Part shown: positions 1-40,986 of the stretch, piece by piece
Layout: each line of letters begins with the position of its first letter
Position numbering within the stretch: position 1 is the first letter of the stretch
NCBI GenBank assembly: GCA_050736455.1
Contig: JBOHWF010000227.1
Coordinates: forward strand, 1 to 40,986
DNA: 40,986 bases
Source of the DNA: Candidatus Binataceae bacterium
GTDB lineage: Bacteria > Desulfobacterota > Binatia > Binatales > Binataceae
Direction of reading: 5' to 3'
Notes under the pieces: model-generated
Told to the model about the DNA's origin: nothing
The model's input: only the letters and a program-made list of their open reading frames with translations
Databases searched by the model: none
Translations under genes and position numbers: made by a program

Positions 1-1
1 C

Positions 2-853
2 CTCTCGGCGCTGCCGGAGCTCGAGGTCGTCGAGGCGCCCTTTGATCCGGTCACTGGCGCGACGCCAGCCTCCGAGTGGCGCCGCCTCGCCGATGAGCGT
101 CTGCTCTGTACGGTCACCGGCTACCCGAATTTTTTCGGCGTGATCGAGCCGCTCGGCGAAATTGCCCGCGTCACGCATCGCGCCGGCGCCATCGCGATCG
201 CCGTAACCGCCGAGGCGCTGGCGCTCGGCATGCTCAAATCGCCGGGCGAACTCGGCGCCGATATCGCCGTCGGCGAGGGCCAGAGTTTCGGCCTCGCACC
301 CCAGTTTGGCGGACCCGGCGTCGGCTTCATGGCGGCGCGGCTCGACCACGTCCGGCTGATGCCCGGACGACTGGTCGGCGAGACCCGCGATCGCCGCGGC
401 AAGCGCGCCTTCTGCCTGACACTGGCGACACGCGAGCAGCATATCCGGCGCGAGCGCGCGACCTCGAATATCTGCACCAATCATTCGCTTTGCGCGCTCG
501 CCGCGGCGGTCTATCTAGCCCTGATGGGGCGCGCGGGCCTGCGTGAGCTGGCGGGCCGCAACGTCGAACTGGCGCATCAAGCGGCCGTGACGCTGGTCCA
601 GGCCGGCATCCCGATGCGCTTCGGCGGCCCTTTCTTTAACGAGTTCGTAGTTGCGGTCGCGGATCCTTTAGCGGCGATCGAACGCGCCTGCGGGCAAGGC
701 GTGATCCCCGGTCTGGCGCTCGGGCACGACTACCCTGAGCTTTCCGACGGACTGCTGGTCGCGGTCACCGAGCTCAACCAGCCCGCGGAGTTCGCGCGCT
801 TGCGCGACGCCCTCGTGATGCAGCCTGAAAAGACCCGGGCGGAGGGGCGCTGA
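2..853 (+). CDS. gcvPA: Glycine dehydrogenase (decarboxylating) subunit 1, C-terminal part; the 5' end lies outside the window
   Basis: Frame 2 is open from the window edge (...TGYPNFFGVIEPLGEIA...). The listed 140..853 ORF therefore begins at an internal GTG. Motifs ADIAVGEGQSFG, GGPGVGFMA and TREQHIRRERATSNICTN are characteristic of GcvPA. The stop TGA overlaps the next ATG (TGATG). Confidence 0.9.
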   Translation, partial: LSALPELEVVEAPFDPVTGATPASEWRRLADERLLCTVTGYPNFFGVIEPLGEIARVTHRAGAIAIAVTAEALALGMLKSPGELGADIAVGEGQSFGLAPQFGGPGVGFMAARLDHVRLMPGRLVGETRDRRGKRAFCLTLATREQHIRRERATSNICTNHSLCALAAAVYLALMGRAGLRELAGRNVELAHQAAVTLVQAGIPMRFGGPFFNEFVVAVADPLAAIERACGQGVIPGLALGHDYPELSDGLLVAVTELNQPAEFARLRDALVMQPEKTRAEGR

Positions 854-2394
854 TGGCGGGAGACGCGCTGACAGCGACAGTTGGAGCGATGGCGAGAGCC
901 GCCGGAGCGGTCGCGCCGGCGACCGCGCCTGAGCGGCGCGTACCGCTGATTTTCGAGGAATCGGCCGCGGGCCGCCGCGGAATCGATCTCGACGCGGGTG
1001 CGGCGAGCGCGCGCCGCGCAGTTGAAATCCTCGGCGCCGAGCTGTGCCGTGAAACGCTCGAAGGTTTTCCGGAAATGAGCGAGCCGGATGTCCTGCGTCA
1101 CTACCTGCGCTTGTCCCAGCTCAACTTCGGCCAGGCGCTGAATTTCTATCCGCTGGGCTCCTGCACGATGAAGCATAACCCGGTGGTGAACGACGAAGTC
1201 GCGGCGCTGGCGGGCTTCGCCGCGCTGCATCCCTATACGCCCGCGGCGTTGGCGCAGGGCGCGCTCGAGCTGATCGCGCGGCTCGAGCAGGCGCTGGCGG
1301 AAATCACCGGGATGGACGCCGTCTCGGTGCATCCGGCGGCGGGCGCACAGGGCGAGCTCGCCGGCCTGTTGATCGTGCGTGCGTGGGACCGCCGGCGCGG
1401 CGGCCAGCGGCGCAAAGTGATCATTCCGGACACCGCGCACGGCACCAATCCTGCCAGTTGCGCGCTCGCCGGCTTCGCGGTGGTCGTCGCCAAGACCGGG
1501 CCGCGCGGCTATCTGGAGGCCGGCGAGATTCGCCGCCTGCTTGACGATCAGGTGGCCGCCCTGATGGTGACGAATCCGAATACGCTCGGGATCTTCGAGG
1601 CCGAGATTCGCGAAATCGCTGCGGCGCTGCACGAATGCGGCGCGCTGCTCTATCTCGACGGCGCGAACCTCAACGCGCTGCTCGGCGTGGCCAAGCCCGG
1701 CCACATGGGCGCCGATGTCGTTCACGTCAACCTGCACAAGACCTTCTCGACGCCGCATGGCGGCGGTGGGCCCGGCGCCGGACCGATCGCGGTCAAGCGC
1801 GCGCTTGAACCCTTCCTGCCGGCGCCGCGCCTCATCCGCGTGAACGACCGCTGGGAGTTCGATCACCATCGTCCCGACGCGATCGGCAAACTGCGGGCCT
1901 TTTACGGCAACTTCGGGATGCTGGTCCGCGCCTATGCCTATATCCTCGCCTTGGGCGGCGACGGGCTCGCCGCGGTCGGCCCGCACGCGATCCTGAACGC
2001 GAATTATCTGCGGCGCCGGCTCGCGACGAATTTTCCCGCCGCGATTGATCAACCCGCGATGCATGAATGCGTGCTCGCGCACGACCTCGAGCGGCGGGTG
2101 AAGGTCAGCACGCTCGATCTCGCCAAGCGGCTGCTCGATTTCGGCATCCATCCGCCGACCATCTATTTTCCGCTGGTAGTGTCGGGCGCCCTGATGATCG
2201 AGCCGACCGAGACCGAGAGCCGCGAGACGCTGGATCACTTCGCGGCGGTGATGGAGCGCATCTATCAGGAGGCGCTGGCCGATCCGGAGACCGTCAAGAC
2301 CGCGCCGCATACGACGCCGGTCGCGCGCGTCGATGAGGCCGCGGCCGCGCGCAAACCGATCCTCCGCTGGACCCCGCCGCAGCCGCCCGGCTGA
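853..2394 (+). CDS. gcvPB: Glycine dehydrogenase (decarboxylating) subunit 2
   Basis: 513-aa ORF with FYPLGSCTMKHNP and the PLP-lysine region HVNLHKTFSTPHGGGGPGAGP. It is translationally coupled to gcvPA. The N-terminus is about 25 aa longer than typical, so an internal start (M13) is possible. Confidence 0.92.
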   Translation: MAGDALTATVGAMARAAGAVAPATAPERRVPLIFEESAAGRRGIDLDAGAASARRAVEILGAELCRETLEGFPEMSEPDVLRHYLRLSQLNFGQALNFYPLGSCTMKHNPVVNDEVAALAGFAALHPYTPAALAQGALELIARLEQALAEITGMDAVSVHPAAGAQGELAGLLIVRAWDRRRGGQRRKVIIPDTAHGTNPASCALAGFAVVVAKTGPRGYLEAGEIRRLLDDQVAALMVTNPNTLGIFEAEIREIAAALHECGALLYLDGANLNALLGVAKPGHMGADVVHVNLHKTFSTPHGGGGPGAGPIAVKRALEPFLPAPRLIRVNDRWEFDHHRPDAIGKLRAFYGNFGMLVRAYAYILALGGDGLAAVGPHAILNANYLRRRLATNFPAAIDQPAMHECVLAHDLERRVKVSTLDLAKRLLDFGIHPPTIYFPLVVSGALMIEPTETESRETLDHFAAVMERIYQEALADPETVKTAPHTTPVARVDEAAAARKPILRWTPPQPPG

Positions 2395-2398
2395 GCGG

Positions 2399-3568
2399 CT
2401 AATCGAAGGCGCTCTCGCCGGTGATGTCGCGGCCGAGGATCAGGGTCTGGACATCGAAAGTGCCTTCGTAAGTGTTGACGGTCTCGAGATTCAGCATGTG
2501 ACGGATCACCGGATATTCATTGACGATGCCGTTGGCGCCGAGCATGTCGCGCGCCGCCCGCGCGATCTCGAGCGCCGCATTGACGTTGTTGCGCTTGGCG
2601 AATGAGACCTGCTCGGGGCGCATCGTGCCGGCGTCCTTCATCTGGCCCAGGCGGATGCAGACCAGTTGCGCCTTGGTGATCTCGGTCAGCATATCGACCA
2701 GCTTGCGTTGGACCATCTGATAGCCTGCCAGCGGCCGTGAGAACTGCTTGCGCGACTTCGTATAATCGAGCGCGCAGTGATAGCAACTTCGCGCCGCGCC
2801 GATCGCGCCCCAGGCGATCCCGTAGCGCGCCTGCGTCAGGCAGCCGAGCGGCGCGCGCAACCCGCGCGCGTTCGGCAGATGATGCTGCGCCTCCAGTCGC
2901 ACATCCTCGAAGACCAGCTCGGAGGTGACCGACGCGCGCATCGAGAATTTCCCGTGGATATCGCTGGTGGTGAAGCCGGGCGTCCCTTTTTCGACGATGA
3001 AGCCAGTGATGCCGTCGTCATCCTTGGCCCACACCACGGCGACGTCCGCGAGCGAGCCATTGGTGATCCAGCGCTTCGTGCCATTGAGCACCCAGCCGCG
3101 GCCGTCTTTGCTCGCGCGCGTTTCCATCCCACCCGGATCGGAGCCATGGTCGGGCTCAGTCAGGCCGAAGCAGCCGATAAGCTTGCCCTTCGCCATCTCG
3201 GGCAGGTAGCGCTGCTTCTGCTCCTCAGAGCCGCATGAGTAGATCGAATACATCGCCAGCGCCCCTTGAACCGACGCCATCGAGCGCAGGCCCGAGTCAC
3301 CCGCCTCCAATTCCTGCATGATCAGGCCGTAGGCGATATTGTTCATACCCGCGCAACCGTAGCCGTGGAGGTTCGCGCCAAAGACGCCCAGCTCGGCCAT
3401 CCGCGCAATCACCTCACGTGGGAAGCTTTCCTTAGCGAAGTGATGCTCTATGTCGGGCAGAACTTCCCGCTGGACGAAGGCGCGCACCGCGTTACGCGTC
3501 ATTTTTTCTTCCGGGCTGAGCAATTCGTCGAGATTGTAAAAATCCAAGTCTCTAAGGGAATCGGTCAT
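2399..3568 (-). CDS. gcdH: Glutaryl-CoA dehydrogenase (acyl-CoA dehydrogenase family)
   Basis: 389 aa. GDSGLRSMASVQGALAMYSIYSCGSEEQKQRYLPEMAKGKLIGCFGLTEPDHGSDPGGMETRA closely matches the GCDH signature. The C-terminal region YEGTFDVQTLILGRDITG also fits. It is convergent with gcvPB with only 4 nt between the stops. Confidence 0.88.
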   Translation of the reverse strand: MTDSLRDLDFYNLDELLSPEEKMTRNAVRAFVQREVLPDIEHHFAKESFPREVIARMAELGVFGANLHGYGCAGMNNIAYGLIMQELEAGDSGLRSMASVQGALAMYSIYSCGSEEQKQRYLPEMAKGKLIGCFGLTEPDHGSDPGGMETRASKDGRGWVLNGTKRWITNGSLADVAVVWAKDDDGITGFIVEKGTPGFTTSDIHGKFSMRASVTSELVFEDVRLEAQHHLPNARGLRAPLGCLTQARYGIAWGAIGAARSCYHCALDYTKSRKQFSRPLAGYQMVQRKLVDMLTEITKAQLVCIRLGQMKDAGTMRPEQVSFAKRNNVNAALEIARAARDMLGANGIVNEYPVIRHMLNLETVNTYEGTFDVQTLILGRDITGESAFD

Positions 3569-3579
3569 GCATTTATTCC

Positions 3580-3615
3580 TTATATCAATTTATTGAGGTC
3601 AATTTTATGATATAA
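3580..3615. promoter_or_regulatory. Candidate operator in the AT-rich gcdH/LysR divergent intergenic region
   Basis: Perfect inverted repeat TTATATCA (3580-3587) / TGATATAA (3608-3615). It encloses a direct repeat TCAATTT...TCAATTTT. It lies in the only strongly AT-rich stretch of this part of the window (3569-3770). Confidence 0.35.
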
Positions 3616-3770
3616 CTCTCATTGATTGGTGAACTGTTAGAAGTTTCGGTTACGACTCGCGTCAGCTCCTAGTTCGACTTCGCGGCGCAGCCTCCGGCGC
3701 TGCAAGGTTTGAGTTATGCGCGTTGCGTCATCGGGAGCCATCACCTATCCTTATACGAGAAGTTAGCCGT

Positions 3771-4727
3771 ATGCACATCGAGACGTTGAAGGTCTTCTGC
3801 GACATTATCGAAAGCGGCAGCGTTTCTTATGCTGCCTCGCAAAACTTCGTGACGCAATCGGCGGTCAGCCAGCAGGTTCGCAGCCTCGAGGAGAAGTACG
3901 AATGCCGTTTGCTGGAACGGGCGCGCGCCGGCGTCAAACCAACGCCAGCAGGCCAAATCCTTTATAACTCAAGTAAGGAAATCGTCCGGCGGTTCATGGA
4001 ACTCGAAAACCGCCTGCGCGAGATCGGCTCGGTGGTCGCGGGCTCGATCCGCGTCGGCACGGTCTACAGCGTCGGCTTGCATGAACTACCGCCCTACCTG
4101 ACCGAATTCCTGCGCGCTTATCCACAGGTGAATGTTCACCTCGAGTATCTGCGCTCGAACAAGATTTACGAAGATCTGGCCGAGGGCAAGATCGATCTCG
4201 GCATCGTCGCCTATCCGGCCAAGCGCAGCCAGATTGTGACGGTGGCTTTTCGTCATGACGAATTGGTGCTGGTCGCGCCGCCGGACGACGCGCTGGCTAA
4301 GCTCAATAAGGTCTCAGTGAGAGAGCTGGTCGGCCAGCATTTTGTCGGCTTCGAACGCGATATCGCCACGCGCAAAGCCTCGGATCGGATTCTGCACGAG
4401 TACGGCGTCAAGCCGCACTATACGATGGAATTCGATAACATCGAGACGATCAAGCGCGCGGTTGAGATCGGCCAGGGGCTCGCGATCGTCCCGCGTTCGA
4501 CGGTCGAGCTCGAGACCGGGCGGGGTTCGCTCAAACTGCTCGAGTTCGTCGAGGGGCCGTTTATGCGACCGCTGGCGATTATCTACAAGCGCGGGCGCGA
4601 GCTTTCACCGGCGGTCAACAAGTTCATCGAGATTCTGACCGCAAGCAAAATCCCGATACCCGGTCACGCCGGCCGCAATGGCGGTAAGGCGGAAGCCTAC
4701 GAACGCGTGTCGAAGGAACCTGCCTAA
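3771..4727 (+). CDS. LysR-family transcriptional regulator, divergent from gcdH (GcdR-like arrangement)
   Basis: N-terminal wHTH region MHIETLKVFCDIIESGSVSYAASQNFVTQSAVSQQVRSLE followed by a LysR substrate-binding domain. The ATG at 3771 is preferred over the TTG at 3723 given by the ORF track. Confidence 0.85.
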   Translation: MHIETLKVFCDIIESGSVSYAASQNFVTQSAVSQQVRSLEEKYECRLLERARAGVKPTPAGQILYNSSKEIVRRFMELENRLREIGSVVAGSIRVGTVYSVGLHELPPYLTEFLRAYPQVNVHLEYLRSNKIYEDLAEGKIDLGIVAYPAKRSQIVTVAFRHDELVLVAPPDDALAKLNKVSVRELVGQHFVGFERDIATRKASDRILHEYGVKPHYTMEFDNIETIKRAVEIGQGLAIVPRSTVELETGRGSLKLLEFVEGPFMRPLAIIYKRGRELSPAVNKFIEILTASKIPIPGHAGRNGGKAEAYERVSKEPA

Positions 4728-4771
4728 ATTGCCCTGACGGTGGCTCTGCGCGGACCGCCGCACGCCACGGC

Positions 4772-5407
4772 TTACGCTCCGGCCGATCCGGGAGGAAAAA
4801 AGCGTCCTTCGACAATCGCGGCGATTTCTCGCCAGTAGGCCTCTTTCTCGGTCTTGACCAGCAGCCCGGTGCCCATCGCCCAACCCGAGCAGAGCATGTG
4901 GACGGCCTCGACCACGCTCGGCACGTCGGCGAAGCACAGCAGGCCGCGTTGGCCGCCGCGCTCGATCACGTTGGTCAGCGCGCCGATATAAGGCTCGAGG
5001 ATCTGATTGAGCGGCGCGCGATACTGCTGGCGGCGGCCGAGATAGCGCACCTCATGATTGAGCACGGCGAAGGCTTCGCGATAGCGATCGATGACGTCGA
5101 GCGCCGCGCGCATGATCCCAAGCAGTTCGCGCCGTGGATCGTCGCCGCTGGCCGCGCGAATCTCGGGCATGACCTCGGCCAGCTCGCCGACCATCGATTC
5201 GGCCAGCAGCAGCAGAATCGCATCTTTGCTCTGCAGGTAGAGGTAGATCGAACCGGCGGCGAGGCCGGCCTCGAGCGCGATCTCCTTGACCGTCGCCTGA
5301 TGAAAGGACTTGCGCGAGAGCACGCGGCAGGCGGCGAGAAAAATCTGCCGGCGCCGCAATTTGACCAGCGGATCGTCGTGGTTTTGAACTTTAAGCGCTT
5401 CAGCCAT
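4772..5407 (-). CDS. TetR/AcrR-family transcriptional regulator
   Basis: 211 aa with a TetR HTH (FHQATVKEIALEAGLAAGSIYLYLQSKD). It is divergent from the MFS transporter gene. Confidence 0.85.
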   Translation of the reverse strand: MAEALKVQNHDDPLVKLRRRQIFLAACRVLSRKSFHQATVKEIALEAGLAAGSIYLYLQSKDAILLLLAESMVGELAEVMPEIRAASGDDPRRELLGIMRAALDVIDRYREAFAVLNHEVRYLGRRQQYRAPLNQILEPYIGALTNVIERGGQRGLLCFADVPSVVEAVHMLCSGWAMGTGLLVKTEKEAYWREIAAIVEGRFFPPGSAGA

Positions 5408-5444
5408 CGCTAAGCAGCATAAACGCTTCGCGTGGGACCGACAA

Positions 5445-6782
5445 TTGCCGGAGCAGCGTTCGTTTCAATCTGCCGCTCGATCGGCTACTCGTGAGCATGT
5501 GAAATCCGCCCCAGCGTCAACCGCGATTCTCGACCGGCCGGACGATCGCGCAGGCGCCGAGAGCCACAGCCGCGCCACGGTGCGCGCGATCTTCGCGATC
5601 CTGAATTTTCAGGGCTATGCCTTTGCCTTGCTCGGCGTCGCGGCGCCGTTTATCGCGACGAGCTTCGTCCTCGATCAAAGTGGCATCGCGCGGATGTATG
5701 CGTGGATCTCGCTGAACGCGTTCGGCGCACTGATTTTGTCGCGTATGGCAGACCGCGTCGGCCGCCGCCGCATCCTCATTATGTGCGTGATCGCCACCGG
5801 CTTATGCTCCCTCGGCGCCGCGCTCTCGACCCGCGCGTCCACGTTCATCGCCTTCGAGATCGTCGCCTATGCGGCGATCGGCGCGACGATCACGAGTTCG
5901 ATCGTGATGCTGGCCGAGGCCCTGCCGACGGCCGACCGCGCAAAAGGGCAGGGCATCGCCAATCTCGCCAGCGGGATCGGCGGCGGCGTCTGCGTGATTC
6001 TCGCGCCGGTACTCGCGCGTTTCGCATTTTCGTGGCGCTGGCTGTTCGCGTTCCCAGCGCTGAGCCTGATACTCGCACCGCTGATGATCCGCATGATCCC
6101 GGAGAGCCGGCGCTGGGAACACGCGGCCGCGAGCGGGGCCGCCGAGCAGAGCCGCTTCTACGACGTTTTCCGCTCGGCCTACCGCCGGCGCGCGCTACCC
6201 CTGCTCATCGCGACGCTGATCGGCGAAGTGAGCGGCGCCGCGGTTCCCACCTGGATCTACTACCACGCCGTGACCGTGATCGGACTTTCTCCGGCCAAAG
6301 GCTCGGTGATTCTGCTGGTCGGCGGGACGATCAGCATTGCAGGACTGGCACTCGGCGCCTGGATGGCGAATCGGATTGGCCGGGTACGCACGATCGTCAC
6401 CCTGGGCCTCGTTGGGATCGCGGGAATTTTGGCCTTCTATTGGGGTCCGCCGGTGAATTGCGCGTGGCCGACGCTATGGCTGCTGCTGGCGCACGCCTGG
6501 TTCGCGACGACCGGACGCGGCCTGCTGGTAGCAGCGAATTCGGCCGTGACAGAACTGTTCCCGACCGCCTTGCGTGGCACGATCATGGGTTGGCTGCTGT
6601 TCTGTATCGCCATCTCGGCGATTTCGGCGCAGGCCAGCATCGCGCTTCTCGCCCATCGGCTCGGCGGTTTGTCGAACGTGGTCGGATGGCTCGCGCTGCT
6701 GACCATCCCGTCGGTGTTGATCTGGGGCCTGTTTATCGACGAGACCCGCGGACTATCGCTTGAGGCTGCCTCCCGCGAATGA
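5445..6782 (+). CDS. MFS transporter
   Basis: 445 aa with about 12 hydrophobic segments and the MFS loop motif SRMADRVGRRR. The start is uncertain: the TTG at 5445 leaves a 50-aa polar N-terminus. Confidence 0.75.
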   Translation: MPEQRSFQSAARSATREHVKSAPASTAILDRPDDRAGAESHSRATVRAIFAILNFQGYAFALLGVAAPFIATSFVLDQSGIARMYAWISLNAFGALILSRMADRVGRRRILIMCVIATGLCSLGAALSTRASTFIAFEIVAYAAIGATITSSIVMLAEALPTADRAKGQGIANLASGIGGGVCVILAPVLARFAFSWRWLFAFPALSLILAPLMIRMIPESRRWEHAAASGAAEQSRFYDVFRSAYRRRALPLLIATLIGEVSGAAVPTWIYYHAVTVIGLSPAKGSVILLVGGTISIAGLALGAWMANRIGRVRTIVTLGLVGIAGILAFYWGPPVNCAWPTLWLLLAHAWFATTGRGLLVAANSAVTELFPTALRGTIMGWLLFCIAISAISAQASIALLAHRLGGLSNVVGWLALLTIPSVLIWGLFIDETRGLSLEAASRE

Positions 6783-6885
6783 CTCCGCGCTCGACCAAGC
6801 TCTAATGACCGACCGTCCGGCCGCCTTCACAAAACGGTGCGCGTACTTACCCCAATCGCGCGTGAACGAAGGTTCCATATAGTCA

Positions 6886-8643
6886 CTACAACCCGCGCGT
6901 CTCCGTTCCGCGCACGACCTTGCCGGGGCGCGCGCCGGTCTCGCGACCGTTTTCCTGGATCGCCTCGCCACTGACGAAAGTCGCGACGTAGCCGCGCGCT
7001 TTCTGCATCAGCCGCGGCATTCCGCCCGGCAAATCATTGACGATCTCGGGATACTCGATCGCGAGGTTGGCGTGATCGATCAGGTTCACGTCGGCCTTCA
7101 TTCCCATCGCGAGCGTGCCGCGATCATAGAGGCCATAGAGCCGCGCGGTCTCGCTGGTCATCTTTTTGACCACGAATTCGGCCGGCATGTGTTGCGGGTC
7201 GCTCGCCGGATGCTCGCGGACCCATTTCGTCATCATGTAGGTCGGGATGCTGGCGTCGCAGATCACGCGCGCATGCGCGCCCGCGTCGCTACCGCCCAAC
7301 ACCGCCAGTGGATGATTGAGCATCTGATGCACGGCTTCGGGGTTGCCGTCGGCGTAGTTGGCCGCGGCATACATCAGGAAGGTGCGCCCTTCGTTGCCGA
7401 CCAGCAGATCGTAGGCGACATCGCGCGGGTCGCGTCGTTCGCGCCGCGCGATACTCGCGATGCTGTCCTTTTCCGCGGGCGTGTAGCTCAACGGCGAACC
7501 CATCGGGTAGGTCCGCTCCCAGATGAGAGGATTCTGATAGAGGATCGACATGCCCGTCGTATTGGGATCGGTGTCGGCGAGCAGCCGGCGTTTGGTTTCG
7601 GGATTGCGCATCGCCCGCAGGCGTTCGCTCACGGGCAAATCCTTCAGGGGTGCATAGCTTGGCAGGAAAGTGAACGGATGATCGCCAGCGAGGTTGAAGA
7701 GCGTGCAGATTGGCCGCGCAAAAACCTGCGGAGTGATCCGCTCGCCCGCCCGTCGGGCCTCCTCGACCATCTTGAGCTGACCGCGCCACTGGTTCGCGTC
7801 GGTGTTGTTCTGGGCGAGCAGGAAGGTCACCGGGCAGCCGGTGGCCGCGACCCGCCGTAGCAGTTGCATATCCTCGTTCAGCGCCGCGCAGTCTTCGCCG
7901 CCAACACCGCGCGCGACCCATTCGATGATGCCGCGGCCGGCCGCGAGGATGCCGCGTGCGATCCCCACCAACTCGTCTTCGCCGGCGAAGGTGCCCGGCA
8001 CCGGCTCGCCATCGACGCCGGTGTGGATCAGTGTACGCGAGGTCGAGAAGCCCAGCGCGCCCGCCCCGATCGCCTCTTTGACGAGCGCGGCCATCTGCGC
8101 GATATCGCCGCCGGTCGCGGGCTGGTTGCGCGCGCCGCGATCGCCCATCACGTAAGCGCGCACCGCGCCATGCGCGATCTGCGCGCCAACGTCAAGGGTG
8201 CGCGGCATCGTCGCCAACACGTCGAGGTACTCGCCGAAGCTCTCCCAGCCCCAGGGGATGCCTTTCTCCAGCGAGATCCCCGGAATGTCCTCGACCCCCT
8301 CCATCAGTTGAATCAACCAGGAATGCCGATCCGGTTTGGCTGGCGCGAAGCCGACGCCGCAATTGCCAAAGACCACGGTGCCGACGCCATGCCAGAGCGA
8401 CGGCGCGAGCTGCGGATCCCAGGTCACCTGGCCGTCGTAATGGGTATGCACGTCCACCCAGGCCGGCGCGACCAGCAGTCCGTCCGCGTCGATCGTGCGT
8501 CGCGCCGAGCCCACGTCCTTGCCCACTCCGCTGATACGTCCGTGGGTGAAGGCGACGTCGCCGGTGAAGCCCGGCTGCCCGCTGCCGTCGATAACCCTAC
8601 CGCCCTTGATTACAACGTCATGCATCAGCGTGAAACTCCTCAT
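6886..8643 (-). CDS. N-acyl-D-amino-acid deacylase (D-aminoacylase) family amidohydrolase
   Basis: [24 protein letters not shown]...[16 protein letters not shown] carries the metal-binding HxH, and length and architecture fit the D-aminoacylase family. The start is placed at the ATG at 8643. An ATG at 8625 preceded by GAGGAG is an alternative. The track start at 8694 is probably an over-extension. Confidence 0.82.
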
Positions 8644-8757
8644 GGGGCGCGCGGTTTTGATGATCGGATAGAGCTCGCGCTGTCGCCCGTTCAACTGAAA
8701 GCTGCCATAAACCCGAACGCTTGCGCAAGGAAAGCTTCGTAGAGAAGAGCTGGCTGT

Positions 8758-9024
8758 TCAGTTGGTGCGCTTGAGATTGGGTACGAAGGCGAGCCAGGAG
8801 CGATCTCTGATGTCAGCGTCGAGCCGCGCGCCCGGTCGCGCGAAGCGGTAATGCCGCCCCGAGAGCGGACTCACGACCGTCAGCGCGGTTCTGCCGACGT
8901 ACTCGAATTGCGGAATCGACGCCGCGCCGGCCACCGAGGGTGGTCGCACGTTCAGCGATTTCGCCGCCAGGTCTGCGGGCGCCGGCACTTTGAGAGCTTG
9001 CTGATTGAGCCTACCGCAGCACAT
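8758..9024 (-). CDS. Hypothetical 88-aa protein, last gene of the orphan operon
   Basis: The ATG at 9024 overlaps the upstream gene's stop by 14 nt, suggesting translational coupling. Composition is normal, and the core FEYVGRTALTVVSPLSGRHYRFARPGARLDADIRDRSWLAFVPNL looks ordered. No family is recognised. Confidence 0.55.
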   Translation of the reverse strand: MCCGRLNQQALKVPAPADLAAKSLNVRPPSVAGAASIPQFEYVGRTALTVVSPLSGRHYRFARPGARLDADIRDRSWLAFVPNLKRTN

Positions 9025-9364
9025 CTTTTTCCTCCGCTTCGACCTGGGTTGGCGGATCCTCGGCGTAATAGCCCGGCGCGACCACTGGCGCCCTCGCGCT
9101 CAACCGTTCGAGCAGAATCGCGCCGCCCGACAGCGCCGGCCACAGGATCGCACGCTCGCGCCATCCCGAGGCGATCAATAGCGCGAATGGCGCAGCCACC
9201 CATAGGCTCAAGCAGTAGAAGCATTCAAAGACTTTGCCCCAAAAGCTCGGCTCGGCTCGGTTCCGAAGCTTTTTCAGGAGAGCGCCGGGACCGTCTTCGA
9301 AGGCCAGCAGATAAGTGACGCGCCAGACCGCAATCGCGCCTAAGATGAATTGAAAGAATTGCAT
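9011..9364 (-). CDS. DUF1360 domain-containing membrane protein
   Basis: 117 aa. It has the DUF1360-like pattern AVWRVTYLLAFEDGP...CFYCLSLWVAAPFALL and 3 hydrophobic segments. Confidence 0.65.
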   Translation of the reverse strand: MQFFQFILGAIAVWRVTYLLAFEDGPGALLKKLRNRAEPSFWGKVFECFYCLSLWVAAPFALLIASGWRERAILWPALSGGAILLERLSARAPVVAPGYYAEDPPTQVEAEEKDVLR

Positions 9365-9413
9365 CGGCTTGCTCGCTGCGGTCGAAGCTCGCGCTCGGGT
9401 TCTCCGTGGATTT

Positions 9414-9449
9414 CCCCCTCATCTACTCGACATGCAGTAGATGAGGGGG
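9414..9449 (-). other. Perfect 14-bp stem, 8-nt loop intercistronic hairpin
   Basis: CCCCCTCATCTACT-cgacatgc-AGTAGATGAGGGGG lies between the stop of the 736-aa gene (9460) and the DUF1360 start (9364). No U-tract follows on either strand. Confidence 0.6.
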
Positions 9450-9459
9450 GGTGCGTTCC

Positions 9460-11670
9460 CTAGCTGCGGCTGAGCGCCACGGCCGCCAACACGTGCTTGT
9501 CCAGATCGTCGAAATGGTAGGTTCCATCCGTGTGCTTGCTGTAGACGTCGAGCTCGATAGCAAAGCTGCAGGCGGTTGGTCCTCCATCGGGAAGCAGCGT
9601 CGAGAGCAGCCCATTTGCCGCCGGCGAAAGCTCGGGCGGTCCGGCCGCGCGCGTCGGCGGCTGATCCGAATCAGCGCCCGAGTCGAGTGTCCCGGTGCCG
9701 CCACCGAGGCCGCGCTCCCACCACAGTACGAAGCTCGACATGAAGGTGCTTGGCGGCAGCGGATTGGGCGGATTCGGATCGCTCAGCACGGCGTGATAGG
9801 CGCGATAGCCGACCTGGAAGGCGTCGCTGCCGTCACCGCTCAGGAATTGGCACTCGGCGGTGCTGCTGACGCCCGCCAGGCTGAAGCTGTCGATCTCGCC
9901 GACCACGGGGCGATTGTCCGCCCAGATTAGATGTGTCAGCGCCGCATACGGCACGTTGGTCGTGCTGCCCGGACCAGTCAGCGTCGGCATCAGGCGGATG
10001 AACTGGAAACTGACCGCGACATCGCCGGGGCCCGGCGCCACGCCGGGCGGCACGAGCCGATCGCCGTTGCTCTTGAAGACCTCGACCGCCACCAGGAACC
10101 GTCCATTGCCGGACCCCGGCGGCGGGCTGGCGCTCGGATTCAGCTTGGTCGTGTCATAGTACTGGTGGAACTGACCGCCCTCCCAGTCCTGATCTGGACT
10201 GGTCGACGCGACCGGCTGCACCGTCGGCGACTGATACGGGATGATATACAAGTCCTTCACCGCAACGCCGACGCTGTTGGTCACCGGCGGCTGCGGACCG
10301 AGGAGTTGCGGGTCGGTCTCGATACCCGAGGGGCCGAGCGCATACTTGTTCCACGAGATCGCATTCTCAATCGGCTGCATCGTGCCAATCGGATTGCCGA
10401 TGAGGTCGACAGGCGCGACGCTCAGCCGATAGTAATAGGCCCCGAGCGCTTCCATGCCGGGATCGAAATACAACATGAAGTTCAGGGTCTTGCACCACGG
10501 CGCATTGTTGGCATTGACCAGCCCGCCATTCGCCGGCGGGGCCGCGACGCTAAATGCGCCGGTTTGCGTTGTATCGGTGTTCCCTACCGGCACGCCGTAG
10601 TTGCTGTGCAGCGTGTGAGTTGAGGTCAAGCCGATCTGTTGCAGCGTGACGAAGTCCGTGCCGGGCGGCGGTGGCAGGTTGCCGCAAGCGCTGCCCGCCA
10701 AGGTCGAGAGGTTGGCGAAATCGTCGGCGGCAAAGTACTGATGCGCCGCCGCCCCGTCGTAGATGCAGACCAGCCCGCCGCCCTGCTGTTGAAAAACTTT
10801 GTAGTAGTAACTCCGATAGCAATTCCAGAGGATGAACGGGAACTGCTCGAAGCAAAACTGGAAAGAGCCGTCCGGCTGCAGGGTGGCCTCGCCGAGCTTG
10901 GACGATGAACAAAAACACCAGATCGGCCAGAGCGAAGGATGGGCAATGAAGTACTGTACCGCCTCCTGCGCGGAACTCGCCTCAAGCACCTGCAGATCCT
11001 GATGCAGCTCGGTGTTGGGCGCGAAACGCAAATCGATTTTGCCCGCGGCGATCGCGCGATTCACCCGCGTCTCGGCGACGCGGTCGAGCGGACCGGGATC
11101 AGGACCGGGGCGCGGCGGTGGCGGAAACATCACCGGATTCGCCGCCAGAAAGCGCTTGAGCTTGTCGATCAACGGCGGCACGTCGATCAGCAGGAACGGA
11201 AAGCAGCAGCAGGTCGATTCGTAAACCTCGACCACGCCGTTGCAAATCGGGAGGCAGAATTCAGCCGGCGGAAACGGGATGCGTCCGAGGGCGAAGCTCT
11301 TGAGCAGCGGCGCGCGATCGATGAAGAACGGGAAACACTTGCTGACCTTGCCGGCGAGACAGATCGTGAAACCCAGCCACCGCCGCCACCATTGCGCGGG
11401 AATCTCGATGGCGAGGTCTTTTTCCCAAGCCGGCACCGCCTGTTCGGCCGAGAATTTGACCAACAGCTTGGGATCGAGTTGGCTCGGGTCTGGAACGTCC
11501 GGGCCCAGCGCGATCGTACCCTTCAAACCCCGGGCAGGATCGGTATTGAGCTGGCCCTTCGCTCCCGCGACCAGTTTTTTCGCCGCCCCTCTGGCGTCAA
11601 TCGTGTAGAGGGCGAGGTTGGGTGTCTGCTCGTTCGGCTGAGCGCCGACGAACCTGGTTTCTACTTGCAT
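9460..11670 (-). CDS. Large hypothetical protein (736 aa), Cys- and Pro-rich, no recognisable domain
   Basis: There is a strong RBS (GGAGGGAG, 5 nt before the ATG at 11670). Amino-acid composition is normal, unlike the Arg/Ala-rich antisense ORFs. No signal peptide or TM segment is present. It contains 16 Cys including STCCCFPF and WCFCSS, and proline linkers (PPPPRPGPDPGP, PPPPG, PNPPNPLPP). Confidence 0.7.
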   Translation of the reverse strand: MQVETRFVGAQPNEQTPNLALYTIDARGAAKKLVAGAKGQLNTDPARGLKGTIALGPDVPDPSQLDPKLLVKFSAEQAVPAWEKDLAIEIPAQWWRRWLGFTICLAGKVSKCFPFFIDRAPLLKSFALGRIPFPPAEFCLPICNGVVEVYESTCCCFPFLLIDVPPLIDKLKRFLAANPVMFPPPPRPGPDPGPLDRVAETRVNRAIAAGKIDLRFAPNTELHQDLQVLEASSAQEAVQYFIAHPSLWPIWCFCSSSKLGEATLQPDGSFQFCFEQFPFILWNCYRSYYYKVFQQQGGGLVCIYDGAAAHQYFAADDFANLSTLAGSACGNLPPPPGTDFVTLQQIGLTSTHTLHSNYGVPVGNTDTTQTGAFSVAAPPANGGLVNANNAPWCKTLNFMLYFDPGMEALGAYYYRLSVAPVDLIGNPIGTMQPIENAISWNKYALGPSGIETDPQLLGPQPPVTNSVGVAVKDLYIIPYQSPTVQPVASTSPDQDWEGGQFHQYYDTTKLNPSASPPPGSGNGRFLVAVEVFKSNGDRLVPPGVAPGPGDVAVSFQFIRLMPTLTGPGSTTNVPYAALTHLIWADNRPVVGEIDSFSLAGVSSTAECQFLSGDGSDAFQVGYRAYHAVLSDPNPPNPLPPSTFMSSFVLWWERGLGGGTGTLDSGADSDQPPTRAAGPPELSPAANGLLSTLLPDGGPTACSFAIELDVYSKHTDGTYHFDDLDKHVLAAVALSRS

Positions 11671-11863
11671 AAGGCTCCCTCCATCCTGTTCGGATGATCA
11701 GGAACCTAGCGCAATTTGCATACCGAGAGAAAACTGCTGACTTTTCCTTGCATGGCCGCACGGTCTACAGGAATCTTTGCACCAGTCGCATCGATCGCTT
11801 CGCAGCGACGGCTCCGACTGAGCATCGCGATGCGGTCGAGGCTCCCTCGCGCGCGGCGCCAGC

Positions 11864-12490
11864 CTACAGGTTGGTCTTGTAATCCTGCGCGACAAACTGA
11901 TCGATCTGCGCGGCGGTCTTCGCGTCGGCGCCGACTTTTCCCGCCAGATACTCGCCCCAAGAGATCTTGATCGGCGCGCGCCAGCTCTCCGGATGCCAGA
12001 GCTGCGAGCGCATAAAAGCCTTGGCGCAGTGGAAGAAACATTCGCGGATGGTTACGCGAATCGCGAGCTGCGGGTTGGCGCCGCGCGCCGCCAACCGCTC
12101 CAGCACCGCAGGCTCGACCGTCAGCTCGGCCGTGCCGTTGACCCGCAGTGTCTCGTCGGTGCCCGGGACCATGAAGATCAGCCCGACGTGCGGATTCGCC
12201 AGGATATTCTGAAACGTGAAAACCAGCTTGTTGCCCTTTCGGTCAGGGATGAGGATGCTGCGCGGATTCTCGATCGCGACGAACCCCGGCGCGTCACCCT
12301 TGGGCGAGGCGTCCTGATTGCCCGCGGCGTCGGCCGTCGCGAGCACCAGGAAGGGCGCGCGTTCGATAAACGCGATCGCCGGCTCGTCGAGCGCCTCGAG
12401 CAGCTTATGCGGAGTCAGCGCGCCTGGTTCGCCGACGATCGCGCGAAGCTGTGCCACGTTCGTAATGCGATAATCAGTTGGGGTTTCCAT
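11864..12490 (-). CDS. Pyridoxamine 5'-phosphate oxidase (PPOX)-type FMN-binding flavoprotein
   Basis: 208 aa. FLVLATADAAGNQDASPKGDAPGFV...LRVNGTAEL...FHCAKAF fits the split-barrel PPOX family (MSMEG_1061-like). Confidence 0.75.
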   Translation of the reverse strand: METPTDYRITNVAQLRAIVGEPGALTPHKLLEALDEPAIAFIERAPFLVLATADAAGNQDASPKGDAPGFVAIENPRSILIPDRKGNKLVFTFQNILANPHVGLIFMVPGTDETLRVNGTAELTVEPAVLERLAARGANPQLAIRVTIRECFFHCAKAFMRSQLWHPESWRAPIKISWGEYLAGKVGADAKTAAQIDQFVAQDYKTNL

Positions 12491-12502
12491 TCGCGTCTCC
12501 CC

Positions 12503-12970
12503 TTAAATCAGTTGCAGCGCGGTTTCAGCGAAGTCCTTGAGGCGGTCGTCCCACGCGAACGCCGCTGCACGCGCGTATTTCCCGCCCTGCACCGACAGGA
12601 CGATATAGGCCGTCCCCGGATAATCCGGCTCGGAGGAATCGAACGAGCATGCCTGCGCGCGATCGGTCGGCGAGAAGTAGGCGTCGTGGTCCGGATGCGA
12701 ATGATAGACCGCCTTGAGTTCGAGCTTGCGCGCGTCGAGCTCGCGCATCACCGCCAGATGCTCCCGCGGGTCCATCAGGAAGGCCGTGCGCGCGTCGCGG
12801 GCGAAGGCCGCCGGATCCGCGGCATGCTTTTGATTCTGGATATTCGTGATCGGCCGGACCTCCTCGGCGACGGCGTCGCCGACAATAAACCCGCAGCACT
12901 CGAAGGGGAACTCACGCTCCGCCTGCGCGACGATCCGTTCGTAGTTCTCGCGCTTGATCGCAACCGCCAT
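12503..12970 (-). CDS. Mov34/MPN+/JAMM-family metallopeptidase
   Basis: 155 aa with the conserved Glu region FPFECCGFIVG and the JAMM motif YHSHPDHDAYFSPTD. Confidence 0.85.
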   Translation of the reverse strand: MAVAIKRENYERIVAQAEREFPFECCGFIVGDAVAEEVRPITNIQNQKHAADPAAFARDARTAFLMDPREHLAVMRELDARKLELKAVYHSHPDHDAYFSPTDRAQACSFDSSEPDYPGTAYIVLSVQGGKYARAAAFAWDDRLKDFAETALQLI

Positions 12971-13000
12971 CGCCGTGGAGCCTAGCAGATTTCTTCACTA

Positions 13001-13044
13001 GGCGGAGCGCAGCGCAGCCGAGCAGGCGAGTCTGCGAGCTGCGT
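13001..13044 (+). repeat. REP-like dispersed repeat, copy 1
   Basis: GGCGGAGCGCAGCGCAGCCGAGCAGGCGAGTCTGCGAGCTGCGT. It is internally self-complementary (GCGCAGC/GCTGCGT and GCAG/CTGC). It matches copy 2 with 2 mismatches by eye. Confidence 0.7.
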
Positions 13045-13119
13045 CCAAAAATTAAAACAGCCCATCTGCTTTCGGCTTGCCTGCCACCCCAATCCCGCGT
13101 AGGAACTAGCGCATCACCA

Positions 13120-13163
13120 GGCGGAGCGCAGCGCAGCCGAGCAGGCCAGTCGGCGAGCTGCGT
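13120..13163 (+). repeat. REP-like dispersed repeat, copy 2
   Basis: GGCGGAGCGCAGCGCAGCCGAGCAGGCCAGTCGGCGAGCTGCGT, in the same orientation 119 bp after copy 1. It lies just upstream of the DHOD-like gene. Confidence 0.7.
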
Positions 13164-13183
13164 TGAGAATCAGGAAGTAGAAC

Positions 13184-14026
13184 ATGGAAAGAACTGTTGT
13201 AAGGCTGGGGGGCGTCGAACTCAACTCGAGCGTGATGAATGCGTCGGGCCCGCATTCGGCGGAACGCGACGAGCTGCTCGAACTCGCGCGCGCCCATCGC
13301 GGGGCGATCGTCTTCAAGTCGTGCAACCAATTCGGCCTCGACCAGCCCGACAATCTCAAGAATCGCGGGGTCGAGCATTTCGCCGATGTCGCCGGCGACC
13401 TCGTGCCGCGCGGCAAAGCGATCATCGGCAGCGTGGTCGGCGCGAGCGACGATGAGATCGTCAAAGTTGCAGTCACGCTCGATCTCGCCGGCGTCAAGAT
13501 CGTCGAGCTCAACCTCGCGGACGACTTCGTCCAGAAGGCGGTCGCGCCATATTCATCGCTCGAACGCCTCAAGGGCCTTGTCGGCCGCGTCCGCGCTGAG
13601 ATCCAGGCCAAACTCGCGGTCAAGTTGCCGCCCAAGCTCGCGCTCGAGCCCCAGGCGGTGGCCGACCTCTTCAAGTCGCTCGCGGTCGAGATCGTGCTCT
13701 GCGCGAACGATCTGCCCAAAGACCTCGAACTGGATCTGAAGACCGGTACCGCCAACGGCCCGCTGCGCATGCTCTCGCAGGTGCACGCCTATTTTCGCGC
13801 AGCCGAGGGACGGCTCGACGTCGTCGCGGTCGGCGGCATCAACACCGGGCGCGACGCCTACATCGCTCACCTGACGGGCGCTAAGGCCGTACAAGTCGGC
13901 TCGGCGCTAATCAAGGAAGGCTCCGGCGCACTCGCTCGCATCGACACCGAACTCGACGATCTGCTCGGCGGCAACGGTCACGCTTCGGTTAATGAGATCA
14001 TCGGGCAGGTGAAGTTTTCGAGCTAG
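13184..14026 (+). CDS. Dihydroorotate dehydrogenase-like TIM-barrel protein, divergent, with the catalytic motif not conserved
   Basis: 280 aa. It aligns by eye to class-1 DHOD: VMNASG, VKLPP, and VAVGGINTGRDAYIAHLTGAKAVQVGSAL. However, the NLSCPN active-site loop reads NLADDF, and the SMGLPN region is missing. Confidence 0.65.
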   Translation: MERTVVRLGGVELNSSVMNASGPHSAERDELLELARAHRGAIVFKSCNQFGLDQPDNLKNRGVEHFADVAGDLVPRGKAIIGSVVGASDDEIVKVAVTLDLAGVKIVELNLADDFVQKAVAPYSSLERLKGLVGRVRAEIQAKLAVKLPPKLALEPQAVADLFKSLAVEIVLCANDLPKDLELDLKTGTANGPLRMLSQVHAYFRAAEGRLDVVAVGGINTGRDAYIAHLTGAKAVQVGSALIKEGSGALARIDTELDDLLGGNGHASVNEIIGQVKFSS

Positions 14027-14030
14027 CTGG
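13997..14030 (+). repeat. Direct repeat A (authentic 3' end of the DHOD-like gene)
   Basis: ATCATCGGGCAGGTGAAGTTTTCGAGCTAGCTGG recurs at 15173-15206 with 3 mismatches. Confidence 0.75.
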
Positions 14031-14151
14031 GCCGCTCTGCAAGCAGCCGATCTTGTTCAGTAGCTCGATTCTCAAGAGTCGCTTCGCTACGATGGGGCGC
14101 CGGCAGCACCGGTACCAGCCCGACAGATACTAACGCGGAGGTCGATCACCG

Positions 14152-15138
14152 ATGAAGCTCGCGCTGTACCTACCGAACTTCAGGGACAAGGTAACTGTCA
14201 GCGAAATCGTCGATCTCGCTCGCCTCGCCGAGCAGCTCGAGTTCGATTCCATTTGGACCCTCGACCGCATCGTGGTTCCGGAAGCCTCCGACCGCCAGGA
14301 GCTGCGCAAGCCGTTCGGCTTCATGCAGGAGTTTCCGCGCGCTCTACCGGTCGCTGCGCGCGGCGAGTTTCTGCAAGGACTGCCGCTCATCCCCTATCTG
14401 GCGGCGATCACGCAGAAGGTCAGGGTCGGCGTCAGCGTGATCGACACACCCTATCGGGCCCCTGGCGTCCTTGCGGCGGAGATCGCAACCTGGGACCACC
14501 TATCGGGCGGCCGGGTCAACGTCGGGGTGGGGACCGGCTGGATGCCTGAGGAGTTCGAGGCCGCAAGTGCGGCGCACATCTACGAAAGACGGAACCATCA
14601 CGTCGTCGAGACGATCGAGATCATGATCGGTGTTTGGACGCAGGAGCTCTTCGAGTACCATGGCGAGTTCGCCTCGTTTGCGAAGTGCGGCTTCGGTGCA
14701 AAGCCCGTCCAGAAGCCTCATCCGCCGATCTACTTCGGCGGGCTGAGAGTACCGAAGATCGCGGCCAAGCGGATCGCCAAATATGGGCTGGCCGGCTGGA
14801 TCGGAATACAGGACACCCCTGACGACATCAGGCAGTGGCGGTCCGCGATCAAAGCAGAACTCGAAATGATCGGCGGTTCGCGCTCCGTCGACGATCTCGA
14901 AATCGCGAGTATGCTCTTCTTCGACATCACGGACGAGAAGACCGATCAGACTCCCAAGGGCAAGCTGACTCCTTCGATGACGGGAACCGTTCAACAGCTC
15001 ACCGACAACCTCAAGCGCTACCAGGACGCCGGCTTGACGCTACCGCTGCTCTGGCCTCCGTTTAGCGGTGTGCCCACGGCGAAGACCATGGTCGATCTGA
15101 GAAGACTGAAGGAGGAGATTCTACCAAAGGTACGGTAA
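14152..15138 (+). CDS. LLM-class (luciferase-like) flavin/F420-dependent oxidoreductase
   Basis: 328 aa. The N-terminus MKLALYLPNF...LAEQLEFDSIWTLDRIV and the length are typical of the small LLM class. Confidence 0.8.
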   Translation: MKLALYLPNFRDKVTVSEIVDLARLAEQLEFDSIWTLDRIVVPEASDRQELRKPFGFMQEFPRALPVAARGEFLQGLPLIPYLAAITQKVRVGVSVIDTPYRAPGVLAAEIATWDHLSGGRVNVGVGTGWMPEEFEAASAAHIYERRNHHVVETIEIMIGVWTQELFEYHGEFASFAKCGFGAKPVQKPHPPIYFGGLRVPKIAAKRIAKYGLAGWIGIQDTPDDIRQWRSAIKAELEMIGGSRSVDDLEIASMLFFDITDEKTDQTPKGKLTPSMTGTVQQLTDNLKRYQDAGLTLPLLWPPFSGVPTAKTMVDLRRLKEEILPKVR

Positions 15139-15172
15139 CGAGGGACGGAGAGCGCTTGGTAGGATCATTGCC

Positions 15173-15206
15173 ATCATCGGGTAGGTGAGGTTTTCAAGCT
15201 AGCTGG
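15173..15206 (+). repeat. Direct repeat A' (decayed copy of the DHOD-like gene 3' end)
   Basis: ATCATCGGGTAGGTGAGGTTTTCAAGCTAGCTGG. A CAG-to-TAG change introduces a stop, giving IIG*VRFSS* against IIGQVKFSS*. Weaker similarity extends about 25 nt further upstream. Confidence 0.7.
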
Positions 15207-15290
15207 CGCGCGCTGATCGCAGGCAGCTTGCCCCGCTTCTGGCGGCTCTGCTAGCGTCGCGGGGCTGGCCATCCATCTCCGTCGCGCACC

Positions 15291-15368
15291 GTCCCCGTCG
15301 TCTAGCTCGGCCTAGGACACCGGCCTTTCACGTCGGTAACACGGGTTCAAATCCCGTCGGGGACGCCA
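15291..15368 (+). tRNA. tRNA-Glu (anticodon UUC), CCA encoded
   Basis: Manual cloverleaf: acceptor GTCCCCG/CGGGGAC, D stem GTCT/GGAC, anticodon stem CCGGC/GTCGG with loop CTTTCAC, and T arm ACGGG-TTCAAAT-CCCGT. The discriminator is G followed by CCA. Confidence 0.9.
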
Positions 15369-15396
15369 TCACATCGAAGCCTGAAATCGCTATAAT
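15368..15396 (+). promoter_or_regulatory. Candidate sigma70-type promoter for the hydantoinase operon
   Basis: Perfect TATAAT at 15391-15396, with ATCACA 17 nt upstream. It lies 60 nt before the hydantoinase A ATG. Confidence 0.3.
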
Positions 15397-15456
15397 CGCC
15401 GCGACCTCCGCGTCGCGGCGAGCGGCGGCGCGGGAGTTCGATGGCGCAGTGAAATA

Positions 15457-17574
15457 ATGAAATACTTCTGTTCGATCGATACCGGCGGCACCTTCACCGA
15501 TTGCGTCGTGATCGACGAACAGGGAAGCGTGACCATCGCCAAGAGCCCGTCGACGCCCGACGACTTTGCGCGCGGCTTCTTCAACGCGCTTGAGGCCGCG
15601 GCTGAGCGCCTCGACGTGACGCTGCGTGATCTATTGGCTGAGACCTCGTTGCTGTTTCACGGCACCACCGTCGGCACCAACGCGATTATCCAGATGCAGG
15701 GCGCCAAGACCGGCCTGATCACGACCCGCGGCCACGCCGACGCCTTGCTGATCATGCGTTCAGTCGGGCGTTCGGCCGGCCTGCCAATCAGCCAATTACT
15801 GCACATCTCGCGTCATCAGAAGCCGCGTCCGATCGTGCCGCGCGCGCTCATTCGCGAGGTCAGCGAGCGCGTGGACTGGAAAGGCGCTGTGATACTCGAA
15901 CTCAACCTCGACGAAGCCTGCGCGGCGATCGACCAGTTGCTGGCCGAGGGCGTCGAGGCGATCGCGATTTCGTTCCTGTGGAGCTTCGTCAATCCGGCGC
16001 ATGAGCTGCGAGTCAAGCAGATCGTGCGCGAGAAATCCCCGGCGACTTTCGTCACCTGCGCGCACGAGCTGATTTCGCGGATGGGCGAGTATGAGCGCAC
16101 CGCGGCGGTCGCGATCAACTGCTTTATCGGCGCGAAAAGCGCGGATTATATCGGCCGGATCGAGACGCGCGCGCGCGAACTCGGCTACCGCTTCCCGCTC
16201 CTGCTCATGCAAAGCTCGGGCGGCGTGACGCCCGCCGCCGACGCCATCGAGCGCCCGCTCTTCACCATCGACTCGGGTCCGGCCGGCGGCGTGATGGGCG
16301 CGAAATTCCTCGCCGACACGCTCGGCCATCGCAACGCCATCGCGAGCGACGTCGGCGGCACCAGCTTCGACGTCGGCCTGATTCACGACGGCGTGCCGCT
16401 GACCACCTCGCAGGCGACCTACAATCAGTACACTTTCTATTCTCCGCGTATCGAGGTGTCGTCGATCGGCAGCGGCGGCGGCAGTATCATCTGGCTCGAC
16501 GAGCTGAGCGGGACGCTGCGCGTCGGTCCGGATTCCGCCGGCGCCGATCCGGGGCCGGCCTGTTACGGACGCGGCGGCGCGCGTCCCACTATCACCGACG
16601 CCGCCATGATCGTCGGCTATCTGAATCCCGATAACTTTCTCGCCGGGCGGATGAAGCTCGACGCACGCAAGTCGGCCGCCGCGATGCGTCCAATCGCCGA
16701 GGCCCTGGGCCTCGAGCTGGTCGAAGCCGCCAGCGGCGCACTCGAAATCGGCGAATTCCAGATGGCTGGCCTGATGCGCCAGATGACTCTGCAGCGCGGC
16801 CTCGATCCGCGCGACTTCGTGGTTTATGCCTACGGCGGCGGCGGGCCGATGCATTGCGTGTCGTACGCCCGCGAACTCGGCTGCACGGAAGTGGTCGTCC
16901 CGCTCGGCACGATCGCGTCGGCGTGGTCGGCCTTGGGAATTCTCGCCTCCGACGTCCTGCACGTCCGCGAAAGAGCCGTCGTGATGCCCGACCCGTACGA
17001 CGTCGGGGCGATCAATCAGATTTTCGACGAACTCGAGGACGAAGGGCGTGCGCAACTGCGCCGCGAGGGCATCCCAGCAGAGGATATGCTGTTCCGTCGC
17101 TACGCCGACATGCAGTTCCGCATGCAGATTCATCGAATCGAGATGCCGCTATCCGCGGCGTTCGACGCCGCCGCGGCGCTCGAGCTGCCGTCGCGTTTTG
17201 CCGAAACCTACGAGCGGCTCTACGGCCGCGGCTCGTCGTTCAAGGAGGCCGGCACTCAGATCGGCGCGCTGCGCTCGACCGCGATCGGCCGGATTCGCCG
17301 CCCAAGCCTCGGCCGTAGTCGGGAGGCCAAATCCGCTTTGCCAATCTCGGCCGGCGACGCGCATCCGGGCTATCGCCAGGTTTATTGGCGGTCGCTGCGA
17401 AGTTTCGTCCGCACGCCGACCTATTCCAGCGCCGCGATGGTCCAGCAATCGCGCATCGCGGGACCCGCAATCATCGAGTTGCCCGAGACCACCATCGTGC
17501 TTCCGCCCGCGAGTTCCGGGCGGCTCGATGACTACGGCAATTTCCTGATTGCGATCGAGAATGTCGCGCTCTAG
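15457..17574 (+). CDS. Hydantoinase A/oxoprolinase family protein (acetone carboxylase beta-like)
   Basis: 705 aa with the ATPase motifs IDTGGTFTDCV and DVGGTSFDVGLI. Confidence 0.88.
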   Translation: MKYFCSIDTGGTFTDCVVIDEQGSVTIAKSPSTPDDFARGFFNALEAAAERLDVTLRDLLAETSLLFHGTTVGTNAIIQMQGAKTGLITTRGHADALLIMRSVGRSAGLPISQLLHISRHQKPRPIVPRALIREVSERVDWKGAVILELNLDEACAAIDQLLAEGVEAIAISFLWSFVNPAHELRVKQIVREKSPATFVTCAHELISRMGEYERTAAVAINCFIGAKSADYIGRIETRARELGYRFPLLLMQSSGGVTPAADAIERPLFTIDSGPAGGVMGAKFLADTLGHRNAIASDVGGTSFDVGLIHDGVPLTTSQATYNQYTFYSPRIEVSSIGSGGGSIIWLDELSGTLRVGPDSAGADPGPACYGRGGARPTITDAAMIVGYLNPDNFLAGRMKLDARKSAAAMRPIAEALGLELVEAASGALEIGEFQMAGLMRQMTLQRGLDPRDFVVYAYGGGGPMHCVSYARELGCTEVVVPLGTIASAWSALGILASDVLHVRERAVVMPDPYDVGAINQIFDELEDEGRAQLRREGIPAEDMLFRRYADMQFRMQIHRIEMPLSAAFDAAAALELPSRFAETYERLYGRGSSFKEAGTQIGALRSTAIGRIRRPSLGRSREAKSALPISAGDAHPGYRQVYWRSLRSFVRTPTYSSAAMVQQSRIAGPAIIELPETTIVLPPASSGRLDDYGNFLIAIENVAL

Positions 17575-17613
17575 CTTTATGTCTCATCAACCAAATTACA
17601 TTTGTCATTCTGA

Positions 17614-17637
17614 GGGATTCCGCGACCGAAGAATCCC
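17614..17637 (+). other. Intercistronic hairpin within a GTCATTCTGAG-type element
   Basis: GGGATTC-cgcgaccgaa-GAATCCC is preceded by TTTGTCATTCTGAG. It lies in the 100-nt gap between the two hydantoinase genes. Confidence 0.45.
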
Positions 17638-17674
17638 GGCGTCCGCGACGCGTCAAGTCCGAGGAAAATGAAGA

Positions 17675-19975
17675 ATGGCTACTGCGGTTTCCACGAATCC
17701 GACATGGGACGGCAAAGTCTACCCATACGTCGCGCCTGCTCAGCTCAAAATCGACGCGAGCCTCAAACTCCATCACGAGGCCGCGGCGAATTTGGACCCG
17801 ATTACGTACGAAGTTCTGCGCTACGCCTTGTGGAATCTCAACGTCGAGCACGGCAATACGATCGTGAAGGTTTCGGGCTCGCCGATCGCGGCTTACAGCC
17901 ACGATTTCAATCCCGCGCTGCTCGACGAAAATGGCGATTTCGTGCTGTTTGGCCCGTTCCTGCAGTACCTTTCGTCGGCGCTCGGCTCGGCGGTCAAGTG
18001 GACCATGGAGTATCGTTCGGCTAGCCCCGGAATCCACGAGGGCGACATCTTTCTGACCAACGATCCCTGGGTCGGCGCGACTCATCAGTCCGACGTCGCC
18101 CTGCTCGCGCCGGTCTTCTGGGAGGGCCAACTGTTCGGCTGGGTCGCCAACTCGCTGCATCAGTGGGACATGGGCGGCACCTCGCCGGGCGGCTTCAATC
18201 CAATCGCCGAGGACGTCTTCTGGGAGTCCGCGGTGATTCCCCCGATCAAGATTGTCGAGCGCGGCGTGCTGCGCCGCGACCTCGAAGAGAGTTACACGCG
18301 CCATTCGCGGATGCCCGCCCTGGTCGCGCTCGATCTGCGTGCGGAAATCGCCGGATGCAACGTCGCGCGCGAACGCTTGCTCGCGCTGATTAAGCGTTAC
18401 GGCGCCGCCGTAGTCAAAAGCGCGATGCGCAAGCTGCAGGACGATTCCGAAAAGGCCTTCGTCCGCCGCCTCGAGACCATCCCCGACGGCTCCTGGAGCG
18501 CCTCAACCTGGCTCGAGCTCAAGGCCGCCGGCGATCGCCATCTCTACCGCAATGCGCTGACGCTCACCAAGCGCGGCGACAAGCTGATCTTCAGCAACGA
18601 GGGTTCTGCCCCACAGGAAGGCGCATTGAATTGTACCTATATCGCCTGGCGCGGCGCGATCGCCTCGATGGTCTCGGTGCAGATGCTCTTCGACCAGATG
18701 TTCGCGGTCGAGGGCGCTTACCGCCACATGGAATTCGACGCCACGCCCGGCACGATCAGTTGCGCGCTCTTTCCCGGCGCGGTCTCGTCCGGCCCGGCGC
18801 TCACCGTTATGCAGACCATCTCGCTCGCCAGCCTGGTCCTCTCGAAGATGCTCGCGAGCTCGTCCGACCCCGAATTGCGCGGCGAGGTGATGAGCCTGAT
18901 GGGCACGCCGGCTTTTCCGATCGCGGCGATGTCCGGCGTGAACCAACATCAGAACATGTACGCTTCGTTTCTGCTCGAGCCGCTCGGCGGCGGCTTTCCC
19001 GCGACCTCCTACCGCGACGGCGTCGATACCGGCGGCCTGGCTTTCGACATGCAAAGCATGATGCCCAATGCGGAAGAGAACGAGTGGTTCTATCCGATCC
19101 TCTATTTGTGGCGCAAAGAGCTGCCCGATTCGGGCGGCGCGGGCAAATATCGCGGCGGCAACTCCGGACAACTCGCGATCGTCGCGCATGACACCGATCG
19201 CGTGAACATGTACCTGGCCTCGGCCCATAACGCGATCCCGGGCCTCGGCCAGTTCGGCGGGATGCCGCCGGGGCCGTCGCACTATCTGATGTATCGCGAC
19301 GAGGGCGGCATGGCGCGGGCGCGCGAATCGGCGCACATACCCGGCGATACGGCGCAGTTGAACGGCGCCGCCGAGCGGTTGCCGCCCAAGGCCTACGGCA
19401 TCCAGCTCGGTCCGCGCGACGTCTTCGTGATGGGCTGGAGCGGCGCGAGCGGTTATGGCGATCCGCTCGAACGCGATCTTGAGTTGATTGCGAAAGACCT
19501 GCGCGAAGGGTCGGCGACCGCGGCCTGGGTCGCGAAAATCCACGGCGTCGTGTTTGACCACAACGGCGCGATCGACGCGGCGGCGTCGGCCGCGCGCCGC
19601 GCGGAGTTGCGACGCGCGCGCATAATCAATGTTCCGGAACGGAAACGGCGCGACAAAATCGAAGTTGCCGCCGCCCGCACCGTCGCCGAAAGCCTCGTGC
19701 TGGCCCACGTCGGCGGCGAAACCCTCCTGGGCTGCAAGCGCTGCGGCGAGGCGCTCTGCGCAGCCGACGAGAATTATAAGGAATACTGCGCGGTGTCCGA
19801 GACTGCCGTCGCGTCGGTGAATCCCTACGCGATTGATCCCCGCACCTTCGTCGACGAGGAGGTGGTCTTCCGCGGCTACGCCTGCCCCGGATGTGGCGTG
19901 ATGCTGGCGACGGGCATCGAGCTCAAAACCGACCGTCCGCACTGGGATCTCCGCTTCGAGGTCACTAGCCGCTAA
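17675..19975 (+). CDS. Hydantoinase B/oxoprolinase family protein (acetone carboxylase alpha-like) with a C-terminal CxxC...CxxC region
   Basis: 766 aa with NDPWVGATHQSD and the overall hydantoinase_B pattern. The C-terminus carries CKRC...CPGC. The RBS GAGGAAA precedes the ATG at 17675. Confidence 0.88.
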   Translation: MATAVSTNPTWDGKVYPYVAPAQLKIDASLKLHHEAAANLDPITYEVLRYALWNLNVEHGNTIVKVSGSPIAAYSHDFNPALLDENGDFVLFGPFLQYLSSALGSAVKWTMEYRSASPGIHEGDIFLTNDPWVGATHQSDVALLAPVFWEGQLFGWVANSLHQWDMGGTSPGGFNPIAEDVFWESAVIPPIKIVERGVLRRDLEESYTRHSRMPALVALDLRAEIAGCNVARERLLALIKRYGAAVVKSAMRKLQDDSEKAFVRRLETIPDGSWSASTWLELKAAGDRHLYRNALTLTKRGDKLIFSNEGSAPQEGALNCTYIAWRGAIASMVSVQMLFDQMFAVEGAYRHMEFDATPGTISCALFPGAVSSGPALTVMQTISLASLVLSKMLASSSDPELRGEVMSLMGTPAFPIAAMSGVNQHQNMYASFLLEPLGGGFPATSYRDGVDTGGLAFDMQSMMPNAEENEWFYPILYLWRKELPDSGGAGKYRGGNSGQLAIVAHDTDRVNMYLASAHNAIPGLGQFGGMPPGPSHYLMYRDEGGMARARESAHIPGDTAQLNGAAERLPPKAYGIQLGPRDVFVMGWSGASGYGDPLERDLELIAKDLREGSATAAWVAKIHGVVFDHNGAIDAAASAARRAELRRARIINVPERKRRDKIEVAAARTVAESLVLAHVGGETLLGCKRCGEALCAADENYKEYCAVSETAVASVNPYAIDPRTFVDEEVVFRGYACPGCGVMLATGIELKTDRPHWDLRFEVTSR
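19867..19959 (+). repeat. Direct repeat B (authentic 3' end of the hydantoinase B gene)
   Basis: CTTCCGCGGCTACGCCTGCCCCGGATGTGGCGTGATGCTGGCGACGGGCATCGAGCTCAAAACCGACCGTCCGCACTGGGATCTCCGCTTCGA recurs at 21705-21794. Confidence 0.8.
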
Positions 19976-19989
19976 GGTAACGGGGCTGC

Positions 19990-20571
19990 TCACATCTGCG
20001 CCAGCCCGTGCGCGACGAATAGCGCCTCCTCAGGCGTCGAGGACCGACGGAGGATCGCGTTGCGGTGCGGAAAGCGGCCAAAGCGGCGAATGACTTCCAT
20101 ATGCCGCTCGGCATACATCAGGTACCCGGCCATCGCCGGAGCCCGAGCGAAGAGCTGGCGATGGAGACGCACCGATTCGCGCTGGTCATCGAGGTTCTCG
20201 CTATGTTCGAACGGTAGATAGACGAAGGCGCGCTCGACTTCGCTAAGCGCGAGATCGAATTGACGGGCCACCGCGTGCTTCGCCAGTGCCAGCGCCTTAT
20301 GATCGGTCGCAAACGCGCGCGCCGTGCCGCGGAACATATTGCGCGGAAACTGGTCGAACAGAAGAGTCAGGGCCAGCGCACTTCGTGGTTCGTTCCGCCA
20401 ATCCTGGAGGCTGCCCGCGTCCGCAAGCTTATAATCGGCGAGAAACCCGTCAGTACATGCCTGGTCGAAAGCGGGGTCCGGCACGAACCACACCCGTCGC
20501 TGGCGCGTCGGGCGCTTGCCGGGGCCGAACCAGAACTCCAGAATTTCCGCTACACGCTGTTCCGCCTCCAT
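19990..20571 (-). CDS. DUF924 family protein
   Basis: ILEFWFG...ALTLLFDQFPRNMFRGTARAFATDHKALALA is the DUF924 signature. The start is placed at the ATG at 20571 (MEAEQRV...). The upstream 59 codons of the track ORF look non-coding. Confidence 0.8.
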   Translation of the reverse strand: MEAEQRVAEILEFWFGPGKRPTRQRRVWFVPDPAFDQACTDGFLADYKLADAGSLQDWRNEPRSALALTLLFDQFPRNMFRGTARAFATDHKALALAKHAVARQFDLALSEVERAFVYLPFEHSENLDDQRESVRLHRQLFARAPAMAGYLMYAERHMEVIRRFGRFPHRNAILRRSSTPEEALFVAHGLAQM

Positions 20572-20772
20572 GCGCGCTCTCCATTGATTTTGCGACCATC
20601 GAAATTTGAAATTCGTAGCCTTCCCGCGCCTCAATCGCGATCGGTTTCTGATTACAGGCGAATACTTACTTGACTGTTCCCATCGTTTCGCGCGTGTGGC
20701 CTCAGGATCGTTGACGGAGCGCCGCTTCACAAGTATTGGAATTGACAAAGATTAATTGCGTTGAGTGCAACA

Positions 20773-21657
20773 ATGGATCTGAACCGACTCAGCCTGTTTA
20801 TACGGATCGTGGAGACCAGGAGCTTCACCAGGGCCGCTGCCGAGCTCGGAAAAACCACCTCCAGCGTGAGCCGCGCATTGATGCGGCTTGAACAAGAACT
20901 TGGAGTGCGCCTGTTGCAGCGGACCACGCGAAAACTCAGCCTCACCGCGGTCGGTCGCGCCTATTTCGACCAGGTGAGAGGGGCGCTGGCGCGCGTAGAG
21001 GAGGCGAGCACGTCGGCCCATGCTATGGGAGAAGAACCGCGCGGTGTCGTGCGGGTGACTGCGCCCCCTTCGCTCGCCAGTTCACTGATCCCGATGGTCG
21101 CCGGGTTTTTGCGGGAATATCCGAAAATTCGCGTGGAACTGTCGTTCTTCCAAAGAACCATCGATTTGATCGAGGAAGGCTTCGATCTCGCAATCCGCGT
21201 AGGACGTCTCGGAGATTCATCGCTGATCGCGCGCAGAGTCGGAAACTTGCGTGGGGGACTCTTCGCGAGCCGCGAATACGTCCGGCGCAGAGGCCAGCCA
21301 CAACGGCTCGCCGATCTGGCCAAACACGACTGCGTGCTGTTCAGGGGTCAGGATGGCAAAGCAATTTTGCGCCTGCTCGACGGCGAGCGCGAGCACCGAG
21401 TTGAGGTCACGGGACCATTCACCGTGGACGAGATTCCGGCGGCCCACCAGGCCGTTCTCGCGGGTGTCGGAATCGGACCCATCTCTTTTTTCGTTAGCGC
21501 GCGGATGCGCGGCCTCGTCCGCATTCTTCCGAAGTACGCGACCGCCGATATCCCGGTGAGCTTGGTCTCGCCGAGCAAGCGATTGGAGCCCGCCAGCGTC
21601 GTGCTGATGCGCGATTTTCTGGCCGCGAAACTTACCCGCCTAAGCTGGCGCGGGTGA
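20773..21657 (+). CDS. LysR-family transcriptional regulator
   Basis: HTH region MDLNRLSLFIRIVETRSFTRAAAELGKTTSSVSRALMRLE followed by a LysR effector domain. It is divergent from the DUF924 gene. Confidence 0.85.
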   Translation: MDLNRLSLFIRIVETRSFTRAAAELGKTTSSVSRALMRLEQELGVRLLQRTTRKLSLTAVGRAYFDQVRGALARVEEASTSAHAMGEEPRGVVRVTAPPSLASSLIPMVAGFLREYPKIRVELSFFQRTIDLIEEGFDLAIRVGRLGDSSLIARRVGNLRGGLFASREYVRRRGQPQRLADLAKHDCVLFRGQDGKAILRLLDGEREHRVEVTGPFTVDEIPAAHQAVLAGVGIGPISFFVSARMRGLVRILPKYATADIPVSLVSPSKRLEPASVVLMRDFLAAKLTRLSWRG

Positions 21658-21704
21658 GGATCTTAACCAAACAATTTCCAGGTTAGCGCGGTGCGCGACC
21701 TCGC

Positions 21705-21800
21705 CCTTCGCGGCTACGCCTGCCCCGGATGTGTGATGCTGGCGACGGGCATCGAGCTCACAACCGACCGCCCGCACTGGGATCTCCGCTTCGAACGCTA
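21705..21800 (+). pseudogene. Orphan remnant of a hydantoinase B 3' end (direct repeat B')
   Basis: It reads ...RGYACPGCVMLATGIELTTDRPHWDLRFER*. Relative to 19867-19975 it has a 1-nt and a 3-nt deletion and a few substitutions. No upstream ORF is attached. Confidence 0.75.
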
Positions 21801-21843
21801 GGCGAAATCCCGCGGCGCCGAAGACGCCAGGCGCTGTCGGCGC

Positions 21844-22332
21844 CTAAACCTTAGTGTCGGGTCCGAGGCGCGCGAGAGCCGGGCCGTCGAGCCGCCAGAG
21901 CGTCCAGTGCTCCTGAGGGGTTGCGCCGAGGTCGCGATAGAAGCTCTGCGCCGGCGTATTCCAGTCGAGCACCGCCCAATCCATCCGCGCCCATCCGCGC
22001 TCCGCGACGATCGCGGCCAGCCGGCGCGTCAGCGCGCCGCCGACGCCGCGGCCGCGATATTCGTCGCGGACGAAGAGATCTTCGAGGTAGAGGCCCGGGC
22101 GGCCGCTCCAGGTCGAGTAGTTGCGAAAGAACAGGGCGAAGCCCGCGGGGGCGGCCTCGTACTCGGCGAGTAGGCACTCGAAGGGCGGATCGTCACTCGC
22201 CATCTGTACGCGGAGGTCGTCAGCCGTGACCTTGACCGCGTCGAGATCGCGCTCGTATTCGGCAAGCCCGCGGATGAGACGGACTACGATGCGAGCGTCG
22301 TCCGGGGTCGCGAAGCGGATCGTCAAAGCCAT
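21844..22332 (-). CDS. GNAT-family N-acetyltransferase
   Basis: 162 aa with acetyl-CoA motif A, FVRDEYRGRGVGGALTRRL. Confidence 0.85.
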   Translation of the reverse strand: MALTIRFATPDDARIVVRLIRGLAEYERDLDAVKVTADDLRVQMASDDPPFECLLAEYEAAPAGFALFFRNYSTWSGRPGLYLEDLFVRDEYRGRGVGGALTRRLAAIVAERGWARMDWAVLDWNTPAQSFYRDLGATPQEHWTLWRLDGPALARLGPDTKV

Positions 22333-22727
22333 CGGGGAGAACCTCTAAAGGGCAGGTTAGAGCATCGGACGAGCGAGTGAAACGCGCGCCTCGGTGCGTC
22401 ACATCTTCGTCGCTCGAATTTTGGCTTTAGCCGCCTTTTTTTGCCGGTTCGGAGTGCGCATCTGAGATGGGCGGTGCGACCGTCGAGGGTTTAATCCCGT
22501 CAGCGGCGGGCATAGCTCGTGCTTTAGTCCGACGCTGAAGGACGCTGGGGGCGCGGAGGATGATTTGGGACGGGGGGAGTGCAGGAAGGCGAGGGGAGGG
22601 CGCGACGGCGCTCTCCCCGCTCGCTGTGCCGCGCGACGAACGCGTCGCAAATTCCAGCTACGGCGTCGCGCCGGCGATCGGTTTGCAGTCGGGCGATCGG
22701 TCTCCGGCCGGGAAATAGTCGGGTCGA

Positions 22728-23072
22728 TCAGCCTTGCGCCGGGGCATCGCCGTAGCGCAGGACCTGGACCTTTTCGAGGGTGACCAGACCCGAACGGAGC
22801 ATCCCGTTAGCCGCGGCGAGGAACTCGTCGATCTTCGCCTGAGCGTCGACGATTTCGACGACGATCGGCAGGTCTTCCGACAGGCGCAGAACTTTGGCGG
22901 AGTGCAGGCGGCTCGACCTGCCAAACCCCATCGGACCGCGCAGGACCGTCGCCCCCGCCAGATGCATCGCACGCGCTTTGATCACGAGAGCTTCGTAGAG
23001 CGGTTTACCCAGATGATGGTCGCCCTCGCCGATAAAAACCCGCAGCAACATCGCGTCCTTCGGGACTTGCAT
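22728..23072 (-). CDS. DUF190 domain protein (commonly a CrcB partner)
   Basis: LRVFIGEGDHHLGKPLYEALVIKARAMHLAGATVLRGPMGFG matches the DUF190 pattern. The ATG at 23072 lies 4 nt after the crcB stop. Confidence 0.8.
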   Translation of the reverse strand: MQVPKDAMLLRVFIGEGDHHLGKPLYEALVIKARAMHLAGATVLRGPMGFGRSSRLHSAKVLRLSEDLPIVVEIVDAQAKIDEFLAAANGMLRSGLVTLEKVQVLRYGDAPAQG

Positions 23073-23076
23073 CGCG

Positions 23077-23469
23077 CTACGCTCCGCCGCGATTGAGCTT
23101 GAGCCCGGCAAGGTAGCCGAGCCAGACGGCAATCAAGCATAGCACCACGGAGAAGGTGATATTCGCGCCGACCTGGAGCCATTCGCGATCGCGGATGAGA
23201 TTGAAGGTTTCGAGGCTGAAAGTTGAGAACGTCGTATAGCCGCCGCAGATTCCGGTCATCGTGAAGAGCCGCGCGGAAGGCGGCAGGAGGGTGCGTCCCT
23301 CGGGCAGGCTCAGTGCGGCGAGAAAACCAATCAGGACTGCGCCGGTCACATTGGCTACCATCGTCCCGAGCGGGAACGTCCCACCGGCGAGGCGCGCAAC
23401 CAGCCCGCTGCATCCGTAACGGGCGACGCTGCCGAGCGCGCCGCCGATCGCGACCCACAGGTATGGCAT
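23077..23469 (-). CDS. crcB: Fluoride ion channel CrcB/FluC
   Basis: MPYLWVAIGGALGSVARY...GICGGYTTFSTFS, with 4 TM segments in about 130 aa. The start is placed at the ATG at 23469; the track ORF is over-extended. Confidence 0.88.
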   Translation of the reverse strand: MPYLWVAIGGALGSVARYGCSGLVARLAGGTFPLGTMVANVTGAVLIGFLAALSLPEGRTLLPPSARLFTMTGICGGYTTFSTFSLETFNLIRDREWLQVGANITFSVVLCLIAVWLGYLAGLKLNRGGA

Positions 23470-23488
23470 CAGGCGGGCGGCCCTCAGG

Positions 23489-25360
23489 CTAGAAGACCGC
23501 GTACCAGGGCGACTCGCGCGGATCCTGCGGCTGGAACTCGATGCTGAAGGTGTCGAGCAATGTACCTTCGGCGTGCCTAAGCGCGATCCGCGCGTTCTCG
23601 AGGTCAACGTCGGCCTGCACCTGATTTCCCTGCGCCGTCACCAGTTCGCTCTGGAACTGGAGCAGGTCGTGGGTCGTGGCGAGGCCGACCTTGAACCGGA
23701 CATTCTCGTCGTGCAGCGATTTTTCCGCGTAGCGGGCAGCGTCCTCGGTGGCCCGCACACGTTTAACATCGGCCTGCAGGTTGGCGAGGGCAGACTCGAT
23801 CTGTGCGACGGACTGCGACAGCGCTGCGCGATACTGCAAGCGTGACTGCTCGTAGCTGACGCGGGCCTGCGCCAGGGCGGCCTTGGCCGCAGCGTTGTCC
23901 AGCGGCATCTCCATACTCAAAACGCCGGCATAGTTATAGAAACGCGCGTCGAGCGCGTGGTTGAGGGCGTCGCCGTAAATGCCGCCAAAGGGCAGTCGGT
24001 TGCCTAACACTGCCGGGGATGCGGCAGACCCCGGTACGGCTATGCAGTTGGACGTGCTGCTGGCGCTCTTCGAGAAGCTCGCGATGCAATGAGCGGTGCC
24101 GGATATCGCGGTGACACCGAACTGCGCGCCGAGATTGAGCTGCGGCAGGGTCTGGTTCTGGGCGAACTTCACCTGGAGCAATGAGGTTCGGATCGCCTCA
24201 CGCAGGCCGCCAAGCGCCGGGCTATACTCGACCATCTTTTCCAGCGCCGTCTCTTCGGTATCGCGGATCTCGGTAGTGGGATTGGGTGAGTCGGCAGGCT
24301 CAACACTTTGGGGAATGAACGTGCCGTTGGGATTCAGCATCACGTCCTGCCGGAGCTGGGCGCGGGCGCTCTGGAGTGCGGCCTGGGCGGCATAGACGTT
24401 GGCCTCGGCGGTCGACGCGGCGGACTGCGCTTCCTGCAGATCGATCGGGGCCAGCGTGCCGACTTTGAGGCTGATGGCGTTGACGCGCACCAGGTCGCTA
24501 TTGAACTTGAGTGCGGAATCCGCGACCGCAAGATTCTCGGTCGCGCCGACCACGGCCCAGTACTCCTCCCCGATCCGTTGCACGAAATCATTGAGCGCCG
24601 AGCCGTAAGTCCACTGGGCGGTGCGCTGGGCGGATTCCGCCAGATGGACGTTGAGCCGGGCGAAATCCCAGCCAAAGTTGCGCAGCAGCGGCTGCACCAG
24701 CGAGAGCTCCCCGGAAGGCATATAGGAGGGGTTGACCGAGGAGAAAGCCGAATTGGTCAGCGTGCGATTGTTGTCGAAGGTCAGGCCCAGCGTGCCATTG
24801 GTCGTCGCCAGAACTTTGTTGATGGCGAAATTCCAGTCGTAGAACTTCTGCGTGAAGGCGTCGCCGTGCAGCACCTGAAACACCGACGAAACCGGCGTCA
24901 CCTGCTTGGAGACGTCGAGCTGCGAGGTCAAGTCGGGGTCGAAGGCGGCGTTGGCCTGGCGGATCGCCTCGGTCGCTGCGATCGGTTCGAGTTGCGTCGC
25001 CGCGAGCGCGGGATTGTTGCGAATCGCAATATAGATCGCCTCTTTCAGGGAGATTTTGCGCGCATGGTTGTCGGCGGTGCCGAGGTACTGTTCGCTGATC
25101 AGTCCCTCGGGCGGAACGGTCGAGCCGGGCGTGATCTGGGTAACGAAAGCGCCGGGGATCGACAGGATTGGATTGCGCTCGAATTGATCGGCGGCGGAGC
25201 CGGCGACGTTGACCTGCGGCGGCGCGAGGCGGGTCGCGAGGGCAGGCGGCTGCGCGGCGCCGGTGGTCGGCGGAGTTGATTGGGCGGCCGCGCCTGCGGC
25301 TAGCGCGATCGCGATCGGCATGACCCACAGCGCCGACGGCGCTTTTTTGTTCGCGAACAT
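23489..25360 (-). CDS. TolC-family outer membrane efflux protein
   Basis: 623 aa with a signal peptide (MFANKKAPSALWVMPIAIALAAGAAAQ). It has two internally repeated coiled-coil/beta OEP-type halves rich in A/Q/L/N. The stop lies 19 nt before the crcB start. Confidence 0.75.
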   Translation of the reverse strand: MFANKKAPSALWVMPIAIALAAGAAAQSTPPTTGAAQPPALATRLAPPQVNVAGSAADQFERNPILSIPGAFVTQITPGSTVPPEGLISEQYLGTADNHARKISLKEAIYIAIRNNPALAATQLEPIAATEAIRQANAAFDPDLTSQLDVSKQVTPVSSVFQVLHGDAFTQKFYDWNFAINKVLATTNGTLGLTFDNNRTLTNSAFSSVNPSYMPSGELSLVQPLLRNFGWDFARLNVHLAESAQRTAQWTYGSALNDFVQRIGEEYWAVVGATENLAVADSALKFNSDLVRVNAISLKVGTLAPIDLQEAQSAASTAEANVYAAQAALQSARAQLRQDVMLNPNGTFIPQSVEPADSPNPTTEIRDTEETALEKMVEYSPALGGLREAIRTSLLQVKFAQNQTLPQLNLGAQFGVTAISGTAHCIASFSKSASSTSNCIAVPGSAASPAVLGNRLPFGGIYGDALNHALDARFYNYAGVLSMEMPLDNAAAKAALAQARVSYEQSRLQYRAALSQSVAQIESALANLQADVKRVRATEDAARYAEKSLHDENVRFKVGLATTHDLLQFQSELVTAQGNQVQADVDLENARIALRHAEGTLLDTFSIEFQPQDPRESPWYAVF

Positions 25361-25380
25361 CTGAAACAGCCTCCTAACGG

Positions 25381-25404
25381 CCCCCCTTCATCGAGCAAGG
25401 GAGG
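25381..25404 (-). promoter_or_regulatory. Leader hairpin containing an anti-SD sequence upstream of the TolC-family gene
   Basis: The minus-strand RNA reads GCCUCCCUU-gcucgaug-AAGGGGGG, followed by CCGUUAGGAGGCUGUUUCAG-AUG. GCCUCC can pair either within the hairpin or with the SD GGAGGC. Confidence 0.3.
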
Positions 25405-25561
25405 CGTTACCTTCACCCATCGATGTGTGCGAAAGCCGGACGGAAAAACGTCGGCGCGCCGGGTTTTTGGACGACGGCTTGCAACACGCCAGTCGCGCGA
25501 TTATAGCCAAAGGTTCCGGCGGCCTTCTACTCTGTCAGCCGGATTAGGCGAAATTTTTGCA

Positions 25562-26095
25562 ATGGCGTTATTGAAGCTACTCGCTGCGTCGCTCTGTATG
25601 ATCTGCCTGACGATCGCGCTGTCTGGCTATCTGGTGCTCGCGCAATTGCCGCCGCCGAACCCCTCGGTTGCGCCGCTGTCAGCGCCCGTCGGGCCGGCGC
25701 AACTGCCCGCGCCCGTGACGGTCCAGGCGGCGCCGTCGCTGGTCGCGGTGCCGACCCCGGCGCCGGCCTCGCCGACCCCGCTCGCGCGCGTCTTCAATTG
25801 CAGTTGCGCGGGCGCCGGCGTGCCGACGAGCTGGATGGGTCAGGTCAGCGCGCCGGGCTTTTTTGCCGCCCGTCAGGCCGCCACCGGCGCCTGTCTTGCC
25901 TACAACCAGCGGCGCCAGCCGGCACCGCCCGAGCTCTTGACGCATCAGGCGGCGCAATTTGGCCCGGCCGCGACGCTGCCGCAAGGCTTCGAAAATCCCA
26001 ACCTGGCCGCATCGGCGGGAGCGATTCTGCCCGGCACACTAACTACCTCGACCGCGACGCAGCTTAAAGCCTGCTCGCAATGCGCCTGCGATTGA
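25562..26095 (+). CDS. Secreted hypothetical protein with a Pro-rich linker and a 7-Cys C-terminal domain
   Basis: It has a signal peptide MALLKLLAASLCMICLTIALSGYLVLA and then a PPPNPSVAPLSAPVGPAQLPAP linker. Cysteines occur in NCSCAG, GACLAY and KACSQCACD. The ATG at 25562 is preferred to the track start at 25427. Confidence 0.6.
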   Translation: MALLKLLAASLCMICLTIALSGYLVLAQLPPPNPSVAPLSAPVGPAQLPAPVTVQAAPSLVAVPTPAPASPTPLARVFNCSCAGAGVPTSWMGQVSAPGFFAARQAATGACLAYNQRRQPAPPELLTHQAAQFGPAATLPQGFENPNLAASAGAILPGTLTTSTATQLKACSQCACD

Positions 26096-26103
26096 TGCGC
26101 TGA

Positions 26104-26123
26104 GGCGTCGACCCCTCGACGCC
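26104..26123 (+). terminator. Possible terminator hairpin after the secreted-protein gene
   Basis: GGCGTCGA-cccc-TCGACGCC lies 8 nt after the stop. No clear U-tract follows. Confidence 0.35.
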
Positions 26124-26277
26124 GCGATTCGACCGCGCGGCGGGTTTCCATTTTTGCTTTCCACGGGATATATTTTCCGCCGATTCAGGTGAGATCGCGC
26201 CGCGGCGTCGTGGGGAGCAAAGCGCGCCGCGGGGGACAAGCGTCGCGGGTAAAAATTCAAGCGAGAACGGAGCTTAC

Positions 26278-27063
26278 ATGGCAGACCAAAGTTGGAAAGA
26301 AGTGAAGTACCAGGTCGGCGACAACGAGCTGCAAGTGATCACCGGTGGTAGCGGAAAGCCGCTGCTGGTGCTGCACGGCGAGCTCGGGTTTCCGGGCTGG
26401 CTCAAGTGGAATGCAGCGCTGGCCGCCAAGCGCACGCTGTGCATCCCGCTCCATCCGGGTTTCGGCAAGTCGCCGCTGGCCAACTGGATCATGGACGCGC
26501 GCGACCTCGCGGCCTTCTACAGCCGCTTCATCCGCGAGCAGAAGCTCGCGCCGATGGAGGTCGTCGGCTTCTCGCTCGGCGGTTATATCGCCGCCGAGAT
26601 GGCCGTCGCCAACTCCGCCCAGTTCAGCAAGATGGTGCTGGTCGGCGCGACCGGCATGCGCCCGCCGTCGGGCGAGATCATGGACATGTTCACCGTCACC
26701 GCGCGCGCCTATCTGAACAAAAACGTGGTCGATACCCAGGGCGAAGAGTTCCGCAAGCTCTTCGGCGGCGAGCAGACGCCCGAGCAGTACGAGGCCTGGG
26801 AAGACGCGCGCGCGGAAACCGCGCGCATCGCCTGGCGGCCCTATATGTTCACCCAGAGCATGGAGCATCTGCTCGGCAACGTCGCCGGCCTGCCGACGCT
26901 GGTGGTCTGGGGCAAGCGCGATCCGGTGACCCCGCTCTCGGTGGGTGAGCTCTACAGCAAGAAGATCGCGGGCGCGAAGCTGGTGACGCTCGACTGCGGG
27001 CATATGCCCGAGGTCGAGAAGCCCGACGATTTCATCCGCGAGGTCTCGGCATTTTTGGGATGA
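26278..27063 (+). CDS. Alpha/beta-fold hydrolase
   Basis: 261 aa with an oxyanion region LLVLHGELG, the nucleophile elbow GFSLGG and a C-terminal catalytic-His region LDCGHMPEVEKPDDF. Confidence 0.85.
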   Translation: MADQSWKEVKYQVGDNELQVITGGSGKPLLVLHGELGFPGWLKWNAALAAKRTLCIPLHPGFGKSPLANWIMDARDLAAFYSRFIREQKLAPMEVVGFSLGGYIAAEMAVANSAQFSKMVLVGATGMRPPSGEIMDMFTVTARAYLNKNVVDTQGEEFRKLFGGEQTPEQYEAWEDARAETARIAWRPYMFTQSMEHLLGNVAGLPTLVVWGKRDPVTPLSVGELYSKKIAGAKLVTLDCGHMPEVEKPDDFIREVSAFLG

Positions 27064-27185
27064 TCGCGGCCGCGGGCCGGGGGCGCTGGGGTACGGAGGG
27101 CGGTCGTCCGTCCATCGGATAGTGGTCGTGCCTTCGAGGCCCATCTGATAAGAATTCGTAACGGGATTCAGCGGGAGATTTCAGC

Positions 27186-28484
27186 ATGCATTTAATGTTT
27201 TTCACCGAGCGCGCCTATCACGCGGTGCCGGAGGACGAGGTCCTCAAACGGCGGAGTTTCTTCGGCGTGCCGAATACCTTTCTGGATCGGGAGCGGGGCG
27301 CCCAGTTCCTTAACGAATATCTCGACGAGAAGATTTACTGCGACGAGCTCGGCTTTGACGGCGTGATGCTCAATGAGCATCACGGCACCCCGTTCTGCAT
27401 GGGCGCGGTGATGAACGTCGAGGCCGCAGTGCTCGCGAAAACCACCAAGAAGGTGAGGATCGTACTGCTCGGGAATCCGACGCCGATCGTCGGCAATCCG
27501 CTGCGGCTGGCCGAAGAGCTCGCGATGATCGACATGATCTCGGGCGGGCGGCTGGTGCCGGGCTTTATCCGCGGCGCCGGCAGCGAGCAGCTCTTCATGA
27601 ACGCCAACCCGGCGCAGAATCGCGAGTTGTTCGACGAAGCCCACGATTTCATTCTCCAGGCCTGGACCAAGCCCGGACCGTTCCGCTTCGAGGGCAAGCA
27701 CTTCCATTATCGGTTCGTCAATCCATGGGTGCTGCCGGTGCAGAAACCGCATCCGCCGATCTGGATTCCGGGGCTGATCAGTCCGGAGACTGTGCAGTGG
27801 ACCGCGAATCACAAATATCCGTACGTCGCGCTCGCGACGTCGCTGAAGCCCACCCTCGAGCTGTGGAACATGTACGGCAAGATCGCCGCCGATCAGGGCT
27901 ATCAGGCCGGTCCGGAGAATTTTGGCTACCTGCAGCCGGTCTTCTGCGCCGACACCGACGCGAAGGCGGAAGAGCTCGGCAAGGGCTTTCTCTTCGGCGG
28001 CAGCTTCGCGCATTTCGCCAAGCCCGAATGGATGTTCCCGCCCGGCTACAACTCGAAAGCGGCAACCAAACGGCTCGCCAGCCAGGCGGCCAATCCCAAT
28101 CTGCCCGGACATGGCGGACTCGGCCATGACCCGGAGACCGACGCGGAGATTCAAGCGCTCAAAAAATCGATTTACGACGGCTACCCGACCTGGCAAAAGG
28201 ACCGCCAGATCATCACGGGCTCGCCCAAGACGCTGGTCAAGAAGCTGCGTTACATCCTCGAAGTGCTGCGGCCCGGGATCTTTTCCTTCTGGCTCGACGG
28301 GCCGTATTCGCAGGCCGATCGCCATCGCTGCGTCGAGCTGCTGGGCAAGGAAGTGATGCCCGCGCTGCACGAGATCGGCGCAGAACTCAAGCTGACGGAT
28401 CCCTTCCAGATGAAGCCAGGGACGCGGAAGCTATCCGGCAGCGGGTACGAAGCCGTCGGCAACGCCGCGATGCTCGACGCCTGA
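27186..28484 (+). CDS. LLM-class flavin-dependent oxidoreductase (large, about 430-aa type), paralog 1
   Basis: MHLMFFTERAY...GFDGVMLNEHHGTPFCMGAV.... It is highly similar along its whole length to the next gene. Confidence 0.85.
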   Translation: MHLMFFTERAYHAVPEDEVLKRRSFFGVPNTFLDRERGAQFLNEYLDEKIYCDELGFDGVMLNEHHGTPFCMGAVMNVEAAVLAKTTKKVRIVLLGNPTPIVGNPLRLAEELAMIDMISGGRLVPGFIRGAGSEQLFMNANPAQNRELFDEAHDFILQAWTKPGPFRFEGKHFHYRFVNPWVLPVQKPHPPIWIPGLISPETVQWTANHKYPYVALATSLKPTLELWNMYGKIAADQGYQAGPENFGYLQPVFCADTDAKAEELGKGFLFGGSFAHFAKPEWMFPPGYNSKAATKRLASQAANPNLPGHGGLGHDPETDAEIQALKKSIYDGYPTWQKDRQIITGSPKTLVKKLRYILEVLRPGIFSFWLDGPYSQADRHRCVELLGKEVMPALHEIGAELKLTDPFQMKPGTRKLSGSGYEAVGNAAMLDA

Positions 28485-28533
28485 GAATAAGATCGATTCA
28501 TACTGAAAGCGCGGGCTCAGGGAGAATATTGCG

Positions 28534-29835
28534 ATGCACATAATGTACTTCACCGAACGCCCGTATCTCTACGCGCCGGAGGACGAGGTGCTGAAGCTGC
28601 AAAGCTTCTTCGGCGTGCCGAACAAATATCTCGACGCCAACAAGGGCGCCGCGCTGCTCAATGAGTATCTCGACGACAAGGTGCTCGCCGAGGAACTCGG
28701 CTTCGACGGCGTGATGCTCAACGAGCATCACGGGACGCCCTTCTGCATGGGCGCGGTGATGGACATGGAGGCCGCGGTCCTCGCCAAGATCACCAAGAAG
28801 GTGCGTATCGTCCTGCTCGGCAATCCGCTGCCGGTGGTGACCAATCCGCTGCGGCTGGCCGAAGAGCTCGCGATGATCGGCATGATCTCCAAGGGCCGCC
28901 TGGTCACCGGATGGGTGCGCGGCGCGGGCAGCGAGCAGTTCGCCAACAACGCCAATCCCGCCTACAACCGCGAGTACTTCAACGAGGCGCACGATCTGAT
29001 CATGGCGGCGTGGCAGCGGCCCGGGCCGTTCCGCTGGGAGGGCAAGCATTTCCATTACCGCTTCATCAATCCGTGGGTCCTGCCGGTGCAGAAGCCGCGC
29101 CCGCCGATTTGGATTCCGGGATTAGTCAGTCCCGAGACGTTGATCTGGTGCGCCCGCCATCGCTATCCCTATCTGGCGCTTTCGACCTTCCTCGAACCGA
29201 CGATCGAGTGCTGGAACATTTATACGAAGATTGCGGCCGAAGAGGGCTATCAGGCTGGACCGGAAAACTTCGGCTATCTGCAGAAGGTTTTTCTTGCTGA
29301 AACCGAAGAGAAGGCGCAGGAGCTCGGCCGGGCAGACCTATGGGGCGGCGGCCTGACCCATTTCGCGCGGCCCGAGTGGATGTTCCCGTCGGGCTACAAC
29401 ACCAAGGAGGCGACCCGCCGGATGGCGCGCCAGTTCGTCGATCCGAAGACCGGCGCATTTGTCTTCGCCGCCGAGGCGCAGGAGAACGTCGATACCAAGG
29501 CCCTGAAGCAGGCGTTCCTCGACGCTTACCAGGGCGCGCAGGATAATCTGCAACTCATCGTCGGCACGCCCAAGACCGTCATTCCCAAGATCAAGAAGAT
29601 TCTGGACGTTTTGCGCCCGGGGATTTTCTCCTTCTGGCAGAACGACGGGCCGATCTCGACCGAGCAGCGCCGCACCTCGATGCGGCTGATCGCGAATGAG
29701 GTGGTGCCCGAGGTGCGCGAGTACAGCAAACAGCTCGGCCTCACCGACCCGTTCCAGGTCGAGCCGGGCTCGCGCAAGCTCGCGGCCGGCGCCAAGCCCG
29801 AGCCAGTCGCCCACGCCGAGGCCCTCAGCGCCTGA
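28534..29835 (+). CDS. LLM-class flavin-dependent oxidoreductase, paralog 2
   Basis: MHIMYFTERPY...GFDGVMLNEHHGTPFCMGAV.... It is a tandem paralog of 27186..28484. Confidence 0.85.
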   Translation: MHIMYFTERPYLYAPEDEVLKLQSFFGVPNKYLDANKGAALLNEYLDDKVLAEELGFDGVMLNEHHGTPFCMGAVMDMEAAVLAKITKKVRIVLLGNPLPVVTNPLRLAEELAMIGMISKGRLVTGWVRGAGSEQFANNANPAYNREYFNEAHDLIMAAWQRPGPFRWEGKHFHYRFINPWVLPVQKPRPPIWIPGLVSPETLIWCARHRYPYLALSTFLEPTIECWNIYTKIAAEEGYQAGPENFGYLQKVFLAETEEKAQELGRADLWGGGLTHFARPEWMFPSGYNTKEATRRMARQFVDPKTGAFVFAAEAQENVDTKALKQAFLDAYQGAQDNLQLIVGTPKTVIPKIKKILDVLRPGIFSFWQNDGPISTEQRRTSMRLIANEVVPEVREYSKQLGLTDPFQVEPGSRKLAAGAKPEPVAHAEALSA

Positions 29836-29888
29836 CGCGGCAGCAAGCTTGACCCCGCAGTCGCTGCTGACGCGAATCGCCGCGCGAT
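29818..29888 (+). repeat. Junction repeat R1 (last codons of LLM paralog 2 plus downstream spacer)
   Basis: GAGGCCCTCAGCGCCTGACGCGGCAGCAAGCTTGACC...CGCTGCTGACGCGAATCGCCGCGCGA. Parts of it recur at R2 and R3. Confidence 0.75.
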
Positions 29889-29935
29889 CGCGATTCACAT
29901 CAGCAGCGTTCCACGTGTGGAAGGGGCAAATCGAA

Positions 29936-30841
29936 ATGGAAGACGGTCGTCCGAGTTTCACCGCAATTGCTTCTGCGATGGTGCGGGCGGCGCATCTGCT
30001 CTGGGATGATCCGCCGAAAATCTTCGAGGATACATTGGCATTGCAGCTCTCGGGAGTTGCTAGCGAGGCGGAGCTCCGGCAGCGATTCGATGTACTGTCA
30101 AAGGAATTCGCCGCGGAATCCAGTCCCGAATTGGCTCAGGCTACGCTCCGTTATATCCGCTGCCCAGTGACGATGCGGAGTCGCTATGTGGAAGATGAAC
30201 TCGACCAGGCGATTAAGCGGGGCGTCTCACAGTACGTTATCTTGGGAGCCGGGCTCGACTCATTCGCGAATCGCAGGCCGAACGTGGTGAAAGTTCTGCG
30301 CGTGTTCGAAGTGGATTATCCAGCCACCCAAGCCTGGAAGCGGGCGCGTCTTCAAGAACTGGGCATAGCACTGCCGCCCAACCTCGTTTTCGTGCCGCTC
30401 GATTTTGAGAAGCAATCGTTGATCGAGAGTTTGCGAGAGAACGGCTACCGTCCTAACGTCCCCGCACTCTTCTCGTGGCTCGGCGTCACGCCGTACCTGA
30501 CGCGGGATGCGATTTTCGACACGCTGCGAATGGTCGCTTCGATGGCGCCGGGCACCGAGATCATTTTCCAGTATGTTCTTCCGGCAGCACTGCTGGACGA
30601 GGAGACTCGCCAAATCCTCGACCTGCTGAAGGCGAGAGGCGCTGCTCGGGGCGAACCGATGATTACGTTTTTCGAACCGGCGAGCCTTGCGGCGCAGGTT
30701 CGGGAGTTGGGATTCGGTGAGGTCTTGGAATTCGGACCCGAGGAGGCAAACGCTCGCTACTTTGCCAATCGCACCGACGGCCTCCGCATGCGCGATATGG
30801 ATCACTTCATGAAAGCGCGAGTCGGTCCGGCATCCGGATAA
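29936..30841 (+). CDS. Class I SAM-dependent methyltransferase (LCMT/TIGR00027-like O-methyltransferase family)
   Basis: FTAIASAMVRAAH..., the SAM-binding motif VILGAGLDSFA, and VFEVDYPATQAWK. The ATG at 29936 with GGAAGGGG upstream is preferred to the track start at 29696. The gene is visibly AT-richer than its flanks. Confidence 0.82.
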   Translation: MEDGRPSFTAIASAMVRAAHLLWDDPPKIFEDTLALQLSGVASEAELRQRFDVLSKEFAAESSPELAQATLRYIRCPVTMRSRYVEDELDQAIKRGVSQYVILGAGLDSFANRRPNVVKVLRVFEVDYPATQAWKRARLQELGIALPPNLVFVPLDFEKQSLIESLRENGYRPNVPALFSWLGVTPYLTRDAIFDTLRMVASMAPGTEIIFQYVLPAALLDEETRQILDLLKARGAARGEPMITFFEPASLAAQVRELGFGEVLEFGPEEANARYFANRTDGLRMRDMDHFMKARVGPASG

Positions 30842-31509
30842 TCTTTAAAGCCGTTCTGGGTACTTGCATCGGCGCGGCAGCCGCGGAGCTATTGAAGGAA
30901 GGCCTCCGCGGAGAGCTGCCGCCCGCGAGCAGAATCTTGCCCGCGTTCGGCCTCGAGGCCAGCACCGTCGCAGTGTGACCCCAGCGATTCTCGTTCATTG
31001 CCGATCCGCGAACGATCTCGTCTGAGAAGGGATCGTAAAGATCCGTATAGTCGCCGCCAGCGATCAGGGTCCATCCGGATTTCGGCCCGACGGTAATCAC
31101 TGTTGCGGTCTGAGCATTACGCTGATCAGTCATGTCAGGTCCGGCTTTGAAGGTATCCGTGGCCGGATCATAGAGTTCGCTTGATGAATAAGGGCTGCTG
31201 TAATAATCCGCCGGTCACCAAAACCTTGCCCGCATTCGGCCCTACCGGTATCAGGGTAGCTGAGGCTTCGATCCTAACTTCATTCATCGCTGGCCGGCGA
31301 GCAGCGAAGCGATTCAATCCGGGATCAAATAACTGCGCTGCAGGAGACGCGTGGCCTCCCTGCCCAGGGTCGTAACCAGCGATCAGAATTTGACCCCAGG
31401 TCGCCATCTTCGACGGCGACGTGGAAGCCGTCGGCAAGCCGAGGCGGCAAGCCGTCGCGATTGCTATCGCAACCGGGATGGCAGCGTACTGGAAGAACCG
31501 GGCTCTCAT
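30807..31509 (-). pseudogene. Decayed Kelch-repeat propeller gene (frameshifted and 3'-truncated)
   Basis: The N-terminal part (31509..31168) has a signal peptide MRARFFQYAAIPVAIAIATA and the first blades. The reading frame switches near 31190-31200, where SSELYDPATDTFKAGP continues in another frame into 31133..30807. Homology ends after AGKILLAGG, and the tail overlaps the methyltransferase 3' end. Confidence 0.75.
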
Positions 31510-31523
31510 CGTGTCCGCCTTTG

Positions 31524-31584
31524 GCGCCTGACGCGGCAGCAAGCTTGATCCGGCCCGCGCTGCTGATCGCGAATCGCCGCGCGA
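31524..31584 (+). repeat. Junction repeat R2
   Basis: GCGCCTGACGCGGCAGCAAGCTTGATCC...CGCTGCTGATCGCGAATCGCCGCGCGA matches R1. Confidence 0.75.
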
Positions 31585-31609
31585 GCGCGCTTCGCGTCTG
31601 TGCCTGTTG

Positions 31610-32923
31610 CTACTGATGGCGAGTCGGCACGTGGCTCTTTACGCCGGTACCCGATCGCGGCGGTGGTGACGACGGCAACTGCACGGCGACCACGTCCCCG
31701 GGCGCGCCATACATCAGCGGACCGGGCGCAAAGGTGTTGGTCGCCGGATCATAGAATTCGGTCGAAGCCTCTACTTTCCCGCAAGCGATCTCCGTTTTGA
31801 AGTGGCAAGCGGCGCCGCCGGCAATCAGAATCTTTCCCGCATGCGCCCCCGAAGCGATGGTTATCGCAGCGTGTTGCGCGCGCTGAGCCTTCATTTGTGG
31901 GCCGGGCGAGAAACTATTCGACGTGGGATCGTAGAGCTCGGTCGAAGACAACTTATGAAAATCGTTGGTCTCGCCGCCAGCGATCAGAATCTTGCCGGCG
32001 TTTGGGCCAGTGGGGATAGTCGTCGCGGTGTGAAAAGCGCGAGCCGTTTTCATGCTCGCGGTATCGCCCGGTGGCGCGAAACTGTTGGTCTCCGAGTCGT
32101 AGAGCTCGGTCGAAGCCAGAGCAACAGAGTGTTCCGAATCCCCCGGGCTCCAGCCACCGACCAGCAGAATTTTTCCGGCGTTAGGTCCGGTCGCTATGAG
32201 CCCGGCGATATGCCCATAGCGGCCGATGTTCATCGCGGGTCCGGGTGTGAAGGTATTGGTCACGGGGTCGTAGAGGTCTGTCGAGTTGGGGGGATCATGT
32301 GCGCCACCGGCAAAGAGAATTTTTCCTGAGTTCGGCCCGCTGGGAATCATGGTTGCCGTAGAATAATTAAAGACATGTGGCGAGTGCGGCCCGGCTACGA
32401 CAGTGTGGGTAAACGAATCGTAGAGATCGGTTGTGTCGGGTGCGGCCAGGAGTATCCAGCCGGATCTCGGTCCTGAAGTCAGCACCGTCGCGGTCTGAGC
32501 GACGTCACGCAGCGTCCTCGTCGACTGGCGGGCGAGCGTATTAGTAGCGGGGTCGTAGAGTTCGCTCGAGTAGCGGAACTCGCCCAAAAACATCTTGCCG
32601 AGCTGTTGGTAGTACCCGAGCGTGCTTGCCTGCTCGTCGGACCCGTTGCCAAGCAAAACCTTGCCGGCGTCGGGGCCCATCGGTATCATCGTTGCACTTT
32701 CTCCGAACTCCGCCGGTTTCCTCAACTGCGGCCCAGGCGCAAAGCGATTGGACAGTGGGTCGTACAGCTCGGTCTTCGAGGTGTACTCTCCGACGATCAG
32801 AATCTGGCCCCAAGTGGCCCTTTTTGATGTGACATGGGACGCCCAGCTCCTCTCACCTATGCACAGGCCTGCTGCGACTATTGCGGTAACCGCCGCTCGC
32901 CGCGCTGTGATCCTTGGCCTCAT
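31610..32923 (-). CDS. Exported Kelch-type beta-propeller protein, copy 1
   Basis: Signal-like N-terminus MRPRITARRAAVTAIVAAGLCIGERSWA. It has 7 repeats of [ST]E[LF]YDxxTNxF...GPNAGKILxxGG. A GTG at 33022, 6 nt after the muramidase stop, is an alternative start. Confidence 0.8.
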   Translation of the reverse strand: MRPRITARRAAVTAIVAAGLCIGERSWASHVTSKRATWGQILIVGEYTSKTELYDPLSNRFAPGPQLRKPAEFGESATMIPMGPDAGKVLLGNGSDEQASTLGYYQQLGKMFLGEFRYSSELYDPATNTLARQSTRTLRDVAQTATVLTSGPRSGWILLAAPDTTDLYDSFTHTVVAGPHSPHVFNYSTATMIPSGPNSGKILFAGGAHDPPNSTDLYDPVTNTFTPGPAMNIGRYGHIAGLIATGPNAGKILLVGGWSPGDSEHSVALASTELYDSETNSFAPPGDTASMKTARAFHTATTIPTGPNAGKILIAGGETNDFHKLSSTELYDPTSNSFSPGPQMKAQRAQHAAITIASGAHAGKILIAGGAACHFKTEIACGKVEASTEFYDPATNTFAPGPLMYGAPGDVVAVQLPSSPPPRSGTGVKSHVPTRHQ

Positions 32924-33028
32924 TGCTTTCCAGTGCGGCACTCTGCCACGGGCCTGGCGTCGTAACAGCTTCGGTCGATCGGAAGTTTGCCTCGGCGATA
33001 GGAGCGAGAGAAGACTGTACACATTACT

Positions 33029-33799
33029 TTACCGGTTTCGAAAGAGTTTCTTCTCGTACGCCCGGCGGTGTTCCAAACCTTTCGATGGCCGTTTTCCAGT
33101 CTGCAGATCATGCACATAAATATAGTGGTCAAATCTCTCAGCTGCGCCGAGATAGTCGCCGGTGAATTCCCGTGGGCTAGAACTCCCGTTGAGCTTCTTC
33201 AAAAGATCTAGCTCGGCGAAATGCTTTATATTGTATGCGAGACTTGTCAACGCATCGAATTGATTCCTAGTCAGCGGAACGCCGACGTTTCTCTTTACTC
33301 GATCTTCCGCTTTGCGCACATCTTGGGTGAAGAGCCAGTCCGCGTTCTCTTTGGTGATGACCTGAGTCTCGTCCCCGAGAGGCAGGAGGTGGCCGTATCC
33401 AATAGTGGGGTGACCCGCTTCATCGTCGTATACCTGCAGCTTAAGTGCCTCCTGTTGCTCCAGCCAGTCTCGCAGCCCTCTGCTCGAGGACATGTTGCTC
33501 GGCCCGCTGAAGTCTAACAGCTTGCTGAACGTGGCGTCGCTCGGTTTGATCAAGCCACTCGGAGCGCCACTCAAGTTTCGACCCTGAAACTCGACTATTG
33601 CCCTGACCGTCTCGGAGTTGATCGAGCTTGTGAGCAGCAACAGGCGGTCGCTGCCGCCGCTCTTGATTATCTGCACGTTGAGCAGCCCCTGCACCGTCTT
33701 TATGTCCTCGCTGTCGTTGCCCCAAGGTAACTTCGGAGGCGATCCGAAATACTTCGCATCTCCTATGGGGTTCGTAATGCGATTATTCAACGCTGGCAT
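33029..33799 (-). CDS. Endolysin-like muramidase: PG_binding_1-like N-domain plus GH24 (T4-type lysozyme) C-domain, copy 1
   Basis: MPALNNRITNP...DIKTVQGLLNVQ...TVRAIVEFQGRN is the PG-binding-like part. QEALKLQVYDDEAGHPTIGYGH aligns with T4L E11/D20/T26. No signal peptide is present. The RBS GGAAGGAGAG precedes the ATG at 33799. G+C is lower than in the flanks by eye. Confidence 0.85.
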   Translation of the reverse strand: MPALNNRITNPIGDAKYFGSPPKLPWGNDSEDIKTVQGLLNVQIIKSGGSDRLLLLTSSINSETVRAIVEFQGRNLSGAPSGLIKPSDATFSKLLDFSGPSNMSSSRGLRDWLEQQEALKLQVYDDEAGHPTIGYGHLLPLGDETQVITKENADWLFTQDVRKAEDRVKRNVGVPLTRNQFDALTSLAYNIKHFAELDLLKKLNGSSSPREFTGDYLGAAERFDHYIYVHDLQTGKRPSKGLEHRRAYEKKLFRNR

Positions 33800-33908
33800 C
33801 TCGACACTCTCCTTCCGGCCGCCGTCCGCACGCGGCAAAAGCCTTCCGAAGAGCGATGACGGAAAAGTCTAGTTGTCGTAAGGATGAAACTCTTCCTCCC
33901 TCGACGCG

Positions 33909-33981
33909 GAGGCCCTCAGCGCCTAAGGCCTTAACTGGACTGCGATTCCGCGTTCGCTGCTGATCGCGAATCGCCGCGCGA
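33909..33981 (+). repeat. Junction repeat R3
   Basis: GAGGCCCTCAGCGCCTAA still spells AEALSA*, the C-terminus of LLM paralog 2. CGCTGCTGATCGCGAATCGCCGCGCGA is the core shared with R1 and R2. Confidence 0.75.
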
Positions 33982-34004
33982 CTGCGATGACGCCAGGAGG
34001 GCGG

Positions 34005-35345
34005 CTATTGTTTTAGACTCGGGGCGGGGCTCTTTACGCCGTTCCCCAATCGCGGCGATGGTGACGACGGCAACTGCAGGGCGACCACATCCCCGGGTGC
34101 GCCATGCATCAGCGGACCGGGCGCGAAGCTGTTTGTGGCCGGGTCGTAAAGCTCGGTTGAGGCCAGAGACGCCGTCCTGCAGTCGCTCAGGTTGTGTGAC
34201 GCGGAGCCTACGCCTCCGATGATCAGAATCTTGCCGGCATTAGGCCCCGAAGCGATCGCGATCGCGCCCTGTTCCGTGCGGCGCCAGCGCATCGGCGGTC
34301 CGGGCACAAAGCGATTGGTCGCCGGGTCATAGATCTCGGTCGAGGAGAGCGCACACACCTCCATCGAGTTCGGTTGATCGGCGCGATCATCTTGACCGCC
34401 AGCGATCAGAATTTTCCCGGCATTCGGACCCGAAGGGATAACTGTCGCAGTGTGAAAGGCACGCGCGAACTGCATAGTTGCGGTGGCGCCCGGCGGCGCG
34501 AAAGTGTTGGTCGCTGGGTCGTAAAGCTCGGTCGAACTGAGAGAAACGATTTCCCCCTTACGGTTCTCGGCTCGGCCGCCAGCCAACAGAATCTTTCCGG
34601 CGTCGGGACCAGCTGCTATCACCGTTGCAGTATGCGCCTCTCGGTTGGCGTTCATAGCGGGTCCGGCTATGAATGCGTTGGTTGCGGGATCGTAGAGCTC
34701 GGTCGCGGTGACTGGGTCATCCGCGCCGCCAGCGAATAGAACCTTTCCAGTGTTCGGTCCAGCGGAAATCAAAGTCGCAGTGTTCGAAATGCGACTATGC
34801 TCCAGTTCCGGCCCATGCGCGAAGATATTGGCGAAAGGATCGTAGAGATCCGTTGAATTGCCCTCAGCTAACAGAATCCATCCTCTCTTTGCCCCTACCG
34901 TGATCACCGTCGCGGTAAAGGTGTCACGAGTGTCATTCATGGTTGGCGCGTGGCTGAAGGTATCGGAGTCTGGATCGTAAATCTCAGTCGATGCGAGCAA
35001 ACCAAATTTTTCGTCGTATCCGCCGGCGACCAAAACTTTTCCAGTGTTTGGTCCTAGCGGGATAACGGTGGCGGCCGCCCCGAGGCGCTCCTGGTGCATC
35101 ACGGGACGCCGCGCAGTAAAGCGATTCGAAACCGGGTCATACAATTCGGCCACGAACGGGAGGCGGCGAATCCCCTGTTTCTCGCCACCAACAATCAGAA
35201 TCTGGCCCCAGGTGGGAGTTCCGGATGACGGAGCAGCCGCTGAAATCCCGCCGACACACCATCCAACTAGGATCACAGCAGTGATCGCGACCACTGGGCG
35301 CCACACTTTGGCGTACTGCTGTAGTGCGGTCAAAAGGAGGACCAT
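34005..35345 (-). CDS. Exported Kelch-type beta-propeller protein, copy 2
   Basis: N-terminal anchor/signal VVAITAVILVGWCVGGISAAA. It has 7 [ST]E[LI]YDPxxxxF...GPNxGKxLxAGG repeats. The C-terminus is about 80% identical by eye to copy 1. The ATG at 35345 lies 5 nt after the muramidase stop. Confidence 0.82.
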   Translation of the reverse strand: MVLLLTALQQYAKVWRPVVAITAVILVGWCVGGISAAAPSSGTPTWGQILIVGGEKQGIRRLPFVAELYDPVSNRFTARRPVMHQERLGAAATVIPLGPNTGKVLVAGGYDEKFGLLASTEIYDPDSDTFSHAPTMNDTRDTFTATVITVGAKRGWILLAEGNSTDLYDPFANIFAHGPELEHSRISNTATLISAGPNTGKVLFAGGADDPVTATELYDPATNAFIAGPAMNANREAHTATVIAAGPDAGKILLAGGRAENRKGEIVSLSSTELYDPATNTFAPPGATATMQFARAFHTATVIPSGPNAGKILIAGGQDDRADQPNSMEVCALSSTEIYDPATNRFVPGPPMRWRRTEQGAIAIASGPNAGKILIIGGVGSASHNLSDCRTASLASTELYDPATNSFAPGPLMHGAPGDVVALQLPSSPSPRLGNGVKSPAPSLKQ

Positions 35346-35350
35346 AAAAA

Positions 35351-36140
35351 TCACCGCCGCAAAAAAAGGTCCCGTTCAGCACGCCGCCGGCCCGGCAATC
35401 CGGCGGGATGATGAGTGCCGGAACGGACAAAGAATTTGAATTGGTCTGCAGCACCGAGATAGTCACCGGTAAATTCGCGCGGGCTGGTGCTGCCATTGAG
35501 CATTTTCAGCAATGTCGAATTCTCGACCTCCCTCTTTTTCACATTGAAGCAAAAGCTGACGAGCGCGTCGAATTGGTTTTGTGTGAGCGGAACACCCACC
35601 AATCGCTTGACCGCGTCTTTCGCGGTTTGCAGATCGGTTTCAAGAAGGCCCTCTGCCTCCTGTTCGCTAATTTGGGGTCTGAACTGGTCCTCTGAATGGG
35701 AATGATTAATCTTGCCACGATGCACGTAATGCCCGAAGCCAATGGTAGTGTTTTCCCCTCCATCATGGTCGTGCAAAGTCAGACTTAAGGCTTCCTGTTT
35801 CTCGATAAATTTGATCCCTGAAATATTCACGTACTTGTCGCTCGGCCCACTGAACTCCAACAGTTTACGGAACGTTTCGTCGCCCGGTTTGATCAAGCCT
35901 CGGAGCACCACCCAAGTTTCGACCCTGAAACTCGACTATTGCCCTGACCGTCTCCGAGTTGATCGAGCTTGTGAGCGGCAACAGGCGGTCGCTGCGGCCG
36001 CGCTTGATTATCTGCACGTTGAGCAGACCCTGCACCGTCTTTATATCGTTGGTGTCATTACCCCAAGGCAGCCGCGGAACTGAACCGAAATACTTCGGAT
36101 CTCCCACGGGGTTCGTAATGCGATTATTCAACGCTGGCAT
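35351..36140 (-). pseudogene. Endolysin-like GH24 muramidase, copy 2, interrupted by a 2-nt deletion
   Basis: The N-domain ORF (36140..35865) and catalytic ORF (35911..35351, KQEALSLTLHDHDGGENTTIGFGH) are in different frames. Against copy 1 (GATCAAGCCACTCGGAGC), copy 2 reads GATCAAGCC--TCGGAGC at about 35899/35900. Confidence 0.7.
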
Positions 36141-36286
36141 CTTGACACTCTCCTTCTGGTCGCCGTCCGCAGGCGGCAAAAGCCTTCCGAAGAGCGATAA
36201 CGGAAAAGTCGAGTCGTCGTAAGGATGAAATTCTTCATCCCGCGACGCGGTGAACGAAGCGGATTCGCGCTGCGCCTCAATTCTTA

Positions 36287-36340
36287 ACGCAGGTCGCAGA
36301 CTCGCTTGCTCGGCTTCGCGCCAACAGAAGGCGCTCCGCC
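36287..36340 (-). repeat. REP-like dispersed repeat, copy 3 (inverted, with a 10-nt longer central segment)
   Basis: ACGCAGGTCGCAGACTCGCTTGCTCGGCT...GCGCTCCGCC is the reverse complement of the 13001/13120 element. Its flanks (TGG... and ...TAAGAAT) also resemble those of copy 2. It starts 5 nt after the CoA-transferase stop. Confidence 0.65.
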
Positions 36341-36345
36341 TGGCT

Positions 36346-37557
36346 CTATGCGACGATCTTCGAGGCGCGCAGCATAGCGATTTCCGCGGGTGCGAGCTTG
36401 AGCTCGCGCAGCAGCTCGTCGGTGTGCTGGCCGAGGGTCGGCGCGAACTCGCGCAACTCCGACGGCGTCGCGCTGAAGCGCGCGGCCGGGCGCGGCTGGC
36501 GCATCGCGCCGGCCTGCGGATGCGTACTCTCGACGATCAGATGATTCGCCGCGACCTGCGGATCGCTGAACAGCTCCTCGCGCGACAGCACCGGCGCGCA
36601 CGGCACCTGCTCGGCGTCGAGCCGCGCGAGCCAGTCGGCGGACGATCGCTTGACGAGAACTTCCGCCATCAGCTCGAGCCGGGCGTCCGCATACTTGATC
36701 CGTCCCGCGGGAGTGTTGAAGCGTTCGTCGGCGAGCCATTCGGGACGCGCGAGCGCGCGGCACAGTCCCTCCCATTCCGAATCCGAGATCGCGCCGCAGG
36801 TGATGTAACCGTCCGCGGTCGCGAAGATCAGATCGCGCGTGTTCGCGGGGCGCGTCACGTTGTGAGCGGGATCGGTGAAGGTGTAGGCGGCCATCGATTC
36901 GGCCCAGTGAAAGGCGATCACCGCGTCGAGCATCGCGAGCCGCACGTGCTGTCCCAGGCCGGTGCGCTCTCGCGCCAGCAGCGCCGCAGTGATCGCCTGC
37001 GCCGCGGTGAGCGCGGTCACTTTGTCGGGCACAATCACGCGCATCATGCGCGGCCGCCCGTCCGGATCGGCCTGAATCGAAGCGAGCCCGGACAGCGCCT
37101 GGATCACCGGATCGTAGGTGCGCTTATGCACATACGGTCCGGCTTCGCCGAAACCGCTGATCGAGACGTAGATCAGGTCGGGCTTGATTTCGCGCAGGAC
37201 CGGTTCGCCGAGCCCCATCCGTTCGGCGGCGCCGGGGCGAAAATTCTGGATGAAAACGTCGGCGGTGCGAATCAATTGCTTGAGCAGCTCGACTCCGCGC
37301 GCCGTCTTGAGATCGATTACGACCGAGCGCTTGTTGCGATTGACGATAGCGAAGACCGGCGACATCCCGCGCCGCCGTCCGGCGAGCGCGCGCGTCAGAT
37401 CGCCGATACCCGGCGGCTCGACCTTGATCACGTCCGCGCCCTGATCGGCGAGCATCATGGTCGCCATCGGACCCGAGACCATCTGGGTGACGTCGATTAT
37501 GCGAAAGCCGTCGAGCGCTCCGGGCATGGGGTGCGCCTCCAGATCGGACAGTGACAC
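36346..37557 (-). CDS. CaiB/BaiF family III CoA-transferase
   Basis: 403 aa. GFRIIDVTQMVSGPMATMMLADQGADVIKVEPP is the family signature. Confidence 0.88.
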   Translation of the reverse strand: MSLSDLEAHPMPGALDGFRIIDVTQMVSGPMATMMLADQGADVIKVEPPGIGDLTRALAGRRRGMSPVFAIVNRNKRSVVIDLKTARGVELLKQLIRTADVFIQNFRPGAAERMGLGEPVLREIKPDLIYVSISGFGEAGPYVHKRTYDPVIQALSGLASIQADPDGRPRMMRVIVPDKVTALTAAQAITAALLARERTGLGQHVRLAMLDAVIAFHWAESMAAYTFTDPAHNVTRPANTRDLIFATADGYITCGAISDSEWEGLCRALARPEWLADERFNTPAGRIKYADARLELMAEVLVKRSSADWLARLDAEQVPCAPVLSREELFSDPQVAANHLIVESTHPQAGAMRQPRPAARFSATPSELREFAPTLGQHTDELLRELKLAPAEIAMLRASKIVA

Positions 37558-37634
37558 GATCCGGCAGCCGGGTGAAGCCGCGCGATGCGGCCGATCGATG
37601 GCGGCGTGGGCCCGCGACGCGAAAGAGATTTATG

Positions 37635-38255
37635 CTACCAGCGGCGGACGCGGCCGGTATCGACGTGGACGAAGCCGGAGCGGGGATAGAAGCCCACCCC
37701 GCCTTCAGCGAGTGCGAGCGCGGCGCGTCGCAGCAACGTGAGCTCGACGCCCGGCAGGTGGATGTCGGCGGCCTTGCCCTCGACGTGCATGCTGTGGCGG
37801 GCGACGCCCTCGGACTGCGCCGCGAGCCAGGCGTTGGTCGCGGCCGATCGATAGCCCGAGATCAGATCGAACGGCTGCGTCGCGCCGAGGTTGGCGTGCA
37901 ACTCGGAGAGCAGGTCGAGCAGGCGCGGGTCGATCGGCTTGACCTCGTTGGCGCGGAAATCGCGGAAGAAATAGTTGAGCTGGTGCAGCGCGTCCGGGAC
38001 GTATGCGCCGCGCTCCCAATAGACGGTGCGGATACTCTCGCCCGTGTGGACGTTGTTGAAGGCCAGCGCGCGCGGCGCGTTAGTGGCGTAATCGCGACGA
38101 CGCCCCGGGCGGAGCAGCGCCGGCCAGAGCTCGATCCATTCGCGCGCCGCGACCACGCCGGGAATCGCGATCAGCGCCGCGCCTGCCACTGCGCTCTTGA
38201 TAAAGGCGCGCCGGGCGATCGCCACGGCGGGAGGTTTTTGCGCTGCCAACTTCAT
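37635..38255 (-). CDS. Tat-exported DUF882 / peptidase M15 protein (YcbK/MepK-like peptidoglycan endopeptidase)
   Basis: Twin-arginine signal ARRAFIKSAVAGAALIA. It also has SGYRSAATN and the metal ligands in HSMHVEGKAADI and FVHVD. Confidence 0.82.
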   Translation of the reverse strand: MKLAAQKPPAVAIARRAFIKSAVAGAALIAIPGVVAAREWIELWPALLRPGRRRDYATNAPRALAFNNVHTGESIRTVYWERGAYVPDALHQLNYFFRDFRANEVKPIDPRLLDLLSELHANLGATQPFDLISGYRSAATNAWLAAQSEGVARHSMHVEGKAADIHLPGVELTLLRRAALALAEGGVGFYPRSGFVHVDTGRVRRW

Positions 38256-38346
38256 CGCGTTAACGCCACCGCCACCCCATCATTGCGATTGGGGCCTTTG
38301 CGGTTTCGTGTAAGTCAAGCACAAAGGCGGACCGGTTGGAACCGGC

Positions 38347-38646
38347 CTACTCGAAAACGATCTCGACCGACTCCAGATAGGCGGTCAGATTTTCCACGCA
38401 GCGCCGCACCGTCGCGAGATCCTGGTTGGTCGCGGCGCGTTCGATTTCGGCGCCAATCTCGCTGATCCGGTCGAAGCCGAAGCTGCCGCCCTCGCCCTTG
38501 ATCTTGTGCCCGATGCCGCGCAGGGCGGCATAGTCGGCGGTCGCCGCCGCCGCCATGATCTTGTCGGCGTCGAGCCGCTTGTTGGCGAGAAAGCCCGGCA
38601 TCAGATCGCTCAAGTCCGGATCGACCTGGATCATCAGTTTCTTCAC
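38347..38646 (-). CDS. Hpt (histidine phosphotransfer) domain protein
   Basis: The phospho-His motif is GHKIKGEGGSFG. The likely start is the GTG at 38646 with GGGGGA upstream, directly after the kinase stop. An ATG at 38634 is an alternative. Confidence 0.78.
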   Translation of the reverse strand: MKKLMIQVDPDLSDLMPGFLANKRLDADKIMAAAATADYAALRGIGHKIKGEGGSFGFDRISEIGAEIERAATNQDLATVRRCVENLTAYLESVEIVFE

Positions 38647-38647
38647 G

Positions 38648-40986
38648 TTATCCCCCGAGGTGCGAGCCGGTCGCGACCGCCGCGCCGACACGGCGCGATC
38701 CCCGCGGCGGACCGGTGAATTTACGAATCGCTTCGTGCAAGGCGGCCTTTTTGATCGGTTTGGTCAGATGCGCGTCGCATCCGGCCTCGAGGCTGCGGCG
38801 CTCGGCGTCGCCCAGCGCAGAGGCGGTCAGCGCAACGATCCGCACCGCGGCCAGACCGCGTTCGCGTTCCCATTGCCGGATCGTGCGGACGGCCGTGTAG
38901 CCATCGACGATCGGCATCTGCACATCCATCAGGACGAGATCGTACGGCGCTGCCTTCATCAGGTCGATCGCAATCTGGCCGTTTTCCGCGAACTCGAGCT
39001 GACAGGATAGATTCTTGAGGTAGGCTTCGATCAGCAGGCGATTGTCGGGCGAATCGTCGGCGACCAAAATCCGGATCGGCGCGCTGGTCAAACTAGTCGT
39101 CGCCGCAGTTACTGGTTGGGCGAAGCTACCGCCGGCGTCGTCGCCGGTGTAAAGCGGTGCGCGGCCGAGCGTCGCGTGGGCGGCGCTCGCGCTGCGGCGA
39201 TTGAGCGGCGTGCGCGGCGGGTCTGACTCGAACCCCTCCGGCAGGCCAAATCCGAGCGCGACCCGGAACGCGCTGCCCTTGCCGACCTCGCTCTCGACGC
39301 TTACCGCGCCATTCATCAGATCGACCAGCCGTTTCACGATCGCCAGGCCCAGGCCGCTGCCGCCGTATTTTCGCGCGGTCGAAGAGTCCGCCTGCGTGAA
39401 AGCTGAAAAAAGCTCGCAGAGCTGGACCGGCGGGATGCCGATGCCGGTGTCGGCAACGGTGAACTGCAACTCCGCGCGCGGCCGTAGCGCCGCGGTCCCG
39501 GCCCACTCGTCGCCGGCGGCTGCGCCGTTGCCACTTATTGCTGGAGCGCCGGCCGCATCGACCCTTAAAACAACTGCGCCGCGCTCAGTGAATTTGATCG
39601 CGTTACTCAGCAGATTGATCAGGATTTGGCGCAGGCGCAACTGATCGCCCAGCAGCCGGCGGGGCACTTGGGCCGCGACCCGCGCAGTCAGTTCCAGCGA
39701 CTTCTCGCGCGCGCGCAGTCCCAGCGTCTCGACCACGCCGTCGATTACCTCGCCGAGATCGAATTCCGCGCTTTCAAGATGCAACCGGCCGCTTTCAACC
39801 TTCGCCAGATCGAGGATGCCGTTGATCAACTCGAGCAGCGCGTTGCCGTTGCGGCGCATGGTCTCGACATAGCGCCGCTGCTCGTCATCGAGCGGCATCT
39901 CGGCCAGCAGCTCCGCCATGCCGAGAATCGCGTTCATCGGCGTGCGGATTTCATGCGACATGCTCGAGAGAAACTCGGTCTTGGCGCGCGACGCGGCGAG
40001 CGCGGCTTCGCGCGCGGCAACCAACTCGCGTTCCACCTTGCGCCGCTCAGTAATGTCGTGGGCGAAAGTGATGATGCAGGGCGTGCCGCGCAGTTCGGCG
40101 ACCACCGCGGACAGCACAACCGGCACGAGGTGACCGTCTCTGGCGCGCAATTCGACTTCGAGATTTCTAGCCACCCCCGAGGCCTTAAGGGTGCGCACCA
40201 TGCTTCTAAGCTGAGCCGGGTCCGGCCACAGGTTGAGGGCGGCGCCGGTCTGGCCTATCGCTTCCTCACGTGAATGGCCGAAGCGGCGGGTGAATTCCGC
40301 ATTGACGTCGAGCGTGATGCCGTCGGCGAGCCGGCTGACCGCGATCGTTTCCAGCGCGGTGTTATAGACCGTGCGCGCAATGCGCTCGTTCTCCTCGAGG
40401 CGCTCTTGTGTCGACTCGCGCTCGAGAATCTCCGCCCGCAGCCGGAGTTGGCTCTCCTGCAAGGCCGTGACCTGGGCGGAAAGCTGCGCGCGCGCCGCTT
40501 CCAACTCATGCTGTGACTGTTTGAGTTCGGTGATTTCGCGCGGGAACGTGACGATGTACGGCTCGCCGTTGATCTCGACCAGGCTGCCCGACAGCAGGGT
40601 TGGCGCGGTCACGCCGTCCTTGTGACGCACCAGGACTTCCATGTTGTGGACCACGCCCTCGGCTTTGAGCCGCCGCATGAACTCCGCGCGCTCGTCGGGA
40701 TTAACCCAGAGGCCGAGCTCAAGCGCGCGCTTACCGAGGATCTCTTCGCGGCTGTAGCCGAGCGTTTCGGGATTGCCGACCTCGATGAAAATCCCATCAG
40801 CCAGCGAACTCAGGCCGATGGCGTCGGGAACCGCATTGAAGATGGTCCGTAGCAGCCGCAGCTGCTCGCGTCCCTGCCGATCGAGCGCTTCGCGCTCGTC
40901 GGCTTCGCGTTGCCGTCGGCCAGGATCGAATTCGCCTTTTCCCGATGCTGGATCCTGGGGCGCAGAGGGAGGTTGAGGCTCCGCGC
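38648..40986 (-). CDS. PAS-domain hybrid sensor histidine kinase/response regulator; the 5' end lies outside the window
   Basis: H box [15 protein letters not shown] box [13 protein letters not shown] boxes DTGIGI and [10 protein letters not shown]. The C-terminal receiver has [13 protein letters not shown]...[13 protein letters not shown]. My translation of the same frame upstream of 40678 stays open to the window edge (...[41 protein letters not shown]...). The gene is therefore 5'-partial. Confidence 0.9.

Follow-up and report, generated by a model that had tools for sequence, protein, structure and literature searches.

Background

In the DsbB-DsbA, VKOR-thioredoxin-like, Erv2-type and vaccinia E10R-A2.5L-G4L systems, a CxxC motif lies at the membrane interface and a second cysteine pair, on a mobile segment, transfers the disulfide to a cysteine-rich client. 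DsbB and VKOR have four helices, two cysteine pairs and a quinone cofactor. The poxvirus E10R-A2.5L-G4L pathway works on the cytoplasmic side, and its clients are leaderless proteins. In the mercury systems, a thiophilic metal is relayed between cysteine pairs by a vicinal Cys-Cys on a flexible terminus, the MerA tail, while MerT is a protein of about 116 amino acids (aa) with three transmembrane (TM) helices and a vicinal cysteine pair, two cysteine pairs in all. The literature on the DUF1360 family (PF07098) consists only of table listings or mention as a phage membrane protein and gives no function, and nothing relevant was found in the literature on cytoplasmic CxxC membrane operons.

Here we describe a locus from a Candidatus Binataceae bacterium in which a gene for a large cysteine-rich protein is followed by genes for a small CxxC-bearing membrane protein and a small protein with an N-terminal Cys-Cys. 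The window, that is, the whole stretch of DNA that was analysed, comprises 40,986 nt (contig JBOHWF010000227.1). An initial annotation had described the locus as an orphan operon of three genes, none with an established function. The last point stands, as no match to a characterised family was found in Pfam, NCBIfam, PHROGs, PADLOC, PDB sequences or by Foldseek, and the trio belongs to a set that is described in no database or paper.

Results

All three genes lie on the minus strand. Gene 1 (9460-11670) encodes a 736-aa protein, gene 2 (9011-9364) a 117-aa DUF1360-like membrane protein and gene 3 (8758-9024) an 88-aa protein; 14 nt (9011-9024) are shared by genes 2 and 3. The gene assignments are based on ORFs and on homologues or alignments, together with hydropathy for gene 2 and AF2 models for genes 1 and 3. 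A strong Shine-Dalgarno sequence, GGAGGGAG (11675-11682, minus strand), can be read 4 nt 5' of the gene 1 ATG, and a ribosome binding site, GGAGG (9031-9035, minus strand), lies 6 nt 5' of the gene 3 ATG. The arrangement is as the initial annotation had it, and its view that the large ORF is coding is borne out by homologues of all three genes at 45-80% identity, in which the motifs are conserved. The neighbours in the window are a D-aminoacylase-like gene, a transporter and PPOX and JAMM genes, and those next to the module are co-directional with it, which leaves room for operon boundaries other than those of the trio.

The gene 1 protein has 16 cysteines (residues 104, 112, 139, 143, 154-156, 252, 254, 273, 284, 302, 329, 393, 607 and 701), among them the unusual clusters pointed out earlier: STCCCFPF from residue 152, WCFCSS from residue 251 and FCFEQFPFILWNCYRSYYYK from residue 272. 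Fourteen of the cysteines are conserved in the family and two are lineage-specific. The polyproline linkers that had also been described are present (PPPP, PGPDPGP), and proline makes up 10.6% of the protein. Hydrophobic stretches of the signal-peptide or TM type are absent, in agreement with the first reading of the protein, and the same is true of the family as a whole: signal peptides and TM helices are lacking from all 163 full-length members. In the AF2 model (pLDDT 88.9) several beta-sandwich domains follow one another, and a helical segment is inserted near residues 160-250. The structure search that had been proposed for this protein, run with Foldseek against PDB and BFVD, gave no informative match: only generic Ig, MG and FN3 domains were found at TM-scores of about 0.1, with C5/CVF and A2M at the top (0.10-0.11). 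Sub-threshold matches are the most that was obtained for all three proteins in Pfam, NCBIfam, PHROGs and PADLOC and for 27 diverse relatives in Pfam, one of which matches bMG3 at E 0.068, and PDB sequence searches with the single sequence and with profiles found nothing. Gene 1 encodes an abundant-type, leaderless, predicted soluble protein that is built from beta-sandwich domains and whose cysteines act as seven pairs. A structural or ligand-binding role may be guessed at from the predicted fold.

The pairing of the cysteines emerges from their covariation among the 163 full-length homologues. Of these, 142 have both C154 and C254, 20 have neither and one has a single member of the pair, while the corresponding counts for C156 and C252 are 127, 22 and 14; the two pairs are never both missing from one sequence. 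The rarer cysteine columns likewise arise in twos, and the C607/C701 pair is retained even in a remotely homologous family of large proteins. On a tree built without these columns, the losses coincide: 154/254 shows four joint changes, versus four and three for the columns taken singly, and 156/252 shows 23, versus 17+18 singly. The residue numbers of both pairs add up to the same value (154+254 = 156+252 = 408), so that two antiparallel strands fit, and both segments are strands in the AF2 model. The paired gain and loss of cysteines across the family looks like the mark of disulfides, as far as an alignment can tell, and two-coordinate metal sites give the same covariation. Because a signal peptide or TM helix occurs in none of the 163 members, any pairing must arise without Sec export. 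Disulfide-like cysteine pairs and yet no export signal anywhere in the family are a contradiction worth resolving.

The gene 2 protein has clear hydrophobic TM helices at about residues 3-22 and 47-66 and a weaker one at about 73-90, so that two of the three TM segments in the initial annotation are secure and the third is marginal by hydropathy. Its CxxC (C48, C51), invariant in the aligned set, lies where the K/R-rich loop 1 meets TM2, and its C-terminal tail is acidic. In size (about 110 aa) and in the stretch that is matched, the CxxC-bearing TM2 (residues 38-64 only; profile positions 49-75), the protein resembles DUF1360, and the feature that marks membership, a small multi-pass membrane protein with a Cys-x-x-Cys helix, is present. 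Its score is 19.3 bits (E 1.1e-3), below the Pfam gathering threshold of 21, and all six aligned relatives match DUF1360 at E<=0.1 (best 6.3e-5). We therefore use the label DUF1360-like: the description as a small membrane protein with a CxxC holds, but full membership of DUF1360, as first assigned, does not. The fixed partnership described below also sets it apart, as an MCCG-protein partner is absent from every description of the family. A further match is to phrog_781, a phage family whose function is not known (E 3.8e-5). In Pfam, NCBIfam and PDB sequences no acyltransferase-like feature was detected.

The gene 3 protein begins with an invariant Met-Cys-Cys-Gly(-Arg), and we refer to it and its homologues as MCCG proteins. 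The Cys-Cys is at residues 2-3 in 34 of 34 complete sequences and is followed by a polybasic, disordered linker (residues 5-37), an arm that varies from 17 to 39 residues across homologues; the 12 residues after the Cys-Cys contain 2.5 K/R versus 0.1 D/E. In the AF2 model residues 1-37 have a pLDDT of about 50 and residues 38-88, a 50-residue beta domain, one above 92. A Foldseek search with this model returned nothing below E 0.87.

The gene 1 family comprises 236 clusters at 50% identity, all unannotated, and is found in at least 188 species-level genome loci. Soil Acidobacteriota, Chloroflexota, Actinomycetota, Proteobacteria and ammonia-oxidising Nitrososphaera archaea are among its hosts, which thus include diderm and monoderm bacteria and archaea, mostly without the small pair. 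The locus is therefore not an orphan, as it had been called: its large protein represents a big, completely unannotated bacterial and archaeal family, and its small pair recurs behind other large proteins. The neighbourhood survey that the initial annotation had suggested could be made at the 74 loci of the gene 1 family with enough downstream DNA. The gene 2-gene 3 pair lies 3' of the gene 1 homologue in only 16-18 of them, and the remaining 56-58 are solo loci, in which the same cysteines are retained. In four solo genomes that were tested, a DUF1360-like gene is absent genome-wide. Together these observations indicate that the pair is not generally required for maturation of the large protein. 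The cultured Paracoccus salsus carries the solo form, and a related trio is present in the cultured Burkholderia sp. FERM BP-3421 (plasmid p2) and in Paraburkholderia sp. MM5496-R1.

The order of large gene, DUF1360-like gene and MCCG gene is found throughout one clade (13 loci) and on at least three distant branches, with unrelated flanks. As a unit the trio is co-conserved, with differing flanks, in Binataceae, Acidobacteriota and a few distant branches; the three genes are on the same strand, with intergenic gaps of only 6-100 nt. The three-gene unit first proposed is thus real in these lineages but not obligatory, most family members being solo. When all ORFs of 86 loci were clustered, no conserved neighbours were found besides the two small genes. 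No flanking repeats or insertion scars were found at the locus. For an empty-site comparison the nearest genomes have flanking genes that are 50-62% identical and not adjacent there. The gene 1 protein has no match in plasmid and phage collections.

A perfect 14-bp stem with an 8-nt loop and no U-tract (9414-9449, minus strand; z -2.84) begins 11 nt past the gene 1 stop. An equivalent strong hairpin of unrelated sequence is present at 13 of 15 trio loci and at 36 of 58 solo loci, versus 10 of 73 intragenic controls. It probably acts as a 3'-end hairpin or partial terminator and keeps genes 2 and 3 below gene 1 in expression. Since solo loci typically have such a hairpin too, gene 1 may for the most part be transcribed on its own, with lower levels of genes 2 and 3. 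Of the operon that had been proposed, the common strand and the 14-nt overlap of genes 2 and 3 remain, whereas the place of gene 1 in it is put in doubt by the hairpin.

Genes 2 and 3 form an invariable, translationally coupled pair, neither being found without the other. In all eight MCCG loci surveyed, the DUF1360-like gene is immediately 5' of the MCCG gene. In several other lineages, as in this one, the pair comes immediately 3' of the gene for a large cysteine-rich beta-sandwich protein. The other large proteins that it follows contain 13-16 cysteines. One of these, the L091 type, is a remote homologue of the gene 1 family by profile-profile comparison (hhalign, 93.5%); pairwise and single-sequence profile comparisons between the two are not significant, and a Ralstonia-type large protein shows no relation to either profile. 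Matches to PF13620 were obtained only in the remotely related, partner-bearing families (L109, 1.4e-6; L091, 4.6e-3), and the precomputed labels agree. A single decayed copy of the pair was found; it has no large gene upstream and has lost the CxxC. At one locus a cysteine-poor CHAT-TPR protein is encoded directly upstream of the pair. No residue of the large protein was found to correlate with whether the pair is present.

Discussion

The reading that we favour, tentatively and as a possibility, is a cysteine relay of the three products on the cytoplasmic side of the membrane. Here the CxxC of the gene 2 membrane protein would trade a disulfide, or with lower likelihood a thiophilic metal ion, with the Cys-Cys at the end of the gene 3 protein. 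The latter would bind the large protein with its folded domain and, with its flexible arm, pass the disulfide or metal to the cysteine pairs of this client. Within such a relay, the formation or rearrangement of disulfides is a somewhat doubtful reading, and the transfer of a soft metal an improbable one. The small pair would be catalytic and present below the level of its client, and the hairpin after gene 1, which argues for client levels well above those of the partners, fits this. We counted in favour of the relay the pairing of the client cysteines, the lack of an export signal in the family, the invariant CxxC and Cys-Cys, the loss of the CxxC in the decayed copy, the basic arm alongside an acidic gene 2 tail, the 14-nt overlap, the DUF1360-like gene next to the MCCG gene at all eight loci and the cysteine-rich upstream clients. 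Counted against it were the retention of the same cysteines by the many family members that have no pair, four of them in genomes devoid of a DUF1360-like gene, the ambiguity of the covariation between disulfides and metal sites, the lack of any large-protein residue that tracks the pair, the cysteine-poor CHAT-TPR protein upstream at one locus, and the simplicity of gene 2, whose one CxxC and 2-3 TM segments fall well short of the complexity of DsbB or VKOR and for which a quinone site cannot be argued.

Rather unlikely, in our estimate, is that the small pair acts instead as an adaptor for docking at the membrane. The gene 3 protein would then have its Cys-Cys tip S-acylated or otherwise fixed to the membrane, possibly through the CxxC of gene 2, and its folded domain would tether the large protein encoded upstream to the inner face, with the client cysteines uninvolved. 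The layout of gene 3, in which a Cys-Cys strictly at residues 2-3 is followed by Gly-Arg, a polybasic stretch, a disordered linker and a folded domain, is what one would look for in such a protein: N-terminal dual-cysteine acylation motifs with a basic patch resemble it, and N-terminal cysteine palmitoylation has reportedly been found in bacterial gasdermins. An adaptor would also suit a pair that different first genes precede and a large protein that works without the pair in most lineages. However, a tether is needed in amounts like those of its client, and yet a strong hairpin divides gene 1 from genes 2 and 3; nor does docking explain why the upstream proteins are regularly cysteine-rich. 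Gene 2 has no detectable acyltransferase-like feature and the large protein no partner-specific surface.

We regard as improbable a leaderless export or release, in which the large protein would be an extracellular or surface beta-sandwich protein that forms its disulfides outside the cell and is released by the holin-like gene 2 product and its partner. Paired cysteines and Ig-like or transthyretin-like chains are typical of extracytoplasmic proteins, and the sole structural matches are MG domains of complement and alpha-2-macroglobulin, Ig domains of adhesins and phage tail proteins. The consistent lack of a signal peptide (0/163) would call for some such route, and gene 2, at about 110 aa with 2-3 TM segments, a charged tail and the match to a phage family, has the look of a candidate. 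But phrog_781 is a family without known function, the Foldseek TM-scores are only about 0.1, and a holin leaves the invariant CxxC and Cys-Cys unexplained. The occurrence of the family in diderms, monoderms and archaea, usually without the pair, argues that the pair is not a general export route.

About as improbable is that there is no functional link at all, gene 1 being an independent gene that ends in a terminator of its own and the small pair another module, found downstream by coincidence in some lineages. Most family members are indeed solo, the solo loci carry the hairpin as well, and partner-specific residues were not found. Chance does not readily account for a trio order that recurs with unrelated flanks not only in a clade of 13 loci but also on three or more distant branches, that recurs with other large proteins, and that keeps its genes on one strand with gaps of 6-100 nt. 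An anti-phage defence system of large sensor, small membrane effector and regulator, suggested by the patchy distribution (one of 201 genomes of the window's own phylum), the movement of the unit among differing flanks and the proximity of an AIPR gene at one locus and of CHAT-TPR genes at two, is very unlikely, given that none of the three proteins matches a PADLOC-DB family at E<=1, the flanks are mostly housekeeping genes, many Nitrososphaera genomes retain the gene in local synteny, and the large protein has no plasmid or phage match.

If a module of this kind makes or moves disulfides or thiophilic metals at the cytoplasmic membrane face, as the relay would have it, it would be a new kind of thiol system. 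The cultured strains that carry relatives make the question testable.

Comparison with known systems

The large protein shares with the CarboxypepD_reg/transthyretin-like family (PF13620) and with MG, Ig and FN3 arrays the form of a beta-sandwich chain in its predicted structure. We did not assign it to PF13620, as neither the window protein nor any of 27 relatives matches that family. An alpha-2-macroglobulin or complement thioester protein was rejected on the TM-scores of 0.10-0.11 and the absence of the CGEQ thioester motif from the sequence; bacterial alpha-2-macroglobulins, moreover, have a signal peptide, which the gene 1 protein lacks. A phage holin was likewise set aside for gene 2: a lysin gene is absent from the window neighbourhood and from related loci, phrog_781 is the only phage match, and phage genomes contain no match to the large protein.

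Among metal carriers, the Mer transport proteins differ from gene 2 in having, in MerT, two cysteine pairs where gene 2 has the single site of its CxxC. Membership was rejected, as there is no Mer-family or HMA match in Pfam or NCBIfam and a reductase and a metal regulator are absent nearby.

To DsbB-DsbA, VKOR with its thioredoxin-like partner, the Erv2-type oxidases and vaccinia E10R-A2.5L-G4L, the small pair stands in functional analogy only. A thioredoxin fold and FAD or quinone motifs are absent, and no sequence or structural similarity to thiol oxidases was found. Gene 2 does not belong to DsbB or VKOR, from which it differs in its 2-3 TM segments and one cysteine pair, and it has no match to them in Pfam, NCBIfam or PDB. 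It is conceivable, though we think it doubtful, that bacteria and a few archaea possess a previously undescribed, minimal disulfide machine on the cytoplasmic side, in which the CxxC protein would serve as oxidase, the protein with the Cys-Cys arm as shuttle and leaderless Ig-like proteins as clients. If true, cells would have in this machine an equivalent of the cytoplasmic disulfide pathway of poxviruses.

Organization of the three genes

Gene calls agree with the initial annotation on three co-directional open reading frames, all on the minus strand: gene 1 (9460-11670; 736 aa), gene 2 (9011-9364; 117 aa) and gene 3, the MCCG gene (8758-9024; 88 aa), the last two overlapping by 14 nt as had been read. 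The strong ribosome-binding site ascribed to gene 1 was found as GGAGGGAG, 4 nt 5' of the first ATG, and GGAGG lies 6 nt 5' of the gene 3 ATG, within the 3' end of gene 2. The GC and GC3 contents of the three genes are those of neighbouring genes, so composition does not point to a recent import. The trio belongs to a run of six minus-strand genes (6886-12970), preceded by a JAMM gene (12503-12970) and a PPOX-like gene (11864-12490) and followed by an amidohydrolase-like gene (6886-8694), with successive gaps of 12, 193, 95, -14 and 63 nt. A consensus scan found no terminator after gene 3, so the transcription unit may include more than these three genes. A hairpin with a perfect 14-bp stem and an 8-nt loop was read from the sequence 11 nt 3' of the gene 1 stop codon. 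Strong hairpins, differing in sequence between loci, follow the large-gene stop in 13 of 15 trio loci, and also in 36 of 58 solo loci (large gene without genes 2 and 3) versus 10 of 73 intragenic control windows. The hairpin thus belongs to the 3' end of the large gene and has been retained in the trio. Most simply, the large protein would be produced in excess, with the small genes expressed at a lower level, by read-through or separately.

None of the three proteins has a significant match in Pfam, NCBIfam or PADLOC, and PDB sequence searches with single sequences and profiles gave no match, in line with the original view that none of the three has an established function; no paper on the module was found in the literature. 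Judged by sequence, the nearest named family is DUF1360, itself uncharacterised. As a label for gene 2 it holds only in part: the CxxC helix region, to which the alignment is limited, does match, but the score of 19.3 bits falls below the 21-bit cut-off. A further match of gene 2 is to phrog_781, a phage family without known function (E 3.8e-5).

A family of leaderless proteins with pair-coupled cysteines

The 736-aa protein was first taken for an orphan, but it belongs to a large unnamed family. A word-indexed search recovered 91 homologues, all unnamed and down to 29% identity, from Binataceae, Acidobacteriota, Nitrospirota and Calditrichota. Exhaustive searching returned 236 clusters at 50% identity; when one genome per species was scanned, 188 loci were found, adding Nitrososphaera and other archaea, Chloroflexota, Armatimonadota, Actinomycetota, many Proteobacteria and a cultured member, one strain of Paracoccus salsus. 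The spread is patchy: the gene occurs in 1 of 201 sampled genomes of the window's phylum, that of the window itself, and plasmid and phage collections contained no match to the protein. In at least five Nitrososphaera genomes (loci L026, L037, L040, L048 and L056) the same DUF72-like gene lies 5' of a solo large gene. This suggests vertical descent, and within this genus the large gene looks vertically inherited rather than mobile.

The AlphaFold2 model (mean pLDDT 88.9, pTM 0.74; 86-sequence alignment) has an N-terminal beta-sandwich, a second sandwich broken by a helical insert at about 160-250 and, as had been proposed from the sequence, a beta-rich C-terminal half. Foldseek searches of PDB and BFVD returned only generic Ig/MG/FN3 arrays with TM-scores of about 0.1, among them complement C5/CVF, alpha-2-macroglobulin, transglutaminase barrels, adhesins and phage tail proteins. 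The predicted fold class is therefore clear without assigning a function. The 16 Cys residues are positioned and clustered as quoted in the initial annotation, and the polyproline linkers are likewise present (PPPP, PGPDPGP; Pro 10.6%). Among 163 full-length members ten Cys are invariant or nearly so (104, 112, 139, 143, 155, 273, 284, 329, 607 and 701). C154 and C254 occur together in 142, are both missing from 20 and are split in 1; for C156 and C252 the corresponding numbers are 127, 22 and 14; no sequence (0/163) lacks both pairs, and rarer Cys columns likewise occur in twos. On a tree built without these columns, the 154/254 losses fall on the same branches (3-4 events), and 156/252 changed jointly 23 times versus 17 and 18 times singly. 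The equal sums of the positions (154+254 = 156+252 = 408) fit two antiparallel strands, and the model places both segments in strands. Given this coupling, the base set of 14 Cys reads as seven pairs, which looks like a disulfide signature, although two-coordinate metal sites would look alike. As claimed for the 736-aa protein, no family member (0/163) has a signal peptide or TM helix, which counts against a simple extracellular reading. The undescribed family is one of leaderless beta-sandwich proteins with pair-coupled Cys.

Linkage of the small genes to the large gene

Profiles of both small proteins were used to find linkage in family loci. Genes 2 and 3 (the pair) lie directly 3' of the large gene in the Binataceae loci (75% identity, with wholly different flanks), in every Acidobacteriota locus of the window's clade and on three distant branches (L024, L069 and L110); in L055 the membrane gene alone does so. 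The co-conservation of the three genes is thus uniform in one clade of 13 loci of the family tree and recurs on the distant branches, but the remainder are almost all solo; of the 74 loci with sufficient downstream DNA, only 16-18 carry the pair. Four solo genomes (Paracoccus salsus, a Nitrososphaera, a Ferrigenium and an Acidobacteriota chromosome) have no DUF1360-like gene genome-wide. No other neighbour gene is conserved across family loci, and within the large protein no residue correlates with whether the pair is present. The module is real and mobile as a unit. In L110 (G289:C160; 288-2582) the large gene is split into adjacent ORFs, 288-641 and 660-2582, both matching the family profile, with both small genes downstream intact; a frameshift, a sequencing error or gene breakage might explain the split.

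The pair behind other large proteins

Distant MCCG homologues again occur in a trio, after a 665-677-aa Trp/Cys-rich protein. The MCCG gene is rare (2 of 201 and 7 of 251 genomes surveyed), and a DUF1360-like gene precedes it in 8 of 8 loci examined. The gene 5' of the pair varies, being a member of the gene 1 family in L110, a weak relative in L106 (C-terminal domain, E 2.6e-6) and other Cys-rich proteins with 13 Cys each in L107 and L109. In L118 (3758-6508), on the Ralstonia solanacearum PSI07 megaplasmid, it encodes a 730-aa duplicated-domain protein with 14 Cys and no detectable relation to the gene 1 family, a type found in 3 Ralstonia records of the plasmid collection. In L108 (1734-4175) a CHAT-TPR (caspase-like protease) gene takes the place of the large gene; in L005 (3334-5808), an unrelated locus also from Acidobacteriota, a CHAT-TPR gene lies directly 5' of the large gene. 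A complete trio of the Trp/Cys-rich type (L117, 3713-6532) lies beside an IS3 transposase on the 238-kb plasmid p2 of the cultured Burkholderia sp. FERM BP-3421; its record annotates the large and membrane genes as hypothetical, and the MCCG gene (about 6300-6532) is missing from the listed gene table.

Profile-profile comparison shows that the C-terminal ~330 residues of the gene 1 family and those of the Trp/Cys-rich family are homologous (93.5%, E 2.3e-7), with the C607/C701 pair aligned, a relationship missed by pairwise and single-sequence comparisons. At least part of the variety of first genes is therefore deep divergence within one superfamily. Two further loci carry variant small genes. 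Elsewhere in the window's phylum a single genome has an MCCG gene (L105, G135:C13:110500-116500; 945-1552), and its pair looks decayed: the membrane gene encodes only 91 aa, its CxxC reads CFYR, the MCCG protein begins MGCCG and a large gene is absent 5' of the pair. A full-trio Acidobacteriaceae chromosome (L095, G203:C1:992000-1000500; about 4670-7645) has a second DUF1360-like gene with the motif CLMGWFCC instead of CFYC. Its 5' neighbour is a 302-aa ORF of the 'YVRFYLS..GG.TWQDQG' duplicated-domain type, its 3' neighbours are genes for an ECF sigma factor and a zf-HC2-type anti-sigma protein, and an MCCG gene is absent there. An ECF-sigma neighbour was found only beside this second gene, and at none of the gene 1 family loci.

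A possible role for the module

Gene 2 homologues retain W14, R15, E23, G25, P26, R34, C48, C51, P59, W75, P76 and E86. Three TM segments had been proposed; two helices are clearly hydrophobic but the third is only marginal. The K/R-rich loop is the one before the CxxC, which makes a cytoplasmic orientation of the CxxC probable under the positive-inside rule. The C-terminal tail is acidic. All gene 3 homologues begin M(S/P)CCG, mostly followed by Arg, and continue with a variable, basic linker of 17-39 residues (2.5 K/R versus 0.1 D/E in its first twelve) and a conserved 50-residue domain. AlphaFold2 models residues 38-88 of gene 3 with pLDDT >92 and residues 1-37 as disordered; no structural match to the folded domain was found. 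The pair is inseparable, with an invariant CxxC and N-terminal Cys-Cys.

We infer that Cys chemistry on the cytoplasmic side of the membrane links the three products. A disulfide, or with lower probability a soft metal, would be exchanged between the membrane CxxC protein and the Cys-Cys tip of gene 3, and the flexible arm of gene 3 would deliver it to a client held by the folded domain. We tentatively favour this relay, at less than even confidence. It would explain why the clients are Cys-rich and have no export signal, where the CxxC sits, why gene 3 combines an arm with a folded domain, and the sub-stoichiometric expression to which the hairpin points. The chief point against it is that the same Cys are retained in most family members, which lack the pair. 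The conserved cysteines of the pair might instead serve a tether, anchored by lipid or through the CxxC, which we regard as unlikely. Leaderless export, whereby proteins with paired Cys and no signal peptide would nevertheless leave the cell, seems to us distinctly unlikely. Much the same low standing is given to the absence of any functional link, with solo loci predominating on the one side and the uniform clade and distant trios on the other. A defence system, given the lack of PADLOC matches, is very improbable.

For a cytoplasmic Cys relay, the DsbB/VKOR-type oxidases, the Erv-type shuttle arms, the cytoplasmic disulfide pathway of poxviruses and the Mer thiol relay offer analogies to the module. 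They are analogies only; none has detectable likeness in sequence or structure to the trio proteins.

What the first reader, a model, noticed from the sequence alone, without database searches (positions are those of the whole stretch)
31524..36250. Tandem array of endolysin-like GH24 muramidase and exported Kelch-propeller gene pairs, resembling an effector-immunity array
Seen in sequence:
- There are two consecutive minus-strand pairs, 33799-33029 with 32923-31610 and 36140-35351 with 35345-34005. A third, decayed Kelch gene sits at 31509-30807.
- The upstream member has no signal peptide. It fuses a PG_binding_1-like N-domain to a T4-type GH24 domain with the E/D/T triad retained.
- The downstream member starts a few nt after the muramidase stop. 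It carries a signal or anchor sequence and 7 Kelch-like blades.
- The 5' UTR and N-domain of the two muramidase genes are highly similar at DNA level. The catalytic halves have diverged strongly, which is the conserved-N, variable-C pattern of polymorphic toxins.
- The muramidase genes look AT-richer than their flanks.
- The window contains no holin, spanin, virion, integrase or secretion-system gene.

Inference: a cytoplasmically made PG hydrolase is tightly coupled to an exported repeat protein, duplicated with diversification, and accompanied by an orphan partner remnant. That is the layout of effector-immunity arrays, with the propeller as a candidate periplasmic lysozyme inhibitor. Alternatives are a domesticated prophage lysis remnant or a wall-remodelling pair. 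I do not know of a described lysozyme/Kelch pairing.
Basis: partly seen in the sequence, partly recalled or inferred. Interest (0 to 1): 0.72.

Follow-up and report, generated by a model that had tools for sequence, protein, structure and literature searches.

The report
Signal-less lysozyme with exported Kelch partner
A soil bacterium of the uncultured family Binataceae carries tandem copies of a phage-type lysozyme gene, each followed by an exported Kelch propeller gene; this pairing recurs in related genomes and looks like a toxin plus immunity protein, but that is untested.

Summary
Window 30807-36250 (minus strand) holds mur2-kel2-mur1-kel1-kel3(remnant). Two corrections apply. mur2 is not one ORF: a 2-bp deletion at 35899/35900 splits it. 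Only pair 2 is separated by a few nt; pair 1 has a 105-nt gap.

mur1 is a PG_binding_1-like module fused to a GH24 muramidase. The T4-type E/D/T triad is intact and there is no hydrophobic segment. kel1 and kel2 are 7-bladed Kelch propellers with N-terminal signal or anchor segments.

The lysozyme family occurs only in Binataceae-like genomes and metagenomes, never in viral contigs. It always sits in housekeeping context. Wherever downstream DNA is readable it is followed by a Kelch gene and/or an exported Sel1+LprI(DUF1311) protein.

About 15 of about 26 lysozyme copies are disrupted at different sites, while their partners mostly stay intact. Kelch relatives also follow a second class of signal-less, wall-hydrolase-like genes (PG_binding_1 plus a LAS/M15-like domain; weak hits only).

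Best reading (about 0.5): an antagonistic wall hydrolase with a periplasmic Kelch immunity protein, analogous to pesticin/Pim, Tse3/Tsi3 and X-Tfe/X-Tfi. No delivery route was found and inhibition is untested. The "polymorphic toxin N-terminus" idea is not supported: the N-domain is a wall-binding module, homogenised locally by recombination. Novelty: new variant of a known kind.

The parts
36223..36240 (-). Perfect palindrome GGATGAA-N4-TTCATCC, 83-100 nt upstream of the mur2 ATG. Candidate operator.
   Evidence: this pattern occurs only twice in the window (0.11 expected), once before each mur gene; other loci carry a different palindrome at the same place.
35865..36140 (-). mur2 5' fragment: PG_binding_1-like N-domain ORF that ends at a premature stop after the frameshift.
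   Evidence: N-domain profile positions 1-71. About 87-88% aa identity to the mur1 N-domain.
35899..35900 (-). Site of the 2-bp deletion (relative to mur1) that frameshifts mur2.
   Evidence: alignment columns 415-416. Sequence read.
35351..35911 (-). mur2 3' fragment: complete GH24 domain in the +1 frame (stop-free from GTG 35911), with E/D/T retained.
   Evidence: PF00959, E 6.5e-26..
34005..35354 (-). kel2: intact exported 7-bladed Kelch protein. The start is GTG 35354, overlapping the mur2 stop, or ATG 35345.
   Evidence: Kelch_1, E 3e-26. (profile positions 3-428 of 429). (KD15 2.5 at residues 18-32).
33882..33899 (-). Second copy of the palindrome (1 mismatch), upstream of mur1.
33029..33799 (-). 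mur1: intact 256-aa PG_binding_1-like domain plus GH24 muramidase, with no signal peptide.
   Evidence: pLDDT 82. (best matches are GH24 endolysins, SpmX and P22 lysozyme)..
31610..32923 (-). kel1: intact exported 7-bladed Kelch protein, 105 nt downstream of mur1.
   Evidence: (pLDDT 86, pTM 0.85). (KEAP1 and other Kelch propellers)..
30807..31509 (-). kel3: decayed Kelch remnant with signal segment and blades 1-3, one frameshift, and the 3' half missing. The intergenic DNA that normally precedes a mur gene comes before it, but no mur gene is present.
   Evidence: (profile positions 5-109 and 111-211 in different frames). repeat D12 (31547-31589 matches 33944-33986).

Best explanation
The locus is a tandem array of antagonism modules. 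Each unit has its own promoter region with a palindromic operator-like site. Each unit encodes a signal-less, endolysin-derived wall hydrolase (a PG_binding_1 wall-binding module plus a GH24 muramidase), followed by an exported Kelch beta-propeller.

Proposed mechanism:
- The muramidase is made in the cytoplasm.
- It attacks peptidoglycan only when it reaches a periplasm. This could be a neighbour's periplasm, after release or delivery by a route not yet identified. It could also be the producer's own periplasm by leakage, as shown for X-Tfe-XAC2609.
- The Kelch propeller sits in the producer's periplasm and binds and blocks the enzyme, probably with surface loops, as Tsi1, PliI and X-Tfi do.

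The array arose by tandem duplication. Recombination then homogenised the stretch from the Kelch 3' end through the UTR to the N-domain.

State of the three units:
- Unit 1 (mur1-kel1) is intact.
- Unit 2 has lost the enzyme by a frameshift but keeps its immunity gene (kel2).
- Unit 3 is an immunity remnant (kel3).

What is shown: domain identities, intact catalytic residues, export signals, conserved synteny, lineage restriction, repeated enzyme decay with partner retention, purifying selection, and absence of phage context.

What is inferred: toxicity, inhibition by Kelch, and antagonistic use.
For: 1. Enzyme. PF00959 E 8e-26. Triad E117/D126/T132 conserved across the family. GH24 fold. No hydrophobic segment.

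2. Partner. Kelch propeller with an N-terminal hydrophobic signal or anchor.

3. Synteny. In every non-redundant locus with readable downstream DNA, the N-domain+GH24 gene is followed on the same strand by Kelch and/or an exported Sel1+LprI protein. Flanks are unrelated housekeeping genes.

4. Arrays recur. L004 has lys-Kel-lys-Kel followed by three Sel1+LprI (SLP) modules in two ORFs. L033 has one hydrolase followed by three Kelch genes.

5. Decay asymmetry. Eleven lysozyme copies are intact. About 15 are broken at different positions by frameshifts, internal deletions or truncation. These include N-domain stubs directly abutting intact Kelch genes (L028, L029). Most partners downstream of dead enzymes are intact. 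A profile search returned mostly 46-170-aa N-domain-only ORFs.

6. Intact copies and partners are under purifying selection, dN/dS 0.15-0.41.

7. Of eight Kelch relatives sampled without regard to neighbours, three sit behind this lysozyme (L004, L005, L032). Three more sit behind a signal-less PG_binding_1 plus LAS/M15-like protein (L007, L033, L034).

8. No relative of the N-domain was found in 2.9 million viral contigs. No PADLOC defence family matched.

9. Precedent from papers:
- Pesticin is a T4-lysozyme-fold bacteriocin without a signal sequence, neutralised by periplasmic Pim (PMC3390615).
- Propeller-like Tsi1, X-Tfi-XAC2610 and PliI inhibit wall hydrolases by loop insertion. A signal-less effector reaches the producer's periplasm independently of its secretion system (PMC3391265; PMC10933484).
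Against: - No secretion apparatus, adaptor, Hcp/VgrG/PAAR gene or recognised delivery motif lies within about 5-10 kb of any of the more than 20 loci.
- The N-domain is a wall-binding module, not a translocation or receptor domain.
- Partner type (Kelch or Sel1+LprI) does not track the lysozyme clade. Enzymes 77-86% identical sit next to either partner. Which partner, if any, is the inhibitor is therefore unclear.
- The Kelch family is far larger than the lysozyme family (over 7000 hits against tens) and sometimes stands alone (L031).
- Pairing of one partner family with two catalytic classes is unusual for specific inhibitors.
- Nothing biochemical has been tested.
- Some frameshifts in long-read MAGs (e.g. 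L013) could be assembly errors.
Confidence: 0.5

Rival explanations
1. Domesticated endolysin for regulated self-lysis, releasing DNA, vesicles or public goods. The Kelch and Sel1+LprI proteins act as periplasmic brakes or regulators, not as protection against neighbours.
For: - The architecture matches modular endolysins: PG_binding_1 plus GH24, with endolysins as the best PHROG and PDB matches.
- There is no signal peptide.
- Each gene has its own palindromic operator-like site, suggesting tight regulation.
- No delivery system is nearby.
Against: - No holin, pinholin or membrane-disrupting partner is present in any locus.
- Frequent loss of the enzyme with retention of the partner is not expected if the partner only restrains its own enzyme.
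- Tandem diversified copies are not expected for an autolysin.
Confidence: 0.15
2. A cell-wall remodelling pair. The Kelch protein is a periplasmic scaffold or activator, analogous to ScwA/MltD or NlpI-type regulators, for a hydrolase that is exported by an unrecognised route.
For: - An LprI-domain periplasmic protein (ScwA) modulates a lytic transglycosylase rather than inhibiting lysozyme (PMC7933661).
- Kelch relatives pair with two hydrolase classes, as a general scaffold might.
Against: - The hydrolase lacks any export signal.
- The family is confined to one lineage and is patchy.
- More than half of the copies are pseudogenes.
- Genomic positions vary, and GC3 is atypical for the host. 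These are features of accessory, not housekeeping, wall enzymes.
Confidence: 0.12
3. An inert remnant of a prophage lysis cassette that was duplicated by chance.
For: - The GH24 domain is of phage type.
- The locus has lower GC than its flanks.
- One copy is frameshifted and one Kelch gene is decayed.
Against: - No phage genes occur in the window or in any related locus.
- No relative was found in viral contigs.
- The pair is conserved in many genomes at different sites under purifying selection.
- Kelch relatives found in viral contigs are only 31-37% identical and have no lysozyme next to them.
Confidence: 0.05
4. An abortive-infection device. A cytoplasmic lysozyme is held in reserve and lyses the cell early when a phage holin or other membrane damage gives it access to the wall.
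For: - The enzyme is signal-less, active-looking and not in a phage.
- The distribution is accessory and patchy.
Against: - No PADLOC family matched.
- The model gives no role to an exported partner.
- It does not explain retention of partners after enzyme loss.
Confidence: 0.04

Closest known systems
Pesticin / Pim (Yersinia pestis bacteriocin and its immunity protein)
   Same: A T4-lysozyme-fold muramidase is made without a signal sequence. It acts in the periplasm and is encoded next to a periplasmic immunity protein specific for the activity domain (PMC3390615). Pesticin-T4L chimeras appear among the sequence matches of the GH24 profile (4arj).
   Different: Pesticin carries an N-terminal TonB-box translocation domain and a FyuA-binding domain. 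Here the N-terminus is a PG_binding_1 wall-binding module. Pim is a small protein, not a Kelch propeller. No receptor or import route is identifiable here.
T6SS muramidase effector-immunity pairs (Tse3/Tge1-Tsi3; V. fluvialis TssI2 pesticin-domain VgrG-TsiI2)
   Same: Signal-less peptidoglycan glycoside hydrolases are encoded in bicistrons with periplasmic immunity proteins, sometimes far from the T6SS cluster. This rests on my own knowledge and on the titles and abstracts of PMC3792639 and PMC9620997.
   Different: No T6SS gene or T6SS targeting domain occurs near any locus. The only link is a distant N-domain-like::Hcp fusion in an unrelated genome (P0265). The immunity fold is also different.
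Xanthomonas X-Tfe-XAC2609 / X-Tfi-XAC2610, Tse1/Tsi1 and PliI
   Same: These are wall-hydrolase inhibitors with beta-propeller-like topology that plug the active site with a loop. The signal-less effector reaches the producer's periplasm, so immunity prevents cis-intoxication (PMC10933484; PMC3391265).
   Different: Those inhibitors are small partial propellers or lipoproteins, and the effectors are GH19 or amidase enzymes with an XVIPCD or T6SS route. Here the partner is a complete 7-bladed Kelch propeller of about 400 aa paired with GH24. Foldseek's top matches are eukaryotic-type Kelch domains, not these inhibitors.
Modular endolysins of phages of Gram-negative bacteria (N-terminal PG_binding_1 plus C-terminal catalytic domain, e.g. 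phiKZ gp144)
   Same: Same domain order and same GH24 catalytic core. The comparison with gp144 rests on my own knowledge.
   Different: The genes here are chromosomal with no phage genes, holin or spanin. They are absent from viral contigs and always coupled to an exported repeat protein.

Membership tests
GH24 / Phage_lysozyme (PF00959) | Profile match above the curated cut-off | tested here: met
   mur1 91.2 bits and mur2 C-terminal ORF 91.5 bits, against a cut-off of 22.3.
GH24 / Phage_lysozyme (PF00959) | Catalytic Glu, Asp and Thr with T4-lysozyme spacing | tested here: met
   E117, D126 and T132 (+9, +6) are invariant or nearly invariant in the family alignment.
GH24 / Phage_lysozyme (PF00959) | Lysozyme fold | tested here: met
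   AF2 pLDDT 82. Foldseek matches FAHEc1 endolysin, AbLys1, the SpmX muramidase domain and P22 lysozyme, with TMt 0.72-0.85.
GH24 / Phage_lysozyme (PF00959) | Muramidase activity | not testable with these tools
   Requires an enzyme assay.
Phage lysis cassette (endolysin with holin/spanin in a prophage) | Adjacent holin/spanin or other phage genes | tested here: not met
   None in 30 window ORFs or in related loci.
Phage lysis cassette (endolysin with holin/spanin in a prophage) | Relatives present in viral genomes | tested here: not met
   The N-domain profile found no relative in IMG/VR.
Kelch-repeat beta-propeller | Kelch profile matches and a propeller fold | tested here: met
   Kelch_1/2/3/4/6 all above cut-off. 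Seven sequence repeats. AF2 pLDDT 86, with KEAP1 and KLHL Kelch domains as top matches.
Antibacterial effector-immunity pair (generic) | Toxin gene followed by a co-directional gene whose product is targeted to the compartment where the toxin acts | tested here: met
   Signal-less wall hydrolase followed by a Kelch gene with an N-terminal hydrophobic signal or anchor. The pairing is conserved in other genomes.
Antibacterial effector-immunity pair (generic) | Orphan immunity genes or immunity arrays, with loss of toxin and retention of immunity | tested here: met
   About 15 disrupted against 11 intact lysozyme copies, with mostly intact partners. L028 and L029 have N-domain stubs followed by intact Kelch. 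L033 has three Kelch genes.
Antibacterial effector-immunity pair (generic) | Link to a delivery system (T6SS/T4SS/T7SS/CDI genes or targeting domains) | tested here: not met
   Nothing within 5-10 kb of any locus. Whole genomes could not be searched.
Antibacterial effector-immunity pair (generic) | Immunity protein binds and neutralises the toxin | not testable with these tools
   No complex prediction or assay was available.
Pesticin-type bacteriocin | N-terminal TonB-box translocation domain and receptor-binding domain | tested here: not met
   The N-terminal 100 residues belong to the PG_binding_1 superfamily. Only about 15 residues precede it. The conserved MPxxNNxITxSVGDP stretch is not demonstrably a TonB box.
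Polymorphic toxin system (conserved trafficking N-terminus, swappable C-terminal toxins) | The same N-terminal domain fused to different toxin domains | tested here: not met
   Within the subfamily the C-terminus is always GH24 or a remnant of it. The wider hits are ordinary multi-PG_binding_1 hydrolases.
Known proteinaceous lysozyme inhibitors (Ivy, MliC/PliC, PliI, PliG, LprI) | Sequence membership of the partner protein | tested here: not met
   kel1 and kel2 hit only Kelch families in Pfam and NCBIfam. PF07007 (LprI) is found only in the alternative partner in other genomes, at 22.8-29.7 bits against a cut-off of 22. That domain itself is unproven as an inhibitor (PMC7933661).

The most novel reading that the evidence does not exclude
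Exported 7-bladed Kelch propellers of this family (thousands of members in soil and sediment metagenomes) may be a new, widespread class of periplasmic immunity proteins, or inhibitors, for endolysin-derived wall hydrolases of more than one catalytic type (GH24 muramidase and a LAS/M15-like peptidase). In Binatota these would serve an interbacterial antagonism system whose delivery route is not any of the recognised secretion systems, for example bacteriocin-like release and uptake.
Probability: 0.3. Interest if true: 0.75.

Novelty: new variant of a known kind. Interest (0 to 1): 0.55.

Why it matters
If the Kelch protein is an inhibitor, three things follow:
- It adds a new fold to the short list of proteinaceous lysozyme and wall-hydrolase inhibitors.
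- It gives a first candidate antagonism system in Binatota, an abundant but uncultured soil phylum.
- It suggests how phage endolysins are recruited as chromosomal weapons.

Kelch inhibitors of GH24 enzymes would also matter for endolysin-based antimicrobials, as a potential resistance mechanism.

The repeated decay of the enzyme with retention of the partner is a clean natural experiment. Cheap heterologous assays could test it.

Tried and rejected
1. Prophage origin. I scanned viral contigs with the N-domain profile and found nothing. A scan with the Kelch profile found only distant Kelch proteins with no adjacent lysozyme. Rejected.

2. Polymorphic-toxin N-terminus. A profile search of 5.8 billion proteins found only GH24 fusions or stubs. 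A search of 1.84 billion representatives found generic PG_binding_1 hydrolases. Rejected.

3. Tat hitch-hiking export of the lysozyme by its Kelch partner. An RR pair exists in kel1, but it is not conserved in kel2, kel3 or homologues. Dropped.

4. A structured 5'UTR RNA. There was no Rfam hit other than a sub-threshold CcsR1 match (E 0.22), and the fold z-score was 0.23. Rejected.

5. Partner type tracking the lysozyme clade, as cognate specificity would predict. Not seen.

6. Anti-phage defence. No PADLOC match.

7. Recovering the window's own contig or an independent copy of mur2, to verify the frameshift. A flanking protein was not on record. The NCBI MAG is broken into contigs of 1.7-1.9 kb at this array.

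8. Identity of the 172-aa protein upstream of the L030 Kelch gene. No Pfam, PHROG or PDB match.

9. A complex model of mur1 with kel1 was not possible with the tools available.

Full report
**WHAT IS IN THE WINDOW**

On the minus strand between 36250 and 30807 the order is mur2, kel2, mur1, kel1, kel3-remnant.

mur1 (33799-33029, 256 aa):
- It matches Pfam Phage_lysozyme/GH24 at E 8e-26 over residues 115-249.
- It keeps the T4-lysozyme triad as E117, D126, T132, with the canonical +9 and +6 spacing.
- An AlphaFold2 model (pLDDT 82) matches GH24 endolysins, the SpmX muramidase domain and P22 lysozyme.
- Its first 100 residues give no Pfam hit on their own.
- They are nonetheless clearly homologous to N-termini that pass the PG_binding_1 cut-off (24.0-26.1 bits against 23).
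- A profile of this domain retrieves thousands of ordinary PG_binding_1 proteins.
- The protein has no hydrophobic stretch (maximum 15-residue Kyte-Doolittle mean 0.77).

kel1 (32923-31610) and kel2 (35345/35354-34005):
- Both match five Kelch Pfam families.
- Both contain seven sequence repeats.
- The kel1 model folds as a 7-bladed propeller (pLDDT 86, pTM 0.85). It resembles KEAP1-type Kelch domains.
- Both begin with a basic stretch followed by a hydrophobic segment (KD 1.85-2.5). This fits a signal peptide or signal anchor.

kel3 (31509-30807) covers only profile positions 5-211 of 429, in two frames.

**CORRECTIONS TO THE OBSERVATION**

- The interval 36140-35351 is 790 nt and is not an ORF. 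Relative to mur1, mur2 lacks two bases (GAGTGG to GAGG) between 35900 and 35899. The N-domain frame therefore stops at 35865, and the complete GH24 domain lies in another frame (35911-35351).
- I could not verify this against another assembly. A flanking protein is not on record, and the NCBI MAG of this organism is broken into contigs of 1.7-1.9 kb exactly here (P0001, P0021, P0079).
- Only kel2 abuts the muramidase stop. kel1's ATG is 105 nt downstream of mur1's stop. This spacing is similar to the 75-110 nt seen in other genomes.

- The two units are 83-93% identical in DNA from about 110 nt upstream of the ATG to the end of the N-domain (36253-35836 against 33912-33493). Identity then falls abruptly to 45-60% across GH24 and most of Kelch. 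It rises to 92% at the Kelch 3' end and about 84% in the DNA just after the Kelch stop.
- The mur genes are AT-richer than their surroundings. GC is 0.52-0.56 against 0.63-0.66, and GH24 GC3 is 0.57-0.60 against about 0.8 in neighbouring genes.
- Thirty other ORFs in the window encode metabolic enzymes, regulators, an MFS transporter, a TolC-like protein, a MepK-like peptidase and a hybrid histidine kinase. There is nothing phage-like, no integrase and no secretion machinery.

**DISTRIBUTION**

- mur1 is 100% identical to a partial 'lysozyme' of a Candidatus Binataceae MAG.
- A profile of the N-domain found only six loci among 185,579 species-representative genomes. All are Binataceae or 'uncultured delta proteobacterium' MAGs.
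- It also found 16 metagenome loci and none in 2.9 million viral contigs.

**CENSUS WITH HOME-MADE HMMs**

Wherever downstream DNA is present, the N-domain+GH24 gene is followed on the same strand by one or both of two partners:
- a Kelch gene of this family; or
- a protein of about 340-360 aa that I call SLP.

SLP has a signal peptide, a Sel1-like repeat and conserved cysteines. Its C-terminal PF07007 (LprI/DUF1311) domain scores 22.8-29.7 bits against a cut-off of 22.

Examples:
- L002, L005 and L032: lys-Kelch.
- L008 and L017: lys-SLP.
- L018: lys-Kelch-SLP.
- L001: lys-SLP-stub-Kelch.
- L004: lys-Kelch-lys-Kelch followed by three SLP modules in two ORFs. This is a second tandem array.

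Flanking genes are housekeeping genes and differ between genomes.

**DECAY ASYMMETRY**

- Eleven lysozyme copies are intact.
- About fifteen are disrupted at different positions. These comprise frameshifts in L013, L019, L023, L024, L025 (two), L026/L027 and the window's mur2. There is also an internal deletion in L012 and 5' truncation in L014b.
- Other disrupted copies are stubs in L001 and L032, and N-domain stubs (profile positions 1-54) that run straight into intact Kelch genes in L028 and L029.
- A profile search of the 5.8-billion-protein collection likewise returned mainly 46-170-aa N-domain-only ORFs.
- The partner downstream of a dead enzyme is usually intact.
- Intact enzymes, Kelch and SLP genes show dN/dS of 0.15-0.41. 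They are therefore functional genes evolving fairly fast.
- Some frameshifts in long-read MAGs may be errors. The deletions, and the Illumina-metagenome cases, are not easily explained that way.

**KELCH BEYOND THE LYSOZYME**

- The Kelch family is large, with more than 7000 hits.
- I looked up eight relatives without regard to their neighbours. Three follow this lysozyme (L004, L005, L032).
- Three follow a different signal-less protein made of PG_binding_1 (24.2 bits in L033) plus a domain with the LAS-peptidase motifs SGxR...HxxGxAxD...HxH.
- That second domain has only weak hits: Peptidase_M15_3/VanY at E 0.03-0.1 and an endolysin PHROG at E 9e-5 (L007, L033, L034). L033 carries three Kelch genes in a row.
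- One follows a 172-aa protein of unknown type (L030), and one stands alone (L031).
- The M15-like assignment is moderate evidence only. No PDB sequence match was found.

**INTERPRETATION**

The following features form the signature of toxin-immunity modules:
- a cytoplasmically made wall hydrolase;
- a tightly linked exported partner;
- tandem diversification;
- repeated loss of the enzyme with retention of the partner;
- multi-partner arrays;
- accessory, lineage-restricted distribution;
- atypical base composition.

Published precedents make the mechanism plausible:
- Pesticin is a T4-lysozyme-fold bacteriocin without a signal sequence, neutralised by periplasmic Pim (PMC3390615).
- Tsi1, X-Tfi-XAC2610 and PliI are beta-propeller-like inhibitors that plug wall hydrolases with a loop. 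X-Tfe-XAC2609 reaches its producer's periplasm without a signal peptide and independently of its secretion system (PMC3391265; PMC10933484).
- DUF1311/LprI proteins are cited as T6SS immunity-type proteins (PMC12135965). The LprI domain itself, however, has no direct evidence as a lysozyme inhibitor (PMC7933661).

I therefore favour an effector/bacteriocin-like muramidase with Kelch as a periplasmic immunity protein (confidence about 0.5).

**WHAT DOES NOT FIT OR IS MISSING**

- No delivery system or targeting motif was seen near any locus.
- The N-domain is a wall-binding module. Its relatives are fused to M15, SLT, M74, CHAP and VanY domains in ordinary hydrolases.
- Within this subfamily the C-terminus is always GH24. 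The polymorphic-toxin reading of the conserved-N, variable-C pattern is therefore not supported.
- The N-domain is only slightly more conserved than GH24 across the family (58% against 52% mean identity). The much sharper step in the window (87% against 46-49%) points to local recombination or gene conversion.
- Enzymes 77-86% identical sit next to either Kelch or SLP. Which partner neutralises the enzyme is therefore open.

**RIVALS**

- Regulated self-lysis: 0.15.
- A wall-remodelling enzyme-regulator pair: 0.12.
- Inert prophage remnant: 0.05.
- Abortive infection: 0.04.

These explain the partner-retention pattern, the absence of a holin and the absence of phage context less well.

**NOVELTY**

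Muramidase effectors with periplasmic immunity proteins are known, and propeller-like hydrolase inhibitors are known. A full Kelch propeller in that role was not found in the literature searched. Nor was its coupling to endolysin-derived GH24 (and apparently LAS-type) enzymes in Binatota with no recognisable delivery route.

I rate it a new variant of a known kind, with interest 0.55.

Noticed in passing
window 33882-33899 and 36223-36240: A palindrome GGATGAA-N4-TTCATCC occurs exactly twice in the window (0.11 expected), each copy 83-100 nt upstream of a mur ATG. Related loci carry a different palindrome (GGCTGAAC-N2-GTTCAG) at the equivalent place. It is a candidate operator for an unknown regulator.
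   Followed up: partly
L001 10853-11866; L008 6847-7926; L004 8729-11892; L012 6415-7482; L013 6753-9101; L014 8338-9393: A family of exported proteins of about 340-360 aa alternates with, or accompanies, Kelch downstream of the lysozyme. Each has a signal peptide, a Sel1-like repeat, conserved cysteines and a C-terminal PF07007 LprI/DUF1311 domain. The family is absent from this window.
   Followed up: partly
L033 5349-6038, L034 4526-5038, L007 5998-6707: Signal-less proteins with PG_binding_1 plus a LAS/M15-like domain (weak Pfam and PHROG hits; HxxGxAxD and HxH motifs) sit directly upstream of Kelch genes of the same family. In L033 three Kelch genes follow in tandem. In L007 the hydrolase is split into two ORFs.
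   Followed up: partly
L041 4248-5201 (P0265, GCA_009772055.1): A 317-aa protein fuses an N-domain-like PG_binding_1 module (residues 1-92) to a T6SS Hcp domain (PF05638, 43 bits). No other T6SS gene lies within its flanks. This is the only hint of a link between this kind of N-domain and a secretion system.
   Followed up: partly
L030 4451-4969: A 172-aa Cys/His-rich protein lies directly upstream of a Kelch relative and has no Pfam, PHROG, PADLOC or PDB sequence match. The syntenic locus L031 lacks it.
   Followed up: partly
window 37635-38255 (-): A MepK/YcbK-like Peptidase_M15_2 (E 1e-55) with a twin-arginine-type N-terminus (RRAFIKSAVAGAALIA) lies about 1.4 kb from the array. It is probably a housekeeping murein endopeptidase unrelated to the array.
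   Followed up: no
window 9460-11670 (-), 9011-9364 (-), 8758-9024 (-): A 736-aa ORF with host-like GC3 has no Pfam hit at E 1e-5. Two small adjacent ORFs of 117 and 88 aa also have no hit.
   Followed up: no
window 32590-32650 (kel1 residues about 98-118): kel1 carries an insertion of about 15 residues with a short helix (low pLDDT) in blade 2 that kel2 and other homologues lack. kel2 has its own insertions elsewhere. Variable loops of this kind could be specificity determinants.
   Followed up: no
window 31405-31496 (-): A sub-threshold Rfam match to CcsR1 (20 bits against a gathering score of 65, E 0.22) lies inside the kel3 remnant. It is most likely chance.
   Followed up: no
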